Source of the DNA: Syntrophales bacterium
Lineage (GTDB): Bacteria; Desulfobacterota; Syntrophia; Syntrophales; UBA6807
Assembly (NCBI GenBank): GCA_040767195.1
Contig: JAXGPA010000004.1
Span: 173,738 to 237,737, forward strand
DNA length: 64,000 bases
Direction of reading: 5' to 3'
Below the pieces are notes generated by a model, which saw only the letters and a list, made by a program, of their open reading frames with translations, was not told the origin of the DNA and ran no database searches. Shown here piece by piece: positions 1 through 64,000 of the stretch; position 1 is the first letter of the stretch, and each line of letters begins with the position of its first letter. The translations under genes and the position numbers were made by a program.

Positions 1-427
1 GGCCTTTCAAAAAAACGGAAAGGGACACCACGGCGGTCCCCCCGGAAGAGGTGATCACGAGATTCCCCGAGTGAGATCCGGGAGAAAGACGGGATCCCGA
101 GAAATCCAGCTTCAGCGTCTGGCCTTCCGCACCCGTCTCACCGAACATCGGGTTCACCGTAATCCAGGACGGCACCCCCGTAACGAGCCAATTCAGCTTG
201 CCCGGCCCCCCGTTTCGAAGCGCCAGGATCCGGGACGGCGCCTCTCCCGCTGCGACAGTCCCATAATCGATGGCGGAGGCGGAAAGGACGAGATGGGGAT
301 CCGCCGCGGCGGCCCGGGAAAGGCCGAAAGCCATCATGAGAAAGAGAGAACAGAGCACCGCCATAACGAGGCAGAGAAAGAATGGCCTTCCCGCCCCGCC
401 GTCACCGCGTATTGTTGACAGACCCAT
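1..427 (-). CDS. Partial exported protein with BACON/Ig-like domain (runs off the left edge of the window)
   Basis: Manual minus-strand translation from ATG at 427 is open to the edge: MGLSTIRGDGGAGRPFFLCLVMAVLCSLFLMMAFGLSRAAA (signal-like), then DPHLVLSASAIDYGTV...LRNGGPGKLNWLVTGVPSWITVNPMFGE...HSGNLVITSSGG, a BACON-like pattern. Not in the ORF track because it has no stop in the window. Confidence 0.6.
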   Translation of the reverse strand, partial: MGLSTIRGDGGAGRPFFLCLVMAVLCSLFLMMAFGLSRAAAADPHLVLSASAIDYGTVAAGEAPSRILALRNGGPGKLNWLVTGVPSWITVNPMFGETGAEGQTLKLDFSGSRLSPGSHSGNLVITSSGGTAVVSLSVFLKG

Positions 428-614
428 CGTCGAAGGAACCTTCATTGATCCTGAGCGTATTTTCCCGTCCTGTCGAGAACCGGCGGAAAACGAAAACAAT
501 CCGCCACAAAAGCTATTACAACGGGGCCGGCCTGTCAAGACACAGCAACGGGAACCCGAAAGCCGCCTGAAGGGAACGAGGTTAGGAAATCGGGACCGCT
601 TTTTCCGCAAGGGC

Positions 615-642
615 TTGACAGAACGCCGCTATTCGATATACT
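615..642 (+). promoter_or_regulatory. Sigma70-type promoter upstream of dprA-topA-trmFO
   Basis: TTGACA (615-620), 16 bp spacer, TATACT (637-642), about 33 bp upstream of the dprA ATG. Confidence 0.6.
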
Positions 643-674
643 CGTCCCTCATTTCCCTCGGGACCGAGAAAGAT

Positions 675-1838
675 ATGAGCGCCATGGACAGTGAGGATCT
701 TCGTTTTTCCATCGCCCTGAGTTTTGTCGACGACCTCGGAAACGTCGCCGTCCGCCGTCTTCTCACGTGTTTCGGAAGTGCCCGGAAGGTTCTCGAAGCG
801 TCGGAAAGAGAACTGACGCGGGTCCCCCGCCTTTCGAAAAAAGCGATCCGGAACATGATCGCTTTTTCCGACTGGGAGCGGGTCGACGGGGAAATCGAAA
901 AAGCGCGGAAATGGGGCGTTTCCATCCTGCCCATGGGGCACCCCGCTTATCCGGAGCGGCTTCTCAGGATCTACGACCCGCCGACCGCGCTGTACGTAAG
1001 GGGATCCTGCCCGTTGTCGGAAGCGGCCGTGGCGGTCATCGGTTCCCGGAGGGCCTCGCCCTACGGCAGGTTCATGACCGAAAGAATCGCCCGGGATCTG
1101 GCCTGCCAGGGCATCGCCGTCATAAGCGGCATGGCCCGGGGAATCGACACGGCGGCGCACTGGGCGGCCTTGAGGGCGGGAGGGCGGACCATCGCCGTTC
1201 TCGGCTCGGGCATGGATGTAATTTATCCGCCCGAAAACAGGGATCTCTTTGAAAAAATCGGGGAAACCGGCGCCGTCATCACCGAATTTCCTTTCGGAAC
1301 CCCTCCTCACGCCGTCCATTTTCCCTTGCGTAACCGGATCATCAGCGGCCTTTCCCTGGGTGTCGTGGTTGTCGAAGCGGGTGAAAAAAGCGGGTCTCTC
1401 ATCACGGCGCGGCTGGCCCTGGAACAGGGAAAAGAGGTTTTCGCCATACCCGGCAGCATCGATTCGCCGGGGTCCCGGGGAACGCACCGGCTCCTCCGCC
1501 AGGGAGCCAAGCTTGTCGAGTCCGTCCACGATGTCATGGAGGAAATCCTTCCCCAGATTCCGGCGGCCGAAAGAAACAGGCCCGGTGCAGGAGAAGCGGG
1601 TCTCGCCGGCCCCTCCGCTGTAACGGGAAATACCTCGAAAAGCGGACAAGAGGGGGTCACCCGTTCGGAGGACACCCTTCTCCGCCTTCTCGGCAGGCGT
1701 CCCCTTCCGGTGGACCGGATCATCGCATCTTCCGGTTTCGATGCCCGGGAGGTTCTTTCCCTTCTCCTGTCCCTGGAACTCCGGGGCCTGGTGGAACAGC
1801 TGCCGGGAAAGCAATTCAAACTGAAGGAGCACGCATGA
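675..1838 (+). CDS. dprA: DNA-processing protein DprA (Smf)
   Basis: AVIGSRRASPYG, ISGMARGIDTAAH, FPLRNRIISGLS, VVEAGEKSGSLITARLALEQGKEVFAIPG motifs and C-terminal winged helix; start moved to ATG 675. Confidence 0.95.
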   Translation: MSAMDSEDLRFSIALSFVDDLGNVAVRRLLTCFGSARKVLEASERELTRVPRLSKKAIRNMIAFSDWERVDGEIEKARKWGVSILPMGHPAYPERLLRIYDPPTALYVRGSCPLSEAAVAVIGSRRASPYGRFMTERIARDLACQGIAVISGMARGIDTAAHWAALRAGGRTIAVLGSGMDVIYPPENRDLFEKIGETGAVITEFPFGTPPHAVHFPLRNRIISGLSLGVVVVEAGEKSGSLITARLALEQGKEVFAIPGSIDSPGSRGTHRLLRQGAKLVESVHDVMEEILPQIPAAERNRPGAGEAGLAGPSAVTGNTSKSGQEGVTRSEDTLLRLLGRRPLPVDRIIASSGFDAREVLSLLLSLELRGLVEQLPGKQFKLKEHA

Positions 1839-4264
1839 GTCAATCTCTCATAGTTGTCGAGTCCCCCACGAAGGTACGGACCATCCGGAAATACCTCGGC
1901 AAGGACTTCGACGTTCTCGCTACCATGGGGCATATCAAGGACCTGCCGGAAAAGAAGCTGGGAATCGACATCGAAAAAGCGTTCGAACCCACCTACGCCG
2001 TCGTCAAGGCGAAAAAGGACACGGTGACGAAACTCAAAAAGGCGGCGAACAAGGCCGCCGTCATCTACCTGGCCCCCGACCCGGACCGCGAGGGCGAGGC
2101 CATCGCCTGGCACATCGCAGAGGAAGTGGACCGCAAGGGGAAAAAGGTCTACCGGGTTCTCTTCAACGATCTCACCCGGCAGACCATCCTCAATTCCCTG
2201 GAGCACCCGGAGGAACTGAACCCCTGCAAGTATGAGGCGCAGAAGGCCCGGCGCATCCTCGACCGGCTCGTGGGATATCAGTTGAGCCCCCTCCTGTGGG
2301 ACAAGGTCAAAAGAGGGTTGAGCGCCGGCCGGGTCCAGTCCGTGGCGGTCCGGCTCATCTGCGAACGGGAAGAGGAAATCCGCCGCTTCGTCTCCGAGGA
2401 ATACTGGAATATCATCGCCCGCCTGGAGGGCAAACATCCCCCGGCCTTCGATGCCCGGCTCCTGCGGAAAAAAGGAAAAAAGATCAAGGTCCGGAACGCC
2501 GACGAAGCCGCGGAAATCACGGCGTTCGTCAGGACGGCGTCCCCCGTCGTGGAGGCGCTGGAAACGAAGGAAACGAAGAGAAACCCCCAGCCCCCCTTCA
2601 CGACGAGCAAGCTTCAGCAGGAGGCTTTCCGGCACCTCCAGTTTTCCCCGAAAAAGACCATGACCGTCGCCCAGAGGCTTTACGAGGGAATCGACCTCGG
2701 GGAAGAGGGGCCCACAGGGCTCATCACCTACATGCGGACCGACTCGGTCCGGGTTGCCGACGAGGCCCTTCGGGATGTCCGTAAATTCATCGGGGAGAAT
2801 TACGAGGCTTCCTATCTGCCTGACCGGCCGAGAACCTACAAAAGCCGGAAAACGGCCCAGGAGGCCCATGAAGCCATCCGGCCCGCCTCGACCCGCTACC
2901 GGCCCCAGGATATCCGGGCCTACCTGAAGCGAGACGAGTTTCGTCTCTATCAGCTCATCTGGAACCGCTTCGTGGCCAGCCAGATGAACCCCGCCGTCCT
3001 GGACCAGACGACCATCGACGTCGCTGCGGGGCCTTATCTTTTCCGCGCCCAGGGGTCGGTCATGAAATTCCCCGGGTTCACGGTTCTTTACACCGAGGGA
3101 AAGGACGAGGGAGAAGAAAACGGGACATTCGGCGCGAAACTCCCTGCCGTCGAGGTGGGGGAGACCCTGGCCCTTCTCGATCTCACCTCGGAACAGAAGT
3201 TCACCCAGCCGCCCTTCCGGTTCACCGAGGCCACCCTGGTCCGTGAGCTGGAGGAAAAAGGCATCGGGCGTCCGAGCACCTATGCCGCCATCCTCTCCAC
3301 GATCCAGGAACGGGAATACGTCCGGCTCGTGGAGCGGCGCTTCCACCCCACGGAACTGGGCCTCCTGGTGAACGAGCTTCTCGTGAAGAACTTCCCCCGG
3401 ATCCTGGACGTCTCCTTTACCGCCGCCCTGGAGGAACAGCTCGACGCCATCGAAGAGGGGAAGAGAAGCCGCCTTGACACGCTCAACAGTTTTTACGAAC
3501 CTTTCCGGGACGAACTGGAAAAGGCCCGGGCGGACATGCGAAACGTGAAAAAGGAAGAACTCCCCACGGATCTGACCTGCGAGAAGTGCGGCGCTCCCAT
3601 GGTCATCAAGTGGGGCAAAAACGGAAGGTTCCTCGCCTGTTCCCGGTATCCCGAATGCCGGAACACGAAGAATTTCAGGGAGGATGAAAACGGGGACATC
3701 CGGCCGTCGGAACCGGAGACGACGGATGTGACCTGCGATCTCTGCGGAAAGCCCATGGTTGTCAAGAAGGGAAAATTCGGAACATTTCTCGGCTGTTCCG
3801 GCTACCCCGAGTGCAGGCGGACCATGAAGACGGGGGGAAAAGGCCCGTCCCCGAGCCCGGAAACAGCGCCGGAACAGAAGGAAACAGGGGTTCTCTGCGA
3901 GAAATGCGGCCGGCCCATGATCCTTCGAAGCGGCCGGTACGGCAGGTTCCTGGGCTGTTCGGGATACCCGGAGTGCAAGGGTATCCGGCCTCTTCCCACC
4001 GGTGTGAAGTGCCCCGAGGAGGGATGTACGGGCGAGCTGGCGGAAAAACGGACGAAACAGGGAAGGCGGTTCTATACCTGCACGCGGTATCCCGAATGCA
4101 AGTACACCCTGTGGAAAAAACCGGTGCCCGAGGCCTGTCCCCGATGCGGGCACCCCTTTCTCGTGGAGACACCGGTCCGGGGGAAAGGGACCGTCGTCGC
4201 CTGCCCCCGAGAGGAATGCGGTTTCCGGAAAGAGCCCGAGGCGGCCGGCGGCGACCTGTCGTGA
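1835..4264 (+). CDS. topA: Type IA DNA topoisomerase I with five C-terminal zinc ribbons
   Basis: [56 protein letters not shown]; repeated C4 zinc ribbons. Confidence 0.97.
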
Positions 4265-4284
4265 GGCCGGAGGGAGACCCTCCC

Positions 4285-5694
4285 GTGAAAAAAGTCACCA
4301 TCATCGGAGGCGGCCTGGCGGGATGCGAGGCCGCGTCGATCCTCGCGGAAAACGGCATTCCCGTCACCCTCTACGAGATGAAGCCCAGGCGCTTCTCTCC
4401 CGCTCACCGGTCACCCCTTCTGGCGGAACTCGTCTGCAGTAATTCCCTGCGTTCCGCCGACCGGGAAAGCGCTGTCGGCCTCCTGAAGGAGGAAATGCGG
4501 CTCCTGGGGTCTCTCGTCATGGCGGCGGCGGACCGGACGGCCGTCCCGGCGGGAAAGGCCCTGGCAGTGAACCGGACACTCTTCTCCCGGCATGTGGAAG
4601 ACGCCCTCGCAAACAGGCGGGACCTGCAGATCGTCCGGGAGGAATGCCAGGCGGTACCCCGTGAAGGGACGGTCATCGTTGCCGCCGGCCCCCTGGCCTC
4701 GGAGTCCCTCACGGAGGACCTTCTCCGTCTCACCGGTAAGGACCATCTCTACTTTTACGATGCCATCTCGCCGATCGTTTACGGCGACTCTATAGACAGG
4801 AATCGCGTTTTCCAGGCCTCCCGGTATGGAAAAGGTGACAGCGACTACCTGAACTGCCCTTTCACGGAAGAGGAGTACCGCCTGTTTCTGGAAACCCTTC
4901 TCGCGGGGCGGGAGACGCCCCTGAGACCCTTCGAGGACCCCCGCTTTTTCGAAGGATGCCTGCCTATCGAAGTCCTGGCTCGCCGGGGGGAGGACACGCT
5001 GCGGTACGGCCCCATGAAACCGGTGGGACTGGTGGATCCGCGGACGGGAAAGCAGCCCTGGGCCGTCCTGCAGTTGCGCATGGAAAACCGGGAGGGGACC
5101 CTTTACAATCTCGTAGGGTTCCAGACGAAGCTCGCCCGTCCCGAGCAGGAACGAATTTTTCGTCTCATACCGGGACTGGAAAAAGCGGTATTCGCCCGGT
5201 TCGGAAGCATCCACAGAAACACCTTCATCCATTCCCCGGGTCTCCTCGACGAGAGCCTCCGTTTCAAGGGCCGGGACACCCTCTTTTTCGCCGGACAGAT
5301 CACCGGCGTGGAGGGGTACGTCGAGTCGGCGGCCTCGGGGCTCCTGGCGGGTATGAGCGCCGCCCTTTTCGTCACCGGAAGACCCTTCCCGCCGCCGCCG
5401 CGCACAACGGCACTGGGGGCACTCCTGAACCACGTGACGGCCGTGCCGGCGGGTCCGTTTCAGCCCATGAACATCAATTTTGGCCTCTTCCCCCCCTTGC
5501 CGGGAAAAGTCCCCAAAAGGCTCCGGGGGCGGTCTTACGGGGACCGGGCCCTGGCGGAACTGGCGGCCTGGAAAGACGAAGTAGGCCTCCGTTTCCGGGG
5601 AGATCTTCCGGGCCGGGGCGCGGAACGGGGCGACTGCGATAAGGAAGGGCAGGCCGGATGCACCGGCACGGATGGACCGTCAGCAGTGGAATGA
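4285..5694 (+). CDS. trmFO: Methylenetetrahydrofolate--tRNA-(uracil-5-)-methyltransferase TrmFO
   Basis: [66 protein letters not shown] start at 4285. Confidence 0.95.
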
Positions 5695-5755
5695 CATCTC
5701 CCGTGATGCCGGCCGACGTGCAGGGCCGACGCGACGGGAGGAAGGAGATAACAGA

Positions 5756-6151
5756 ATGGACGTACCGTTTCAGTACAAGGACACGATCCTTGAACACCTG
5801 GGGATCGAGTTCCGGGAAATGTCCCGGGAAAGAATGGTCCTCACCATGCCCGTCGACGGCCGGACACGGCAGTACACCGGCTCCATCCACGGGGGCGCGT
5901 CGGCGGTTCTCGCCGAGACGGCCGGGGGCATCGGGGCGTGGATGAACGTGAATCCGAAAAAGCAGACCGTTGCGGGCCTGGAGCTGAACATCAACCACCT
6001 GAGGCCCGTTTCCGACGGCCTCGTGACGGCCACCGCCACGCCCTACCACAACGGCCGGAAAACGGCGGTCTGGGAAGTCCGGATCACCGATGAAAAAATG
6101 AGGCTCATCGCGGTGGCCCGGTGCACCCTGGCCATCCTCGATCTCCCCTGA
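5756..6151 (+). CDS. PaaI family hotdog-fold thioesterase
   Basis: Q-x-x-G-x-IHGGASAVLAET, GLELNINHLRP, VWEVRITDE motifs; AGGAG RBS upstream of ATG 5756. Confidence 0.85.
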   Translation: MDVPFQYKDTILEHLGIEFREMSRERMVLTMPVDGRTRQYTGSIHGGASAVLAETAGGIGAWMNVNPKKQTVAGLELNINHLRPVSDGLVTATATPYHNGRKTAVWEVRITDEKMRLIAVARCTLAILDLP

Positions 6152-6157
6152 AACCGG

Positions 6158-6946
6158 TCACTCCCTTACACGGCCTCCCGCGGCGGCGTTTCGGTCGTAG
6201 ATCATTCGAAGGCCGTCCAGCGTGAGGACCTCATCGACGACGTCGATGGACCGGGTTTCCGGGGCGATATTCCGGGCGAGACCGCCCGTGGCGATGACCC
6301 GGGAGTCCTTGCGGATCTCTTTTTTCATCCGCTCCACGATGCCGTCCACGAGGCCCGCATACCCGTACATGATCCCCGCCTGCATGCTGCTCACGGTGTC
6401 CTTGGCTATGATGACACGGGGACGGCTGAATTCCACCCGGGGCAGCTTGGAAGCCCGGACAAAGAGGGCCTCGGAAGAGATGGCCATGCCCGGGGCGATG
6501 CAGCCTCCCATGTACTCCCCCCGGGCCGTCACGTGGTCGAACGTGGTGGCCGTCCCGAAATCGACCACGATGAGTTCCCCGCCGTATTTCTCATGGGCCG
6601 CCACGGCGTTCACGATGCGGTCGGCACCCACTTCCTTGGGGTTGTCGTAAAATATGGGCATCCCCGTCCGGATGCCGGGACCGACGATGAGGGGTTTCTT
6701 TTTGAAATATTTCTCGCACAGGGGCTCGAGAATGTTCAGCATGGGGGGAACGACGCAGGAGATGATGATGTCCTTGATCATTCCGGGGTCCACGCTGAAA
6801 ACGCTGCAGAGATTCAGAATCTTGATCCCGTACTCGTCGACGGTGTGGTTCACGACCGTTCGGATCCGCCAGTCGTGAAGGAGAACCTCTCCCTGGTACA
6901 GGCCGATCACCGTATTCGAGTTCCCGACGTCGATGACTAACAGCAT
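6158..6946 (-). CDS. coaX: Type III pantothenate kinase
   Basis: [43 protein letters not shown]. Confidence 0.95.
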
Positions 6947-7731
6947 AGGTTTTCTCCCACGAGCGAAATGTCCCCGGCGTAAACGGCTTCCCGCCGCCCT
7001 TCCCGATCGAGGATCAGAAGAGCCCCCGAGGAATCCAGGTCGAAGACCGTCCCTTCCACCTCCTTGCCGCCGTTTCGGACCGTCACGGTCTTCCCGAGGA
7101 TGCCCGACAGCGCCAGCCACCGCTCCCGGACGGCGGCAAACCCCGTCCGCCGGTGGCGGTCATACCACGTCTCGAGAAGCGTGAAAAGGGTCTTCGCGAA
7201 ATCGACCCGGTCGATCTCCCGTCCCGCCTCCTCCCGGAGAGACGTGGCAATCTCCCGCAAATCCTCGGGGAACTCTTCCCGTTTCAGGTTCACGTTGATG
7301 CCGATGCCCACGATGACATGCTCCACACGCCCCCCCCGGGTGCGCATCTCCGTCAGGATCCCGCAGGCCTTCCGTCCCCCGATGAGAACGTCGTTGGGCC
7401 ATTTCACGGTGGCACCGGGACAGACCCGGGACAGGGTCTCGGTGACGGCGACGCCGGTGACGAGCGTGATTTGGGGGGCATCCCCGGCGGGAATGTCCGG
7501 TTTCAGGAGAACGGACACGTAGAGGTTCCGTCCCGGCGGGGATTGCCAGACGCGGCCGAGCCGGCCCCGGCCCCGGGTCTGGCAGTCGGCGACGACCGCC
7601 GTGCCCTCCGGCGCGCCCTCCTGGGCGAGAAGGGCCAGGCGGGAATTCGTGGAATCCACTTCCTCGATGAAGTGGAGGGGCCTCCCGAGCCAGCCCGACG
7701 GGACGAAATCTGTCATCATTCTCGATTTCAT
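6937..7731 (-). CDS. birA: Biotin--protein ligase without N-terminal HTH
   Basis: [41 protein letters not shown]. Confidence 0.93.
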
Positions 7732-7746
7732 CGCGTCAACCCGACC

Positions 7747-8619
7747 CTACAAGGCTCCCTTCAGAACCAGGTTGAGGGAGATGTCCGCCGCCTTCACCGA
7801 GTGGGTCAGGGCGCCCACGGAAATGAAGTCCACACCCGTTTCCGCCACGTCCCGGACATTGTCGAGGCCGATACCGCCGGACGCTTCCAGGAGCACCCGG
7901 CCGTTCACCAGGGCCACGGCCTCCCGCATCATGGCCGGAGGCATGTTGTCCAGCATGATGATGGACGCGCCGGCGTCGAGGGCCTCCCGGACTTCCTCGA
8001 GCGTCCGGGTTTCCACCTCGATCCGGAAAACATGGGACAGCTGCTCCGCGCATCTCCGGACGGCCTTCGTGATGCCGCCGGCAGCCCGGATGTGGTTGTC
8101 CTTGATGAGAACGCCCCCGGAGAGACCGAAACGATGGTTCGTGCAGCCCCCCACCCGGACGGCGTACTTGTCCAGCTCCCGGAAGCCCGGAACGGTCTTG
8201 CGGGTGTCCAGGACCCGGGCGCCGGTCCCCCGGACCCGCTCCGCGTACCGCCGGCTCTCCGTGGCGATTCCGCACATCCTCTGGAAAATGTTGAGCGCCG
8301 TCCTCTCGGCGAGGAGAATGGACGAGGCGTTTCCCCGGATGGCTGAAACGACCTGCCCCGGGGGGACCCTTTCCCCCTCGGTCACAGAGGCCCGGGTCTC
8401 GAGATCCGAATCCACCAGGGTAAAGACCCGGTGAAAAACGGCAAGGCCAGCCACGACCATCTCTTCTTTTGCCGTGGCCTCGGCAAGGCCCCTTTCCCGG
8501 CCGGTCAGGCAGGCCCGGGTCGTCACATCCCCCGTTCCCGCATCCTCCTCCAGAGCCCGGTGGATAAGACGATCCAGGGCGGGGCGGAAGAGTTCGCTCA
8601 CGTCCCCTATTTCTCCCAT
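7747..8619 (-). CDS. nadC: Carboxylating nicotinate-nucleotide diphosphorylase (QPRTase)
   Basis: EDAGTGDVTT, AERTALN, DTRKTVPG, NHRFGL, LIKDNHI, IMLDN, EASGGI. Confidence 0.96.
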   Translation of the reverse strand: MGEIGDVSELFRPALDRLIHRALEEDAGTGDVTTRACLTGRERGLAEATAKEEMVVAGLAVFHRVFTLVDSDLETRASVTEGERVPPGQVVSAIRGNASSILLAERTALNIFQRMCGIATESRRYAERVRGTGARVLDTRKTVPGFRELDKYAVRVGGCTNHRFGLSGGVLIKDNHIRAAGGITKAVRRCAEQLSHVFRIEVETRTLEEVREALDAGASIIMLDNMPPAMMREAVALVNGRVLLEASGGIGLDNVRDVAETGVDFISVGALTHSVKAADISLNLVLKGAL

Positions 8620-11267
8620 TCTTTGAGCCTGTTCAGGGCCCCTTCCAGGACCTGGTTCTTCTCCCGGAGGGTCTGAAATTTCGATTCTTCCTTGGCCACG
8701 ATCTCGGGGGCCGCCTTTTCACGGAAATCCCGGTTCGCCAGTTTTCGGGACACCACCTGGAGGTCCCGGCCGATTTTGGCGATTTCCTTTTCCAGGCGGG
8801 CCTTTTCCACGGAGAAATCGATCATGCCCTCCAGGAAGACATAGACCTTCACGGGACCGGCCACCCCGGTGGCCACCTGCTTCGGTTCCTCGGCGATTTC
8901 CCCGACCACCTCCAGGGATTCCAGGTTCGCCAGCTCCACGAGATAAGGAAGGGCGGACCCGATGAGGGCGCGGTCCTTTTCACCGGGCGCCAGGGCGAGG
9001 ACACGGAGTTTCCGCGACGGCGCCAGGTTCACCTCCCCCCGGATATTCCGGACGGCGGTGACCATGTCCTGGAGGAGCAGGGCGTCCGAAACGGCCTCCT
9101 CGTCGGCCAGGGCGGCGTCCTCCGCGGGAAAGGGGCTGACCATGATGGACCCTTCTTCGAGGGAAACCCGCTGGTAGATCTCTTCCGTCACGAAGGGCAT
9201 GAAGGGGTGGAGGAGTTTCACCGTCGTGACGAGAACCTTCCGGAGCGTGTCCCGGGCGGCGTCCTTCTCCCGCTTGGCCGCTTCCCCGTAGAGGACCGGC
9301 TTGATCCACTCCAGGTACCAGTCGCAGAATTCCCGCCAGATGAACTGGTACAGCGCGGAGGCCGCCTCGTTGAAACGGTACTCGTCGAGATGCCGCGTGA
9401 CCTCCGAAACGGTCCGGTTCATCCGGTCCAGGATCCAGCGGTCGAAGAGGCCGTAGTCCTCGCCCTTGAGCGGCGCCTTCGGGGAGCCTTCTTCCAGGTT
9501 CATGAGGGAGAACCGGGCGGCGTTCCAGATCTTGTTCACGAAATTCCGGTAGCCCTCGATCCGGTCCTCGGACATGCGCACGTCCCGTCCCTGGGCGGTG
9601 AAAGCCGCCAGGGTGAAACGGAAGGCGTCGGCCCCGAACTTGTCGATCATGTGAAGGGGGTCGATGATATTTCCCTTGGACTTGCTCATCTTGTCGCCCT
9701 CTTCGTCCCGGACGAGGGCGTGAAGATAGACGTCCCGGAAGGGCACGTCCTTCATGATGTAAATACCCATCATCATCATCCGGGCCACCCAGAAGAAGAG
9801 GATGTCGAAACCCGTGACGAGGAGGGACGTGGGATAGAAGGTTTTCAGGGCCTCCGTGTCGTCGGGCCACCCCAGGGTGGAAAAGGGCCACAGGGCGGAG
9901 CTGAACCAGGTGTCGAGGACGTCCTCGTCCTGCCGGATGGCCGACCCCTTGCAGTGCATGCATCCATCGGGCTCGTCGGTGGAAACGGTCATCTCGCCGC
10001 AATCGTCGCAGTACCAGACGGGAATGCGGTGTCCCCACCAGATCTGCCGCGAAATGCACCAGTCCCGGATGTTGTCCATCCAGTCGAAATACGTCCCCTC
10101 CCACATTTTCGGGACGATACGGGTTTTTCCCTTGATGACCGCAGCCGAGGCCGCCTTCGCCAGGGGTTTCACCTGGACGAACCACTGCTTCGATATGGCC
10201 GGCTCGATGACGGTCTTGCAGCGATAGCAGCGTCCCACGTTGTGGGTATAAGGCTCTTCCTTGATGAGATAATCCCCTTTTTTCAGGTCTTCGATGACGT
10301 TCTTCCGGGCGGTGTAGCGGTCCTGGCCGCGGTAGGGGCCGCCGTTTTCGTTGATGACGGCACTGCCGTCCATGATGATGACGATCTCGATGTCGTGGCG
10401 CTGGGCCATGGCGAAGTCGTTGGGATCGCACGAAGGGGTGATCTTCACGGCCCCGGTCCCGAATTCGACGGCCACGTAGTCGTCGGCGATGACCGGGATT
10501 TCCTTGTTCATGAGAGGCAGGATCACCGTTTTCCCGACAACGTCCCTGTAGCGGGCGTCCTCGGGATTGACCGCCACCGCCGTGTCGCCCAGCATGGTCT
10601 CCGGCCGCGTCGTCGCCACGACGATCTCGCCTTTCCCGTCGGCGTAAGGATAGCGGATATACCAGAGTCCGCCTTTTTCTTCCTCGTACTCCACTTCCAG
10701 GTCCGATATGGCCGTGTGGCACCGGGGGCACCAGTTCACGATGTAATCTCCCCGGTAGATGAGGCCGTCCCGGTACAGCCGGACGAAGACCTCCCGGACG
10801 GCCCGGGAAAGCCCCTCGTCCATGGTGAACCGTTCCCGTTCCCAGTCGCAGGAGCATCCCAGCTTCTCCAGCTGGTTGAGAATGATACCGCCGTATTTCT
10901 CCCGCCATTCCCAGACCTTCTCGATGAACTTTTCCCGCCCCAGGTCGTGCCGGGTCTGTCCCTTCCGGGCCAGGTCCTGTTCCACCACGTTCTGCGTGGC
11001 GATCCCCGCGTGGTCCGTTCCGGGCATCCACAGGGTGTTGCACCCCTGCATGCGGCGGAAGCGGATCATGATATCCTGCAGGGTGTTGTTCAGGGCGTGC
11101 CCCATGTGGAGCATCCCCGTGACGTTCGGCGGAGGGATGACGATGGAATAGGGTTTCCGGTCACTTCTGTCCTCCCCGTGAAAAAACCCCGACTGCTTCC
11201 ACCAGGGGTACCACCTGGACTCCACCTCTCGGGGTTCATACGACTTGCTCAAGGTCTCCTTTTCCAT
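8607..11267 (-). CDS. valS: Valine--tRNA ligase
   Basis: PPPNVTGMLHMGH, DWCISRQIWWGHRIP, DVLDTWFSS, KMSKSKGN and C-terminal coiled coil; start at ATG 11267. Confidence 0.98.
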   Translation of the reverse strand: MEKETLSKSYEPREVESRWYPWWKQSGFFHGEDRSDRKPYSIVIPPPNVTGMLHMGHALNNTLQDIMIRFRRMQGCNTLWMPGTDHAGIATQNVVEQDLARKGQTRHDLGREKFIEKVWEWREKYGGIILNQLEKLGCSCDWERERFTMDEGLSRAVREVFVRLYRDGLIYRGDYIVNWCPRCHTAISDLEVEYEEEKGGLWYIRYPYADGKGEIVVATTRPETMLGDTAVAVNPEDARYRDVVGKTVILPLMNKEIPVIADDYVAVEFGTGAVKITPSCDPNDFAMAQRHDIEIVIIMDGSAVINENGGPYRGQDRYTARKNVIEDLKKGDYLIKEEPYTHNVGRCYRCKTVIEPAISKQWFVQVKPLAKAASAAVIKGKTRIVPKMWEGTYFDWMDNIRDWCISRQIWWGHRIPVWYCDDCGEMTVSTDEPDGCMHCKGSAIRQDEDVLDTWFSSALWPFSTLGWPDDTEALKTFYPTSLLVTGFDILFFWVARMMMMGIYIMKDVPFRDVYLHALVRDEEGDKMSKSKGNIIDPLHMIDKFGADAFRFTLAAFTAQGRDVRMSEDRIEGYRNFVNKIWNAARFSLMNLEEGSPKAPLKGEDYGLFDRWILDRMNRTVSEVTRHLDEYRFNEAASALYQFIWREFCDWYLEWIKPVLYGEAAKREKDAARDTLRKVLVTTVKLLHPFMPFVTEEIYQRVSLEEGSIMVSPFPAEDAALADEEAVSDALLLQDMVTAVRNIRGEVNLAPSRKLRVLALAPGEKDRALIGSALPYLVELANLESLEVVGEIAEEPKQVATGVAGPVKVYVFLEGMIDFSVEKARLEKEIAKIGRDLQVVSRKLANRDFREKAAPEIVAKEESKFQTLREKNQVLEGALNRLKEWEK

Positions 11268-11302
11268 CTTCCCTCTCCGGCTTTTTTCGCGTATCAAAGA
11301 GA

Positions 11303-11330
11303 AGGCGTAAGGCCTGCGGGCCTTACGCCT
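11303..11330 (-). terminator. Hairpin, probable terminator after the TPR-SLH lipoprotein gene
   Basis: 12-bp perfect stem AGGCGTAAGGCC / GGCCTTACGCCT with 4-nt loop; followed on the minus strand by a pyrimidine-rich TCTCTTT run. Confidence 0.5.
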
Positions 11331-11405
11331 CAACGGATGCTGTCGGCCGCCGTCTTCAGAAAAACGGCTCCCTTCTTTTTTCCTTCATCACCCTCGAGGG
11401 GGCCA

Positions 11406-12569
11406 TCACAGTTTCAACTGCTCCTGGATATTCCGGATAATCAGGAGTGCGTCGGCCCCGGAAACGGGTCCCAGGGGAACGAACTCGCCGGAGGTGATGT
11501 CCTGGGCTTCCATGATGCCCCGGGTGGTCACCACCATGACGGCGTTGAAATAGGGAAGATCGCTCCGGAGGTCAGGGAAAGGCGACGGGGAACCAATGAA
11601 CTTGGTGGCAAGCCCCGGATCCTGTCCCACCTTCATGAGAATGTCCTCGATCATCATGGCATAGGCCGCCCGGGTGATCAGGTCGCCGGGGTAAAATCTC
11701 CCGTCGGGATTCACCTCGAGACCCCGAACGCCCATGGCGAGGATCCCCTCGACGTCGTTCTTCAGGGGGTGATCACCGATATCCGAGGCGGAGGGGAGGG
11801 CCGCCTTCTCCTTCGCCATCTTGTACTTTTCCGGGTCCACGAAGGACGTGTCGAAGGTCCTCACGCCGAAACGCTTGTAAAGCTCGTCGATCTTCAGCTC
11901 CTCCATGAAGAGGGCCGCCAGGTCCGCCCGGGTGATCTTGTCCACCAAGGCGATCTGTTTACCCGTCCGGCTCCCCGGCATGGCCCGCTCGATCTTCTGC
12001 ATGAGCTTCCATTCCCTGTCCGCCTCGCGGGTGTATTCGCCCTTCAGCTCGATGACCTGGACGAACATGTCCCCGGCCTTGCGGAACTCGTAGGCCGTCT
12101 TGTAGGCGATTCCCATGAAATAGTAAGCCGCCGACGATTCTGGCTGTTCGTCCAGGGCGTCCTCGAACTCGTCTTCCGCGTCATCGAGCCAGTCTTCGTC
12201 TGGTTTCGCCAGGGTCAGGTAGCGGATCATGGCGACATGATAAAAAGCCTTGTCTTCCTTGGTCTTGGCGTACTTGTCCGCCTTGTCCATCTGGTCCTCC
12301 GCCTCGTCGTAGTTCCCCTGGGAGGCCAGGACGAGCCCCTTTCCCGCGTAAGCCCGGGAGAATTTCGGATCGAGCTGGAGAGCCGACTCGAATTCCTCAA
12401 GCGCCTTGTCGTATTTTTGCTGGTCCAGGAACTTCATACCCGTGTAGGTGTGATGAGCCGGCGTGTCGAGCTGGCTTACGGGCTTTCGGGCCTTGGGTCC
12501 GCAGGCGAACAGAAGAGACAGGCCCGCGACGATGGCCAGGAAAACAATAAGTTTCCTATGCTTTTTCAT
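11406..12569 (-). CDS. Lipoprotein with TPR repeats and C-terminal S-layer homology (SLH)-like domains
   Basis: GAGGAG RBS; MKKHRK...LLFAC lipobox; TPR-like helices; SLH-like segments ITRADLAAL, ITRAAYAMMI, PFPDLRSDLPYFNAV. Confidence 0.75.
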   Translation of the reverse strand: MKKHRKLIVFLAIVAGLSLLFACGPKARKPVSQLDTPAHHTYTGMKFLDQQKYDKALEEFESALQLDPKFSRAYAGKGLVLASQGNYDEAEDQMDKADKYAKTKEDKAFYHVAMIRYLTLAKPDEDWLDDAEDEFEDALDEQPESSAAYYFMGIAYKTAYEFRKAGDMFVQVIELKGEYTREADREWKLMQKIERAMPGSRTGKQIALVDKITRADLAALFMEELKIDELYKRFGVRTFDTSFVDPEKYKMAKEKAALPSASDIGDHPLKNDVEGILAMGVRGLEVNPDGRFYPGDLITRAAYAMMIEDILMKVGQDPGLATKFIGSPSPFPDLRSDLPYFNAVMVVTTRGIMEAQDITSGEFVPLGPVSGADALLIIRNIQEQLKL

Positions 12570-12680
12570 ATCCTCCTCCTTGTCGTGGCTCTCTTTAACC
12601 CTGAAATGAATCCCGATAAACGATACGTCTTTGATTTTTAGCTTCATCAACCGATGAAGTCAAGGAAATTTACCTGTCTT

Positions 12681-13643
12681 TCAGCCTCTCACGCCATTCG
12701 TTTCCCGCCTCAGGAAGGCGTCGACCCGCCGAGCGATTCCTTCCCCGTCATCGGGAGAATACCACTCGATCTGTCTGTCCTTTTTGAACCACGTCTCCTG
12801 CCGCTTCGCATACAGCCGGGTTTCCCTCCCGATGGCCCCGGCGAGACCGGGAAGGTCCCCCTCGCCCCGGAGATACCGGAACACGGGGCGGTACGTGAGG
12901 GTCTGCAGGGGTTTCAGGCTCTCATCGTATCCCCGTTCGACAAGTCCTTCCGTTTCCGCGACGAGACCTTCCCGGATCATTTCCTCAACCCGGCGGTCGA
13001 TCCTCGCGAAGAGATCCTTCCGTTCCCTGGCGAGACCGATGGACAGAACCCGGTAGCGCCTCTGCCTGAAACCGTGCTCTTTCTGCTGTGCCGTTATGGT
13101 CCGTCCGGAAGACTCATACACCTCCAGGGCCCGCATGATGCGCACGGCGTCGTTTTTGTGTATCCTCCCGGCCGACTCGGGGTCCACCCGGGCGAGTCTC
13201 TCGAAAAGAAGGGAGAGCCCGTGACGAGCCATCTCCTCCCTCAATCGCTTCCTGACACGGGGATCCGCCCCGGTGAGCGACGCGAGGCCCCCGAGAAGGG
13301 CCCGGAGATAAAGGCCCGTCCCGCCGACCACCCAGATGACCTTCCCTGACCGGTGCAGGCTTTCGATGATCTCCCCGGCCCGGGCCGTGAAATCGGCGGC
13401 GCTGAAAGGCTCGTCCGGGTCGACCACGTCGATGAGGTGATGGGGGATGGCCTCCCGGACGGACCGGGAGGGCTTCGCCGTACCGATGTCGAGGTAACGG
13501 TAAACCTGCATGGAGTCGGCACTGACGATCTCACCACCGAAAAACCCCGCGAGACGGATCACAAGGTCGGTCTTTCCCGTCGCCGTGGGACCGGTGAGCA
13601 CGACGAGACGGGGCCTCTCCTCCTCCGCAGCGCGGGCCTTCAT
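12681..13643 (-). CDS. miaA: tRNA (adenosine(37)-N6)-dimethylallyltransferase, copy 1
   Basis: GPTATGKT, VSADSMQVYRYLDIGTAKP, VGGTGLY, TRLYAKRQETWF; downstream of mutL. Confidence 0.95.
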   Translation of the reverse strand: MKARAAEEERPRLVVLTGPTATGKTDLVIRLAGFFGGEIVSADSMQVYRYLDIGTAKPSRSVREAIPHHLIDVVDPDEPFSAADFTARAGEIIESLHRSGKVIWVVGGTGLYLRALLGGLASLTGADPRVRKRLREEMARHGLSLLFERLARVDPESAGRIHKNDAVRIMRALEVYESSGRTITAQQKEHGFRQRRYRVLSIGLARERKDLFARIDRRVEEMIREGLVAETEGLVERGYDESLKPLQTLTYRPVFRYLRGEGDLPGLAGAIGRETRLYAKRQETWFKKDRQIEWYSPDDGEGIARRVDAFLRRETNGVRG

Positions 13644-13806
13644 TCCGGAAACCCTCCTCCCCCTGTCGTTCGGTTCAGGCGGCTTCGCAAAAGCAATCCA
13701 GCGGTTCCAGTCCCCGATTCGGAGAAACAGGCCGTCCCCGCCCGTTTCTCCCTTGAGATGCACCGGTGCCGATATGTCATGGGAGGGGTTGGAAGGACGT
13801 TTTCCT

Positions 13807-15627
13807 TCACCGGTGGAACATCCTGTCCAGTTCCTTCCGGCCCAGGAAAACGATCACCGGTCTTCCGTGGGGGCAGGTGGACGCCGAGGGGGTTTCATCC
13901 ATTTCCCTGAGCAGGGCCTTCACCTCCTCTTCCGCCAGGGGGGAACCGGCCTTTACGGCGCCCCGGCAGGCCAGGAACCTGAAACACTTTTCCTTCAGAG
14001 CGTCGAGCCGTTCCGCCCCGCCGACTTCGGACAGCGTTTCCAGGAGTTCCGGGAAAACGTTCTTCACCTCCCCCGGGGACAGGATCCCGGGACAGGATCT
14101 CAGGAGAACCGTCGAGCCCCCGTATGGCTCTGCGGAAATGCCGAGTTCGGCCAGATCCTCGCGGTGATTTTCAAAGATCCCGTACTGCCCGGGGGTGAGG
14201 CAGACGACCTCGGGAATGAGGAACCCCTGGACCTCTTCCTTTTTCCCGTGCCGCTTCTTCATTTTTTCGAAAAGGACCCGCTCGTGGGCGGCGTGCTGAT
14301 CCAGGAGAACGATCCCCCGGGGAGACAGCAGGACCAGGAAGGCCCCGTCGAACTGCCCCAGGTAGCGGAGAGACCCGTAGGAAAGCGGCGGCGTCCCCTC
14401 TTCCGCCTCATCGCCTGGCCGTTCAGGGCCCAGCCCCTTCATCTGCCCCTCTTCCACGGAAAAGAGCCCCGCCTGCAGGCGGGGACGGAGGGAATACCGC
14501 CTGGCCGTGCCTCGCCCCGTCTCCGGGAAGAAAGGGGCGGGTTTTTTTTCTTTTTCCGTCTCCCTTTCCCATATCGGGGAAACGCCCCCGTGCGGGGAGG
14601 TGAGACGGGAGAGGGCCGATGACAGGGCCTCGGCGACGACCGGGTATACCTGCCGGGGATCCCTGAAGCGCACTTCCAGCTTGGCGGGATGGACGTTGAC
14701 ATCCACTTCTTCGTGAGGCACGGTGAGAAAGAGAAACAACAACGGGTAGCGCCTGGGTTCGATGCGGTTTCTCAAGGCGGCGAAAACGGCGCCCGACAGA
14801 AGGCTGTCCCGGACCGGCCGGTTGTTGACGGCGAAATACATGGCCCGGGCGCTGGACCGGGTGTGCCCGGGCAGGGACACGTATCCCGCCACTTCCATTT
14901 CACCTGCCCTTCCCCGGAAAGGAACGTGTTTCTCGTGGAAATCCCTGCCGAAAAGAAGACACAGGCGGTCCGCCAGGCCCGTGTCGCCGGGAAGGGAAAG
15001 GAGTTCCCGGCCGCCGGCGACAAAGGAGAAGCGCACGTCCGGATGGCACAGGGCGAGGCCCGTGACGGCGTCTAAGCATTGGGCCTGTTCCGTCGCTTCT
15101 TTTTTCAGGAACTTTCTGCGGGCGGGTACAAAACGGAAAAGATCGGCCACCCGGACAATGGTCCCCTCGGGGCAGCCCGTTTCCTGGACCTCCTTGAAAA
15201 CGCCGCCCTCGATGACAATCCGGGTACCTGAGACACCCCCCCGCTCACGGGTGATCATTTCGACCCGGGAAACGGCGGCGATGCTTGGAAGGGCTTCTCC
15301 GCGAAAGCCGAAGGAGCGTATCCGGGACATCTCCTCGGCCGTGTAAATTTTGCTCGTGGCATGACGCTCGAAGGCGAGGACGGCGTCTTCCCGGTTCATC
15401 CCCCAGCCGTCGTCGGCGACGCGGATGGATTCCACTCCCCCTTTTTCGATTTCCACGGCGATGTCCGCCGCTCCCGCATCGAGGGCGTTTTCCACCAGTT
15501 CCTTCACCACCGACGCGGGACGGCCGACCACCTCCCCGGCAGCGATCTGGTTGACGAGAGTCCCGGGCATGACGGCGATCCTTCGTTTTGCCGTCCCGTC
15601 TCCCTTTTCCGTAGCCCGATGATCCAT
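13807..15627 (-). CDS. mutL: DNA mismatch repair endonuclease MutL
   Basis: NQIAAGEVV, KELVENALDAGA, RHATSKI, GFRGEAL, DVNVHPAK; endonuclease motifs DQHAAHERV, ACR, CPHGRP. Confidence 0.97.
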   Translation of the reverse strand: MDHRATEKGDGTAKRRIAVMPGTLVNQIAAGEVVGRPASVVKELVENALDAGAADIAVEIEKGGVESIRVADDGWGMNREDAVLAFERHATSKIYTAEEMSRIRSFGFRGEALPSIAAVSRVEMITRERGGVSGTRIVIEGGVFKEVQETGCPEGTIVRVADLFRFVPARRKFLKKEATEQAQCLDAVTGLALCHPDVRFSFVAGGRELLSLPGDTGLADRLCLLFGRDFHEKHVPFRGRAGEMEVAGYVSLPGHTRSSARAMYFAVNNRPVRDSLLSGAVFAALRNRIEPRRYPLLFLFLTVPHEEVDVNVHPAKLEVRFRDPRQVYPVVAEALSSALSRLTSPHGGVSPIWERETEKEKKPAPFFPETGRGTARRYSLRPRLQAGLFSVEEGQMKGLGPERPGDEAEEGTPPLSYGSLRYLGQFDGAFLVLLSPRGIVLLDQHAAHERVLFEKMKKRHGKKEEVQGFLIPEVVCLTPGQYGIFENHREDLAELGISAEPYGGSTVLLRSCPGILSPGEVKNVFPELLETLSEVGGAERLDALKEKCFRFLACRGAVKAGSPLAEEEVKALLREMDETPSASTCPHGRPVIVFLGRKELDRMFHR

Positions 15628-15652
15628 CGGTTCGTCCCGTTTGTTCTTCCCG

Positions 15653-15695
15653 AAAAAAGGGCCGCAGCCTTTCACTGCCTAAAGGCTGCGGCCCC
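15653..15695 (-). terminator. Rho-independent terminator at the end of the envelope operon
   Basis: Minus strand GGGCCGCAGCCTTT-loop-AAAGGCTGCGGCCC followed by T6, about 55 bp after the LPP20-like stop codon. Confidence 0.8.
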
Positions 15696-15750
15696 TGCTT
15701 ATCGTCTTTTCAATTCCAGGCTGACAAAACCCGTCAAAAACCGGTAAAGA

Positions 15751-16701
15751 TCAGTCGAGCACGATCATGACCCGGCACTTTTTCATGAAAGTGAGATTTT
15801 CCGCCGAAGCCCGGATCTGGTTCGCATCGGCATTCGAAATGGTGATATTCGATTTTCCGGACCCTTCCGCCTTCAGGGCCTTCACCGTAACGGGGTTATT
15901 CGTCACCCGCTGGTTCGTCTGGGCGGCGTTCAAGTCCCTGGCATACCCGCTGATTCCCTGCTGGACCGCGTACTCCCGGTCCACCACCATGGACCCGTAC
16001 ACTTCCTGGCCGCTTTCATCGAGAATCTTCGGGGACATGGCCGGCCGGGCCCCGACACCCCGGGCGTCCACCACCATGCCCGTGTAGACTACCGCGGGCT
16101 GAACCGTCGATGCCGCCGGAGCCTGGGGGGCCGGCGCAGCGGGGGCCGCCGGAACCTGCGGGGCCGCCGGGGCCTGCGGCGCGCTGTAGGGAACCGCAGG
16201 GGCCTGAGGGACAATGGCGGGAACGGACTGGATGACCGTGGGATAGATCACCTGGGTCAGGCCGCCGTTCAAGTTCATGCGAACGGTCACCTCCACCGTC
16301 CCGTCGGAGAGGTAGTCCGTTTTGACGATCTGGGCCCCTCTGACCATCCCTTCCACCTGGGTCCGGATGATGTCGCTTTCCACGGCGAAATCCTTGACGG
16401 TCGTTTCTGAATTGACCCGGACGCCCTGGGTGACTTCGAGAAGTTTCCTGTAGGCGTCGGCCGTGGCGGCCCGCATGGCCATGGGACGGGCCTGGGGTTT
16501 TCCGTAAAAACGCTCGGGAGGCGCGCCGATGCCGACGGCGTCAATCGTTCCGGTTGTCCAGTTGACGCTTCCCGACGCCCCGATCATTTCCACATACTGG
16601 CCCCCTCCGGCCGTTTGAGCGGCCGCCGTCGCGGCTGCCGCAAACAGGAACAGCAGAGACAACGTGACGACAATCGGCAGCATTCCTTTCTTTCTCATCA
16701 T
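15751..16701 (-). CDS. Exported LPP20-like protein with Pro/Ala-rich linker
   Basis: Strong RBS (GGAGG/AGGAG); Sec-type signal peptide; VNWTTGTIDAVGIG...AMRAATADAYRKLLEVTQGVRVNSETTV; C-terminal YTGMVVDARG...MSPKILDE domain. Confidence 0.65.
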   Translation of the reverse strand: MMRKKGMLPIVVTLSLLFLFAAAATAAAQTAGGGQYVEMIGASGSVNWTTGTIDAVGIGAPPERFYGKPQARPMAMRAATADAYRKLLEVTQGVRVNSETTVKDFAVESDIIRTQVEGMVRGAQIVKTDYLSDGTVEVTVRMNLNGGLTQVIYPTVIQSVPAIVPQAPAVPYSAPQAPAAPQVPAAPAAPAPQAPAASTVQPAVVYTGMVVDARGVGARPAMSPKILDESGQEVYGSMVVDREYAVQQGISGYARDLNAAQTNQRVTNNPVTVKALKAEGSGKSNITISNADANQIRASAENLTFMKKCRVMIVLD

Positions 16702-16863
16702 CTCCTCCTTTACCTCCTTTGCAGTCCCAAAAGATTTCATTTCTTTATGATTTCATGAATAACGTTTTTCCCTGCCCCTCATTTAATGTTTTTTTTCTCC
16801 CCTCTGTCAACGAAAAAATGCGGCCTGACACGCCGCGAACGACGGAAGATCCAAAAAAAGCAT

Positions 16864-17718
16864 TCACTTGTACTTCTTCAGATAGTAGCTTGCCGCCTTG
16901 TTCCCCGGCTGTACGGAGAGCATCTTCTTCCAGTACTGGACCGCTTCCTCCGTTTTTCCCTCTCCGTGAAGCCTGAGGGCCGTGTCCCCGTAAACCTTCG
17001 CCAGGTTCGAGGGGGCGTCCCGGTCTTTCGGATTGACTTTCATGACCTCCCGCCACTGGGCGATGGCCTCGTCCTTTTTTCCCTGGTTGTAGAGAATCCA
17101 CCCCCTGTCGTTCATGGCGTTCGTGTGGCTGGGCTTGAGGGCGATGGTCCTTTCATATTCCAGAAGGGCATTGTAGACCATGTCGAGGCTGCTGAAGGCC
17201 AGGCCCAGGCGGTAGTGGGTTTCCGGTTCCTCCGAATCGGCGTCCCGGGCCTTTTTGAGAAATTCGATGGCTTTCACGGGGTTGTGCCGGATGTTGTAGA
17301 TGGTGCCTATGAAATAATAGGCCTCGGCGTTGGCCGGGTCCAGGGAGATCACCTCCCGGAACTTGGCGAACCCCCGGTCCAGGTCGTTTTTCTGGAGATA
17401 GAGGTACCCCAGCCAGAGGTGGGCATAGGTGTTCCGGTAGTCGATCTCCACGACCCTGGAGAATTCCCCGAAGGCCTCGTCGAACCGCTCCTTCTTGGCG
17501 TACAGCGTCCCGAGCTGGTTGTGGGCGTACTCGTTTTCGGGAGCGAGGCGCAGGGCTTCCCGGAATTTGTCGATGGCCTCATCCACCCGGCCCCGGAAGT
17601 GAAGATCCGCCCCCTCGAAGAGAAGATCGTTCACGTCGGCGGAAAAGGCGGGAAAAGCCGCGAGGAGAAGGAAAACCAGGCCTGCGAGGATCACCGGCGG
17701 ACGGGGGCGTCTCTTCAT
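16864..17718 (-). CDS. Exported tetratricopeptide repeat protein
   Basis: Signal peptide ending AFS-A; about 7 consecutive 34-aa TPR-like units. Confidence 0.85.
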   Translation of the reverse strand: MKRRPRPPVILAGLVFLLLAAFPAFSADVNDLLFEGADLHFRGRVDEAIDKFREALRLAPENEYAHNQLGTLYAKKERFDEAFGEFSRVVEIDYRNTYAHLWLGYLYLQKNDLDRGFAKFREVISLDPANAEAYYFIGTIYNIRHNPVKAIEFLKKARDADSEEPETHYRLGLAFSSLDMVYNALLEYERTIALKPSHTNAMNDRGWILYNQGKKDEAIAQWREVMKVNPKDRDAPSNLAKVYGDTALRLHGEGKTEEAVQYWKKMLSVQPGNKAASYYLKKYK

Positions 17719-18827
17719 GATATCCCCCGAAAGACGGCGTCGGCGATTTTATCGAGAAAAGCGGGCTTCTTCAACTTGTCCTCGTCCTCGGGATTGGAAA
17801 TGAACCCCGTTTCGAGCAGGATGGCCGGCATCCGGGCCCTGCGAAGAACGAAGAAGTTGGCCGAATTGACGCCCCGGCTCCGAAAGGGCAGGTCCTCCTT
17901 GAACTTGGCTTGAAATGTTTCCGCGAATCGGCCGCTTTCCTTCCAGTTCATGCGCTGCTCGAAATAAAAAAGAAGTTCTTCTATGCTGAAGAAACCTTCT
18001 TCTTTCTTGAATTCCTCGTCGTACTTCAGGACCGAGTTTTCGAATTCCGCGAGCCGGGCCGCTTCGGCGTTGGAGGCTTTCTCGGCGCAGAAGTAGGTTT
18101 CCGAACCGTGGGCCTTCCGGTTTTCGTTGGCGTTGATGTGCAGGCTGACAAACAGGTCGGCCTGGTACTGGTTGGCGATGGCCGTCCGGTCGCTCAGGGG
18201 AATGTAATAGTCCGCCGTCCGGGTCAGGAAGGACTTCACCCGGCCCGCTGACTCCAGCCGGCGGTGAAGGCGGTTCGCCAGATCCAGGGTCACGTCCTTT
18301 TCCTTGAGGCCGGAAAGGCCGACGGCGCCCGAATCGAACCCCCCATGACCCGCGTCGATGACCACCCGGTTGACCCTGAACGCCAGGCCCTCCTGCGACT
18401 CAAGCCTGCCCAGGACCTTTTTTTCTTCCTCCCGGGCCCGGATCTCCAGGGGGGACAGGGGTTTCTCCTTTTTGGGCAGCCTGGGGAGGGGCTTTTGGGT
18501 CATCATGTCGATCATCCACCGGGAATACGTGTCCTCGGGGTTGATCCGCAGGGCCTGGCGGAAGGCCTCCACCGCCTCGGCGTTTTTGCCGAGCCCGTGA
18601 TAGGCCCGGCCGAGAAGACCGTAAGACCACTCACTGGAGGGATCGAGGGCCACGGCCCGGGTCAGGACCTCCACGGCCTTCCCGTATTCTCCCTTCTGGA
18701 TCAGGTCCTGTCCCTGGAGACCGAGATCGAAGGCCGTTTCGCCGAAAACGACGGCAGGGAAAACCCCGGCGAGGGGCGCGAGCAGAATCCCCTTTCCCAG
18801 GCAGTGGAGGAATTTCCGGCGGTTCAC
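17715..18827 (-). CDS. N-acetylmuramoyl-L-alanine amidase (Amidase_3) with N-terminal TPR region and twin-arginine signal
   Basis: MNRRKFL signal; TPR helices; VVIDAGHGG, EKDVTL, FVSLHIN, AILLETGFISN zinc/catalytic motifs. Confidence 0.9.
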   Translation of the reverse strand: MNRRKFLHCLGKGILLAPLAGVFPAVVFGETAFDLGLQGQDLIQKGEYGKAVEVLTRAVALDPSSEWSYGLLGRAYHGLGKNAEAVEAFRQALRINPEDTYSRWMIDMMTQKPLPRLPKKEKPLSPLEIRAREEEKKVLGRLESQEGLAFRVNRVVIDAGHGGFDSGAVGLSGLKEKDVTLDLANRLHRRLESAGRVKSFLTRTADYYIPLSDRTAIANQYQADLFVSLHINANENRKAHGSETYFCAEKASNAEAARLAEFENSVLKYDEEFKKEEGFFSIEELLFYFEQRMNWKESGRFAETFQAKFKEDLPFRSRGVNSANFFVLRRARMPAILLETGFISNPEDEDKLKKPAFLDKIADAVFRGIS

Positions 18828-18836
18828 GGGCGGCTC

Positions 18837-21575
18837 CTAAGGGGTGAAAACCCGCTCTTCGGGAGACGAAAGCCAGGGTTCGATGTTGATGTTGATGCCC
18901 CAGATCCGGTCCCGGTTCGGCGGGGCCTCTCCCCACCAGTTGTTCCGGGCGTCAATGCAAATGGACGAGAAGGTCTGGACGGCCACGGCGTTTTCAATGA
19001 AATTATTGTTTTTTATCAAAGGGTTGGACATACCAACGGCGGTAATCGCCCCTTCCCCGGTGTTTCGGGTGAAGGTGCAGTGGGTGATCTTCGGTGACGC
19101 GTCGTTCCGGCAGGCCACACCGCTTTGCGAATTGTCCGCGATGTAGCAGAAGGTGATTTCCGGGGCTCCCCCGTGGAGATCGAAGGCCGTCGCGGCGAAC
19201 CGGACCGAACAGTACTCGAAGAAACTGTTCACCTTCGTCACCCCCGAAAGCCGGACGGCATGGGTGTAAAACCCCGGCGAGGGGGACGCCGCCGATGCCG
19301 TGAAAACGATGGGACTCTCCTTCGTGCCCCGGGCCACGACACCCCCGTCCCGGACCATGACGGCCGTCTTCTGGTCATACTGAATTTCCACCCCCGGTTC
19401 CACGAAGAGGGTCGCCCCCCCGTCGATCACGAGATCCGATTCGACTCGGTACGGGCTTTCGGAAAGGATGAGATAACCGTCCTCGAGGATCGTCCCGGAG
19501 AGAACGGCGTCCCGTACCGGGATCTTCCGCGATTTACCCTCCGGGGGCGGGCCGTCCAGGATGGAGCGGACATCAATCCGTCCGTGAATCTTCGACAGGA
19601 CGGAAAGGACCTCCACGGTGCCCCACCAGTTGTCGTGGGCCTTCACAGCTTCTCCCGTCATTTCTCCCGAGACATCGTAGGGCCTGTTTTCACAGAAGAC
19701 GTTCCCCCGGATCTCCGCCCGGGCCCTGGCGAGGCGGATTCCCGACCCACCGTTCCTGGAAATGACGTTGTTTTCGATGACCGCCTCGGCGTTCCCGATT
19801 TCGATCCCCGTACCGCCGTTCCCCTCGATGCGGCTGTCCCGAATGACGGGGCGGGCGGAGGAATCCACGAGGATTCCGGAAAGACGGTTCTTGTGGATGG
19901 CGCAGTTTCTGATTTCAGGCTTTGAAAAGGCCCCCTCGACCTGGATGCCCGCGCCGTTGCCCGTGATCTCCACGGATTCGATCTTCGGCGACGAGGCCTC
20001 GCAACGGATGGCCACATCGGCCCCCCGGACCCGGCAGAAACGAAGCAGGTTTTCCTTCTCCCTCACGTTGGCGAAACGGATTCCCGGCCAAGTGCCACCG
20101 CCGGCTTCTTCGAAATGAATGAGCCGCTTTTCGTCGCCCACGGCCGCGAGACGGCCTTCAACGGTGAGCGGGAAGCCTTTCGAACGGATCACCGTGCCCG
20201 GTTCGATGGTGAGAACGGCCCGGTCTTTTACGAGCACCGGCCCTTCCAGGATGTAGGGGCTCGCTCCGGAATACCATGTGGTTCCGGCCTCGATAACGCC
20301 GGAAACGGCTGTCGGGCCGGGGGGAAGGGGCATGCCTTCGGCGGGTTCCGTTTTGACGCTCTCGTTCCCCGCGGTGTCGAAAGCGGACAGGCGGTAGAAG
20401 TATCTTTGCAGGTTCTCAAGGCCGGCGTCCTTGAACTCGGCGAATTCCGTTTTCCCGATCTCCCCGTAGCCGCTCAGCGGCGTGAGGCTCCGGTAGAGAC
20501 GGTATCCCGCCAGGTCCTTTTCCGTGTTTTTCGTCCAGTCGAGGAGCACATAGGTGTTTCTGCCCACGGCCTGGAGGCCCCGGGGTGTTGCCGGCGGCGT
20601 CGTGTCAAGGGTCACTGTCCCGATGGCGTCGATCCACTGGGCCGTGTTCCCCGAATCGTCGGTCAGAAAACCGGTGACGATGGCGCCGTCCACGTTGTCC
20701 CCCGGAACGACCCGGTAGGTCCCCAGGTAGCCGCCTTCCTCCACCTCTTTCATGTCGACGCCCTTCCGGGCATCCCCGATGTTGAAGTAGGCCCGAAGGC
20801 CCGGGGTCCCTTTCATGACCACCTTCACCTCGTCACCGGCCTTTCTCGGAAGCCCTTTCGTGTCCTGGGTCAGGAAGGTGATGACGGGCGGGGGAACCTC
20901 GGCGAGTTTCGGAACGGGAATGGTTTTCACCATGTCCCGGAAGAGGTCGTCACAGGCCCGAAGGAGCTGGATGTCCCGGATGTTGAGCGACGTGGCGATG
21001 ATCGTGGCGATGATGCCCACCGGCGTCGTCGAGATGCCTCCCGAGTGCGTGCGAACGGTGTGCTCGCCGCTCCAGAGAAAATTTCCCGTTTTCGTGTCGT
21101 ACATCTCGATGGCCGCCCCGACGGACACCTGGGAGTAGATGACGGCGAAAAGCTTGTCGAAGTTGGAAATGGTCCCGAACACGACGGCGTCCACGGAGAG
21201 GATCTTCCCGAGCTCCTGGGCGCCCTTTTTCCGGATCTCCTCGGGGTCCGTGAGCCCCTGTTTCTGGAGAAGATAGTTGACCCGGGAAAGTTCCATGTCC
21301 CGGTAGGGCAAAGAACTCAGGTGATTGTAAAAACACTTCCGGACAATCTCGAAGCCTTCCTTGCTTCTCGACTGGTCCACGAAGGGCACGATGGCCACGG
21401 ACCGGGGAAGGTGTTTCTCCATGTAGGGATCCACCTTGTACGTCCCCTCGAAGAAGCTTTGTACCTCCGAAACGACGCCGGTTTTTTTCGTGGACACGAC
21501 ACAGTTGACGAGAAGAAGGGAGAGAACGGCGAGAAGAATGAGGGGCAGCGGGGTTCTTTTCAGCCGTCTAGGCAT
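18837..21575 (-). CDS. Large exported (lipo)protein: DUF799/GNA1162-like domain, FN3 domain, two parallel beta-helix modules
   Basis: Signal ending LLLVNC; PRSVAIVPF...QELGKILSVDAVVFGTI...TGNFLWSG; DTTPPATP...W...DLAGYRLYR...Y..SAFDTAGNES (FN3); repeated N-x-G-x-GI units; two NWWG caps. Confidence 0.7.
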   Translation of the reverse strand: MPRRLKRTPLPLILLAVLSLLLVNCVVSTKKTGVVSEVQSFFEGTYKVDPYMEKHLPRSVAIVPFVDQSRSKEGFEIVRKCFYNHLSSLPYRDMELSRVNYLLQKQGLTDPEEIRKKGAQELGKILSVDAVVFGTISNFDKLFAVIYSQVSVGAAIEMYDTKTGNFLWSGEHTVRTHSGGISTTPVGIIATIIATSLNIRDIQLLRACDDLFRDMVKTIPVPKLAEVPPPVITFLTQDTKGLPRKAGDEVKVVMKGTPGLRAYFNIGDARKGVDMKEVEEGGYLGTYRVVPGDNVDGAIVTGFLTDDSGNTAQWIDAIGTVTLDTTPPATPRGLQAVGRNTYVLLDWTKNTEKDLAGYRLYRSLTPLSGYGEIGKTEFAEFKDAGLENLQRYFYRLSAFDTAGNESVKTEPAEGMPLPPGPTAVSGVIEAGTTWYSGASPYILEGPVLVKDRAVLTIEPGTVIRSKGFPLTVEGRLAAVGDEKRLIHFEEAGGGTWPGIRFANVREKENLLRFCRVRGADVAIRCEASSPKIESVEITGNGAGIQVEGAFSKPEIRNCAIHKNRLSGILVDSSARPVIRDSRIEGNGGTGIEIGNAEAVIENNVISRNGGSGIRLARARAEIRGNVFCENRPYDVSGEMTGEAVKAHDNWWGTVEVLSVLSKIHGRIDVRSILDGPPPEGKSRKIPVRDAVLSGTILEDGYLILSESPYRVESDLVIDGGATLFVEPGVEIQYDQKTAVMVRDGGVVARGTKESPIVFTASAASPSPGFYTHAVRLSGVTKVNSFFEYCSVRFAATAFDLHGGAPEITFCYIADNSQSGVACRNDASPKITHCTFTRNTGEGAITAVGMSNPLIKNNNFIENAVAVQTFSSICIDARNNWWGEAPPNRDRIWGININIEPWLSSPEERVFTP

Positions 21576-21631
21576 GGTGCCTCCTTTCAGAGTGGATCCG
21601 GACCGGCGGCGGCCCCTCCCGCGGGGAGGAT

Positions 21632-22417
21632 TCAGAAACCGGTGACGCTTCGGAGGGCGTTTTCATCGTCTTCGATCACTGCCCCATGGCCCGGATAGAT
21701 CTTCAGCGGTCTCGTGTTCCCGAGGAGGTACTGAAAAGAATCGGTCATGCGCCGCCGGTCCTGGTAAAACCGGTTCAGCGCCGCATTTTTTCTCATTACC
21801 ATATTGATAATGAGATCTCCACAGATTAATTCACCGGTGGGATCGTTATAGAAGCTCACCGAGTCCCCGGTGTGACCGGGCGTCTCGATGATTTCCCAGC
21901 TGTCGAGCCCCAGGGGGTAACGCCGCCCCGGCCCTTTGGGGTAAACGATCCGGTCTTCATAGGGAAGGCGGCGGCACCTGCGAATGCCGGGCAGGGGGAT
22001 TCCCGCCGGGGTCATGACTCTGAAGTGGGCGGCCCGCCTCACCGAAGAGGCGCTCATGACAGACGCCGGCATGAGGCCGACGAACCAGTTCCGCATGATC
22101 GGCACGGGGGCGGTCCCCTCGAGATATCCGAAGACCTGCCGGGGCATGAGGACCGTTGTTTCCGGCAGACACCGCCGGAGAAGGAACCCGATGCCGCCGA
22201 TGTGGTCAATGTGAAAGTGTGTGGCAGCGATGAAGAGGAGATCCTCCAGGGACCGGTGGAGAACCCCGGTGAGATAGTCTTCCACGTCGAGGGCGCTCCC
22301 CCGGCTTCCCACATCGACGGCGGCGACCCCCGAGGCTCCCTCGATGAGATAAGCCCGGGCGAATCCCGTGTGGGATATGGCGTGGACGCAGGGTTTTTTA
22401 ACACGCATGGAAACCAT
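21632..22417 (-). CDS. MBL-fold metallo-hydrolase
   Basis: THFHIDHIGG (HxHxDH), TPGHT, CGD, YPGHG; start uncertain. Confidence 0.85.
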   Translation of the reverse strand: MVSMRVKKPCVHAISHTGFARAYLIEGASGVAAVDVGSRGSALDVEDYLTGVLHRSLEDLLFIAATHFHIDHIGGIGFLLRRCLPETTVLMPRQVFGYLEGTAPVPIMRNWFVGLMPASVMSASSVRRAAHFRVMTPAGIPLPGIRRCRRLPYEDRIVYPKGPGRRYPLGLDSWEIIETPGHTGDSVSFYNDPTGELICGDLIINMVMRKNAALNRFYQDRRRMTDSFQYLLGNTRPLKIYPGHGAVIEDDENALRSVTGF

Positions 22418-22491
22418 CTTGCCGACAACCCCTGGAATGACCGGACGGGAGGGCCGCGGCAAGGGGGCGCTTCCGTCAAGGCCGCCGCGGG

Positions 22492-23331
22492 TCAACGGGA
22501 TTTCAGGTAGTCTTCCAGGGCGACCTGCCAGAACCGGAGGGTCTTCCCCGTCGTCTCGGAAAACTTCTGGGTGGACAGGACGGAATACGCCGGCCGCCGG
22601 GCTTTCCTGTCCAGGTCACCGGACGAGATGGGGTGGATCGTCACGGAGGTCATTCCGGCAAGCTCGACGATTTTCGCGGCGAAATCATACCAGCTGCAGG
22701 TTCCCCGGTTGGTGACATGGAAAATCCCCCGGTGATTCCCCTCGAGGAGAATCCGGACCGCCGCCGCCAGGTCCGTCGTGTACGTGGGCGACCCGACCTG
22801 GTCGTTCACCACCCGGAGGACGCCCACCTCTTTCGCCCTGGCCAGGATGCTCTCGACGAAATTCTTCCCCCTTCTGCCATAGAGCCAGGCCGTGCGGATC
22901 AGGAGATATTCCGGGGCGATCTCCCGGAGATAGCACTCCCCCAGGTATTTCGACGAGCCGTAAGCGTTCAGGGGGAGGCAGGGCTGGTCCTCCCCGTAGG
23001 GAACCCGGCCCCGGCCGTCAAAGACATAGTCGGTGCTGAAATGGACGAGGGTCGATCCCCGGTCGCGGCAGACCTGGGCCAGGTGCCCCACGCCCTCGGC
23101 ATTGACGTTGAAGCAGCGGTTCCTGTCCGTTTCACAGGCGTCCACGTCGGTGTAGGCCGCGGCGTTGATCACCACGTCCGGATCCCGCTCCCCGACGATC
23201 CTCCGACATTCGAAAGGGCTGGAAAGGTCAAAGTCGTCCACATCCGCCCCCGTCACCTCGTGGTAAAGACCGAGAAGCCTGTACAGATCCGTGCCGAGCA
23301 TCCCCTTGTGGCCGAGGATCAGAATTTTCAT
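22492..23331 (-). CDS. rfbD: dTDP-4-dehydrorhamnose reductase
   Basis: GHKGMLG, INAAAYTDVD, HFSTDYVFDG, YGSSK, VNDQVGSPT, RPAYSVL. Confidence 0.95.
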   Translation of the reverse strand: MKILILGHKGMLGTDLYRLLGLYHEVTGADVDDFDLSSPFECRRIVGERDPDVVINAAAYTDVDACETDRNRCFNVNAEGVGHLAQVCRDRGSTLVHFSTDYVFDGRGRVPYGEDQPCLPLNAYGSSKYLGECYLREIAPEYLLIRTAWLYGRRGKNFVESILARAKEVGVLRVVNDQVGSPTYTTDLAAAVRILLEGNHRGIFHVTNRGTCSWYDFAAKIVELAGMTSVTIHPISSGDLDRKARRPAYSVLSTQKFSETTGKTLRFWQVALEDYLKSR

Positions 23332-24068
23332 TCGTAGGAGACCTCCATGAGAAACAGTCCCTGGGGGGGCGCCGTCATGGCCGCCCGCCGCCGGTCTTTC
23401 GCCGCCAGGATCGCGGGGACATCTTCGGGGCAGGCCTTTCCCTTCCCGATTTCCACGAGAAGCCCGACCATGTTCCTGACCATGTGGCGGAGGAACCCGT
23501 CCGCCTCGACGGTGAAAAGGATCTCCCCCTCTCCCCGGAAATCCAGGAAAGCCCGGGTCACCGTCCGGACCCGCCCCCGGGTGTCGCACCGGGCGGCGCA
23601 GAAGGACGTGAAATCGAGGGTTCCCAGAAAATGGGAAACCCCTTCCTCCATCCGTGCCGGGTCGAGAGGGAAACGGACGTGCCAGGCGAAATTCCTGAGA
23701 AGGGCCGGCCTTACGGGCCCGTTGAGGATCCGGTACCGGTAGACCTTTCTCCGGGCGTCGAAACGGGCGTGAAAGGCGGGATCGGCGTCGCCAAGGGCCT
23801 TCACGGCCATGTCCCGGGGGAGGAGGCTGTTCAGCCCCTTCAGGAAGTTGGCCGCGGGAATGGCCGACCGGGTCTTGAAGTTCGCCACCTGGTTCAGGGC
23901 GTGAACCCCGGCGTCGGTCCGGCCCGCACCGACGACCGTCACCGGTTCCCCGGTCATCTTCGCGACGGCTTCCTCGAGGGTTCCCTGTATGGAAGGACCG
24001 GACGGCTGGCGCTGCCAGCCGCGGTATGCCGTTCCGTCATATTCAACGGTCAGTCGAATGTTTCTCAT
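23328..24068 (-). CDS. truA: tRNA pseudouridine(38-40) synthase
   Basis: EYDGTAYRGWQRQ, GAGRTDAGVHA, FHARF, GFLRHMVR, TAPPQGLFL. Confidence 0.96.
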   Translation of the reverse strand: MRNIRLTVEYDGTAYRGWQRQPSGPSIQGTLEEAVAKMTGEPVTVVGAGRTDAGVHALNQVANFKTRSAIPAANFLKGLNSLLPRDMAVKALGDADPAFHARFDARRKVYRYRILNGPVRPALLRNFAWHVRFPLDPARMEEGVSHFLGTLDFTSFCAARCDTRGRVRTVTRAFLDFRGEGEILFTVEADGFLRHMVRNMVGLLVEIGKGKACPEDVPAILAAKDRRRAAMTAPPQGLFLMEVSYE

Positions 24069-24110
24069 GGCCCCCCGGAATGCCCCGCGCCTGCCGGGGC
24101 CACGCCCCTC

Positions 24111-25292
24111 TCAGCAGTTGTTCAGGGCCTCCACGGCGGGAAGCTTCTTCCCTTCGAGAAGCTCCAGGAAGGCGCCGCCTCCCGTCGAAATGTAGGAGAT
24201 GTTGTCGCTTTCCCGGGCCTGGTGTATGGCCACATCCGTGTCGCCGCCGCCGACGATGGTCAGGGCGTAGGAGTTAGCGACGCTGTGGGCCAGGGCGAAG
24301 GTCCCCCGGCTGAAGGCGTCCTTCTCGAAAACGCCCATGGGACCGTTCCAGACAATGGTCTTTGCGTTGGCGAGGGCTTCCGTGAACAGGGTGATCGTCG
24401 CCGGCCCAATGTCCAGCCCCGTCCAGTGGGGGTTGATCTCCTGGATGGGTACGATTTTTGTTTCCGCTCCTTCTTCCAGGCTCTCGGCGATGACGCAGTC
24501 CACGGGAAGATAGAACTTTACCCCGAGTTCCCGGGCCGTTTTCATGACCTCCTCCGCCCGGGGGATCAGGTCCTCCTCGACGAGCGATTTCCCCACCTCG
24601 TGGCCCAGGGCCTTCAGGAACGTGAAGGCCATGCCGCCGCCAATGATCATCTTGTCGACCTTTCTCACGAGGTTGGCCAGGGCTTCCAGTTTCCCCGACA
24701 CCTTGGAGCCTCCGATGATGGCGATGAGGGGGCGGGAGGGCTCCTCCATGGCCCGGTTGAAATAGTTGAGTTCATTCTTCATGAGGAACCCGGCGGCGCA
24801 CTCCTTGACATACCGCGTGATGGCCACGTTGGACGCGTGGCTGCGATGGGCGTTGCCGAAGGCGTCGTCGATGTACACGTCGGCAAGGCTCGCCAGCTCC
24901 CTGGCGAATTCATCGGAATTCTTCTCCTCCTCTATGTGAAACCGGAGATTCTCCAGGAGAACGAGGCAGCCCGGACGCATGTTTTCCGTTATTCTCTTCA
25001 CTTCATCGCCGATGCAGTCCTTGGCGAGGATGACTTCCTTTCCCAGGAGTCGTGAAAGCCGGCGCGCCACCGGTGTGAGGCTCAACCGGTCCACGGCCTT
25101 TCCCTTCGGCCTCCCGAGGTGGGAGATGGCGATGACCCTGGCGCCCTCGTCGAGGGCGTGGTTGATCGTGGGAAGGGCAGCCCGGATTCGGGTGTCGTCC
25201 ACAATGTGGGAATTCTCGTCGAGCGGCACGTTGAAATCGAACCGGCACAGCACCCTTTTCCCCTTGAGATCGAGCTGGTCAATATATTTCAT
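24111..25292 (-). CDS. pgk: Phosphoglycerate kinase
   Basis: [51 protein letters not shown]. Confidence 0.98.
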
Positions 25293-25642
25293 GCGGCCTC
25301 CCAATTTTTCATGAGAACGATTTTTACGGCTTTATGGAAAACAACCGACGGTTGTTCGTTGACGGAAAAAGCCCCCTGCGGGCGGCCCGGCGGAAACCGC
25401 CTTCCCGGATCGAAAGCCCCCCGGTTTCTTCCCGCCGGAAACGGCGGGCGGGGAATTCCGACCGAAGAGGGCGGAACGGAACAGTCAGGGATGAAAAGCT
25501 TATATCGTAACGTCATAAAATGGTCAAGGCGTATTAGCCGGCCCGCCGCCCGCGTATATTTGTATTGCAATTCCCGGCGATTCATGGTAGGAGGCCGTTT
25601 TCTGTAACACAACGCCAATCCAATACAAAAGGGAGTGTTCGT

Positions 25643-27196
25643 ATGGGATTAACAGCAGACAGGATTCAGGCTTTCGAAGAGAGAAGAGACCGTCTCACCA
25701 CCATGGGCGGGGAAAAGATGATCGAAAAGCAGCACGCCCTGGGAAAACTCACCGCCCGGGAAAGACTGGATCGCTTCTTCGATCCGGGAACCTTTCAGGA
25801 AATCCAGCTTTTCGTCAAGACCCGGTCGACCCTTTTCGGTCTCGGTGACAAGGAAATCAAGGCCGACGGCGTCATCACCGGCTTCGGAAAGGTCAACGGG
25901 CGGACCGTGTACGCCGCCGCCCAGGACTTCACCAGCGCGGGCGGGAGCCTCGGTGAAATGCACGCCAAGAAGATCTGGAAGGTCATGGACATGGCCATCG
26001 ATACCCGGAAGCCCTTCGTCGCCCTGAACGATTCCGGCGGGGCCCGGATCCAGGAAGGCGTGCCGTCCCTGGACGGTTACGGCGGCATCTTCTACCGGAA
26101 CACCATCGCTTCGGGATACATCCCCCAGATCACGGCCATCATGGGACCCACGGCGGGAGGGGCCGTCTACTCCCCCGCTCTCACCGACTGGGTCTTCATG
26201 GTCAAGAAAAGCAGCTACATGTACATCACCGGTCCCGACGTCATCAAGGCGGTCATCGGGGAGGAAGTGACCCATGACGAGCTGGGGGGCGCCGTCGCTC
26301 ATGCCTCGAAAAGCGGTGTCTGCCACTTCGCCACGGAAAACGACGAAGACTGCATCGACAAGATCAAAACCCTCCTTTCCTATCTGCCCGACAGCTGCCA
26401 CAGCCCCCTTCCCGTGGCGGAATGCACGGACACCGCCGATCGCGAGTGTCCCGAGCTGGACACCATCATCCCCGACAAGGCCACCCGGGGATATGAAATG
26501 CGGAATGTCGTCAAGGCCGTGGCCGACAACAACGAAATCTTCGAGCCCCACGAGCTGTGGGCCAAGAGCATGCTCGTCGCCTTCATCCGGATCATGGGGA
26601 GACCCGTGGGCGTCATCGCCAACAATCCCCGGAACAGCGCCGGCGTTCTCGACGTGGACGCCTCCGACAAGGCTTCCCGGTTCATCCGGTTCTGCGACGC
26701 CTTCAACATCCCCCTTCTGACCTTCGCCGACGTTCCCGGATACATGCCCGGAACGGAACAGGAATGGTCGGGCATTATCAGCCACGGCGCCAAGCTTCTC
26801 CACGCGTACTCGGAAGCCACGGTTCCCAAGATCACCGTCGTGACCCGCAAGGACTACGGCGGAGCCTACATCGGCATGTGCAGCAAATACCTGGGCGCCG
26901 ATTACGTCATGGCCTGGCCTTCCGCGGAAATCGCCGTCATGGGCGCCGAAGGGGCCTGCAACATCATCTACCGGAAGGAAATCACCTCGGCCGATGATCC
27001 CGCGGCGAAGCGGAAGGAACTCGTCGCCGCCTACGAGGAGCAGTTCAACAACCCCTATTTCGCGGCCAGCATGGGCATCATCGAGGAAGTCATCGCCCCC
27101 CGGGACACCCGGAAGCGGGTGGCCCTCGTTCTCGACGCCCTGGCGGACAAGAAGAAGGACATGCTCCCCAAGAAGCACAACAACATCCCCCTGTAA
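25643..27196 (+). CDS. Acyl-CoA carboxylase/decarboxylase carboxyltransferase subunit (PccB/MmdA/transcarboxylase 12S family)
   Basis: GKLTARERL, QDFTSAGGSLG, DSGGARIQEG, GGAVYSPALTD, FCDAFNIP, AEIAVMGAEGA, KKHNNIPL. Confidence 0.93.
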   Translation: MGLTADRIQAFEERRDRLTTMGGEKMIEKQHALGKLTARERLDRFFDPGTFQEIQLFVKTRSTLFGLGDKEIKADGVITGFGKVNGRTVYAAAQDFTSAGGSLGEMHAKKIWKVMDMAIDTRKPFVALNDSGGARIQEGVPSLDGYGGIFYRNTIASGYIPQITAIMGPTAGGAVYSPALTDWVFMVKKSSYMYITGPDVIKAVIGEEVTHDELGGAVAHASKSGVCHFATENDEDCIDKIKTLLSYLPDSCHSPLPVAECTDTADRECPELDTIIPDKATRGYEMRNVVKAVADNNEIFEPHELWAKSMLVAFIRIMGRPVGVIANNPRNSAGVLDVDASDKASRFIRFCDAFNIPLLTFADVPGYMPGTEQEWSGIISHGAKLLHAYSEATVPKITVVTRKDYGGAYIGMCSKYLGADYVMAWPSAEIAVMGAEGACNIIYRKEITSADDPAAKRKELVAAYEEQFNNPYFAASMGIIEEVIAPRDTRKRVALVLDALADKKKDMLPKKHNNIPL

Positions 27197-27223
27197 CAGA
27201 ATCGGGGCAAGAAGGGACAAATC

Positions 27224-27257
27224 AAAAAAGGCGGGCCCGAAAGGCCCGCCTTTTTTT
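27224..27257. terminator. Bidirectional Rho-independent terminator
   Basis: A6-GGCGGGCC-CGAAA-GGCCCGCC-T7 between the convergent carboxyltransferase and gltX genes. Confidence 0.9.
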
Positions 27258-27301
27258 GTTGCCCGCCCGGGGCCGGGCCGCTGCCCTTTCCCGGGAAACG
27301 G

Positions 27302-28759
27302 TCACCGATCCCGTTTCTCCCCCTGGATTTCGGAAAGGGCCCTGTCTAGGCGGAGAAGAACCGTATCCTGGGACAGGAGGCCGTAAACCCGCTCCAGTTC
27401 CGGCCCGGAGAGGCTTCCCGTCAGGGCGGCCCGAAGGGGTCGGAACAGGGACTTACCCCGTTTTCCCGTCTTCCTGGAAACAATGCCAATCCATTCTCCG
27501 TAAGTGATTTTCCCCTCATGGGCCGTGGCATCCCTGAAAGCCCGCAGAACGTCCCGGCTTTCTTCCCTTGTCAGAACCTCCCGGGCCTCCTCGTCGGGGA
27601 AAACGGGGTAGGACAGGAATACGGGAAGAAACGTCTCCACATCGGACAGGGTCCGGAGGTTGAACCGGAGGGTGTCGAGAATCTCCATGAGTCTTTCCCG
27701 CCCCAGGGTCGCCGGTTCGACACCGGCCTTTTCAAGAAAGGGAAGGGCGGCTTCGTAAAGCCTTGCCGGGTCGGCATCCCGGAGGTAGACACCGTTTACC
27801 CAGTTCAGTTTCTCCTCGTCGAAAACGGCCCCGCTCTTTCCCGACCGGTCCAGGGAAAACCGGGAAACCATCTCCTCCCGGGAACAGATTTCCTGCCCCC
27901 CCTCGAAGGAGCTTCCCAGAAGGGCGAGATAGTTCACCAGGGCCTCGGGAAGATATCCCCGGTCCCGAAACTCGCGGACGGACACGGACCCGTGGCGTTT
28001 ACCCAGCTTGGACCGGTCTTCGCCGAGGATGAGGGAATGGTGGGCGAACCGGGGCGGCGCCCATCGGAAACTGCCGTAGATCATTACCTGGAGGGCCGTG
28101 TTGGAAAGATGGTCTTCCCCCCGGATGACGTGGCTGATGTTCATGAGGTGGTCGTCGACAACGGCGGCGAAGTTGTAGGCGGGGATCCCGTTGGACCGGA
28201 CGATGATGAAATCGCCCATGGCCCGGCCGTCGAAACGGACGGGACCGCGGATGAGATCACTGAATTCGATGATTCTCTCATCAACCCGGAAACGCCAGGC
28301 GGCCTTTCGCCCTTCTTTTTCCCTGTCGCGCCGTTCACTTGCCGACAGTCCCCGGCAGCGGCCCAGGTAACGGGGCATCTGCTTTCTCTGGACCAGGGCC
28401 GCCCGCTCCGCCTCCAGCTCGTCGTCGGTACAGTAGCACGGATAGGCCCGCCCTTCCCGGACCAGCCTGTCGAGATAGGGCCCGTAAATCGCCATGCGTT
28501 CCGACTGCCGGTAAGGTCCCGACGGGCCGCCCTCCCCGGGCCCTTCATCCCAGTCCAGGGAAAGCCACTTCAGGGACTGGAGGATCTCTTCCTCGAAGGC
28601 GGCGCTCGTCCGCTCCCGGTCCGTGTCCTCGATTCGTAGAACGAAACACCCCCCGTAACGGCGGGCGAAAAGCCAGTTGAAGAGGGCCGTCCGGGCATTT
28701 CCCACGTGGAGATATCCCGTCGGGGAAGGGGCGAAACGGACACGGGGACGCTCGTCCAC
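27302..28759 (-). CDS. gltX: Glutamate--tRNA ligase
   Basis: RFAPSPTGYLHVGN, LRIEDTD, YPCYC, RGEDHLSNT, KLGKR, RAALTG. Confidence 0.95.
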   Translation of the reverse strand: MDERPRVRFAPSPTGYLHVGNARTALFNWLFARRYGGCFVLRIEDTDRERTSAAFEEEILQSLKWLSLDWDEGPGEGGPSGPYRQSERMAIYGPYLDRLVREGRAYPCYCTDDELEAERAALVQRKQMPRYLGRCRGLSASERRDREKEGRKAAWRFRVDERIIEFSDLIRGPVRFDGRAMGDFIIVRSNGIPAYNFAAVVDDHLMNISHVIRGEDHLSNTALQVMIYGSFRWAPPRFAHHSLILGEDRSKLGKRHGSVSVREFRDRGYLPEALVNYLALLGSSFEGGQEICSREEMVSRFSLDRSGKSGAVFDEEKLNWVNGVYLRDADPARLYEAALPFLEKAGVEPATLGRERLMEILDTLRFNLRTLSDVETFLPVFLSYPVFPDEEAREVLTREESRDVLRAFRDATAHEGKITYGEWIGIVSRKTGKRGKSLFRPLRAALTGSLSGPELERVYGLLSQDTVLLRLDRALSEIQGEKRDR

Positions 28760-28762
28760 GGC

Positions 28763-29248
28763 TCAGCCTCCTCCCTCTTTGATGAGGACCACGGCCATGG
28801 CGGCCACCCCTTCCCCCCGTCCCACGAATCCCATCCCCTCGTTGGTGGTGGCCTTGACGTTCACCCGATCCGGCGGAATACGGCACGCACCGGCAATGTT
28901 TTTAACCATTCCCGGCAGATAGGCTTTGAGTTTCGGTTTTTCCTGGATGATCGTGGCGTCCACGTTCAGGATCCCAAATCCACGGGCTTCGACCATCTCG
29001 CAGACACGGCGGAGCAGGATGAGGCTCGATATGCCCTTAAAAGCGGCGTCCGTGTCGGGGAAGTGGCGCCCGATGTCCCCTTCGCCGAGAGCGCCCAGGA
29101 GGGCGTCACAGATAGCGTGGAGAAGAACATCGGCGTCGGAATGTCCCAGGAGACCCCGTTCGAAAGGGATCTCGACCCCCCCGAGGATCAGCGGCCGACC
29201 CGCCGCGAGGCGGTGACTATCGTATCCCGTTCCTGCCCGGATCACCAT
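28763..29248 (-). CDS. ispF: 2-C-methyl-D-erythritol 2,4-cyclodiphosphate synthase
   Basis: [40 protein letters not shown]. Confidence 0.96.
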
Positions 29249-29994
29249 ATCTCCCCCCATCGTTTCAAAATGTATTCCCCCAGGAGAAGGTCCTCCCGGG
29301 TCGTTATTTTCATATTCTCCCAGGCCCCCGGGACGATCCGGACGGGGTGGCCCGTCCTTTCCACGAGGGAAGATTCATCGGTCCCGTGAAAGCCGTCGCC
29401 TTCGGCCTTCCGGAAAGCGTTAAGCAGGACCTCCCGTCGGAACCCCTGGGGTGTCTGAACGGCCCATATCCGGCTTCTGTCGAGGGTTTCCCGGACCCGT
29501 CCCTGCCCGTCAACGGCCTTGACCGTGTCCCGGAGGGGAATGCCGGGGCAGGCGGCACCGGTCTCCCTGGCCGCCTCGATGACCGCCTCGATAAGAGACA
29601 GGGGAACAAAAGGGCGGGCGCCGTCGTGAACGAGAACGATCTCGTCGGATCCTTCCGTCACGGACAGGCCGTTTCTCACCGAGTCCTGCCTTTGCGCCCC
29701 CCCGGGAACGACGGACGAGACCTTGCCCAGCCTGAATTTTTTCACGATTTCCTCCGTCACGGAGGGAATGTCTTTCTCCGGAACGACGAGCACGATTTTC
29801 CCGACACGGGGGCAGTTTTCGAACCGCCGAAGGGCGTGGACCAGGAGGGGCGCATCCCCGAGCTGGAGATACTGTTTCGCTCGGTCGCCTCCCATGCGCG
29901 ACCCCGACCCGCCGGCGGCGATAATGACGGCCGCGTCTCCCGTCTTCGCTCCGCCCGTCTTTGCTTCGGCACCGTGAAACGCTTTCTGAGACAC
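29242..29994 (-). CDS. ispD: 2-C-methyl-D-erythritol 4-phosphate cytidylyltransferase
   Basis: [44 protein letters not shown]. Confidence 0.96.
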
Positions 29995-30259
29995 GTAAAA
30001 CTCCCTTCAGTATTCGCCCGAGGCCGCCCGTAAAGACAAAACCGGGCAAAAACCGCACGACGACACCATTCGAACGGCTTTATCAAAACGTTCCGGGCCG
30101 GGCGCCCGAATCCCCGGAAACGAGGCGTCCTTGCCGGCGGGTTGCAACGATTGGGGACAAGGGCTGCGAAATCCCCGGGGCCCGTGCCGGGCCCCCATCA
30201 AAAAAAAGGTCCGAAACGGAAACCTCTCCCTTCCGGACCGTCTGAACGTCCTTTTACTG

Positions 30260-31276
30260 TTACTCGTCCCCGTGGACAACGCCTTTCAGGCCGGAAAAGA
30301 TCATCCTTCCCGCGGCGGTCTGAAGAACGCTCGTCACTGTCGTTTCCACCGTTTTACCAATGTACTGGCTTCCATTGTCCACGACGACCATGGTCCCGTC
30401 GTCGAGATAGGCGACCCCTTGCGCAGGCTCTTTCCCTTCCTTGATGATTTTTACGGTGATCGCTTCACCCGGAAGCACAACAGGCTTCAGGGCGTTCGCC
30501 AGCTCGTTCACGTTCAGGATCCGGATCCCCTGGATTTCGGCGACCTTGTTCAGATTGTAATCATTGGTGATGATCTTGCCGTTCCTTTTTTTCGCCAGGG
30601 CGACCAGTTTCGCGTCCACTCCCTTCAGCTTGGGAAAATCCTGGTCCGTGATGTCGATCCTTATCCCCGCGCTCTTCTGCATCCGGTTCAGGACATCAAG
30701 CCCCCGACGCCCCCGGGAACGCTTCAGGGAATCGGACGAATCGGCGATCTGCTGCAATTCGTCCAGGACAAACCGCGGAACGATGAGCGAACCGTCCAGA
30801 AATCCCGTGTCACAGATGTCGGCGATGCGGCCGTCGATAATAACGCTCGTGTCCATGATCCTGTAATCGGTGGACTGCCTGAGGGCCGTCTTGGAAGAGG
30901 TTCCGGGAAACTCGAACTCTTCCGCCTTTTTTGATCCGAGAACCAGCCCGAGATAGCCGAGTATGATGGTAAGTAGGACGTAAATATAAACAAGGGGGAT
31001 GACTTCCTGTCTCTCGATGGCTGGGATGAATCGAAGGCCGTAGGCAAAGAGAAAAGCGATGAGGAGACCGACCAGCGTCCCGACGACGCCTCCGAAGATG
31101 ACGCGCAGGGACAGCTTACGGATCGCCTGTTCCATTTGGATCACGAACAGGGCCACCAGGATTCCGGCGACAACGCCGATCAAGGAAAGCGGGAAACCAT
31201 GGAATTTCAAAACGATGAAGTAACCGCTCGCCGCACAGGAACAAATCAGCAAGAATCTGATGAGCAGTTGAAACAT
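30260..31276 (-). CDS. Membrane PIN/TRAM domain protein (YacL family)
   Basis: N-terminal TM helices; DTSVIIDGRI, RGRRGLDVL, TNDYNLNKVA, GVAYLDDGTMVVV, VTSVLQTAAGRMIF. Confidence 0.92.
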   Translation of the reverse strand: MFQLLIRFLLICSCAASGYFIVLKFHGFPLSLIGVVAGILVALFVIQMEQAIRKLSLRVIFGGVVGTLVGLLIAFLFAYGLRFIPAIERQEVIPLVYIYVLLTIILGYLGLVLGSKKAEEFEFPGTSSKTALRQSTDYRIMDTSVIIDGRIADICDTGFLDGSLIVPRFVLDELQQIADSSDSLKRSRGRRGLDVLNRMQKSAGIRIDITDQDFPKLKGVDAKLVALAKKRNGKIITNDYNLNKVAEIQGIRILNVNELANALKPVVLPGEAITVKIIKEGKEPAQGVAYLDDGTMVVVDNGSQYIGKTVETTVTSVLQTAAGRMIFSGLKGVVHGDE

Positions 31277-31488
31277 GATTCCTCCTTTCACAAAATGAAA
31301 AACGTCTCGATTGTCAAAGAACACATGTATGCGAATGCGGTGTTCCTTTTCCCCTCGGGAACCTTATGGGTGGACACCCCTCGGAACCTCGCGTCGCGAA
31401 GGGTGAACCGGGTCCTTCGAAGGCGGGAAAAAGGATGACCCGCCGTCTTGGAAACAAAACGAAAATGGCCCGATCGGAAGAACGGGTG

Positions 31489-31971
31489 CTATATGGTAAT
31501 GATCGCGTTCAAGTCGTCTTCGATTTTCGTCTCTTCCGTGTCGCTGGCTATGGAAAGTTCCTTGATCAGGAGGCTTTTTGCCGTGTCCATCATCTTTCTC
31601 TCGCCGAAAGAAAGATCCTTGTCCAGTTTCAGGCGCAGAAGGTCCCTGAGGACCCGGGCGATTTCATAAACCGATCCTGTTTTGATCTTTTCCCAGTATT
31701 CCTTGTACCTCTTGTTCCAGGTTTGCCTGTCCACGGTGACATTGCGCTCGCTGAGTATTTCATAAACCTTCGGAATCTCTTCCTTCGTGATGAGCGTGCG
31801 CAGACCGACCGATCGAGCACCGTTCCTGGGAATCATGATCTTCATGTTGTTCCCAAGGATTTTCATGACATAGAATGACTGCTTGCATCCCATGATCTCT
31901 CGATTCTCGATGGATTCGATGACCCCCACGCCGTGGGCGGGATACACAGCCATGTCCCCGACTTTAAACAT
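31489..31971 (-). CDS. carD: CarD/CdnL family transcriptional regulator
   Basis: FKVGDMAVYPAHGVG, WNKRY, LSFGERKM. Confidence 0.93.
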   Translation of the reverse strand: MFKVGDMAVYPAHGVGVIESIENREIMGCKQSFYVMKILGNNMKIMIPRNGARSVGLRTLITKEEIPKVYEILSERNVTVDRQTWNKRYKEYWEKIKTGSVYEIARVLRDLLRLKLDKDLSFGERKMMDTAKSLLIKELSIASDTEETKIEDDLNAIITI

Positions 31972-32150
31972 TTCCTCGGATACACCTCACCCCTGTTGAT
32001 CTTCCACAAAGGAGAATTTCTTTTACTACAAAACCACTTAAAAGTCAATTAAATACCTGAAATTAGAAATTTGTCTTGACTTTACCGAAATGGATACGCT
32101 AAAGAGCAAAAACCCTGCAAAAAGACGTTCTCAAGCGGAAAGGAGTCAAA

Positions 32151-34235
32151 ATGGCAACGGTTGAATCGGCATCCATCAGAAATATCGCTGTCGTCGGGCA
32201 TGGCGGAACCGGCAAGACCTCCCTTTGCGAATCCTTTCTCTTTGTCAGCGGAAAAACGGAACGTTTCGGTAAAGTCGACGACGGAAGCTCCCTTTTCGAT
32301 TTCGAACCGGAAGAGCAGAAAAGACACATCTCCATCAGTGCGGCCTCCAATTTCATCGACTGGGACAAGTGCAAGATCAACATCATCGACACACCCGGGG
32401 ACGCCAACTTTTTCATGGAGACCATGAACGCCCTCCGGGTGGCCGACGGGGCCGTCGTCCTCATCGACGCCGTGGGAGGCGTGGAGTTTCAGACGGAAAA
32501 GGTCTGGGAACTGCTGAAAGAAAGATCCAGGCCCTCTCTTTTTTTCGTCAACAGGATGGACCGTGAAAGGGCGGATTTTTTCACGGCCGTCGACAGCATC
32601 CGCAGCAAGCTTCAGACAAAGCCCACGATCTGCTTCCTCCCCATCGGAAAAGAGGAAGCCTTCAAGGGGCTCATCGACCTGATCAACATGAAAGCCCTTT
32701 ACTTCGAGGACCCCCGGGGAAAGGTCAAAAAGACGGACATTCCCGCGGAACTTCTCGAGGAAGCCCAGTCATACCGGGATACCATGGTGGAGGACATCGC
32801 CGAGTGCGATGAGGCTCTCATGGAAAAATACCTGGAAGAAGGAGAGCTGAACGTCGAAGACTTGCACAAGGGCCTGCGCCAGGCCGTTCTTGCGGGCAGC
32901 ATCGTTCCGGTCACCGCCGGCACCGCCACGAAATCCATCGGTGTCGGAACCCTTCTCGACATGATCGTTCATTACCTTCCCTCCCCCATCGACCGCGGCG
33001 CCGTCTCGGGAAAGAACCCCGTCACCGGCGACGAGGCGACCCGGGAACCGGACGCGACCGCCCCCTTTTCCGCCCTCGTCTTCAAGACCATCGCCGACCC
33101 GTACGCCGGGAAGCTCACCCTTTTCAGGGTTTTCTCCGGAAAAGCCAGTCCCGATTCGACTTTCAGCAACACCACGCGCCGTGTCACCGAAAAATTCGGG
33201 AATATCTTCCATCTCGAGGGGAAACACCAGAAGCCGGCCGACGCCGTTGTCGCCGGCGACATCGCCGCCGTGGCCAAACTGAAGGAAGCCGTCACGGGGG
33301 ACACCTTTTCCGATGAGAAAAACCCCGTCGTCTTCGACAAGCTGCCCGCGCTCCCGGCCCTCATGTCCTTCGCCATCAGCCCCAAGGCGAAAGGGGACGA
33401 GGATAAGATCATCAGCTCCCTGAACCGGATTCTGGAAGAGGATCCCACCCTGATCCTGAAGCGGGACGACGAAACGAGAGAAATCATACTCTCCGGCATG
33501 GGGCAGGTGCACATTGAAGTCACCGTGGAAAAGCTGAAGCGGAAATTCGGCGTCGACGTGGATCTCCGGACCCCCAAGGTCCCCTACAAGGAAACCATCA
33601 AGGGGAAAACGCGGGTCCAGGGGCGGTATAAGAAACAGTCCGGCGGCAGGGGACAGTTCGGCGACACCTGGATCGAGATCGAACCGCTGCCGAGGGGCGA
33701 GGGGTTCGAATTTGTGGACAGGATCGTCGGGGGGGTCATCCCGAAACAGTACATCCCCGCCGTTGAAAAGGGCATCGTGGAAGCCATGCTGGACGGCGTC
33801 CTGGCGGGATATCCCACGGTGGACGTGCGAGTGTCCCTCGTGGACGGTTCGTTCCACGCCGTGGACTCCTCGGAAATGGCCTTCAAGATCGCCGGGTCCA
33901 TGGGCTTCAAGAAGGGCATCGTCCAGTGTCAGCCCACCCTCCTGGAACCCATCGTCAATATCGAAATCGAAATCTCCGACGAATACCTGGGAGACGTCAT
34001 TGGAAACCTGAACAGCCGGCGGGGCCGGGTCCTGGGAATGGAGAGCAAGGGGACGAACCAGGTCATCCGGGGCCAGGTGCCCCTGGCGGAGATTCTCACC
34101 TATGCCGCCGACCTGAGATCCATCACGAGCGGCCGGGGAACCTTCAGATACGAACACTCACACTACGAGGAAGTGCCCGCCCCCATCGCGGAAAAGATAA
34201 TCGCCCTGTCGAAGAAGGACAAGGAAGAGGAATAG
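32151..34235 (+). CDS. fusA: Elongation factor G paralogue (EF-G2/FusA2-like)
   Basis: GHGGTGKTS, DTPG, NRMD, GMGQVHIE, KQSGGRGQFG, DGSFHAVDSSEMAF, LLEPI; not in an str operon; RHISI replaces RGITI. Confidence 0.9.
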   Translation: MATVESASIRNIAVVGHGGTGKTSLCESFLFVSGKTERFGKVDDGSSLFDFEPEEQKRHISISAASNFIDWDKCKINIIDTPGDANFFMETMNALRVADGAVVLIDAVGGVEFQTEKVWELLKERSRPSLFFVNRMDRERADFFTAVDSIRSKLQTKPTICFLPIGKEEAFKGLIDLINMKALYFEDPRGKVKKTDIPAELLEEAQSYRDTMVEDIAECDEALMEKYLEEGELNVEDLHKGLRQAVLAGSIVPVTAGTATKSIGVGTLLDMIVHYLPSPIDRGAVSGKNPVTGDEATREPDATAPFSALVFKTIADPYAGKLTLFRVFSGKASPDSTFSNTTRRVTEKFGNIFHLEGKHQKPADAVVAGDIAAVAKLKEAVTGDTFSDEKNPVVFDKLPALPALMSFAISPKAKGDEDKIISSLNRILEEDPTLILKRDDETREIILSGMGQVHIEVTVEKLKRKFGVDVDLRTPKVPYKETIKGKTRVQGRYKKQSGGRGQFGDTWIEIEPLPRGEGFEFVDRIVGGVIPKQYIPAVEKGIVEAMLDGVLAGYPTVDVRVSLVDGSFHAVDSSEMAFKIAGSMGFKKGIVQCQPTLLEPIVNIEIEISDEYLGDVIGNLNSRRGRVLGMESKGTNQVIRGQVPLAEILTYAADLRSITSGRGTFRYEHSHYEEVPAPIAEKIIALSKKDKEEE

Positions 34236-34240
34236 GAACC

Positions 34241-34732
34241 TTGTTCCCAGCGGGAATCATCACCGTCAGCGACAAGGGATCCCGGGGAGAACGGGAAGAC
34301 AGAAGCGGCCCGGAAATAAGGAAAATTCTCTCTGAACTTCCGTTTTTCCAGGTGGTAGCCCAGGACACCGTCCCCGACGAAGTGGCGTCGATCAGTCATA
34401 AAATCACCGAATACACGGATACGAAGAAGATCGCTCTCGTCATCACCACGGGAGGTACGGGGGTCAGCCCCCGGGATGTGACGCCGGAGGCGACGCTGTC
34501 GGTCCTTCACCGGGAAATCCCGGGCATGGCGGAAGCCATGCGCCGTGAAAGCGCCGGAAAAACACCTCATGCCATGATATCACGGGCCGTCGTGGGAACC
34601 CGTGGTGAATCGCTCATCATCAATCTTCCCGGAAGCCCCCGGGCCGCCCGGGAAAACCTCGAGGTTCTTCTCCCCGCCCTGTTGCACACCTTGAAAAAGA
34701 TTCAGGGCGACCCCACGGACTGCGCCCCGTAA
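34241..34732 (+). CDS. MogA/MoaB family molybdopterin adenylyltransferase
   Basis: ITVSD...DRSGP, TTGGTGVSPRDVTPEAT, AMISR, NLPGSP; TTG start at 34241. Confidence 0.9.
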   Translation: MFPAGIITVSDKGSRGEREDRSGPEIRKILSELPFFQVVAQDTVPDEVASISHKITEYTDTKKIALVITTGGTGVSPRDVTPEATLSVLHREIPGMAEAMRRESAGKTPHAMISRAVVGTRGESLIINLPGSPRAARENLEVLLPALLHTLKKIQGDPTDCAP

Positions 34733-34841
34733 ACGAGGGAGGTCCGGTTAGCTTTTCCACCTCGAAGCGTCTTTACGACGGAAGCCCCCTCCCGGAACAG
34801 ACGGAAGAAAAACGCCCCCGGGTGGCCCGAAGACCCGCAAG

Positions 34842-35741
34842 ATGACGGAACCGGGAAAAAAGAGACTGGGGTTGTTGCAGATTCATCTCGCCGTGTTCCT
34901 CTTCGGCTTCGCCGGTATCTTCGGCAAGATCGTCTCCCTTGATCCCGTGGCCATCATTTTTGGCAGAACGTTCTTCGCGGGGATCTTTCTCTTCGCCGTC
35001 CTTTCTCTCACGGGAACGATCCGATCCGTCCGTTCGTTCAGCGATTTGCGGGCCCTTCTTTTTTCCGGGGTTGTCCTGGCCGTTCACTGGTTTTCCTTCT
35101 TTCAGTCCATCCAGGTGTCGTCCGTCACTGTCGGCCTTCTGACGTTTTCTACTTTCCCTGTCTTCATCACCTTCCTGGAACCCGTTTTATTCGGCGAAAA
35201 ACTCGATTGGTTTGATGTGCTGACGGCCTTCCTGGTGGTTGCCGGGCTCCTCTGCGTCTTTCCCGCCTATGATTTTTCCAACCAGGTGACCCAGGGGGCG
35301 TTGTGGGGGATTCTCTCCGGTTTTACTTTTGCCGTCCTCTCACTGTGCAACCGCATGCACGCGAAAAGGCTCCCGCCTCTTTTGGTTTCATTTTACCAGC
35401 TTTCCGTCGCCGCCCTCATCACCCTGCCGCTGGTCGTCATCTCCGGGGCACAGCCTTCCAAAACGGACATCTTTTTGATGATGATCCTCGGCATCGTCTT
35501 TACAGCCATTGCGCAGACACTCTTTATCGGCAGCCTGAGACATATCAGGGCCCATCTGGCCGGCGTGACGGTGGCCCTGGAACCCTTGTACGGCATAATC
35601 CTCGCTGTTATCATTCTCCACGAAATTCCGGCGTGGAAAACGGTGGTGGGGGGCCTGGTGATCCTGGGTGCCGTCACAGGGGCTTCTATCGGCCCATTTC
35701 GACCCCAAAAACACCTTTCTAAGGCCAAAAAAAGTCTTTAA
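34842..35741 (+). CDS. DMT/EamA family transporter
   Basis: About 10 TM helices in two repeats; LAVHWFSFFQSIQ, TFPVF..FLEP, LEPLYGI..A..ILHE.P. Confidence 0.88.
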   Translation: MTEPGKKRLGLLQIHLAVFLFGFAGIFGKIVSLDPVAIIFGRTFFAGIFLFAVLSLTGTIRSVRSFSDLRALLFSGVVLAVHWFSFFQSIQVSSVTVGLLTFSTFPVFITFLEPVLFGEKLDWFDVLTAFLVVAGLLCVFPAYDFSNQVTQGALWGILSGFTFAVLSLCNRMHAKRLPPLLVSFYQLSVAALITLPLVVISGAQPSKTDIFLMMILGIVFTAIAQTLFIGSLRHIRAHLAGVTVALEPLYGIILAVIILHEIPAWKTVVGGLVILGAVTGASIGPFRPQKHLSKAKKSL

Positions 35742-35790
35742 TTTCCAAATATATTATTATTTTTCAAGATGTTACCTTGGTCCGACCCCG
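35690..35790. repeat. 101-bp direct repeat, copy 1
   Basis: Aligns without gaps to 35852-35952 with 85/101 identities (manual count); ends in TTGGTCCGACCCCG. Confidence 0.9.
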
Positions 35791-35851
35791 AAACACCCCT
35801 TGCCCTGGTCCCACCCCGGACTCCCGGCTGGCCCCCCCCGGATCCGCTAAA

Positions 35852-35952
35852 CGGCCCATTTCGACCTCAAAAACAGCCTTCTAAGGCCAAAAAAGGGGCT
35901 TAATTTGACAATATGTGATTATTTTTCGGGATGTTGTCTTGGTCCGACCCCG
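35852..35952. repeat. 101-bp direct repeat, copy 2
   Basis: Partner of 35690-35790 at an offset of 162 bp. Confidence 0.9.
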
Positions 35953-36371
35953 TTGAGGTGGGTGCCGGGCCAGTAGAAGCGGCCGCAGGAGGGGCACCGG
36001 CCGAAGTGTTTGTGGGTCGCGTAAATGTAAGGGGGAACGAACGGTTTGGCCTCCTCCCGGGGCATGTCGAGGAGGATCTCGTTGCACAGGATGCAGCGGG
36101 TGAAATAAGCCGACCGGTCCGGTGTCAGCCCGAAGGCGGCGGTGACCTCCTGCAGCTGGCCGGGCAGATCGTCAGACACGATGACGAGCATGCGGCCCCG
36201 GTAGTTTCGCCGGGCCATGTCCTTTCGCCTGGTGAGAACGACACGCCCTTCCCGGAAACCGCGATCGAGCAGGGCCCGCCCCATGTTTTCCCTGTCATAG
36301 ACAGTGTCATACCCCAGGATCCGAAGCCACTTGGCCAGCTTTCCCAGGTTCCGGTCCGCCAGAAATTTCAT
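35919..36371 (-). CDS. Mut7-C RNase domain protein (PIN-like plus zinc ribbon)
   Basis: KFLADRNLGKLAKWLRILGYDT, EGRVVLTR, TRCILCN, CPSCGRFYWPGTH. Confidence 0.88.
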   Translation of the reverse strand: MKFLADRNLGKLAKWLRILGYDTVYDRENMGRALLDRGFREGRVVLTRRKDMARRNYRGRMLVIVSDDLPGQLQEVTAAFGLTPDRSAYFTRCILCNEILLDMPREEAKPFVPPYIYATHKHFGRCPSCGRFYWPGTHLNGVGPRQHPEK

Positions 36372-36485
36372 GGGGATTCATCCCGCCGCCGTCTTCCGGG
36401 CGCCCCGCGGGGCGCCCTTTCCTGCCCCGACGGGCAAGGGGCGTTTTCCGCCGGCGCCGGGAAAGGAATGCAATGAAACGATTGC

Positions 36486-36842
36486 TTACGGGATTTCCTC
36501 CGTTTTTTCTTTTTCCTCTTCCGGGGTTTCCTCTTTTTTCGGCTCCTCTTCGGGGAGGGTCTCTTCCTCTTCTTCCTTTTCCTTCTTCACGTCCTTTTCG
36601 TAGGCTTTCAATTGTTTCTTGAGCTTCTTCACCTTTCTCGACAGGCGGCTTCTTTCGACGATATCCAGGAAGCCCACAAAAATCGCCCCCGCGCCGAAGG
36701 CGATGAAAATGAGGAGGTAGGCGGGAATCTTGAAGTCGAACAGGTCGTAGTATTTCAGGTGAACGGGATCGAAGTTGGCCAGGGAAAAGGTTATGATGAA
36801 AAGAACCAACAACATTCCAATGATCGTCAGAAGAAGTTTCAT
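36486..36842 (-). CDS. LapA (DUF1049) family membrane protein
   Basis: Two TM helices, F.LAN...V.L.Y motif, coiled coil and acidic tail. Confidence 0.7.
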   Translation of the reverse strand: MKLLLTIIGMLLVLFIITFSLANFDPVHLKYYDLFDFKIPAYLLIFIAFGAGAIFVGFLDIVERSRLSRKVKKLKKQLKAYEKDVKKEKEEEEETLPEEEPKKEETPEEEKEKTEEIP

Positions 36843-36843
36843 C

Positions 36844-37326
36844 CTAAACCTCCAAATGTTTTTTCAGGCAGGGCAACAATAACGCCTTGGTCTCGTTCAC
36901 ATCCTGGGGAATGACCCGGATATCCCCCACGACCGTCGCAAAGTTCGTATCCCCCGACCAGCGCGGCACGATGTGCAGGTGGAGATGGCCCGCCACGCCG
37001 GCGCCGGCCGCTTTGCCCACGTTCATTCCCACATTGAACCCTTCCGCGCCCATGGCCTCTTTCAGGGCCTTGATGGAACACTCCATGAAGTGGAACATCT
37101 CGAGGCGTTCTTCCGCCGACAGATCCTCCACCTGGGAAATGTGCCTGTAAGGGATGACCAGAAGGTGCCCCGTGTTGTAGGGGTACTTGTTCAACATCAG
37201 GGCGCAGGATGTGCCCTCGAAGAGAACAAGGGGTTCCTCGCGGTCGGAATGCTTGCAGAAGACGCATCCGTCCTGCCTCTTGGAGGTCAGATATTCCATC
37301 CGCCCGGGAGCATTCAAATGTTTCAT
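36844..37326 (-). CDS. HIT domain protein
   Basis: CVFC, NKYPYNTGHLLVIP, GFNVGMNVGKAAGAG, HLHLHIVPRW. Confidence 0.93.
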   Translation of the reverse strand: MKHLNAPGRMEYLTSKRQDGCVFCKHSDREEPLVLFEGTSCALMLNKYPYNTGHLLVIPYRHISQVEDLSAEERLEMFHFMECSIKALKEAMGAEGFNVGMNVGKAAGAGVAGHLHLHIVPRWSGDTNFATVVGDIRVIPQDVNETKALLLPCLKKHLEV

Positions 37327-37820
37327 GACACGCCGTCTTTCAAATCGATGATCGACCCGGTGATCTCGTCACCGATGTCGAGAATGCCGATGGAGCGCCT
37401 GGATGAAAAAAAACGGTCCGTCGGTGACCCGGGATTGAAAAAAAGAATCCCCGCTTTCCGGTGATTCACCGCTCGGTGCGTGTGCCCGTAAACAAGGCAA
37501 TCGATGGTTTCGGAACTGAACGCCTCGAGAAGCCTCTCCTCGATATCTGCCGGGCTTCCCCACCCGTGGATCAGTCCGATTCGAAATCGGCCCGCCTGGA
37601 TGACCCGTTTTCCCGGGAGGGTTTCCCGAACAGCCCGGGAATCCATGTTGCCCGCGACGGCAAGAACCGCCGTGCCGGAAAAAACGCCGAGGACCTCCGG
37701 TTCAACCAGGTCCCCGGCATGGAGAATCAGATCGACACCGCCGAAATGGGCCTCCGCCGTCCTTTTAAGGGTTTCGTCAAAACCCTTCAGGTGAGTATCG
37801 GAAATAACACCGATTTTCAT
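37323..37820 (-). CDS. YfcE/MJ0936-family metallophosphoesterase
   Basis: ISDTH, HAGD, GNMD, HG, GHTH, NPGS. Confidence 0.9.
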   Translation of the reverse strand: MKIGVISDTHLKGFDETLKRTAEAHFGGVDLILHAGDLVEPEVLGVFSGTAVLAVAGNMDSRAVRETLPGKRVIQAGRFRIGLIHGWGSPADIEERLLEAFSSETIDCLVYGHTHRAVNHRKAGILFFNPGSPTDRFFSSRRSIGILDIGDEITGSIIDLKDGVS

Positions 37821-37889
37821 ACGGGAACACCGCTTTTTTTGTATTATATCGAGTTTAAAATCTCAAGTCATTTTTTGACGGGGCCTTCG

Positions 37890-37918
37890 TTGACTTTTTC
37901 TTTCAACAGTCATACCAT
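37890..37918 (+). promoter_or_regulatory. Sigma70-type promoter for the hypothetical-ligA-acylphosphatase unit
   Basis: TTGACT, 17 bp spacer, TACCAT in an AT-rich divergent intergenic region. Confidence 0.55.
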
Positions 37919-38107
37919 ACGCTGCCAAGAGCGGAATGTCGCCGTCACCGATCCCGGGAAAACCGGTGGACGGGCCTTTCCCCCGGCTTCGGGAAAGGCG
38001 CCCGGGACAGGGTGCCCCGGTGTCGTGAAACGGGGCGTGCCGAACGGTCCGCCGCCGTTACGGAAAACGAACCGCCCTCCGCACAGGATGTTTTTCACGG
38101 AGCCGTC

Positions 38108-40706
<2,599 letters not shown>

Positions 40707-40708
40707 TA

Positions 40709-40999
40709 TCAGGCCGCGAGAGGGCCCGTTTCGCCACCCGCCGCCGCATCCGGGGACAGATACCGATAATAAAGAAAAAGATCTGCGGCGACCATGGCGG
40801 CGTTGACACCGTAAAAAACCGTCACCCAGTCAAAATTGTAGAGGACTTTGTGGGCGATACCGCTCAGGTAACCCATGATGATCACGGCCATGAAAAGAGG
40901 GCTCTTCCCCTCGACCTTTTTCGTCCTCAGCGCCTTGGCAATGGAAATGGGCCAGCTCGCCCCGAAACACAAAAGCATGAACGCCTCGAAAAAACTCAT
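40709..40999 (-). CDS. Small 3-TM membrane protein (PQ-loop-like)
   Basis: FEAFMLLCFGASWPISIAKALRTKKVEGKS and three hydrophobic segments. Confidence 0.6.
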   Translation of the reverse strand: MSFFEAFMLLCFGASWPISIAKALRTKKVEGKSPLFMAVIIMGYLSGIAHKVLYNFDWVTVFYGVNAAMVAADLFLYYRYLSPDAAAGGETGPLAA

Positions 41000-41016
41000 C
41001 GGTGATCAAGCCTCCA

Positions 41017-41886
41017 TCATTTCTGTAATCCGTCCTGACGGGGTCGGGCCTCCCAGAGAACAGCGGCCAGGCGCCCGAACTCCCCCACCGTCAGGGTTTC
41101 CCCCCGTCTTTTCCCGTCCAGGCCCGCCCTTTCGAGAAGATCCGAAACGGGGGTTTCCCCCCCAAAATTCCTGAAATTATTGTAGAGGGTTTTTCTTCTT
41201 TGGGAAAAGGCCCGGCGGACCACCTGCCGGAAGAAGGCCTCATCAGGGACCGGGATGAGGGGGGTATCCCGAAAGGCCAGGCGGACAACGGCGGAGTGAA
41301 CTTTCGGCGCGGGGTAAAAACAGGACGGTGGAACGTCGAGTTCCCGGACCGGGTCGCCGTAGGCCCGGGCCATGACCGAGAGAATCCCGTAGGCTTTTGT
41401 CCCCGGAGAGGCGGTGAGACGGTCCGCCACTTCCTTCTGGAACATGAGCACGGCCTCGGATAACTGGCGGTGATACCGGATGAGATGGAAAAAAATGGGG
41501 GAGGACAGGTTGTAGGGAATGTTGCCAACGACCCGGAACCTCACCGTCCCTTTTTCTTCTTGTCGAAGCCGCTTCCCGAGGGCCGCGAAATCCACCTGGA
41601 GGATGTCCGCCTCGAGAATGTCCACGTTTCCCAGGGCTTTCAATTCTTCTCTCAGGATCTTCGTAAGCCGGGAATCCACCTCTACGGCCACGACCCGGGA
41701 AGCCCGGGCGGCGAGACACTCCGTCAGGAGGCCCAGGCCGGCACCGATTTCCACCACCGTCCCCCCTTTTTCGGGAACGGCAAGATCGCCGATTTTCCGA
41801 ATCATGTTCCCGTCGACGAGAAAGGACTGGCCGAGACCCTTGAGGGGCCGGATGCCGTGTTTTCGAAGCCGTTCCAGCGTCGTCAC
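41017..41886 (-). CDS. rsmA: 16S rRNA adenine dimethyltransferase
   Basis: GLGQSFL, VEIGAGLG, VGNIPYNLSSP, MFQKEVA, F.PAPKVHS, QRRKTL. Confidence 0.96.
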   Translation of the reverse strand: MTTLERLRKHGIRPLKGLGQSFLVDGNMIRKIGDLAVPEKGGTVVEIGAGLGLLTECLAARASRVVAVEVDSRLTKILREELKALGNVDILEADILQVDFAALGKRLRQEEKGTVRFRVVGNIPYNLSSPIFFHLIRYHRQLSEAVLMFQKEVADRLTASPGTKAYGILSVMARAYGDPVRELDVPPSCFYPAPKVHSAVVRLAFRDTPLIPVPDEAFFRQVVRRAFSQRRKTLYNNFRNFGGETPVSDLLERAGLDGKRRGETLTVGEFGRLAAVLWEARPRQDGLQK

Positions 41887-42341
41887 GGTTGTTCCCGTTT
41901 CCGGATCATTCGAAGGCTTCGAAGGGCGAGGGCGTAGCCGCCCAGGGCCAGGAAGGGGGCCATGGCGACGCCGCCCAGGAGAAGGGGCGCCATGACGGAT
42001 TTTCCCATGTGGAGGATCGTGTAGAAGGAATAATCGGAAAAAACGACCTCCATGGAATTCATACCCAGGAGACGCTTCCCAAGGTGGTACTGGGACAGGT
42101 AAAAAACGGGAATGGTGAGGGGATTGGAGACAAGCCAGGACCCGAGCCAGGCGGCGGTGAAATTTCGCCGGAAAAGAAGGACCAGGACAAGGATGATGAT
42201 CGTGTGAAAGGGAATCGTCGGGGTGACGCCGACGAAAATGCCGATGGCGAGGCTCATCGCGATGTGTTCAGGGGCCCCCCGGAGAGAGATGAACTGATCG
42301 TAGAACTTCTTCCACCAGGCCTTGACAAACCCCGGAATCAT
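41883..42341 (-). CDS. DUF2062 family membrane protein
   Basis: PEHIAMSLAIGIFVGVTP, SNPLTIP motifs. Confidence 0.8.
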   Translation of the reverse strand: MIPGFVKAWWKKFYDQFISLRGAPEHIAMSLAIGIFVGVTPTIPFHTIIILVLVLLFRRNFTAAWLGSWLVSNPLTIPVFYLSQYHLGKRLLGMNSMEVVFSDYSFYTILHMGKSVMAPLLLGGVAMAPFLALGGYALALRSLRMIRKREQP

Positions 42342-43354
42342 CGGAGGCTCTCCCCGAACTCCAGGGGCCACCGGGACAGGGCGTTCAGGTCAAGAGGGTC
42401 TCGTCTGCCTTTCAGCAGGAGGAAATGGCCGACGGCGCCGATCATGGCGGCGTTGTCGGTGCAAAGCCGAAGGGGGGGGATGAAGACCTCCACCCCTTTT
42501 TTTTCCGCCTCTTCGAGAAACCGCTGTCTCAGGCGGCTGTTGGCGGCAACTCCGCCGGAAACGACGACCCGGTCAAGACGGTTCTGTTCCGCCGCCCGAA
42601 GGGTTTTGTCCACGAGGACATCCACCACCGCCTCCTGGAAACTCGCGACGATGTGAGGCAGCTCCGCCGCCTCCACGGGATTCTCTCTCTTTTTCAGGTA
42701 ATGGAGCAGGGACGTCTTGAGGCCGCTGAAACTGAAATCGAGGCTGTCCCGCATGGAGCGGGGAAAAGAGATCCGCCCGGGGTCCCCCTCCTTGGCCAGG
42801 CGGTCGATGACGACCCCCCCGGGATACCCCAGGTCCAGCATCTTCGCCGCCTTGTCGAAGGCCTCCCCGGCGGCATCGTCCCGGGTCTGGCCGAGACACG
42901 CCACGGAGCCGAAATCCCGGACCCGGTAAATACTGGTATGCCCCCCTGACACGACAAGGGCGATGAAGGGGAATTCGGGGCGGCTCTCCGTCAGGAAAAC
43001 GGCGGCGATATGACCTTCCAGGTGATTCACGCCCACCAGGGGAAGACCGGAGGCGAAAGCCAGGGCCTTCGCCGTGTTCAGGCCCACCAGGAGGGACCCC
43101 ACGAGCCCCGGTCCCCGGGTGACGGCGATGGCCTCCAAATCCCCGAGGGTCGTGTTCCCGTCCTCGAGAGCCTGGAAGATAACGGGAACGATGGCTTCCA
43201 TGTGCTTCCGGGAAGCGATTTCGGGCACCACCCCGCCATAGCGGCTGTGCACCTGGACCTGGGAGGAGACGACATTGGAAAGAACCTCCGTCCCGTCCCG
43301 GATGACCGCCGCGGACGTTTCGTCGCAGGAAGATTCGATCGCCAGAAGCCGCAT
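42338..43354 (-). CDS. tsaD: tRNA N6-adenosine threonylcarbamoyltransferase
   Basis: LAIESSCDETS, GGVVPEIASRKH, VNHLEGH, VSGGHT, DDAAGEAFDK, FSFSGLKT, CTDNAAMI. Confidence 0.97.
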   Translation of the reverse strand: MRLLAIESSCDETSAAVIRDGTEVLSNVVSSQVQVHSRYGGVVPEIASRKHMEAIVPVIFQALEDGNTTLGDLEAIAVTRGPGLVGSLLVGLNTAKALAFASGLPLVGVNHLEGHIAAVFLTESRPEFPFIALVVSGGHTSIYRVRDFGSVACLGQTRDDAAGEAFDKAAKMLDLGYPGGVVIDRLAKEGDPGRISFPRSMRDSLDFSFSGLKTSLLHYLKKRENPVEAAELPHIVASFQEAVVDVLVDKTLRAAEQNRLDRVVVSGGVAANSRLRQRFLEEAEKKGVEVFIPPLRLCTDNAAMIGAVGHFLLLKGRRDPLDLNALSRWPLEFGESLR

Positions 43355-43472
43355 GAGATCCTGTTTAAAATTCCTTTCCTCAACGTAAGGAAAAAGATAT
43401 ATAAAAAAGCTGATTTTTTGTAAACAGAAAAGACCTTCAAAAAACGTCAAAAAGGGTGACAAGGGGTGTTTC

Positions 43473-45104
43473 ATGGAGGTTGAAACGGATTTTCTCGTTC
43501 TCGGCAGCGGCATCGCCGGTCTCAGTTTCGCCATAAAGGCGGCGGAGCTGGGCACCGTGGCCGTGGTCACGAAGAAAGAAAAGATCGAGTCGAACACCAA
43601 CTACGCCCAGGGGGGGATCGCCGTCGTCCTCGACAAGACGGACAGTTTCGACAGCCACATCAAGGACACCCTGGAAAGTGGCGCCGGGCTGTGCCGGGAA
43701 GAGGTGGTCCGCTTCGTGGTCCGTGAGGGACCGGAACGGATTGGGGAACTCATCGACTGGGGCGTGGATTTTACCCGCACGGAAGACAGGGACACGGCGC
43801 CTTTCGACCTCGGCCGCGAAGGGGGCCACAGCCACCGCCGGGTCATTCACGCCAGGGACTTCACCGGCCAGGAGGTGGAACGGGCCCTGGTGGAAAAGGC
43901 GGCCACCAGGGACAACATCCGGATTTATGAAAATTTCCTGGCCGTCAACCTCATTCTCGAATCGAAAGTCCGCGGTGTCGCCGGCGCCCGGGACGAAGGC
44001 CCGGACCGCTGCCTGGGCGCCTATGTCTTCGACATCCTGAAAAACCGGATCCACACCTTCCTGGCGAAGTTCGTTCTCATCGCCACGGGCGGCGCCGGAA
44101 AGGTCTACCTCATCACCACCAACCCCGACATCGCCACGGGGGACGGAATCGCCATGGCCTACCGGGCGGGCGCCCGCATCGCCAACATGGAGTTCATCCA
44201 GTTCCACCCGACCTGCCTTTATCACCCCGAAGCCAAGTCCTTCCTCATCAGCGAAGCGGTGCGGGGCGAGGGCGGTATTCTGCGCCTGAAAGACGGGACG
44301 ACGTTCATGGAAAATTACCACCCCATGAAAAGCCTGGCCCCCAGGGACATCGTCGCCCAGGCCATCGACGGGGAGCTGAAGAAGTCCGGCGATGAATACG
44401 TGCTTCTCGACATCACCCACCGATCCCGGGACTTCCTGAAGGACCGGTTCCCGAATATTTACGAGCGCTGTCTCGAATTCGACATCGACATGGCGGTGGA
44501 GCCGATCCCCGTCGTCCCGGCGGCGCACTACATCTGCGGGGGCATCCTGGTAAACGACTGGGGGGAGACATCCATCCGGGGTCTCTTCGCCTGCGGCGAA
44601 TCCTCCTGCACGGGCCTTCACGGGGCCAACCGGCTGGCGAGCAACTCGCTCCTGGAGGCCCTCGTCTTCGCCCACCGGGTATTCCTGAGAATCCGGGAAC
44701 GGTTCCCCGGAACGAGGCGGCCGGACCTTCCCGTTCCGCCCTGGGATCCCCGGGGCGCCCTCGAAAGCGACGATTCCGTCGTGGTTTCAAACAACTGGGA
44801 CGAGGTCCGGCGGAGCATGTGGAACTACGTGGGGATCGTCCGGACAAACAAGCGCCTCGACCGGGCCAAGAGGCGGATCGACCTCATTCTCCAGGAGATC
44901 GAGGAATACTACTGGAATTTCACCATCACCCGGGATCTCCTGGAACTCAGGAACATCGCCACGGTTGCGAAGCTCATCGTCACCTGCGCCCGGATGCGAA
45001 AGGAAAGCCGGGGGCTCCACCTGAACCGGGACTACCCCGGCAAGGACGACAGCTGGCGGAAAGACACGATCATCCAGCGGGGACTCACGGAAACGGGTCT
45101 CTGA
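43473..45104 (+). CDS. nadB: L-aspartate oxidase
   Basis: GSGIAG, NTNYAQGGIA, REGGHS, EFIQFHPT, LISEAVRGEG, LAPRDIV, HGANRLASNSLLE. Confidence 0.96.
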   Translation: MEVETDFLVLGSGIAGLSFAIKAAELGTVAVVTKKEKIESNTNYAQGGIAVVLDKTDSFDSHIKDTLESGAGLCREEVVRFVVREGPERIGELIDWGVDFTRTEDRDTAPFDLGREGGHSHRRVIHARDFTGQEVERALVEKAATRDNIRIYENFLAVNLILESKVRGVAGARDEGPDRCLGAYVFDILKNRIHTFLAKFVLIATGGAGKVYLITTNPDIATGDGIAMAYRAGARIANMEFIQFHPTCLYHPEAKSFLISEAVRGEGGILRLKDGTTFMENYHPMKSLAPRDIVAQAIDGELKKSGDEYVLLDITHRSRDFLKDRFPNIYERCLEFDIDMAVEPIPVVPAAHYICGGILVNDWGETSIRGLFACGESSCTGLHGANRLASNSLLEALVFAHRVFLRIRERFPGTRRPDLPVPPWDPRGALESDDSVVVSNNWDEVRRSMWNYVGIVRTNKRLDRAKRRIDLILQEIEEYYWNFTITRDLLELRNIATVAKLIVTCARMRKESRGLHLNRDYPGKDDSWRKDTIIQRGLTETGL

Positions 45105-45158
45105 GGGTTTAGCGAGGAGAAGATCCGCCGACTTCGAAGGCACCGGGATGCCGGGAAG

Positions 45159-45764
45159 TCACTCGCCGGGCCAGCGAAGCTGCAGCTGTCCCAGGACGCT
45201 CGAGAACACCAGGACCCGCGACGGTCCGCCCTCTTCCGGTACAGGGGCGTCGAACCGGAGGGAATAGAATTTTCCATACGGGGTGATGTAAGGGAAAAAG
45301 CCCTGGATGACGGGTGTGATGTTCTCTATCTCCCGAAGGTCCGCGGGGAAAAGGGTTTTTTCCTCCCCCAGGATCAGTGAAACTTTCCAGATCGAGTTGG
45401 ACCGGGCAAAATCGTTCCATTTTTTGTCGGGCACGTAGGCGTAGAAGAAATATTCCAGGCCGTCGAAATCGCCCGTCTCCAGGGCTTCACCGGCCCCTTT
45501 TTCGGCCGTCGAAGACGGGTGGATGCGGTCCCGTTCCTGCCGGTAGGCCTCGTTGAAGGCCCTGCTTCTTTCGGTCGCCACGACCCGGGCCATGGTTTCG
45601 AACTCGACATAGACGGTCTTCTCCCGGGTCCACCGGTCCAGGGTGTCGAGATAGGGCGCGGAAATCCGGCCTTCCCGGAGAATCTCGGCATAGTGCCGGA
45701 TCTCGCTACAGCTCAGACATGTCATCGAGAGAACGAACAAAACCCCCAAGGCAATCCGCTTCAT
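45159..45764 (-). CDS. Hypothetical lipoprotein
   Basis: GGAGG RBS; MKRIALGVLFVLSMTCLSC signal/lipobox; normal codon usage. Confidence 0.65.
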   Translation of the reverse strand: MKRIALGVLFVLSMTCLSCSEIRHYAEILREGRISAPYLDTLDRWTREKTVYVEFETMARVVATERSRAFNEAYRQERDRIHPSSTAEKGAGEALETGDFDGLEYFFYAYVPDKKWNDFARSNSIWKVSLILGEEKTLFPADLREIENITPVIQGFFPYITPYGKFYSLRFDAPVPEEGGPSRVLVFSSVLGQLQLRWPGE

Positions 45765-47061
45765 TGACCCCTCCGAAAACGCGGGAAAAGATGTAATTCA
45801 CATTCTTCAGAAAATTCTCCACCCGGAAGACCTCGTCCAGGTCAGCCTCGGTGAGGCGCTCCATGACCTCGCCGTCCTCCCGGAGAAGCCGTTTCAGTTC
45901 CGTTCCCTCCTGCCAGGTTTTCATGGCGTTCCTCTGGACAAGGGCGTAAGCCTCCTCCCGGGAAACCCCCTTCTCGACGAGTTTGAGCAGAACCATCTGG
46001 GAAAAGATGAGCCCGCCGGTCATCTCCAGGTTGGCGATCATCCGCCCGGGGTACACGAGAAGGCGGTCCATGAGCCCGGTGAAGCGGTGAAGCATGAAGT
46101 CCAGAAGGGTCGTCCCGTCCGGCCCGATGACCCGCTCCACCGAAGAGTGGCTGATGTCCCGCTCGTGCCAGAGGGGAACGTCCTCCAGCGCCGCCAGGGC
46201 GTAAGACCGGACGACCCGGGCCAGCCCCGACAGATTCTCCGAGAGAACGGGGTTTCTCTTGTGGGGCATGGCGGAAGAGCCCTTCTGGCCCGGGGAAAAA
46301 AATTCCTCCGCCTCCCGGACCTCGGTCCTCTGGAGAAGACGGATTTCCTGGGCGAACTTGTCTATGGACGACGCCGTGACGGCGAGGGCGCAGAAATACT
46401 CGGCGTGGCGGTCCCGCTGGACGATCTGGGAAGAGACGGGAGCGGGCTTCAGTCCCAGCCGGGCGCAGACGTACTCTTCCACGAAGGGGTCGACGAAGGA
46501 AAAGGTTCCCACGGCCCCGGAAAGCTTACCCACGCTGACCGCTTCCTTGGCCCGGAGGATCCGGTCCCGGTTTCGTTCCATTTCCTGGTACCAGAGCGCG
46601 AGCTTGAGCCCGAAGGTGATCGGTTCCGCGTGAATCCCGTGGGACCGGCCGATCATCAGGGTGTCCTTGTGGTGGAAGGCCTGGCGCCGGAGAACGGCGA
46701 GAAGGTCGTCGACGCCCCGGAGAATGATTTCCGCCGCCTCCCGGAGGAGAAGGGCGAGAGACGTGTCGAGGATGTCCGAGGAAGTGAGCCCCATGTGGAC
46801 GAACCGGGCGTCCTCGCCCACATGCTCGGACACGGACGTGAGAAAAGCGATGACGTCGTGTTTCACCACCTTTTCGATCTCGTCTATCCGCGCCACGTCG
46901 AAACCCGCCCTGGCCTGTATGTTCGCCAGGGCGGCGGCGGGGATCCTGCCCATGCTGGCGAGGGCTTCGCAGGCGAGGATCTCGATATCCAGCCATTTCC
47001 GGTAGCGGTTCTCGGGGCTCCAGAGGGCGGTCATTTCCGGTCTCGCGTAACGGGGTATCAA
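45706..47061 (-). CDS. purB: Adenylosuccinate lyase
   Basis: MIPRY, KHDVIAF, HMGLTSSD, GRSHGIHAEP, GSSAMPHKRNP, WHERDISHSSVER. Confidence 0.97.
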   Translation of the reverse strand: MIPRYARPEMTALWSPENRYRKWLDIEILACEALASMGRIPAAALANIQARAGFDVARIDEIEKVVKHDVIAFLTSVSEHVGEDARFVHMGLTSSDILDTSLALLLREAAEIILRGVDDLLAVLRRQAFHHKDTLMIGRSHGIHAEPITFGLKLALWYQEMERNRDRILRAKEAVSVGKLSGAVGTFSFVDPFVEEYVCARLGLKPAPVSSQIVQRDRHAEYFCALAVTASSIDKFAQEIRLLQRTEVREAEEFFSPGQKGSSAMPHKRNPVLSENLSGLARVVRSYALAALEDVPLWHERDISHSSVERVIGPDGTTLLDFMLHRFTGLMDRLLVYPGRMIANLEMTGGLIFSQMVLLKLVEKGVSREEAYALVQRNAMKTWQEGTELKRLLREDGEVMERLTEADLDEVFRVENFLKNVNYIFSRVFGGVNEADCLGGFVRSLDDMSEL

Positions 47062-47252
47062 GAAAAAGGTCTCCTTTTCTTTTTCCTGTTTTCATATTAT
47101 GAATGAATGAGGGAATCAAGCCATTTTCCGCCGACCCCGAAAAAACGGCCCCCATCGGGATCTTTCATCGCGAGACGCCGTGACGGGGGCCAACCCCGCC
47201 AATAAACTGCGAAAAAAAACTTGAAATTTTTTCTTGTATTTCCCCGAAAGGA

Positions 47253-47299
47253 AGACTATATATAGTAGTCATATTCATACAAGACACTATATATTGTGC
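47253..47299. promoter_or_regulatory. Tandem NrdR boxes upstream of nrdD
   Basis: AGACTATATATAGTAG (47253-47268) and ACACTATATATTGTGC (47284-47299), starts 31 bp apart, matching the NrdR consensus acaCwAtATaTwGtgt. Confidence 0.9.
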
Positions 47300-47337
47300 T
47301 TTACAGCGAAATCATTTCAAAGAGGGGGGAACAGAAC

Positions 47338-49455
47338 ATGTATGAATCGATCCAGAAACGGGATGGCCGGCTCGTTCCATTCGACGCCTCCAAGATCACC
47401 ACCGCCATCGCCAAGGCGGGGGGCGCCACGGGGGAGTTCGACGAGAAAATGGCCCGGCGGCTCACCGTTCGGGTGTTGAACCGGGCGGAAGACCTTTTCG
47501 GGAACCGGACCCCCTCGGTGGAGGAAATCCAGGACATTGTGGAGGAGGTCCTCCTGTCTTCCACCTACCGGATGACGGCGCGGGCCTACATCATCTACCG
47601 GGAGCAGCACGCCCGGCTCCGGGAGCTGGCGGACCGCATGGAGGTGGACCTGGTCGACAAGTATCTCAAGAAAAAGGACTGGAAGATAAACGAAAACAGC
47701 AACATGGATTACTCTCTCCAGGGGCTGAACAACTACATCTCCTCGGAGGTGAGCAAGATTTACTGGCTCAATGAAATCTACCCGCCGCAAGTCCGGAAGG
47801 CCCAGATGGAGGGGGATTTCCACATCCATGACCTGAGCATCCTGTCCGTCTACTGCGTCGGCTGGGACCTCCTCGACCTTCTCCGGGAAGGCTTCAGGGG
47901 GGTCTCGGGGAAGGTGGAAAGCCGGCCGGCAAAGCATTTCCGGAGCGCCCTGGGCCAGGTGGTGAATTTTTTCTACACCCTCCAGGGAGAGGCGGCGGGC
48001 GCCCAGGCCTTTTCCAGCTTCGACACCCTGCTCGCCCCCTTCATCCGGTATGACCGCCTGACCTACCCGGACGTCCGCCAGGCCCTCCAGGAATTCATCT
48101 TCAACATCAACGTTCCCACCCGGGTCGGGTTTCAGACCCCCTTCACCAACGTCACCCTGGACCTCACCGTCCCCGTCCATTTCGCCGACGAGCACGTCAT
48201 CATCGGGGGACAGCCGAAAGACGAAAAATACGGCGATTTCCAGAAGGAGATGGACCTCTTCAACCGGGCCTTCCTGGAGGTCATGGCGGAGGGGGACGCC
48301 CGGGGCCGGGTCTTCACCTTCCCCATCCCCACCTACAACATCACCCGGGACTTCAACTGGGACAACGGAAACCTGGAAGGCCTCTGGGAAATGACGGCAC
48401 GATACGGCGTCCCCTACTTTTCAAATTTCATCAACTCGGACATGAAGCCCGAAGACGCAAGGAGCATGTGCTGCCGTCTCAGGATAGACAACCGGGCCCT
48501 GAACTGTGAGGAAAAACAGGCCCTGGAGATGCGGGGCGGGGGCCTTTTCGGGTCTCACCCGCTCACGGGCTCCATCGGAGTGGTCACCCTGAATCTCCCG
48601 AGAATCGGGTACCTGGCCTCGACGGAGGAAGACTTCCTGAACCGTCTCGGGAAAGTCATGGACACGGCCCGGGAAAGCCTGGAAATCAAGCGCAAGGTCC
48701 TGGAAAAATTCACCGACGGGAATCTTTACCCTTACACCAAGTATTACCTGAGAGGCGTGAAGGCCCGTTTCGGCCAGTACTGGAAGAACCATTTTTCCAC
48801 CATCGGCCTCGTGGGAATGAACGAGGCGTGCCTCAACCTCATGAATGAAAACATCGCGTCACCGGAAGGTCACCGGTTCGCCCGGAAGGTCCTCGACTTC
48901 ATGCGGGACCGCCTCCTCCGGTTCCAGGAGGAAACGGGGAACAACTTCAACCTGGAAGCCACCCCGGCGGAGGGGACGTCCTACAGCCTCGCCCGGATCG
49001 ACCGGAAACGCTACCCCGACATCGTGTGCGCCAACGGAAACGGACACGGCGGAAACGGGCACGAGCCTTTCTACACGAATTCGAGCCAGCTGCCGGTACA
49101 GTTCACCGACGACCTGTTCGAAGCCCTCGACCTCCAGGACGACATCCAGACCCGGTACACGGGGGGAACGGTGTTTCACATTTTCGCCGGCGAGCAGATA
49201 AGCGACTGCACCGCCGTGAAGAGGCTGGTCCGGAAGGTCTGCGAAACCTATTCCCTGCCCTATTTCACCTTCTCCCCCACCTTCAGCGTGTGCCCCGATC
49301 ACGGCTATCTCCGGGGAGAGCAGGCGGCCTGTCCCGCCTGCGGGGCCTCCTGCGAGGTCTATTCCCGGGTCGTGGGGTACCTGCGCCCCGTCAACCAGTG
49401 GAACAAGGGAAAGCAGGAAGAATTTTCCCTGAGGAGGACCTTTTCCCTTCAGTGA
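47338..49455 (+). CDS. nrdD: Anaerobic (class III) ribonucleoside-triphosphate reductase with ATP cone
   Basis: ATP cone IQKRDG...VEEIQDIVE; HIHDL, SMCCRL, EATPAEG, YTNSS, CPDHG/CPAC, glycyl radical loop RVVGYLRP. Confidence 0.96.
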   Translation: MYESIQKRDGRLVPFDASKITTAIAKAGGATGEFDEKMARRLTVRVLNRAEDLFGNRTPSVEEIQDIVEEVLLSSTYRMTARAYIIYREQHARLRELADRMEVDLVDKYLKKKDWKINENSNMDYSLQGLNNYISSEVSKIYWLNEIYPPQVRKAQMEGDFHIHDLSILSVYCVGWDLLDLLREGFRGVSGKVESRPAKHFRSALGQVVNFFYTLQGEAAGAQAFSSFDTLLAPFIRYDRLTYPDVRQALQEFIFNINVPTRVGFQTPFTNVTLDLTVPVHFADEHVIIGGQPKDEKYGDFQKEMDLFNRAFLEVMAEGDARGRVFTFPIPTYNITRDFNWDNGNLEGLWEMTARYGVPYFSNFINSDMKPEDARSMCCRLRIDNRALNCEEKQALEMRGGGLFGSHPLTGSIGVVTLNLPRIGYLASTEEDFLNRLGKVMDTARESLEIKRKVLEKFTDGNLYPYTKYYLRGVKARFGQYWKNHFSTIGLVGMNEACLNLMNENIASPEGHRFARKVLDFMRDRLLRFQEETGNNFNLEATPAEGTSYSLARIDRKRYPDIVCANGNGHGGNGHEPFYTNSSQLPVQFTDDLFEALDLQDDIQTRYTGGTVFHIFAGEQISDCTAVKRLVRKVCETYSLPYFTFSPTFSVCPDHGYLRGEQAACPACGASCEVYSRVVGYLRPVNQWNKGKQEEFSLRRTFSLQ

Positions 49456-49473
49456 GGCCTGTCGGCTGAAGAA

Positions 49474-50175
49474 ATGAAAATCGGAGGATTACAGAAGGTT
49501 TCCCTCATCGATTACCCGGGAAGGATCTCCGCCGTCGTTTTCACCCAGGGGTGCAACTTTCGCTGTCCCTACTGCCACAACCCCGGCCTTCTTCCCGCGG
49601 ACCCCCCGGCGGCCCTTCTCGCCGAGGAAGACGTCCTGTTCTTCCTGGAAAAGAGGCGTGGGCGCCTTGATGGCGTCACCGTCTCCGGCGGCGAACCGAC
49701 GATCCAGGCCGGCCTGGCGGGGTTTTTGAGAAAGGTGAAATCCCTGGGGTATCCCGTGAAACTCGACACGAACGGGTCCGTCCCGGCCGTCCTGGCGGCC
49801 CTCCTGGCGGAGGGCCTGGTGGACTACGTGGCCATGGACGTCAAAGCCCCGCCGGCGAAATACGGGATCCTCTCGGGAAGCGCCGTTCCCTTTTCCCGCA
49901 TCCGGGAAAGCGCCGATATCCTGAGAAACGCCGGGACACCCTGCGAGTTCAGGACCACGGTGGTCCCCTCTCTCCTCGACGAGGCGGATCTCGCGGGCCT
50001 CATGGCGGCCATCGGCCCCGTCCCCGGCCCCGCCGGCCGCTTCGTCCTCCAGAGATTCCTGCCGTCCAACACCCTGTCTCCCGACCTCGGCCGGGAGAGG
50101 GGGTCGAGCCTGGACGAGCTCCGGGACCTGGCGGCCCGGCTCTCCCCCGGGGGGACGGGGATTCTCGTCCGCTGA
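49474..50175 (+). CDS. nrdG: Anaerobic ribonucleotide reductase activating radical SAM protein
   Basis: SLIDYPG, GCNFRCPYCHN, SGGEPT, KLDTNG, FRTT; directly after nrdD. Confidence 0.93.
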   Translation: MKIGGLQKVSLIDYPGRISAVVFTQGCNFRCPYCHNPGLLPADPPAALLAEEDVLFFLEKRRGRLDGVTVSGGEPTIQAGLAGFLRKVKSLGYPVKLDTNGSVPAVLAALLAEGLVDYVAMDVKAPPAKYGILSGSAVPFSRIRESADILRNAGTPCEFRTTVVPSLLDEADLAGLMAAIGPVPGPAGRFVLQRFLPSNTLSPDLGRERGSSLDELRDLAARLSPGGTGILVR

Positions 50176-50187
50176 GGGGGGCCTTCG

Positions 50188-50610
50188 TCAGGATCGGCCG
50201 GACACCTGGACCACGAGAGACCGCCGCCTCGGGCGGTTGTCGAAGTCGATGAAAACGATCTGCTGCCACGTCCCAAGGGTCATCCGCCCCCCCGAGACGG
50301 GCACCGCCAGGGACGGGCCGACAAGGGACGCCCGCACATGGGAGTGGCCGTTCCCGTCTCCCCACCGGGCGTCGTGGTGATAGGAAATACCGCGGGGAAC
50401 CAGGCGCTCCAGGGCCTCCTTCAGGTCCCGGACGACCCCGCTTTCATACTCGATGGTGGTGAGCCCCCCCGTGGAACCGGGAACAAAGACAATAACCGTC
50501 CCCTCGATGATGCCCGCTTCCCCGATCCGGGCCTCGACAGCGGCGGTGATATCCACGACGTCATCGTTTCCAGCCGTGGAAAGTTCGATCTCCATCGTTC
50601 TGATTTTCAT
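50188..50610 (-). CDS. yjbQ: YjbQ/UPF0047 family protein
   Basis: GSTGGLTTIE, HDARWGDGNGHSH, LGTWQQIVFIDFD. Confidence 0.9.
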   Translation of the reverse strand: MKIRTMEIELSTAGNDDVVDITAAVEARIGEAGIIEGTVIVFVPGSTGGLTTIEYESGVVRDLKEALERLVPRGISYHHDARWGDGNGHSHVRASLVGPSLAVPVSGGRMTLGTWQQIVFIDFDNRPRRRSLVVQVSGRS

Positions 50611-50791
50611 GAAACCTCCTCACGGAAACCTTCTTTCAATGTCCGCCCTCTATCACGGGAAGCCGCCCGGGGCAAGACCGGCGGGGAAAAACGGCCTTGC
50701 CAACCCTTCGTTTATCTGATAGGCATAGGTCGTCGTTTCTGACGAATAAGAAGGGGTGTGTGCCTTTATCTTTCAAGGCGGAAGCAGGATC

Positions 50792-51787
50792 ATGGACGAA
50801 GCGGAAACAATCGATCTGGCCAGGGAGGTGCTCCGGATCGAGGGGGAATGCCTCCTCAACCTGGTGAACCATGTGGACGGTCAGTTCGCCGAGGCCGTGG
50901 AGATGATCTGCCGATCCAAGGGACGGGTGATCGTGACGGGCATCGGCAAATCGGGTCTCATCGGCAAGAAGATCGTGGCGACCCTGACCAGCACCGGAAC
51001 GCCGGCGGTCTTCCTCCACCCCGTGGAAGGGCTTCACGGCGACCTGGGTATCGTTACCCGGGAGGACGTTCTCCTGGCCATCTCCCACAGTGGCGAGACG
51101 CCGGAGCTGACGGCCCTCACGTCGAGCGTCCGGGAGATCGGGGCCCCCATCATCGCCCTCACGGGAAACCCCCGCTCCAGCCTGGCGAAGCACAGCGACC
51201 GAATCATTCACGTGGCCGTGGACAGGGAAGCCTGTCCCTTCGGCCTGGCGCCCACGTCAAGCACCACCGCGGCCCTGGCCATGGGAGACGCCATCGCCAT
51301 CGCCCTGATCCGCCGGAAAAATTTCACCGAGAGGGATTTTTTCAGGTTTCACCCGGGAGGCAACCTTGGGCAGAGGCTCATGGCCCGGGTCCGGGACGTC
51401 ATGATCGGCATTGAAAAAGCCCCCCGCGTCCTGACAGGAACGCCGGCCCCGGAGGCCGTCCGGGTCATCGACGACATGAACGTGGGGTTCGTTCTCATCA
51501 CGGACGGGGAAAACGTCCTCCAGGGAATTCTCACGGACGGGGACGTCCGTCGCGCCGTCCGGCGGGGCATCGATTTCAAGGGGCTCGCCGTGGACGACCT
51601 GATGACCCGGTCACCGAAAGTGGCCGACCCCGGTGCGTCCCTCGCCGAAACGATCGAGTTCATGCAGCGGGCGGAAATCACCGCCCTCGCCGTGGTGAGC
51701 GCCGGCGGGCGCCTGGACGGCTACATCCACCTCCACGACATCCTGGGACGGGGGGGCACCGTGAAGATCTCCCTGGGACCTTTTTAA
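50792..51787 (+). CDS. kdsD: KpsF/GutQ family arabinose-5-phosphate isomerase (SIS plus CBS)
   Basis: GIGKSG, HGDLG, SHSGET, EACPFGLAPTSST, FHPGG, TDGD. Confidence 0.92.
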   Translation: MDEAETIDLAREVLRIEGECLLNLVNHVDGQFAEAVEMICRSKGRVIVTGIGKSGLIGKKIVATLTSTGTPAVFLHPVEGLHGDLGIVTREDVLLAISHSGETPELTALTSSVREIGAPIIALTGNPRSSLAKHSDRIIHVAVDREACPFGLAPTSSTTAALAMGDAIAIALIRRKNFTERDFFRFHPGGNLGQRLMARVRDVMIGIEKAPRVLTGTPAPEAVRVIDDMNVGFVLITDGENVLQGILTDGDVRRAVRRGIDFKGLAVDDLMTRSPKVADPGASLAETIEFMQRAEITALAVVSAGGRLDGYIHLHDILGRGGTVKISLGPF

Positions 51788-51827
51788 AAAAAACCGGCTC
51801 TCCCCCGCGCAGCGGAAAGGTTCTCCC

Positions 51828-52352
51828 ATGCCTCTTTACGAAGTGGACGGTAAAAAACCCCGGATATCCCCGGACAGCTACGTTCACCCCGATGCCGTCC
51901 TCATCGGAGACATCACGGTGGGCCGGCGGACCTTTATCGCGCCGGGGGTCGTCATCCGGGCCGACGAGGGCCCCGTCATCATCGGAGACGACACGAGCGT
52001 CCAGGACAACGCGGTGATCCACATCAACCCCGGGGCCCGGGTGGTTATCGGAAACGAGGTCATCGTGGGGCACAGCGTCATCCTCCACGACGCCGAAGTT
52101 CACGACCGGTGCGTCATCGGCATGGGGGCCATCCTGCTTTTCGGCGCCGTCTGCGAGGAAGGGGTGTTCGTCGCCGCCGGATCCGTCGTCCCCTATGACA
52201 TGCGGATCCCCGCGGGGAAACTCGCGGCGGGGAATCCCGCCAAAGTCGTCAAGGACGTGACGGAACCGCAAAAGCAGTACGCCCGCTTCGGGATCGAAGC
52301 CTATCTCAGGCTCGTCGACCTCTACCGGGACACGGCCCGTAAAATAACGTGA
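51828..52352 (+). CDS. Gamma carbonic anhydrase family (hexapeptide repeat) protein
   Basis: VLIGDI, VIRAD, VQDNAVIH, VGHSVILH, IGMGA, GNPAKVVK. Confidence 0.9.
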   Translation: MPLYEVDGKKPRISPDSYVHPDAVLIGDITVGRRTFIAPGVVIRADEGPVIIGDDTSVQDNAVIHINPGARVVIGNEVIVGHSVILHDAEVHDRCVIGMGAILLFGAVCEEGVFVAAGSVVPYDMRIPAGKLAAGNPAKVVKDVTEPQKQYARFGIEAYLRLVDLYRDTARKIT

Positions 52353-52498
52353 CGTTTCCGGGTGCCTTTCACGCTTTTTTCGCCGCCCCGGTCGGCCTCC
52401 GCCGAAACCCGGGGAAACCGGGCCCGTAACGTCGTGCGCCTCTTCGTGAGCCCACCCTTCCGGGGCCGATCCGCCGGGGGCGCTTCAAAGGGGAGATC

Positions 52499-53413
52499 AT
52501 GAATGTCATCCGGTTCGCCGCTTCCCTGAAACGACGGCTTTTCCCTCCCGCCGTTCTGAGGCGCCTGGTACGAGAAGGAACGTATCAGCCCCGGCGTCCC
52601 GCCTGTTCCCGTCAACCGGGGGACACGGACATTTTCACGGATGTGGAAGACCCCCGTTCCCTTTTGCGGTCCTTCGGTCCCGCCTGGGACGCCCGCTTCA
52701 AAGACCTCTTTCTTCCCCATCACGAGATTCTCATAAAAATCAACCTGAACACGGCGGACCCCTACCCGGCGTCCACGGACCCCGGGATGCTTGCCGCCCT
52801 CATCGACTTTCTTCAGGAAAAAGGCTGCCGAAATATCCGGGTCGGGGACTGCTCGTCCATCCGGGCCCTCCCCACCGCGAAGGTGGCCCGGAAAGCAGGC
52901 ATCCCGGAGGCCCTTTCGGGCAGGGCTCCCTTCATCCCTTTCGATGACGGGCCCTGGGTGTCCATTCCCGTGGACGGGTACTTTCTGAAGCAGGTCACTG
53001 TCCCCCTGGCGGCCGTGACGGCGGACCGGCTCATTTTTCTGGCCAATATGAAAACCCACAACGAATCGGATTTTTCCCTGGGGATGAAACTTTCCGTGGG
53101 GCTCCTCCACCCCCTGGAGCGATACCCCCTTCACCGGGACCACCTCCGGGAAAAGATCGCCGAACTCGTTCTCGCCGTCCCGCCCGACCTGACCCTCATC
53201 GACGGCCGAACGGCCTTCGTCACCGGGGGACCGGACAGGGGCGAGACGGCCCGTTGCGGCGCCGTCGTCGTCGGCACCCATGTCGTCCAGGCGGACCTGG
53301 CCGCTTACGGCATCCTTTACGAGGCGAAAAAAAGGCTCGACCGCCTCGGTGCCTTCACGGAAGACCCCTTCGGGATGGTCCAGTTTGCCCACGCGAAAAG
53401 GGTTGTCCTGTGA
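52499..53413 (+). CDS. DUF362 domain protein
   Basis: ILIKINL....P.PASTDP, IRVGD, ANMKTH, SLGMK, PDLTLIDG, GGP motifs; no fused ferredoxin domain. Confidence 0.8.
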   Translation: MNVIRFAASLKRRLFPPAVLRRLVREGTYQPRRPACSRQPGDTDIFTDVEDPRSLLRSFGPAWDARFKDLFLPHHEILIKINLNTADPYPASTDPGMLAALIDFLQEKGCRNIRVGDCSSIRALPTAKVARKAGIPEALSGRAPFIPFDDGPWVSIPVDGYFLKQVTVPLAAVTADRLIFLANMKTHNESDFSLGMKLSVGLLHPLERYPLHRDHLREKIAELVLAVPPDLTLIDGRTAFVTGGPDRGETARCGAVVVGTHVVQADLAAYGILYEAKKRLDRLGAFTEDPFGMVQFAHAKRVVL

Positions 53414-54858
53414 AATTTCTTTTCATCACCCCTCTCACCGATTACGGGGTCCGCCCCATGAACACCTGGGCTCCCGTGGGAATCCTTTCCATGGCGGCCT
53501 CCCTGAAAGGGGAAGGCCACGAGGCGGCCCTTTTCGACCGCCATGCCCTTTTCTCCAGTCACGGTCTCGGCCGGGACAGGATCGACGGGGCCATGGCCGA
53601 AGCGGTCCGGACCTTCCGGCCCGACGTCATCGGGTTCCAGACACTCTCCCCTCTGATCCACGACACGGTAAGCTGCGCCGCCCTCCTGCGGCCTCTCTTT
53701 CCCGGCGTCATGATCGCCGGGGGTCACCATGGAACGGCCCTGCCCGAATTGACGCTGCGAAGGATAGAAGGGCTCGACGGCGTCGTCGCCGGCGAGGGTG
53801 AACAGGCCCTGGTCCGCTTCGCCCGGGGGGAAGACCCCCGGGACATCCCCGGCTTCTGGTGGAAAGACCGGGACGGCGGGATCCGGCACACCCCGCCGGT
53901 CCAGGTGGCCCCCCTGGACGACCTGCCCTTTCCCGACTACACCCTCCTGGACGGACGCTTTTATCTCCAGAGAAACCACAGCGCCATCCGGGGGCACTTC
54001 CTCTCCTCCCTTTGCGTCGTCACCTCCCGGGGGTGTGTCAGGCGCTGCGACTTCTGCTGCGAGTCCCTCACCTACGGCCGGGGGGTCCGGTTTCACAGTG
54101 CCCGCTACGTGGCTGAAGGCGTCCGGGAACTTCTCTACCGCTACCCCATCGACGGCCTTTATGTTCACGACAACGATTTTCTCATCAACCGGAAAAGGGC
54201 GGAAGAAATCTGCGAGCATTTCAGCGCCATCAGGCGGAACCGTCCCTTCCTGTTTTCCATCCAGGCCCGGGCCGAGCGCGTCGACAGCGACATGGTCCGG
54301 CGCCTGAAGGCCGCCGGCTGCGCCCTCATCGAGATCGGCGTGGAATCCGCCCTTCAGGAGAATCTCGACAGCGTTCGAAAGGAAACGACGGTGGCCGAGG
54401 CCGAGGAGGCCATCGCCCGGTGCCGGGAGGGAGGGATTTCCGTCCACGCCAACATGATCACGGGTTTCGAGGGGGAAACGATGGAAAAACTGGAAAAGGA
54501 AATCGCGTGGATGAAAAAAGTCCGGCCGGACACGTTCTCCTGGTTCCCCCTGGAAATTCACCCGGGCACGGCCCTCTACGAGAGAAGAGGGGACGGGTTT
54601 TTCGAACGATCCCCGTGGACCCCGGAAAACATCCGGACATTCTACCGGGGCGCCTCGCTGTCCCCGATTCCCCCGGCGGAAAAAGGACGGTGGATGAAAA
54701 GCCGTTACCAGCCCTTGAGGAGACGGGCCTATTTTCGCCACCTTTTCAGAAAAAATTACCCCCGGAAACTCTTTCCCCTGCTTTTCATGAAAGGGCGGCG
54801 GGAAATCCTGAAACTCCGCGACCGGTTCGACCGGTTCAGGAACCCGGGATCGCCCTGA
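53410..54858 (+). CDS. Cobalamin-binding radical SAM protein
   Basis: P.GILSMAA, PDVIGF, AGGHHGT, GEGE, DDLPFPD; TSRGCVRRCDFC (CxxxCxxC); D.F, IGVES; GTG start overlapping the DUF362 stop. Confidence 0.9.
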   Translation: MKFLFITPLTDYGVRPMNTWAPVGILSMAASLKGEGHEAALFDRHALFSSHGLGRDRIDGAMAEAVRTFRPDVIGFQTLSPLIHDTVSCAALLRPLFPGVMIAGGHHGTALPELTLRRIEGLDGVVAGEGEQALVRFARGEDPRDIPGFWWKDRDGGIRHTPPVQVAPLDDLPFPDYTLLDGRFYLQRNHSAIRGHFLSSLCVVTSRGCVRRCDFCCESLTYGRGVRFHSARYVAEGVRELLYRYPIDGLYVHDNDFLINRKRAEEICEHFSAIRRNRPFLFSIQARAERVDSDMVRRLKAAGCALIEIGVESALQENLDSVRKETTVAEAEEAIARCREGGISVHANMITGFEGETMEKLEKEIAWMKKVRPDTFSWFPLEIHPGTALYERRGDGFFERSPWTPENIRTFYRGASLSPIPPAEKGRWMKSRYQPLRRRAYFRHLFRKNYPRKLFPLLFMKGRREILKLRDRFDRFRNPGSP

Positions 54859-54907
54859 ATCGGGATTTCCGCAGCGGGCGCCCCCGGTCCGGCGCGACAG
54901 GGGGCCG

Positions 54908-55993
54908 CTAAGTTCCGGACCCGGGCCGCTTCCTCACCCGGTACCGGTAAAAGGTCCCCAGGGCTTTCACTCGTTCTGCCCAGTCGTCGATGAGAAAAAA
55001 CTTGACCGCCCGCTCCGCCCACACCGTGAGCGGTCGCGACCGCAGCGCCAGCCTCTCCGCCGGGAAAAGACCCCGTGTCACCACCCCGGGTTTCAGGGCC
55101 TCCAGGACCGGCGCGGGAACGGCCAGCCCCAGGGGGTCCCGGAGGAATCGCAGGGGGTGATAAAGGGCGCTCCCGATGCCCTGTTCCCCCGCCTGGGTCA
55201 GCACCGCCTTCCAGTCCACGGGCCGTTTTTTGTCCTCCATGATGAGGCCGATGTCCACGAGGCTGATGAGCGGGCTGAAGTGGTGGTGGGACATGAGATG
55301 AACACACTGGTAGGGTAGAAGAAGGGTCGGGTCCAGGCCGAGGAAGGAGGCGCCGCCGCCGTTTCCGATTTCGTGAACGCGCTTCCAGGTGTCATCACCG
55401 CTCAAAAAAGGCTTTCTCCCCCAGTAGAGGGTCACCGTTTCCCACTGAAGATCCACGGAAAGGCCGGGAATGAGGGCATTCATCAAGGGAACGGCCTTCA
55501 CCGCCGGGTCGATGAACCGGACCTTTGTCGGGTCCTCGGGAACGAACCCCCGGTCGCCGAGAAGCTTCCCGGCCCGGTCAAAGTCGTCGAATCGGATGAG
55601 GATGTCCAGGTCCCCGTAAGGCCTCAGGTAGGGGGGGTCGTAATATTCATGGGCGATGGCGGGGCCCTTGAGGACGATGAAGGGTATGTTCCGGCGGTGG
55701 AACGCTTCTCCCAGGGTCTGCAGGTGAGCTTCGAGAAAGAGGGACCGGGCCGAGCTTTCGCGGGTCCCCTCTTTCAGCGCGCCGGCGAAGGAAGGCGGAA
55801 GAGACGCCAGGAGGCCTTCCTTCGAAAGAACCCGGCAGGCCACGGGGATGAGCCTGTGGAAACGAAGCAGCGCCAGGAGGCGGTCCCAGCCCGCCGCCGA
55901 CGGGAAGTCGGGCAGACCGGCCTCCGCTCCCGGGACCCGGAGAAAGGACCGGAGGATCCGGATCAAGAAACGCCTTTCCGGGGTGAGGGTCAT
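54908..55993 (-). CDS. Nucleotidyltransferase family protein (NTP_transf_5-like)
   Basis: IVLKGPAIA..YY....RPYGDLDILI signature; VDLQW; H...HH...LVDI. Confidence 0.85.
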   Translation of the reverse strand: MTLTPERRFLIRILRSFLRVPGAEAGLPDFPSAAGWDRLLALLRFHRLIPVACRVLSKEGLLASLPPSFAGALKEGTRESSARSLFLEAHLQTLGEAFHRRNIPFIVLKGPAIAHEYYDPPYLRPYGDLDILIRFDDFDRAGKLLGDRGFVPEDPTKVRFIDPAVKAVPLMNALIPGLSVDLQWETVTLYWGRKPFLSGDDTWKRVHEIGNGGGASFLGLDPTLLLPYQCVHLMSHHHFSPLISLVDIGLIMEDKKRPVDWKAVLTQAGEQGIGSALYHPLRFLRDPLGLAVPAPVLEALKPGVVTRGLFPAERLALRSRPLTVWAERAVKFFLIDDWAERVKALGTFYRYRVRKRPGSGT

Positions 55994-57051
55994 TGGAGAA
56001 GGTCCCTGACAAGCCGATGGACCTCCAGGACATCCCGGCCGTAGTCCAACTCGTAACAGTCCATGGTTTCCACCATCCCGCAGAGCATGTGAAACTGCTT
56101 CGCGGCCACGTCGGGGTCCATGACGAGAAGGCTGTGCGGCAGGAGCCGGGCGACGGCCTCAGTTTTTGAAATCCCGCGAAGGCGGCTTCTCTTTTCGTCC
56201 ACGACCCGGGGGAAGAGGAGCACCCGGGGGGTGGTCCGGTCCCTGGTGATCCCGGGGTAGACGCTCTCCACTGAAAATTTTCTCTTCCGCAGCCCCGTTC
56301 GAAGAACAGACGGATCGAGCTCCCGAAGCTCCGGAAAGAGGGAGATTGTATTTTCCGTCACGTCGATGTCCTCGGGAAAGGAGAGAATCTCGTAGCCGCC
56401 GTCGGTGCTCCTGAGGAAAGGCCTGTCGTCGCTCAGGTACTTGAAGCCCCCGTGAAGAAGGGAGACGCACAGCGTGGTCTTGCCGCTCCCCGAAAGGGCG
56501 GGAACCAGGACCCCTTTTCCGTCTTCCGTCACGGCGGCGGCATGAATGAGAAAGTAGTCCCGGGCCCGGCACATCTCCGACAACCCGATGAGAAACATGA
56601 AGTTGGAGAGTATGGCGGGATGGACCGCTTCCGGTTCCGGCACGAAGCCGAGGCCCAGTCCCTCCTTCGTGTCGAGAAAAAGGCATCCCCGGGCACCGAA
56701 ATCGGCCATGAAGGCCTTGTTCCAGGTCCGGTAGATGAGCCGCGTTTCCAGGAGACTCGAAAAGCCGTGTTCGTCGTCCTCCCGGGAGTCGAAAAGAACG
56801 GTCCCCTCGTTCAGAAACAGCTCGTGATAAGGAAACCTGTCCGGTTCCTCTTTCATCAGGTAGAAAGTCATTTCCGGGGACGGCGCTTCCTCCCGGCGGA
56901 AATAACCGAGAAGACCCTCCACGGCTTCCAGGATCATTCCCGAATCGGACGAAACGGCGACGGGAAGACCGTGCATGTCATACCGTCTCTCCGTCAATTT
57001 TCGGACATCCAGGGGTTCCAGGGCCGCCTTGAAAAGGCTGTCTTTCGTCAT
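55990..57051 (-). CDS. HprK-related P-loop kinase
   Basis: IHAAAV....KGVLV.ALSGSGKTTL and YLSDD motifs of the HPr kinase C-terminal family. Confidence 0.8.
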   Translation of the reverse strand: MTKDSLFKAALEPLDVRKLTERRYDMHGLPVAVSSDSGMILEAVEGLLGYFRREEAPSPEMTFYLMKEEPDRFPYHELFLNEGTVLFDSREDDEHGFSSLLETRLIYRTWNKAFMADFGARGCLFLDTKEGLGLGFVPEPEAVHPAILSNFMFLIGLSEMCRARDYFLIHAAAVTEDGKGVLVPALSGSGKTTLCVSLLHGGFKYLSDDRPFLRSTDGGYEILSFPEDIDVTENTISLFPELRELDPSVLRTGLRKRKFSVESVYPGITRDRTTPRVLLFPRVVDEKRSRLRGISKTEAVARLLPHSLLVMDPDVAAKQFHMLCGMVETMDCYELDYGRDVLEVHRLVRDLLQ

Positions 57052-58061
57052 CTATCACTCCACATGGCTTTCGTAATCCGGCACAATTCCTGCGACGGAA
57101 CCAGGGCGTTCCCGTGCTCCATGAATCCCATGCCGGGACAGAACCGGCACCGGTCTCTGAAAGAGCAGGCGAGGCACGACGGGTAGTCCCTTTCCGTCAC
57201 GGCCCGCCATCGCGCCAGGACCGGTGACGTGTTCCATATTTCATGAAAACTCTGAGTCTTGAGGTTCCCGCAACGCCAGCGGAGAACCGTGCAGGGAAAG
57301 ACATCGCCGTCCGACCCGACACAGCACGAGTCGCTGCCGGCGTGGCAGAGAAAGCTCTCCTGCGGTTCCGTTTCGTTTTCCTTTGCCCGGAGAGGGTCCG
57401 AGGATGCCTTCGAAGACAGATTCCGTATGTCCCGCGCGGGAAGCCGCAGGGAGTCCACGGAGCGCTCCCTGTCCGCCGGTGCGAAGATCCTGAAGGTGGA
57501 ACGGAGCGGGGTGCCCAGGCCCTCCGTGAGGCGCCGAAGGCGCCCCTGTTCCTGGAAATTCAGGGTCATGACCACGGTTTTCACCACCACCGAAATACCG
57601 TCTTCGCTCATCCGGCGCAGATTGTCGACGGCCGCATCGAAAGACCCGGGTTTTCCTGTCACCCTGTCATGGGTTTCGGGGGCGGCCCCGTAGAGGCTCA
57701 CCTCCACCGCCAGCGGCGGCCTTGCCGCGAGCAGGCTTCGGGTTTCCCGCCCCAGGAGGGTCCCGTTTGTGTAAAGGGTGACAGCGAATCCCATCTCATG
57801 GGCTTCCCTGTAAATATCCCTGAAGTCCTTCCTGAGGGTCGGCTCCCCGCCCGTGAAGGTGAGCTTCAGGCATCCGGCCTCCTTGAGCTGTTCCAGGATG
57901 GACCTGACGGCCGCCCCCGTCAGGCCGTCCCGGGTGCCCCGGGACTGGTAGCAGTGGACGCAGGACAGGTTGCACCGGGAGGTGAGTTCGAAGACCGTGT
58001 TGAAAGGGATCCTCCGATTCCGGATCCCCTCGAGAAATTCCTGGAATGACGTTTCCTTCAT
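57048..58061 (-). CDS. Radical SAM/SPASM domain protein (PqqE-like putative peptide maturase)
   Basis: ELTSRCNLSCVHCY, TGGEP, YTNG, VSLYG; SPASM cysteines CHAG...DGDVFPC...GNL...CLACSFRDRCRFCPG...C. Confidence 0.92.
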   Translation of the reverse strand: MKETSFQEFLEGIRNRRIPFNTVFELTSRCNLSCVHCYQSRGTRDGLTGAAVRSILEQLKEAGCLKLTFTGGEPTLRKDFRDIYREAHEMGFAVTLYTNGTLLGRETRSLLAARPPLAVEVSLYGAAPETHDRVTGKPGSFDAAVDNLRRMSEDGISVVVKTVVMTLNFQEQGRLRRLTEGLGTPLRSTFRIFAPADRERSVDSLRLPARDIRNLSSKASSDPLRAKENETEPQESFLCHAGSDSCCVGSDGDVFPCTVLRWRCGNLKTQSFHEIWNTSPVLARWRAVTERDYPSCLACSFRDRCRFCPGMGFMEHGNALVPSQELCRITKAMWSDR

Positions 58062-58228
58062 GATTGATGAACTCGTGAAATCGAAAAATCTTCAGTTACC
58101 GACGGCTTTGTAAAAAGATCCAGAGGCAAGGCGCCCAAATCCCGAGGAATGAGACGTACTTATTGGTACGTCGCAATGACGAGGGATGAAGGGCAACGCA
58201 GCATATGGTCTTTTTACAAAGTCGTCAT
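58062..58228. mobile_element. 167-bp non-coding palindromic MITE/REP-like insertion
   Basis: Inverted repeat GACGGCTTTGTAAAAAGA (58101-58118) / TCTTTTTACAAAGTCGTC (58209-58226), 17/18 match; inner hairpin GACGTAC-N6-GTACGTC; flanked by direct repeat TCATGATTG (58058-58066 and 58225-58233). Confidence 0.75.
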
Positions 58229-58680
58229 GATTGCCCGTCAGGGTAGACATACAAGGACGCGAAACTGCCGCCGGGGTCGGTTCTCTCCAGGAAAGGGGCG
58301 CCGTCCAGGATGAGCCAGCTGTGACCGTCCAGGGATTCCCCGTTTTTTCTGATCCCGTAGGCGATCCCGACGGGAACCCCCTTGCGGCGATAATGGGAGA
58401 AAAGGGCGAGAGACCGGAAAAGACAGGGCCGCTTGACCCTGAAGCACCCGATGAGGATGAAATCCAGGAGATCCCGGTAGATTTCCGCCCTTTTCCGCTC
58501 TTCCCCGCTGAGAACGTGATTCTTTTCCCCTTCACCGTCCAGGGATCTCAGAAGATCAGGGAGGGAACGGTGGTGAAGCCGGCAGGAAATACCGACGAGG
58601 TCCACCAGAATGGAAAAGGCGGCCGCACTCGCGCCGGGCTGGAGAAGGCAAAGGATTTTCCGCCTTCTTCTTCTATTCAT
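58225..58680 (-). CDS. Lasso peptide B2-type leader peptidase (transglutaminase-like)
   Basis: PCLFRSLAL...GIAYGIRK.....DGHSWLILDG, the Cys/His/Trp pattern of the Transglut_core3 family. Confidence 0.88.
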   Translation of the reverse strand: MNRRRRRKILCLLQPGASAAAFSILVDLVGISCRLHHRSLPDLLRSLDGEGEKNHVLSGEERKRAEIYRDLLDFILIGCFRVKRPCLFRSLALFSHYRRKGVPVGIAYGIRKNGESLDGHSWLILDGAPFLERTDPGGSFASLYVYPDGQS

Positions 58681-58951
58681 GAACCTCGACGAGACCTTCC
58701 TTCAACAAGTCCTGGACGATCTCCAGGAGATCCTTCCGGGAAACCTCGCTGTCCACATCATACCGTTCCAGGAGCGCACCGTGAATTTCCGAGAGCTTCC
58801 GGCGGCCGTCAAGGGATTCCCAGAAAAACCGCCCGACCTCGTTCACGGTGTAATAGTAACCGGTGCCCAGGTTCAGAAGGACACCGTCTTCGTCCACCTG
58901 CCGCCAGGCCACTTTCCCGCTTTTTCGAAAGACCGCCTCCCAGGGGTCCAT
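58673..58951 (-). CDS. PqqD family RiPP recognition element (B1-like)
   Basis: AGGAG RBS; VAWRQVDEDGVLLNLGTGYYYTVNEVGRFFWESLDG...YDVD....KDL..IVQDLLKEGLV. Confidence 0.92.
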   Translation of the reverse strand: MDPWEAVFRKSGKVAWRQVDEDGVLLNLGTGYYYTVNEVGRFFWESLDGRRKLSEIHGALLERYDVDSEVSRKDLLEIVQDLLKEGLVEVHE

Positions 58952-59154
58952 AGACGCTCTCCTTTCCTTTTTTCCTTTCCCGTATCGACAGCTTCGGGAA
59001 AAAAGCCCTCTCCCACGATCTTTTCAAGATTTTTCGCGATCACATCCCTGCTTACATGAAAAAAGGCCTGCCTTCAAGAAAAATGGTGTGGCCACGTGCC
59101 GGGATGTGGTATGGATTTTTTGTCTGATGAAACAGGATCGACGGGAGGGACGGG

Positions 59155-59766
59155 ATGAAAAGTCCGCGGGCCGTGCTTTTCGACTACGGCGGCGTTCTTG
59201 CCGAAGAGGGGTTCGCCCTGGGCCTTCGGGCCATCGCCGACGTGAACGGCCTTCCCGGCGATGATTTTGTCAAAAAAGGCCACGACCTGGTCCACGAGAC
59301 GGGGTTTGTTACAGGACAGGTTCTCGAAAAAACATACTGGGAAACGGTCCGGGCCGAAACGGGGATTTCCGGCGGCGACGATGCCCTGCGACAGGAAATC
59401 CTCTCCCGTTTCACTCTCCGGAGATGGATGATCGATCTTCTCGGGGATCTCCGGGACAGGATTCCCCTCCTGGGGATCTTGAGCGACCAGACGAACTGGC
59501 TCGAGGAACTCAACGAACGGGACCGTTTCTTTCGCCACTTCGACCGGGTGTACAACAGCTTTTACCTGGGAAAAAGCAAGCGGGACCCCGCCCTGTTCGA
59601 CCATGTTCTTCGGCTTCTCGAAATCCCGGGGGAAGACGTCCTCTTCGTGGACGATCACGCCGGAAACTGCGAAAGAGCAACGCAGGCAGGCATGAAGACG
59701 ATTCATTTTACCGGAAGGCGCCCGTTCCTGTCGGAATTGGAAAAGCGGGTCCCCTCCTTCAAATGA
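59155..59766 (+). CDS. HAD-superfamily hydrolase (YihX-like phosphatase)
   Basis: VLFDYGGVL, ILSD, GKSKRDP..F, FVDD...N. Confidence 0.85.
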   Translation: MKSPRAVLFDYGGVLAEEGFALGLRAIADVNGLPGDDFVKKGHDLVHETGFVTGQVLEKTYWETVRAETGISGGDDALRQEILSRFTLRRWMIDLLGDLRDRIPLLGILSDQTNWLEELNERDRFFRHFDRVYNSFYLGKSKRDPALFDHVLRLLEIPGEDVLFVDDHAGNCERATQAGMKTIHFTGRRPFLSELEKRVPSFK

Positions 59767-59793
59767 GGGCCGAGCCGTAAAAAGGAGCATCCA

Positions 59794-60075
59794 ATGACCA
59801 GCGGACCCAAGGAAATCAAGGTGAATTTCCCCCCCTCGCTCCACGGGGGGGTTTACGCGAACAACACCGTCATCACCCACACCAGGGAGGAGTTCATCCT
59901 GGATTTCATCATGGCGGCCCCGCCCGCCGGCTCCGTCACCGCCCGGGTCGTCGTGAGCCCCGGCCACGTGAAGCGCCTTTTAGCCACCCTGATGGAAAAC
60001 ATTTCCCGGTACGAGCAGAAATACGGGGAAATCCCCAAGGCGGAAGAACCCCCGGGGACGTTGCGGATCAATTGA
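59794..60075 (+). CDS. DUF3467 domain protein
   Basis: GVYANNTVITHTREEFILDF, ARVVVSPGHVKRL...L.ENI..YE.KYGEI. Confidence 0.85.
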   Translation: MTSGPKEIKVNFPPSLHGGVYANNTVITHTREEFILDFIMAAPPAGSVTARVVVSPGHVKRLLATLMENISRYEQKYGEIPKAEEPPGTLRIN

Positions 60076-60122
60076 CCCGGTTTCGCCGGGCCTTCCCGAT
60101 CCCAGGCAGGCGGGCTCAAAAA

Positions 60123-61067
60123 TCATCTTCCCGGGGATTCCCCCGGCGGGGGACGGAAAACCAGGGCCCGGACAGCGTGGTAATCCTCCCCGTCGATCCA
60201 GTGAATCTCTATTCCCCGCCTTTCCATCCGCCGGAACCAGGTCTCCTGGCGCTTGGCAAACTGGTGAATCCGGGTGTTCAGGACCTGAAACATCTCGTCA
60301 AGGGAAATCCGGCCCTGAAGATGGAGGCTGACCCACCGGTACTCGAGACCCAGCCGGTGAAGCTGTTCCCAGCTCACGCCGCTCCGGCGGAGGCCCCGCA
60401 CTTCCTCGATCATGCCCTCCCGGATCCGTTTTTCCAGCCGCCTTGTGATTCGCTTCCGGAGGACCGGCCGGTCCCAGCGCACCCCGATGACGAGGGGCCG
60501 GCTGACCGTTGCCGCGGGGTCTCCCGCCTCCCGTCCCTTTCCGGACCCTTCGGCAATTTCGATGGCCCGGATCAGTCGACCCCGATCCCGAAGATCCGTC
60601 GTATTGTGAAGGGCGGGGCGGAGAGCCAGGAGCCGCCTTTCCAGGGCGCCGTCATCAAGACCTTCCAGTTCCTCCCGAAGGGCTGGGTTTTCCGGGACTT
60701 CCGCGAGAGCGTAGTGGAGGAGAACCGATTCGAGATAAAGACCCGTCCCCCCCACGAGGACAGGAAGAACCCCCCTGGATCGCAGGCGTGTAAAGCAGGC
60801 CGTGAATCGCTTGCGGAATTCGAAAACACTGAACTCTTCCAGGGCCGGATCGGCGACGTCAATGAGATGGCAGGGAATCCTGCGCCCCTGGACGACGTAT
60901 TCCGACAGATCCTTCCCCGCTCCGATGTCGAGTCCCTGGTAAACCTGGCGGGAGTCGGCGGAAATGATCTCCGACCCAAGTTCGTAAGCGAGCCGCGCGG
61001 CGAGCCTGGTTTTTCCGGAGGCCGTCGGCCCGAGGATGACGATGAGATCCCAGGGTTCCCGGGTCAT
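60123..61067 (-). CDS. miaA: tRNA dimethylallyltransferase, copy 2 (MiaA paralogue)
   Basis: LGPTASGKT, ISADSRQVYQGLDIGAGKDL.EY, VGGTGLY, LHNTTD, GLEY, IHQFAKRQETWF. Confidence 0.9.
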   Translation of the reverse strand: MTREPWDLIVILGPTASGKTRLAARLAYELGSEIISADSRQVYQGLDIGAGKDLSEYVVQGRRIPCHLIDVADPALEEFSVFEFRKRFTACFTRLRSRGVLPVLVGGTGLYLESVLLHYALAEVPENPALREELEGLDDGALERRLLALRPALHNTTDLRDRGRLIRAIEIAEGSGKGREAGDPAATVSRPLVIGVRWDRPVLRKRITRRLEKRIREGMIEEVRGLRRSGVSWEQLHRLGLEYRWVSLHLQGRISLDEMFQVLNTRIHQFAKRQETWFRRMERRGIEIHWIDGEDYHAVRALVFRPPPGESPGR

Positions 61068-61104
61068 GGAAAGATTCGGGGGGTCGCTTTTCACGGACGC
61101 CTCG

Positions 61105-61938
61105 TCATCTCCTGATCTTCCGGATCCCTATGACATTCGGCACAAGAGGCAGGGCATACCCTTCGTCGCCTTCCAGAAAGGACAGTGTCGCCCGGTCCGG
61201 CATGTCTTCGGGAAGGTCGGCGATGAAAAGGCCGGCGTCCTGCCCGCCCTCCACGTACATGGCATTTCGAATGTTCAGGGGAAGCTCCAGGAGGTGTTCG
61301 GCGAACTCGTGGACATCCCGGGGCTGCCGGGAAAAAATGAAAAGAACCTGGCCGTCGTCGTCCATGGCGATGGCGGCGGCGCTGAACCGCCTTTCACCGG
61401 ACCGGCTCCGCCACGCGTTCCTGCCTTCCAGGGTGATAAGCCGGTAGTTCTGGACCACCGTCTCGTAGCGGCCGATCAGGTCCTGCCAGTCCTGGTGCTC
61501 CCGGTCCACGATCTGTACGGGGGGAAGACCCCCGTCCCGGGGGTTGAAGACCAGGAACGCGCCGAAACGGGCGTTGATCATCGCGTTGTTGACATGGTCG
61601 TAATTTTTCATGAAGCCCGTGCTTTTCCGGCCGTCTTCGAGATACATGCTCGCGTTGATCGCCCCGTCGAGGCCGAAGACGGCGCACCAGTCCCTGAGGG
61701 ACATGGCCTTTTTCCCCTCTTCGCTGGAGGACAGGAGTTTCAGCTCGTAGTAAAGGGGGTCGACTTTCAGAACGACGAGAAGATAAGGGGACGCCGGAAG
61801 TTCCCGGAACAGGGCCAGGGCGATCCCTTCATCCAGGGCCCGCCAGGGGGACTCGCCGCTCCGGCCGTCCGCCGCCGGAAAGAATGCCAGGAGGAGGACC
61901 CCCAGGAATGCCGCGACGCGACGAATGAGAGCTGTCAT
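61105..61938 (-). CDS. Exported phosphodiester glycosidase (NAGPA-like) family protein
   Basis: Signal peptide; AINASMY, VQNYRLI, AAAIAMD, AMYVEGG. Confidence 0.6.
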   Translation of the reverse strand: MTALIRRVAAFLGVLLLAFFPAADGRSGESPWRALDEGIALALFRELPASPYLLVVLKVDPLYYELKLLSSSEEGKKAMSLRDWCAVFGLDGAINASMYLEDGRKSTGFMKNYDHVNNAMINARFGAFLVFNPRDGGLPPVQIVDREHQDWQDLIGRYETVVQNYRLITLEGRNAWRSRSGERRFSAAAIAMDDDGQVLFIFSRQPRDVHEFAEHLLELPLNIRNAMYVEGGQDAGLFIADLPEDMPDRATLSFLEGDEGYALPLVPNVIGIRKIRR

Positions 61939-62078
61939 GGACACGACCGCCTTGAAGACGTTGGGATGTGGCCTTATTGTTGTCGAAAACGGCGCCCCGT
62001 GTCAACGATTCCCCCGGTTGTCTTCCCCCATGACATGGGCCTTCACCTGACCCGCCGGCTCTCTCGGAAAGAAGGGGG

Positions 62079-63341
62079 CTACGGGAACAGGGACCCGTCC
62101 GCGTCAAGACAGTGTATGAAAAGCCCGCTTTTCAGCTTGGGCTCGAACCAGGTGGACTTGGGAGGCATGATCTTGCCCCGGTCGGCCACGGCCATCAATT
62201 CTTCGATGGAGGTCGGGTAAAGGGCGAAGGCGACAGCGTAAGCTTCCGAATCGACGAGCCGTTCCAGTTCGCCAAGCCCCTTGCCGCCCCCGACAAAGAG
62301 GATGCGCCGGTCCGACCTGGGGTCTCCCACGGCCAATATGGGCCCGAGGAGTCTCTTCTGAAGGATGGAAACGTCGAGTCCGTCCACGATGTCCTCATCG
62401 GTGGCCGGTTTTTCCCGAAGCTCGAGAAGGTGCCATTTATTTCGGAAATACATCCCGAAGGTGTGGGGTGCCGGCGGGGCTTTCTCCCGTGCGGCCTTGC
62501 GAAGGGAAAACACCTTCCCGACCCTGTCCAGAAAATCGGCGTCGGAAAGCCCGTTCAGGTCCTTCACGACCCGGTTGTAATCCATTATTTTCATCTGGTC
62601 GTGGGGAAAGATGGCCGCCATGATGAAGTTGTACGCCTCATCCCCCCGGTGACGGGGATTTTTTTCCCGCCGCCGTTTTCCCACCGAGGCCGCCGCCGCC
62701 GCCCGGTGATGGCCGTCGGCGACGTAGAGGGCCTCGATCCTCCCGAAGGCTTCCCGGATCCGCGTGATTTCACCGTCATCGTCGATGACCCATGTGGTGT
62801 GCCGAATCCTGTCGGCCGTCTCAAAATCGTATTCGGGAACCCTGTCGGCGATCTCTCTCACCAGGCCGTCGATGGCACCGTCGGCCCGGTACGTGAGAAA
62901 AACCAGGCCGGTCTGGGCGTTCACCGTTTCGATGTGACGGGTCCTGTCAGCTTCCTTTTCCTTCAGGGTCAGCTCGTGTTTCCGGATTCTCCCGTGCTCG
63001 TATTCCTCCACGGGCACGCAGCCGACGATTCCGTGCTGCCGGTGTCTGCCCATCTGCTGGCGGTAGAGGAAAAGGCGGGGCTTCACATCCCGGCGGAAGA
63101 CATTTGCGTCTATCATTTTTTGGAGGTTATCCCGGGCTTTCAGGTAAACCTGTTCGTCCTCCGGCGGGTATTCGTCGGGAAAATCGATTTCCGATTTTAC
63201 GACATGAAGGAAGCTCAGGGGATTCCCTTCGGCCATTTTCCTGGCCTCCTCCCTTTCTATGACATCATAGGGGGGGCAGGCCACCTTGCCGACAAGGGAT
63301 TTCCGGGGACGAAAAGCCCTGAAGGGTCTGACGATACTCAT
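62079..63341 (-). CDS. DUF1015 family protein
   Basis: VRPFRA.RP, PPYDV, IRKHELT...KE.DR, YVADGHHR, YNRVV, MPPKSTWFEPKL.SGL. Confidence 0.9.
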   Translation of the reverse strand: MSIVRPFRAFRPRKSLVGKVACPPYDVIEREEARKMAEGNPLSFLHVVKSEIDFPDEYPPEDEQVYLKARDNLQKMIDANVFRRDVKPRLFLYRQQMGRHRQHGIVGCVPVEEYEHGRIRKHELTLKEKEADRTRHIETVNAQTGLVFLTYRADGAIDGLVREIADRVPEYDFETADRIRHTTWVIDDDGEITRIREAFGRIEALYVADGHHRAAAAASVGKRRREKNPRHRGDEAYNFIMAAIFPHDQMKIMDYNRVVKDLNGLSDADFLDRVGKVFSLRKAAREKAPPAPHTFGMYFRNKWHLLELREKPATDEDIVDGLDVSILQKRLLGPILAVGDPRSDRRILFVGGGKGLGELERLVDSEAYAVAFALYPTSIEELMAVADRGKIMPPKSTWFEPKLKSGLFIHCLDADGSLFP

Positions 63342-63501
63342 CGAGAAACTCCGCCATGGGAAAGATTGGCTTATTTAGCACAATATTGTCTTGTAAATCA
63401 ATCTCATTCGATTAGACGCCAGTCATTACGACCACACGAACCCCTTGATTTTATGACCGGGACCCGGTAAGTTTTCAGGAAACCCAAAGGAGGTGACGGC
63501 G

Positions 63502-63993
63502 TTGAACGCGAACAGGGTGTTCATCCACGGGCTCGAGAGCTCCTCCCAGGGCACGAAGGGGCTTTATTTTCAGGAACGGTATCCCGGAATGATCGTGGAG
63601 GATTTTCCCGGAACGTTCACGGAAAGAATGACAAAGATGGAAGGCCTCCTGGAGGGCAAAAGGGACCTCATTCTCGTGGGTTCGAGCTACGGTGGGCTCA
63701 TGGCGGCGGTCTTTGCCTGCCGTCACGAGGACAGGGTGAAAAAACTCGTCCTCCTGGCCCCGGCGATCCACCTGGACGAATTTGGTCCTTGCCTGAAAGG
63801 AAACCTTTCCGTCCCGACGGTGCTCATCCACGGAAGCGGGGACGACGTAGTCCCCCCGGGGCCGGTCCTTGAGCGGGCGGAAAAGGTTTTTTCCCGTCTC
63901 CGGTATGTGCTCCTGGAGGACGACCACTCCCTCCACGAAAACTTCCCCCTTCTCGACTGGGACGACCTCCTGGAAACCCGCGGAAACGGGTAA
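63502..63993 (+). CDS. Alpha/beta hydrolase (YqiA/UPF0227-like esterase)
   Basis: AGGAGG RBS before TTG 63502; FIHGLES, GSSYG nucleophile elbow, LLAPA, HG..DD, DDH. Confidence 0.85.
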   Translation: MNANRVFIHGLESSSQGTKGLYFQERYPGMIVEDFPGTFTERMTKMEGLLEGKRDLILVGSSYGGLMAAVFACRHEDRVKKLVLLAPAIHLDEFGPCLKGNLSVPTVLIHGSGDDVVPPGPVLERAEKVFSRLRYVLLEDDHSLHENFPLLDWDDLLETRGNG

Positions 63994-64000
63994 GAGACGG

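Follow-up and report, generated by a model that had tools for sequence, protein, structure and literature searches.

The window, a stretch of 64,000 nucleotides from a Syntrophales bacterium, carries an operon that is read here, with a probability of about 0.75, as part of a cyclase-free, lasso-derived pathway that would make linear phosphorylated short peptides, with a radical SAM/SPASM enzyme (SPASM rSAM) predicted to act on the subset of them that carries an LGC motif. The product of this pathway has not previously been described. The features concerned are given below, with G000 denoting the genome of the window itself, G001 a genome of the same genus and L-numbers related loci.

58673..58951, minus strand: discrete RRE (PqqD/B1), 92 aa (PF05402, 71.7 bits)
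58225..58680, minus strand: lasso-type B2 leader peptidase, 151 aa (PF13471, 44.2 bits)
58062..58224, no strand: MITE-like repeat, 163 bp, at the junction of the B2 stop and rSAM start, outside the pathway
57048..58061, minus strand: accessory radical SAM/SPASM enzyme, 337 aa (PF04055 + PF13186)
55990..57051, minus strand: HprK-like peptide kinase, 353 aa (TIGR04352, 80.6 bits, cutoff 200)
54908..55993, minus strand: NTP_transf_5 nucleotidyltransferase of the PsmN/BsfN/LppN type, 361 aa (PF14907, 150.9 bits)
53410..54858, plus strand: accessory B12-dependent radical SAM enzyme, 482 aa (PF02310 + PF04055)
52499..53413, plus strand: accessory DUF362 protein, 304 aa (PF04015)

ORF calls and profile searches agree that the five operon genes are real and intact, all of them lying on the minus strand within the limits given by a preliminary description of this DNA, and its assignment of PqqD, B2, SPASM rSAM and PF14907 families was borne out by matches to PF05402, PF13471, PF04055 + PF13186 and PF14907. 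The 8-nt and 4-nt overlaps it listed hold for RRE/B2 (8 nt), rSAM/kinase (4 nt) and kinase/nucleotidyltransferase (4 nt), but B2 and the rSAM do not overlap, as the 163-bp repeat lies between them. G000 contains this repeat in 16 near-full-length copies, each type of end flanked by a 5-bp duplication, and it has no match in Rfam; the 99%-identical locus L019 has no repeat at the B2/rSAM junction and L020 has a variant copy there. Placed ahead of the rSAM start, it may in this strain break the coupling to the genes downstream.

As boundaries, 54908..58951 proved too narrow, for they miss the DUF362 and B12-radical-SAM genes, a pair that overlaps by 4 nt, is convergent on the operon and accompanies the cassette in relatives. 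Orthologs of the B12-radical-SAM enzyme are found beside the cassette in L008, L017, L021, L027, L029, L030, L032, L037, the L048 group and L059, with none found in G001, and DUF362 genes in L008, L017, L021, L027, L029, L037, the L048 group and L143; the Atlas annotation of the latter protein is DUF362 only.

The RRE, B2, kinase and nucleotidyltransferase occur together in 21 lineages (a lineage being a 90% kinase cluster), and the five-gene set, suspected earlier of recurring, is present in 8 lineages other than the species of the window. These four genes are the conserved core of the pathway, with the SPASM enzyme and the DUF362/B12-radical-SAM pair accessory to it. The SPASM enzyme had been proposed as a class-defining stand-in for the cyclase, a role that is unsupported because G001 keeps RRE-B2-kinase-nucleotidyltransferase at the same site without it and because only 2 of 10 precursors in G000 contain Cys.

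Within G000 the operon RRE is the single PF05402 gene, and no further B2, kinase or nucleotidyltransferase copies were found by tblastn. The RRE has invariant N37 and D74, which align to N33 and D70 of LppB (PDB 9x8z), residues required there for binding of a YxxP leader (PMC13381572). In B2 the residues C86, H120 and W122 are invariant across 20 homologs, and the protein scores 30.4 bits on NF033537, slightly below the cutoff of 33. The kinase has no match in Pfam; its profile aligns with the His/P-loop/DD stretch of HPr kinase (PDB 1jb1), and H170, K191, T192, D208 and D209 are invariant in 21 homologs with the spacing of H148/K169/S170/D186/D187 in BsfK (PMC10368454). The nucleotidyltransferase has no solved relative detectable by sequence.

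The operon is not the orphan it was called, because ten precursors are found elsewhere in the same genome. These are dispersed ORFs of 37-50 residues on three other contigs, in which a YxKPxL leader of lasso type precedes a short and hypervariable core. All five that were inspected at the DNA level have ribosome-binding sites, terminator-like hairpins follow the precursor groups, and one of the ten passes the NF033521 lasso_leader_L3 model (23.9 against 19). In relatives the same precursors are arrayed in tandem, up to 9 together, within the cassette or next to it, and are found in the gap directly after the B12-radical-SAM gene. The leader consensus is YxKPxLTKHxxLxDITA, with Tyr, Pro and Leu at -17, -14 and -12; Thr at -2 is found in 110 of 144 precursors family-wide and in 2 of the 10 in G000. 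Taking in the related lineages, there are 139 distinct cores with a median length of 8 aa. Ser lies at core position 3-5 in 100 of these, against a mean of 55.5 and a maximum of 72 in 2000 shuffles, and Ser or Thr in 125 (shuffle mean 77.5, maximum 97), although 2 of the 10 G000 precursors have neither there.

Given a leader, RRE, B2, kinase and nucleotidyltransferase that all match the Bsf/paeninodin lasso toolkit, it might be supposed that this is a decayed or split lasso locus that has lost its cyclase, or whose cores are cyclised in trans by an asparagine-synthetase homolog. G000 does encode two PF00733 proteins, and an AsnS-like gene adjoins one distant kinase locus (L100). The core length nearly excludes such a reading: at a median of 8 aa the cores lack the length of a lasso, and a lactam to Asp/Glu at 7-9 is possible with a tail of at least 5 in only 4/139 cores (7/139 with a tail of at least 3). 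No cyclase is present in the window, and an asparagine-synthetase-like gene, sought with the two PF00733 proteins of G000 as queries, was found in 0 of 86 closer related loci, many of which are on short contigs. The two proteins themselves, one of which scored as AsnB whilst the other sits in a glycosyltransferase neighbourhood, obtain 186 and 116 bits against NF033535, a model for lasso cyclases with the far higher cutoff of 525. None of five whole genomes has a match over that cutoff, and G023, which is 100% complete, has none at E<=1e-10. With the genes intact and conserved over 21 lineages, a decayed or split locus is extremely improbable, in keeping with the earlier view of a cyclase-free RiPP pathway.

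In the preferred reading of linear phosphorylated peptides, one RRE, B2, kinase and nucleotidyltransferase likely process all ten G000 precursors to peptides of 5-15 residues. The RRE would very probably bind the YxKPxL leader. By the precedent of Ser3 in BsfK and LppK, there is good reason to expect that the kinase adds one or more phosphates to the Ser/Thr found at core position 3-5, counted from the leader, and an equally good one to expect that B2 cuts off the leader to leave a free, uncyclised N-terminus; both sites are predicted from sequence, and the leader cleavage and phosphorylation proposed previously fit the precursors found. The nucleotidyltransferase is somewhat favoured to cap the phosphate, either with a hexose as PsmN does or with an NMP, a step that is uncertain because LppN was inactive in a heterologous host (PMC13381572). 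The B12-radical-SAM enzyme, perhaps with DUF362, is only tentatively suggested to C-methylate some cores.

The peptides could instead be disposable carriers, on whose phospho-Ser a small metabolite is built by kinase activation and nucleotidyltransferase ligation, then freed by proteolysis or passed to cell-surface glycan synthesis. In a fosfazinomycin preprint (PMC13622209), an RRE, kinases and a nucleotidyltransferase make a small molecule on a 22-mer, and LPP clusters are sited in capsule loci (PMC13381572). There is no dedicated exporter, none recurring among the related loci or lying in the window's cluster and an ABC gene being near 4 lineages only, and flippase genes adjoin L007, L032, L035 and L143. 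However, a carrier has no need for as many as ten differing cores in one genome, nor for a C-terminal motif linked to a radical SAM enzyme, and no glycan genes lie beside the window's cluster, which makes this quite unlikely. For the linear products, cores that are hypervariable and present in multiple copies point to a small combinatorial library, and signals or recognition tags would be the most plausible guess as to its role.

The substrates of the SPASM enzyme are suggested by a pairing across lineages. The window's enzyme falls in its own clade of 12 rows in the tree, and this clade is accompanied by a C-terminal LGC[TS][RKL] motif in 10 of 10 lineages, whilst the motif occurs in 0 of 13 without the clade, the absence being judged at the locus only in 8 of those 13. 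G001 lacks both the enzyme and the motif though it is nested in an rSAM-bearing clade (99/95 support). On well-supported branches alone the pairing reduces to 2 independent contrasts (sign test p = 0.5). LGC is found in 17 of 139 cores and in 2 of the 10 G000 precursors. It is likely that the enzyme acts on this module and modifies only precursors ending in LGC[TS][RKL], and because the motif sits a variable 5-8 residues from Ser/Thr the chemistry is probably local. The enzyme has invariant C30/C34/C37 together with the SPASM cysteines C239, C257, C296, C299, C305, C308 and C327, with C246 in 12 of 13. Its best profile matches (NirJ2, MftC, AhbD) are all far under cutoff, no sactisynthase model was passed, and its fold neighbours SuiB, SkfB, BlsE, PqqE, anSME and CteB, which share 15-25% identity with it, are of no help in discriminating. 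A thioether from Cys to a nearby residue has close to an even chance; oxidation of the Cys, or an oxidative reaction at the C-terminus akin to those of anSME/MftC, is a less likely outcome, and some other target is unlikely.

The core pathway could also stand with the SPASM enzyme unrelated to LGC, the pairing reflecting shared ancestry and the enzyme acting on all cores, on the phospho- or nucleotidyl group or on a cofactor. The two contrasts and the distant best profiles would allow this, as would the eight SPASM cysteines, which may suffice to ligate both clusters completely, with no position left for the thiol of a substrate. Thioether-forming SPASM enzymes are modelled with an open cluster site. 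Zero exceptions across 23 lineages speak against it, as do the two nearest distant homologs, L080 and L152, which likewise adjoin Cys-containing precursors, so that it is very unlikely.

Substrates are now assigned to an apparently substrate-less cluster, and peptides of 35-45 residues would suffice to examine the transfer product of PF14907, the action of the SPASM clade on LGC and the use of lasso B1/B2 as leader machinery for linear products in general. In the LPP study the PF14907 enzyme showed no activity, and its part in the Psm and Bsf pathways lacks an explanation. Natural minimal (G001) and extended versions are built-in controls, and a kinase, protease and radical enzyme that tolerate hypervariable cores would serve peptide engineering. 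The products may act as signals in syntrophic anaerobes. Genome mining centred on cyclases overlooks such clusters, and precursor searches confined to the neighbourhood overlook the G000 substrates. A broader proposal, doubtful as a whole, is a separate RiPP class found in anaerobic members of the Desulfobacterota and in other uncultured bacteria. In it a single leader system of lasso origin would serve a genome-wide combinatorial library of phospho-capped peptides of 4-15 residues, and swappable radical SAM enzymes would each recognise a C-terminal tag of their own (LGC[TS][RKL] in the window's clade, a terminal Gly in a second) and install chemistry new to RiPPs, for instance an oxidised Cys or a very small thioether ring (Gly/Leu-Cys).

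No characterised product had been known to the preliminary description for this combination, a novelty that stands in part: a cyclase-free family with RRE, HprK and NTP transferase, the linear polyphosphorylated peptides (LPP), represented by lppA-K-B-S-D-N in Paenibacillus alginolyticus, was published in 2026 (Popov et al., Nat Commun 2026, PMC13381572), with another peptidase and without a radical SAM enzyme. Both systems have a discrete RRE with the YxxP-binding Asn/Asp pair, an HprK-like kinase, an NTP transferase, no macrolactam cyclase, a conserved leader with a variable core and Ser near the core N-terminus, and LppK phosphorylates Ser3 to give a linear product (PMC13381572). LPP clusters differ in using a SipW-like SpI peptidase rather than the Cys/His B2, no SpI gene being found among the cluster or flanking ORFs and no unlabelled neighbour of such kind recurring, and in having an MsbA exporter, which the window's cluster lacks. 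They have 1-3 precursors of 35-200 aa, with a 45-aa core in the studied case, against up to 10 with a median core of 8 aa here, and are described as Bacillota-restricted, whereas the hosts here are of Desulfobacterota type. Their leader (YxxPxVLxHQxIxFETxxS) shares only YxxP with the window's family, which adds plug-in SPASM rSAM, B12-rSAM, DUF362 and formyl- or methyltransferases; the main text on LPP has 0 uses of 'radical', 'rSAM', 'SPASM' or 'transglutaminase' (PMC13381572).

Pseudomycoidin and paeninodin (PsmK, PsmN; PMC6993621) share the HprK-like kinase and PF14907-type enzyme, and PsmN, which adds +162/+324 Da (hexose) to phospho-Ser, is the sole functional precedent for the nucleotidyltransferase (PMC6993621); there the product is a lasso modified at its C-terminal Ser, with cyclase and exporter present and no rSAM. 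SynChlorMet, GeoRSP, mycofactocin and HPr-rel-A systems (NCBIfam) likewise join PqqD to SPASM rSAM and/or HprK-like genes in anaerobes, but their models are far under cutoff (ScmD 35.9/100, ScmC 26.5/125, ScmE 103/400, GeoRSP 110/400, MftC 130/265, HprK_rel_A 80.6/200). The feature pair of sactipeptides and ranthipeptides, a SPASM rSAM and a Cys-containing precursor, is present, as are the lasso features of B1 RRE, B2 Cys protease and YxxPxL leader. According to PMC10368454, the phosphorylated lasso peptide cluster Bsf of Bradymonas sediminis (bsfA, B1, B2, C, D, K, N) is also deltaproteobacterial and has B1, B2, kinase and nucleotidyltransferase, a BsfA leader with Tyr-17/Pro-14/Leu-12 that tolerates non-Thr at -2, and in BsfK an RRE-enhanced kinase of identical His/Lys/DD spacing that phosphorylates core Ser3/Thr3. 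Bsf has a cyclase, an ABC exporter and one lasso-competent precursor, whereas the window's system is without both genes, carries radical SAM enzymes in addition and has cores of insufficient length for threading. By analogy, the pathway of the window would work like that of LPP, and like the Bsf lasso pathway minus its cyclase.

The operon in the window is real and is larger than first described, and its substrates are identified. The five co-oriented genes reported in the preliminary description are all intact open reading frames on the minus strand, at the coordinates given there, but the extent assigned to the system was too small. The features of the locus are as follows:

52499-53413, plus strand, DUF362 gene, convergent on the operon
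53410-54858, plus strand, B12-radical-SAM gene, convergent on the operon
54908-55993, minus strand, nucleotidyltransferase (NT; PF14907 match)
55990-57051, minus strand, HprK-like kinase (TIGR04352 at 80.6 bits, below cutoff; HPr kinase matches in PDB)
57048-58061, minus strand, radical SAM/SPASM enzyme (rSAM; PF04055 and PF13186 matches)
58062-58224, MITE-like element of 163 bp with an internal inverted repeat and a 5-bp target duplication
58225-58680, minus strand, B2 peptidase (PF13471 match)
58673-58951, minus strand, RRE (PF05402 match)

The flanks (47296-52352 and 59155-61094) carry ordinary genes that are syntenic in G001, a genome of the same genus, which we take to be an anaerobic ribonucleotide reductase with its activase, a KdsD/GutQ-like isomerase and a hexapeptide-repeat protein on one side and a HAD hydrolase, a DUF3467 protein and a MiaA-like protein on the other. 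ESM Atlas gave the family name for DUF362 and nothing more, and a promoter/terminator scan and an Rfam search returned nothing informative. The MITE-like element fills the gap between B2 and rSAM, recurs across the genome in 16 near-full copies and many partial ones, and is polymorphic, being absent from the B2/rSAM junction of a 99%-identical locus (L019). Lying between the B2 stop and the rSAM start, it may reduce expression of the genes downstream.

Among homologs C86/H120 of B2 and H170/K191/D208/D209 of the kinase are invariant, as are C30/C34/C37 and seven SPASM cysteines of the rSAM, with an eighth SPASM cysteine found in 12/13. The RRE keeps an Asn and an Asp that align to N33/D70 of LppB, residues required for binding of Tyr-type leaders according to excerpts of PMC13381572. 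The host is probably a Syntrophales bacterium, as a 69%-identical kinase is recorded under that name, and the nearest named loci are from Desulfobacteraceae and Deltaproteobacteria MAGs.

The operon had been called an orphan, a label that no longer applies since ten precursors lie elsewhere in its genome. The lead was a 32-residue ORF with a YxKPxL leader adjoining the homologous cluster of a related locus (L007), and a genome-wide HMM search then gave ten such ORFs on three contigs:

contig C10, seven precursors, starts at 104195, 104352, 108426, 108565, 108929, 109077 and 109384
contig C7, two precursors, starts at 254162 and 254313
contig C9, one precursor, start at about 65502

The ten score 59.8-81.3 bits with a profile seeded on those same ten, the next match scoring 9.1, and a second profile seeded exclusively from other genomes found the same ten. 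Purine-rich ribosome-binding sites precede all five precursors inspected at the DNA level, where hairpin/T-run sequences were also seen after precursor groups. None of the ten adjoins an RRE, B2, kinase or NT gene, and the operon's RRE is the only one in the genome. A precursor within the window was considered and rejected, the nearby short ORFs having no leader motif and none of the ten HMM matches falling on the window's contig. In relatives the precursors form tandem arrays inside the cluster, often between the NT and B12-radical-SAM genes, a gap that is only 49 bp in the window. Contigs from four RNA-library runs, all belonging to a single anaerobic-digester study, match three C10 precursor genes with 0 mismatches, but are not counted as evidence of expression because adjoining DNA is covered too and the contigs carry neither strand nor level. 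The same genome also has two small contigs of atypical GC, C5 (5.6 kb, GC 0.54), which encodes a SPASM-like rSAM, and C4 (2 kb, GC 0.46), that are possibly mobile DNA or bin contamination.

Core peptides were set to start 17 residues from the leader Tyr, following the validated register of BsfA (Tyr-17, Pro-14, Leu-12; excerpts of PMC10368454), which gave 139 distinct cores from 144 precursors, with a median length of 8 and a range of 4-32 residues. Thr(-2) is found in 110/144 precursors across the family and 2/10 in this genome. With related lineages entering more than once, Ser occurs at core positions 3-5 in 100/139 cores (2000 shuffles: mean 55.5, maximum 72) and Ser or Thr in 125/139 (mean 77.5, maximum 97), the latter also in 8/10 of the genome's own precursors. 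This pattern matches the Ser3 phosphorylation, measured from the leader, carried out by BsfK and LppK.

The cores also bear on whether this is a decayed lasso locus, which is very improbable given that only 4/139 are lasso-compatible. In line with the earlier claim that the cyclase is missing, an asparagine-synthetase-like ORF is found in 0/86 annotated loci, many of which are no more than short contigs, with the two PF00733 proteins of the genome itself serving as queries; such an ORF is present at L100, a more distant locus outside the 86. A cyclase acting in trans was rejected, as no match in five whole genomes passed the lasso-cyclase cutoff.

The 86 loci comprise 80 plus L007, L008, L016, L017, L102 and L133, with lineages defined as 90% kinase identity groups. 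RRE, B2, kinase and NT occur together in 21 lineages, and the exact five-gene set, whose recurrence had been proposed as a check, is found in nine, including the window's species. The syntenic site of G001 has RRE-B2-kinase-NT and one precursor, without the SPASM, DUF362 or B12-radical-SAM genes, and in other lineages the place of the window's accessory genes is taken by a formyltransferase, a methyltransferase or an enzyme of a second SPASM clade. The pathway core is thus four genes (RRE, B2, kinase and NT), and the remainder are plug-ins. The distribution is patchy, with kinase matches in 11/339 genomes of the class (E<=1e-15; 3 strong), 3/401 of a phylum sample, and 6/351 and 1/27 genomes of two sampled orders; the weak matches in G1032, G989, G886 and G782 are accompanied by a YxKPxL-family precursor in 0/4.

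A further link is between the window's rSAM, which falls in a 12-row clade (SH-aLRT 95), and cores ending in LGC[TS][RKL] plus 1-2 residues, of which there are 17, including two in this genome. Such a core is found in 10/10 lineages that have the clade and a visible precursor and 0/13 without the clade, a count from which L045 and L046 were omitted as short contigs and L080 for its different rSAM branch, and in which five of the 13 were searched as whole genomes and eight judged for absence at the locus only. The five (G001, G459, G023, G120 and G866) have 20 precursors, no LGC motif and no rSAM ortholog, the ortholog search of G023 and G120 being by single-protein query only. On the kinase tree two independent contrasts lie on starred branches, both agreeing (p = 0.5), and four when all branches are counted. 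The pairing gives a strong lead but no proof that the clade acts with the LGC motif, and it is improbable that the enzyme is unrelated to it.

The chemistry is not discriminated by the AlphaFold model (pLDDT 80), whose Foldseek neighbours are generic SPASM proteins. Matches to NirJ2, MftC and AhbD profiles are far under cutoff, and membership of SynChlorMet, GeoRSP or mycofactocin was rejected on scores under cutoffs. MftC-like decarboxylation of a C-terminal Tyr is disfavoured because the residue after the motif is not fixed (F, L, S, V or Y), and LGC as a lipobox was rejected, a hydrophobic signal region being absent. A plasmid search with the rSAM gave 633 records, all below 60% identity (best ~30%), and no ortholog.

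Other variants were seen. The second SPASM clade, of about 365 aa, occurs in L040/L043/L044/L047/L049/L062/L072/L079, L041, L051 and L067, with two copies in L047, and is accompanied by Gly-ended cores (L040 group 16/28, L051 3/3, L041 2/3, L065 group 1/4; rSAM-less L048 group 0/34), possibly pointing to a reaction directed at a C-terminal Gly. A formyltransferase (L047:4893-5678) and a methyltransferase (L051:9141-9980) are inserted amid precursors. L080:856-6455 reads RRE-B2-rSAM-precursor-kinase-NT-ABC exporter, with a 22-residue core of two Cys and two Trp, whilst L068, L069 and L070 are ordered RRE-precursor-kinase-B2 and their cores open with a short conserved Thr/Ser motif and continue into a long tail rich in Arg/Lys. 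L147:104-8322 (G782:C93) is another cyclase-free variant with a leader of different type, having an RRE, a 48-aa YxxP precursor, kinase, NT, radical-SAM-like genes, B2 and an ABC exporter. L152:1809-4320 (G866:C251) is a separate small cassette of RRE, SPASM rSAM distantly related to the window's, Cys-rich YxKP-leader precursor and HprK-like kinase, the predicted core beginning with a Gly-Cys-containing stretch. Distant kinase homologs, some of about 680 aa (L083-L098, L018, L101-L106), occur with NT and several B12-radical-SAM enzymes or glycosyltransferases, without B2 or a YxKPxL-family precursor.

The best reading, to which we give a probability of roughly three in four, is that the RRE would capture the leader, the kinase phosphorylate a core Ser/Thr and the NT cap the phosphate, with radical tailoring dependent on the core motif and B2 then cleaving to leave a linear product. 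The only functional precedent for the NT is PsmN, with +162/+324 Da (excerpts of PMC6993621), and LppN was inactive in a heterologous host (excerpts of PMC13381572). That the peptides instead carry either a small metabolite or a glycan donor has a precedent in excerpts of PMC13622209 but is unlikely.

No description was found of a B2-type cyclase-free cluster with a radical SAM enzyme, in a search that had subscription journals, bioRxiv supplements and some other supplements, which may hold the YxKPxL family, outside its scope. LGCTRF and SynChlorMet had no literature match, and one supplementary file of PMC10288494 no term match. Term searches for radical SAM and transglutaminase in the main text of PMC13381572, and for 'Syntroph' in six of its supplementary files, were negative. 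Its excerpts report a capsule-locus link for the linear polyphosphorylated peptides (LPPs), echoed by polysaccharide flippase-type genes that four lineages have beside their cluster or within it (L007:3048-4511, L032:9028-10569, L035:5180-6778, L143:5855-7426). Judged from the same excerpts, the window's system falls outside the LPPs on peptidase, exporter and leader consensus, yet they are the closest kind known and it works alike.
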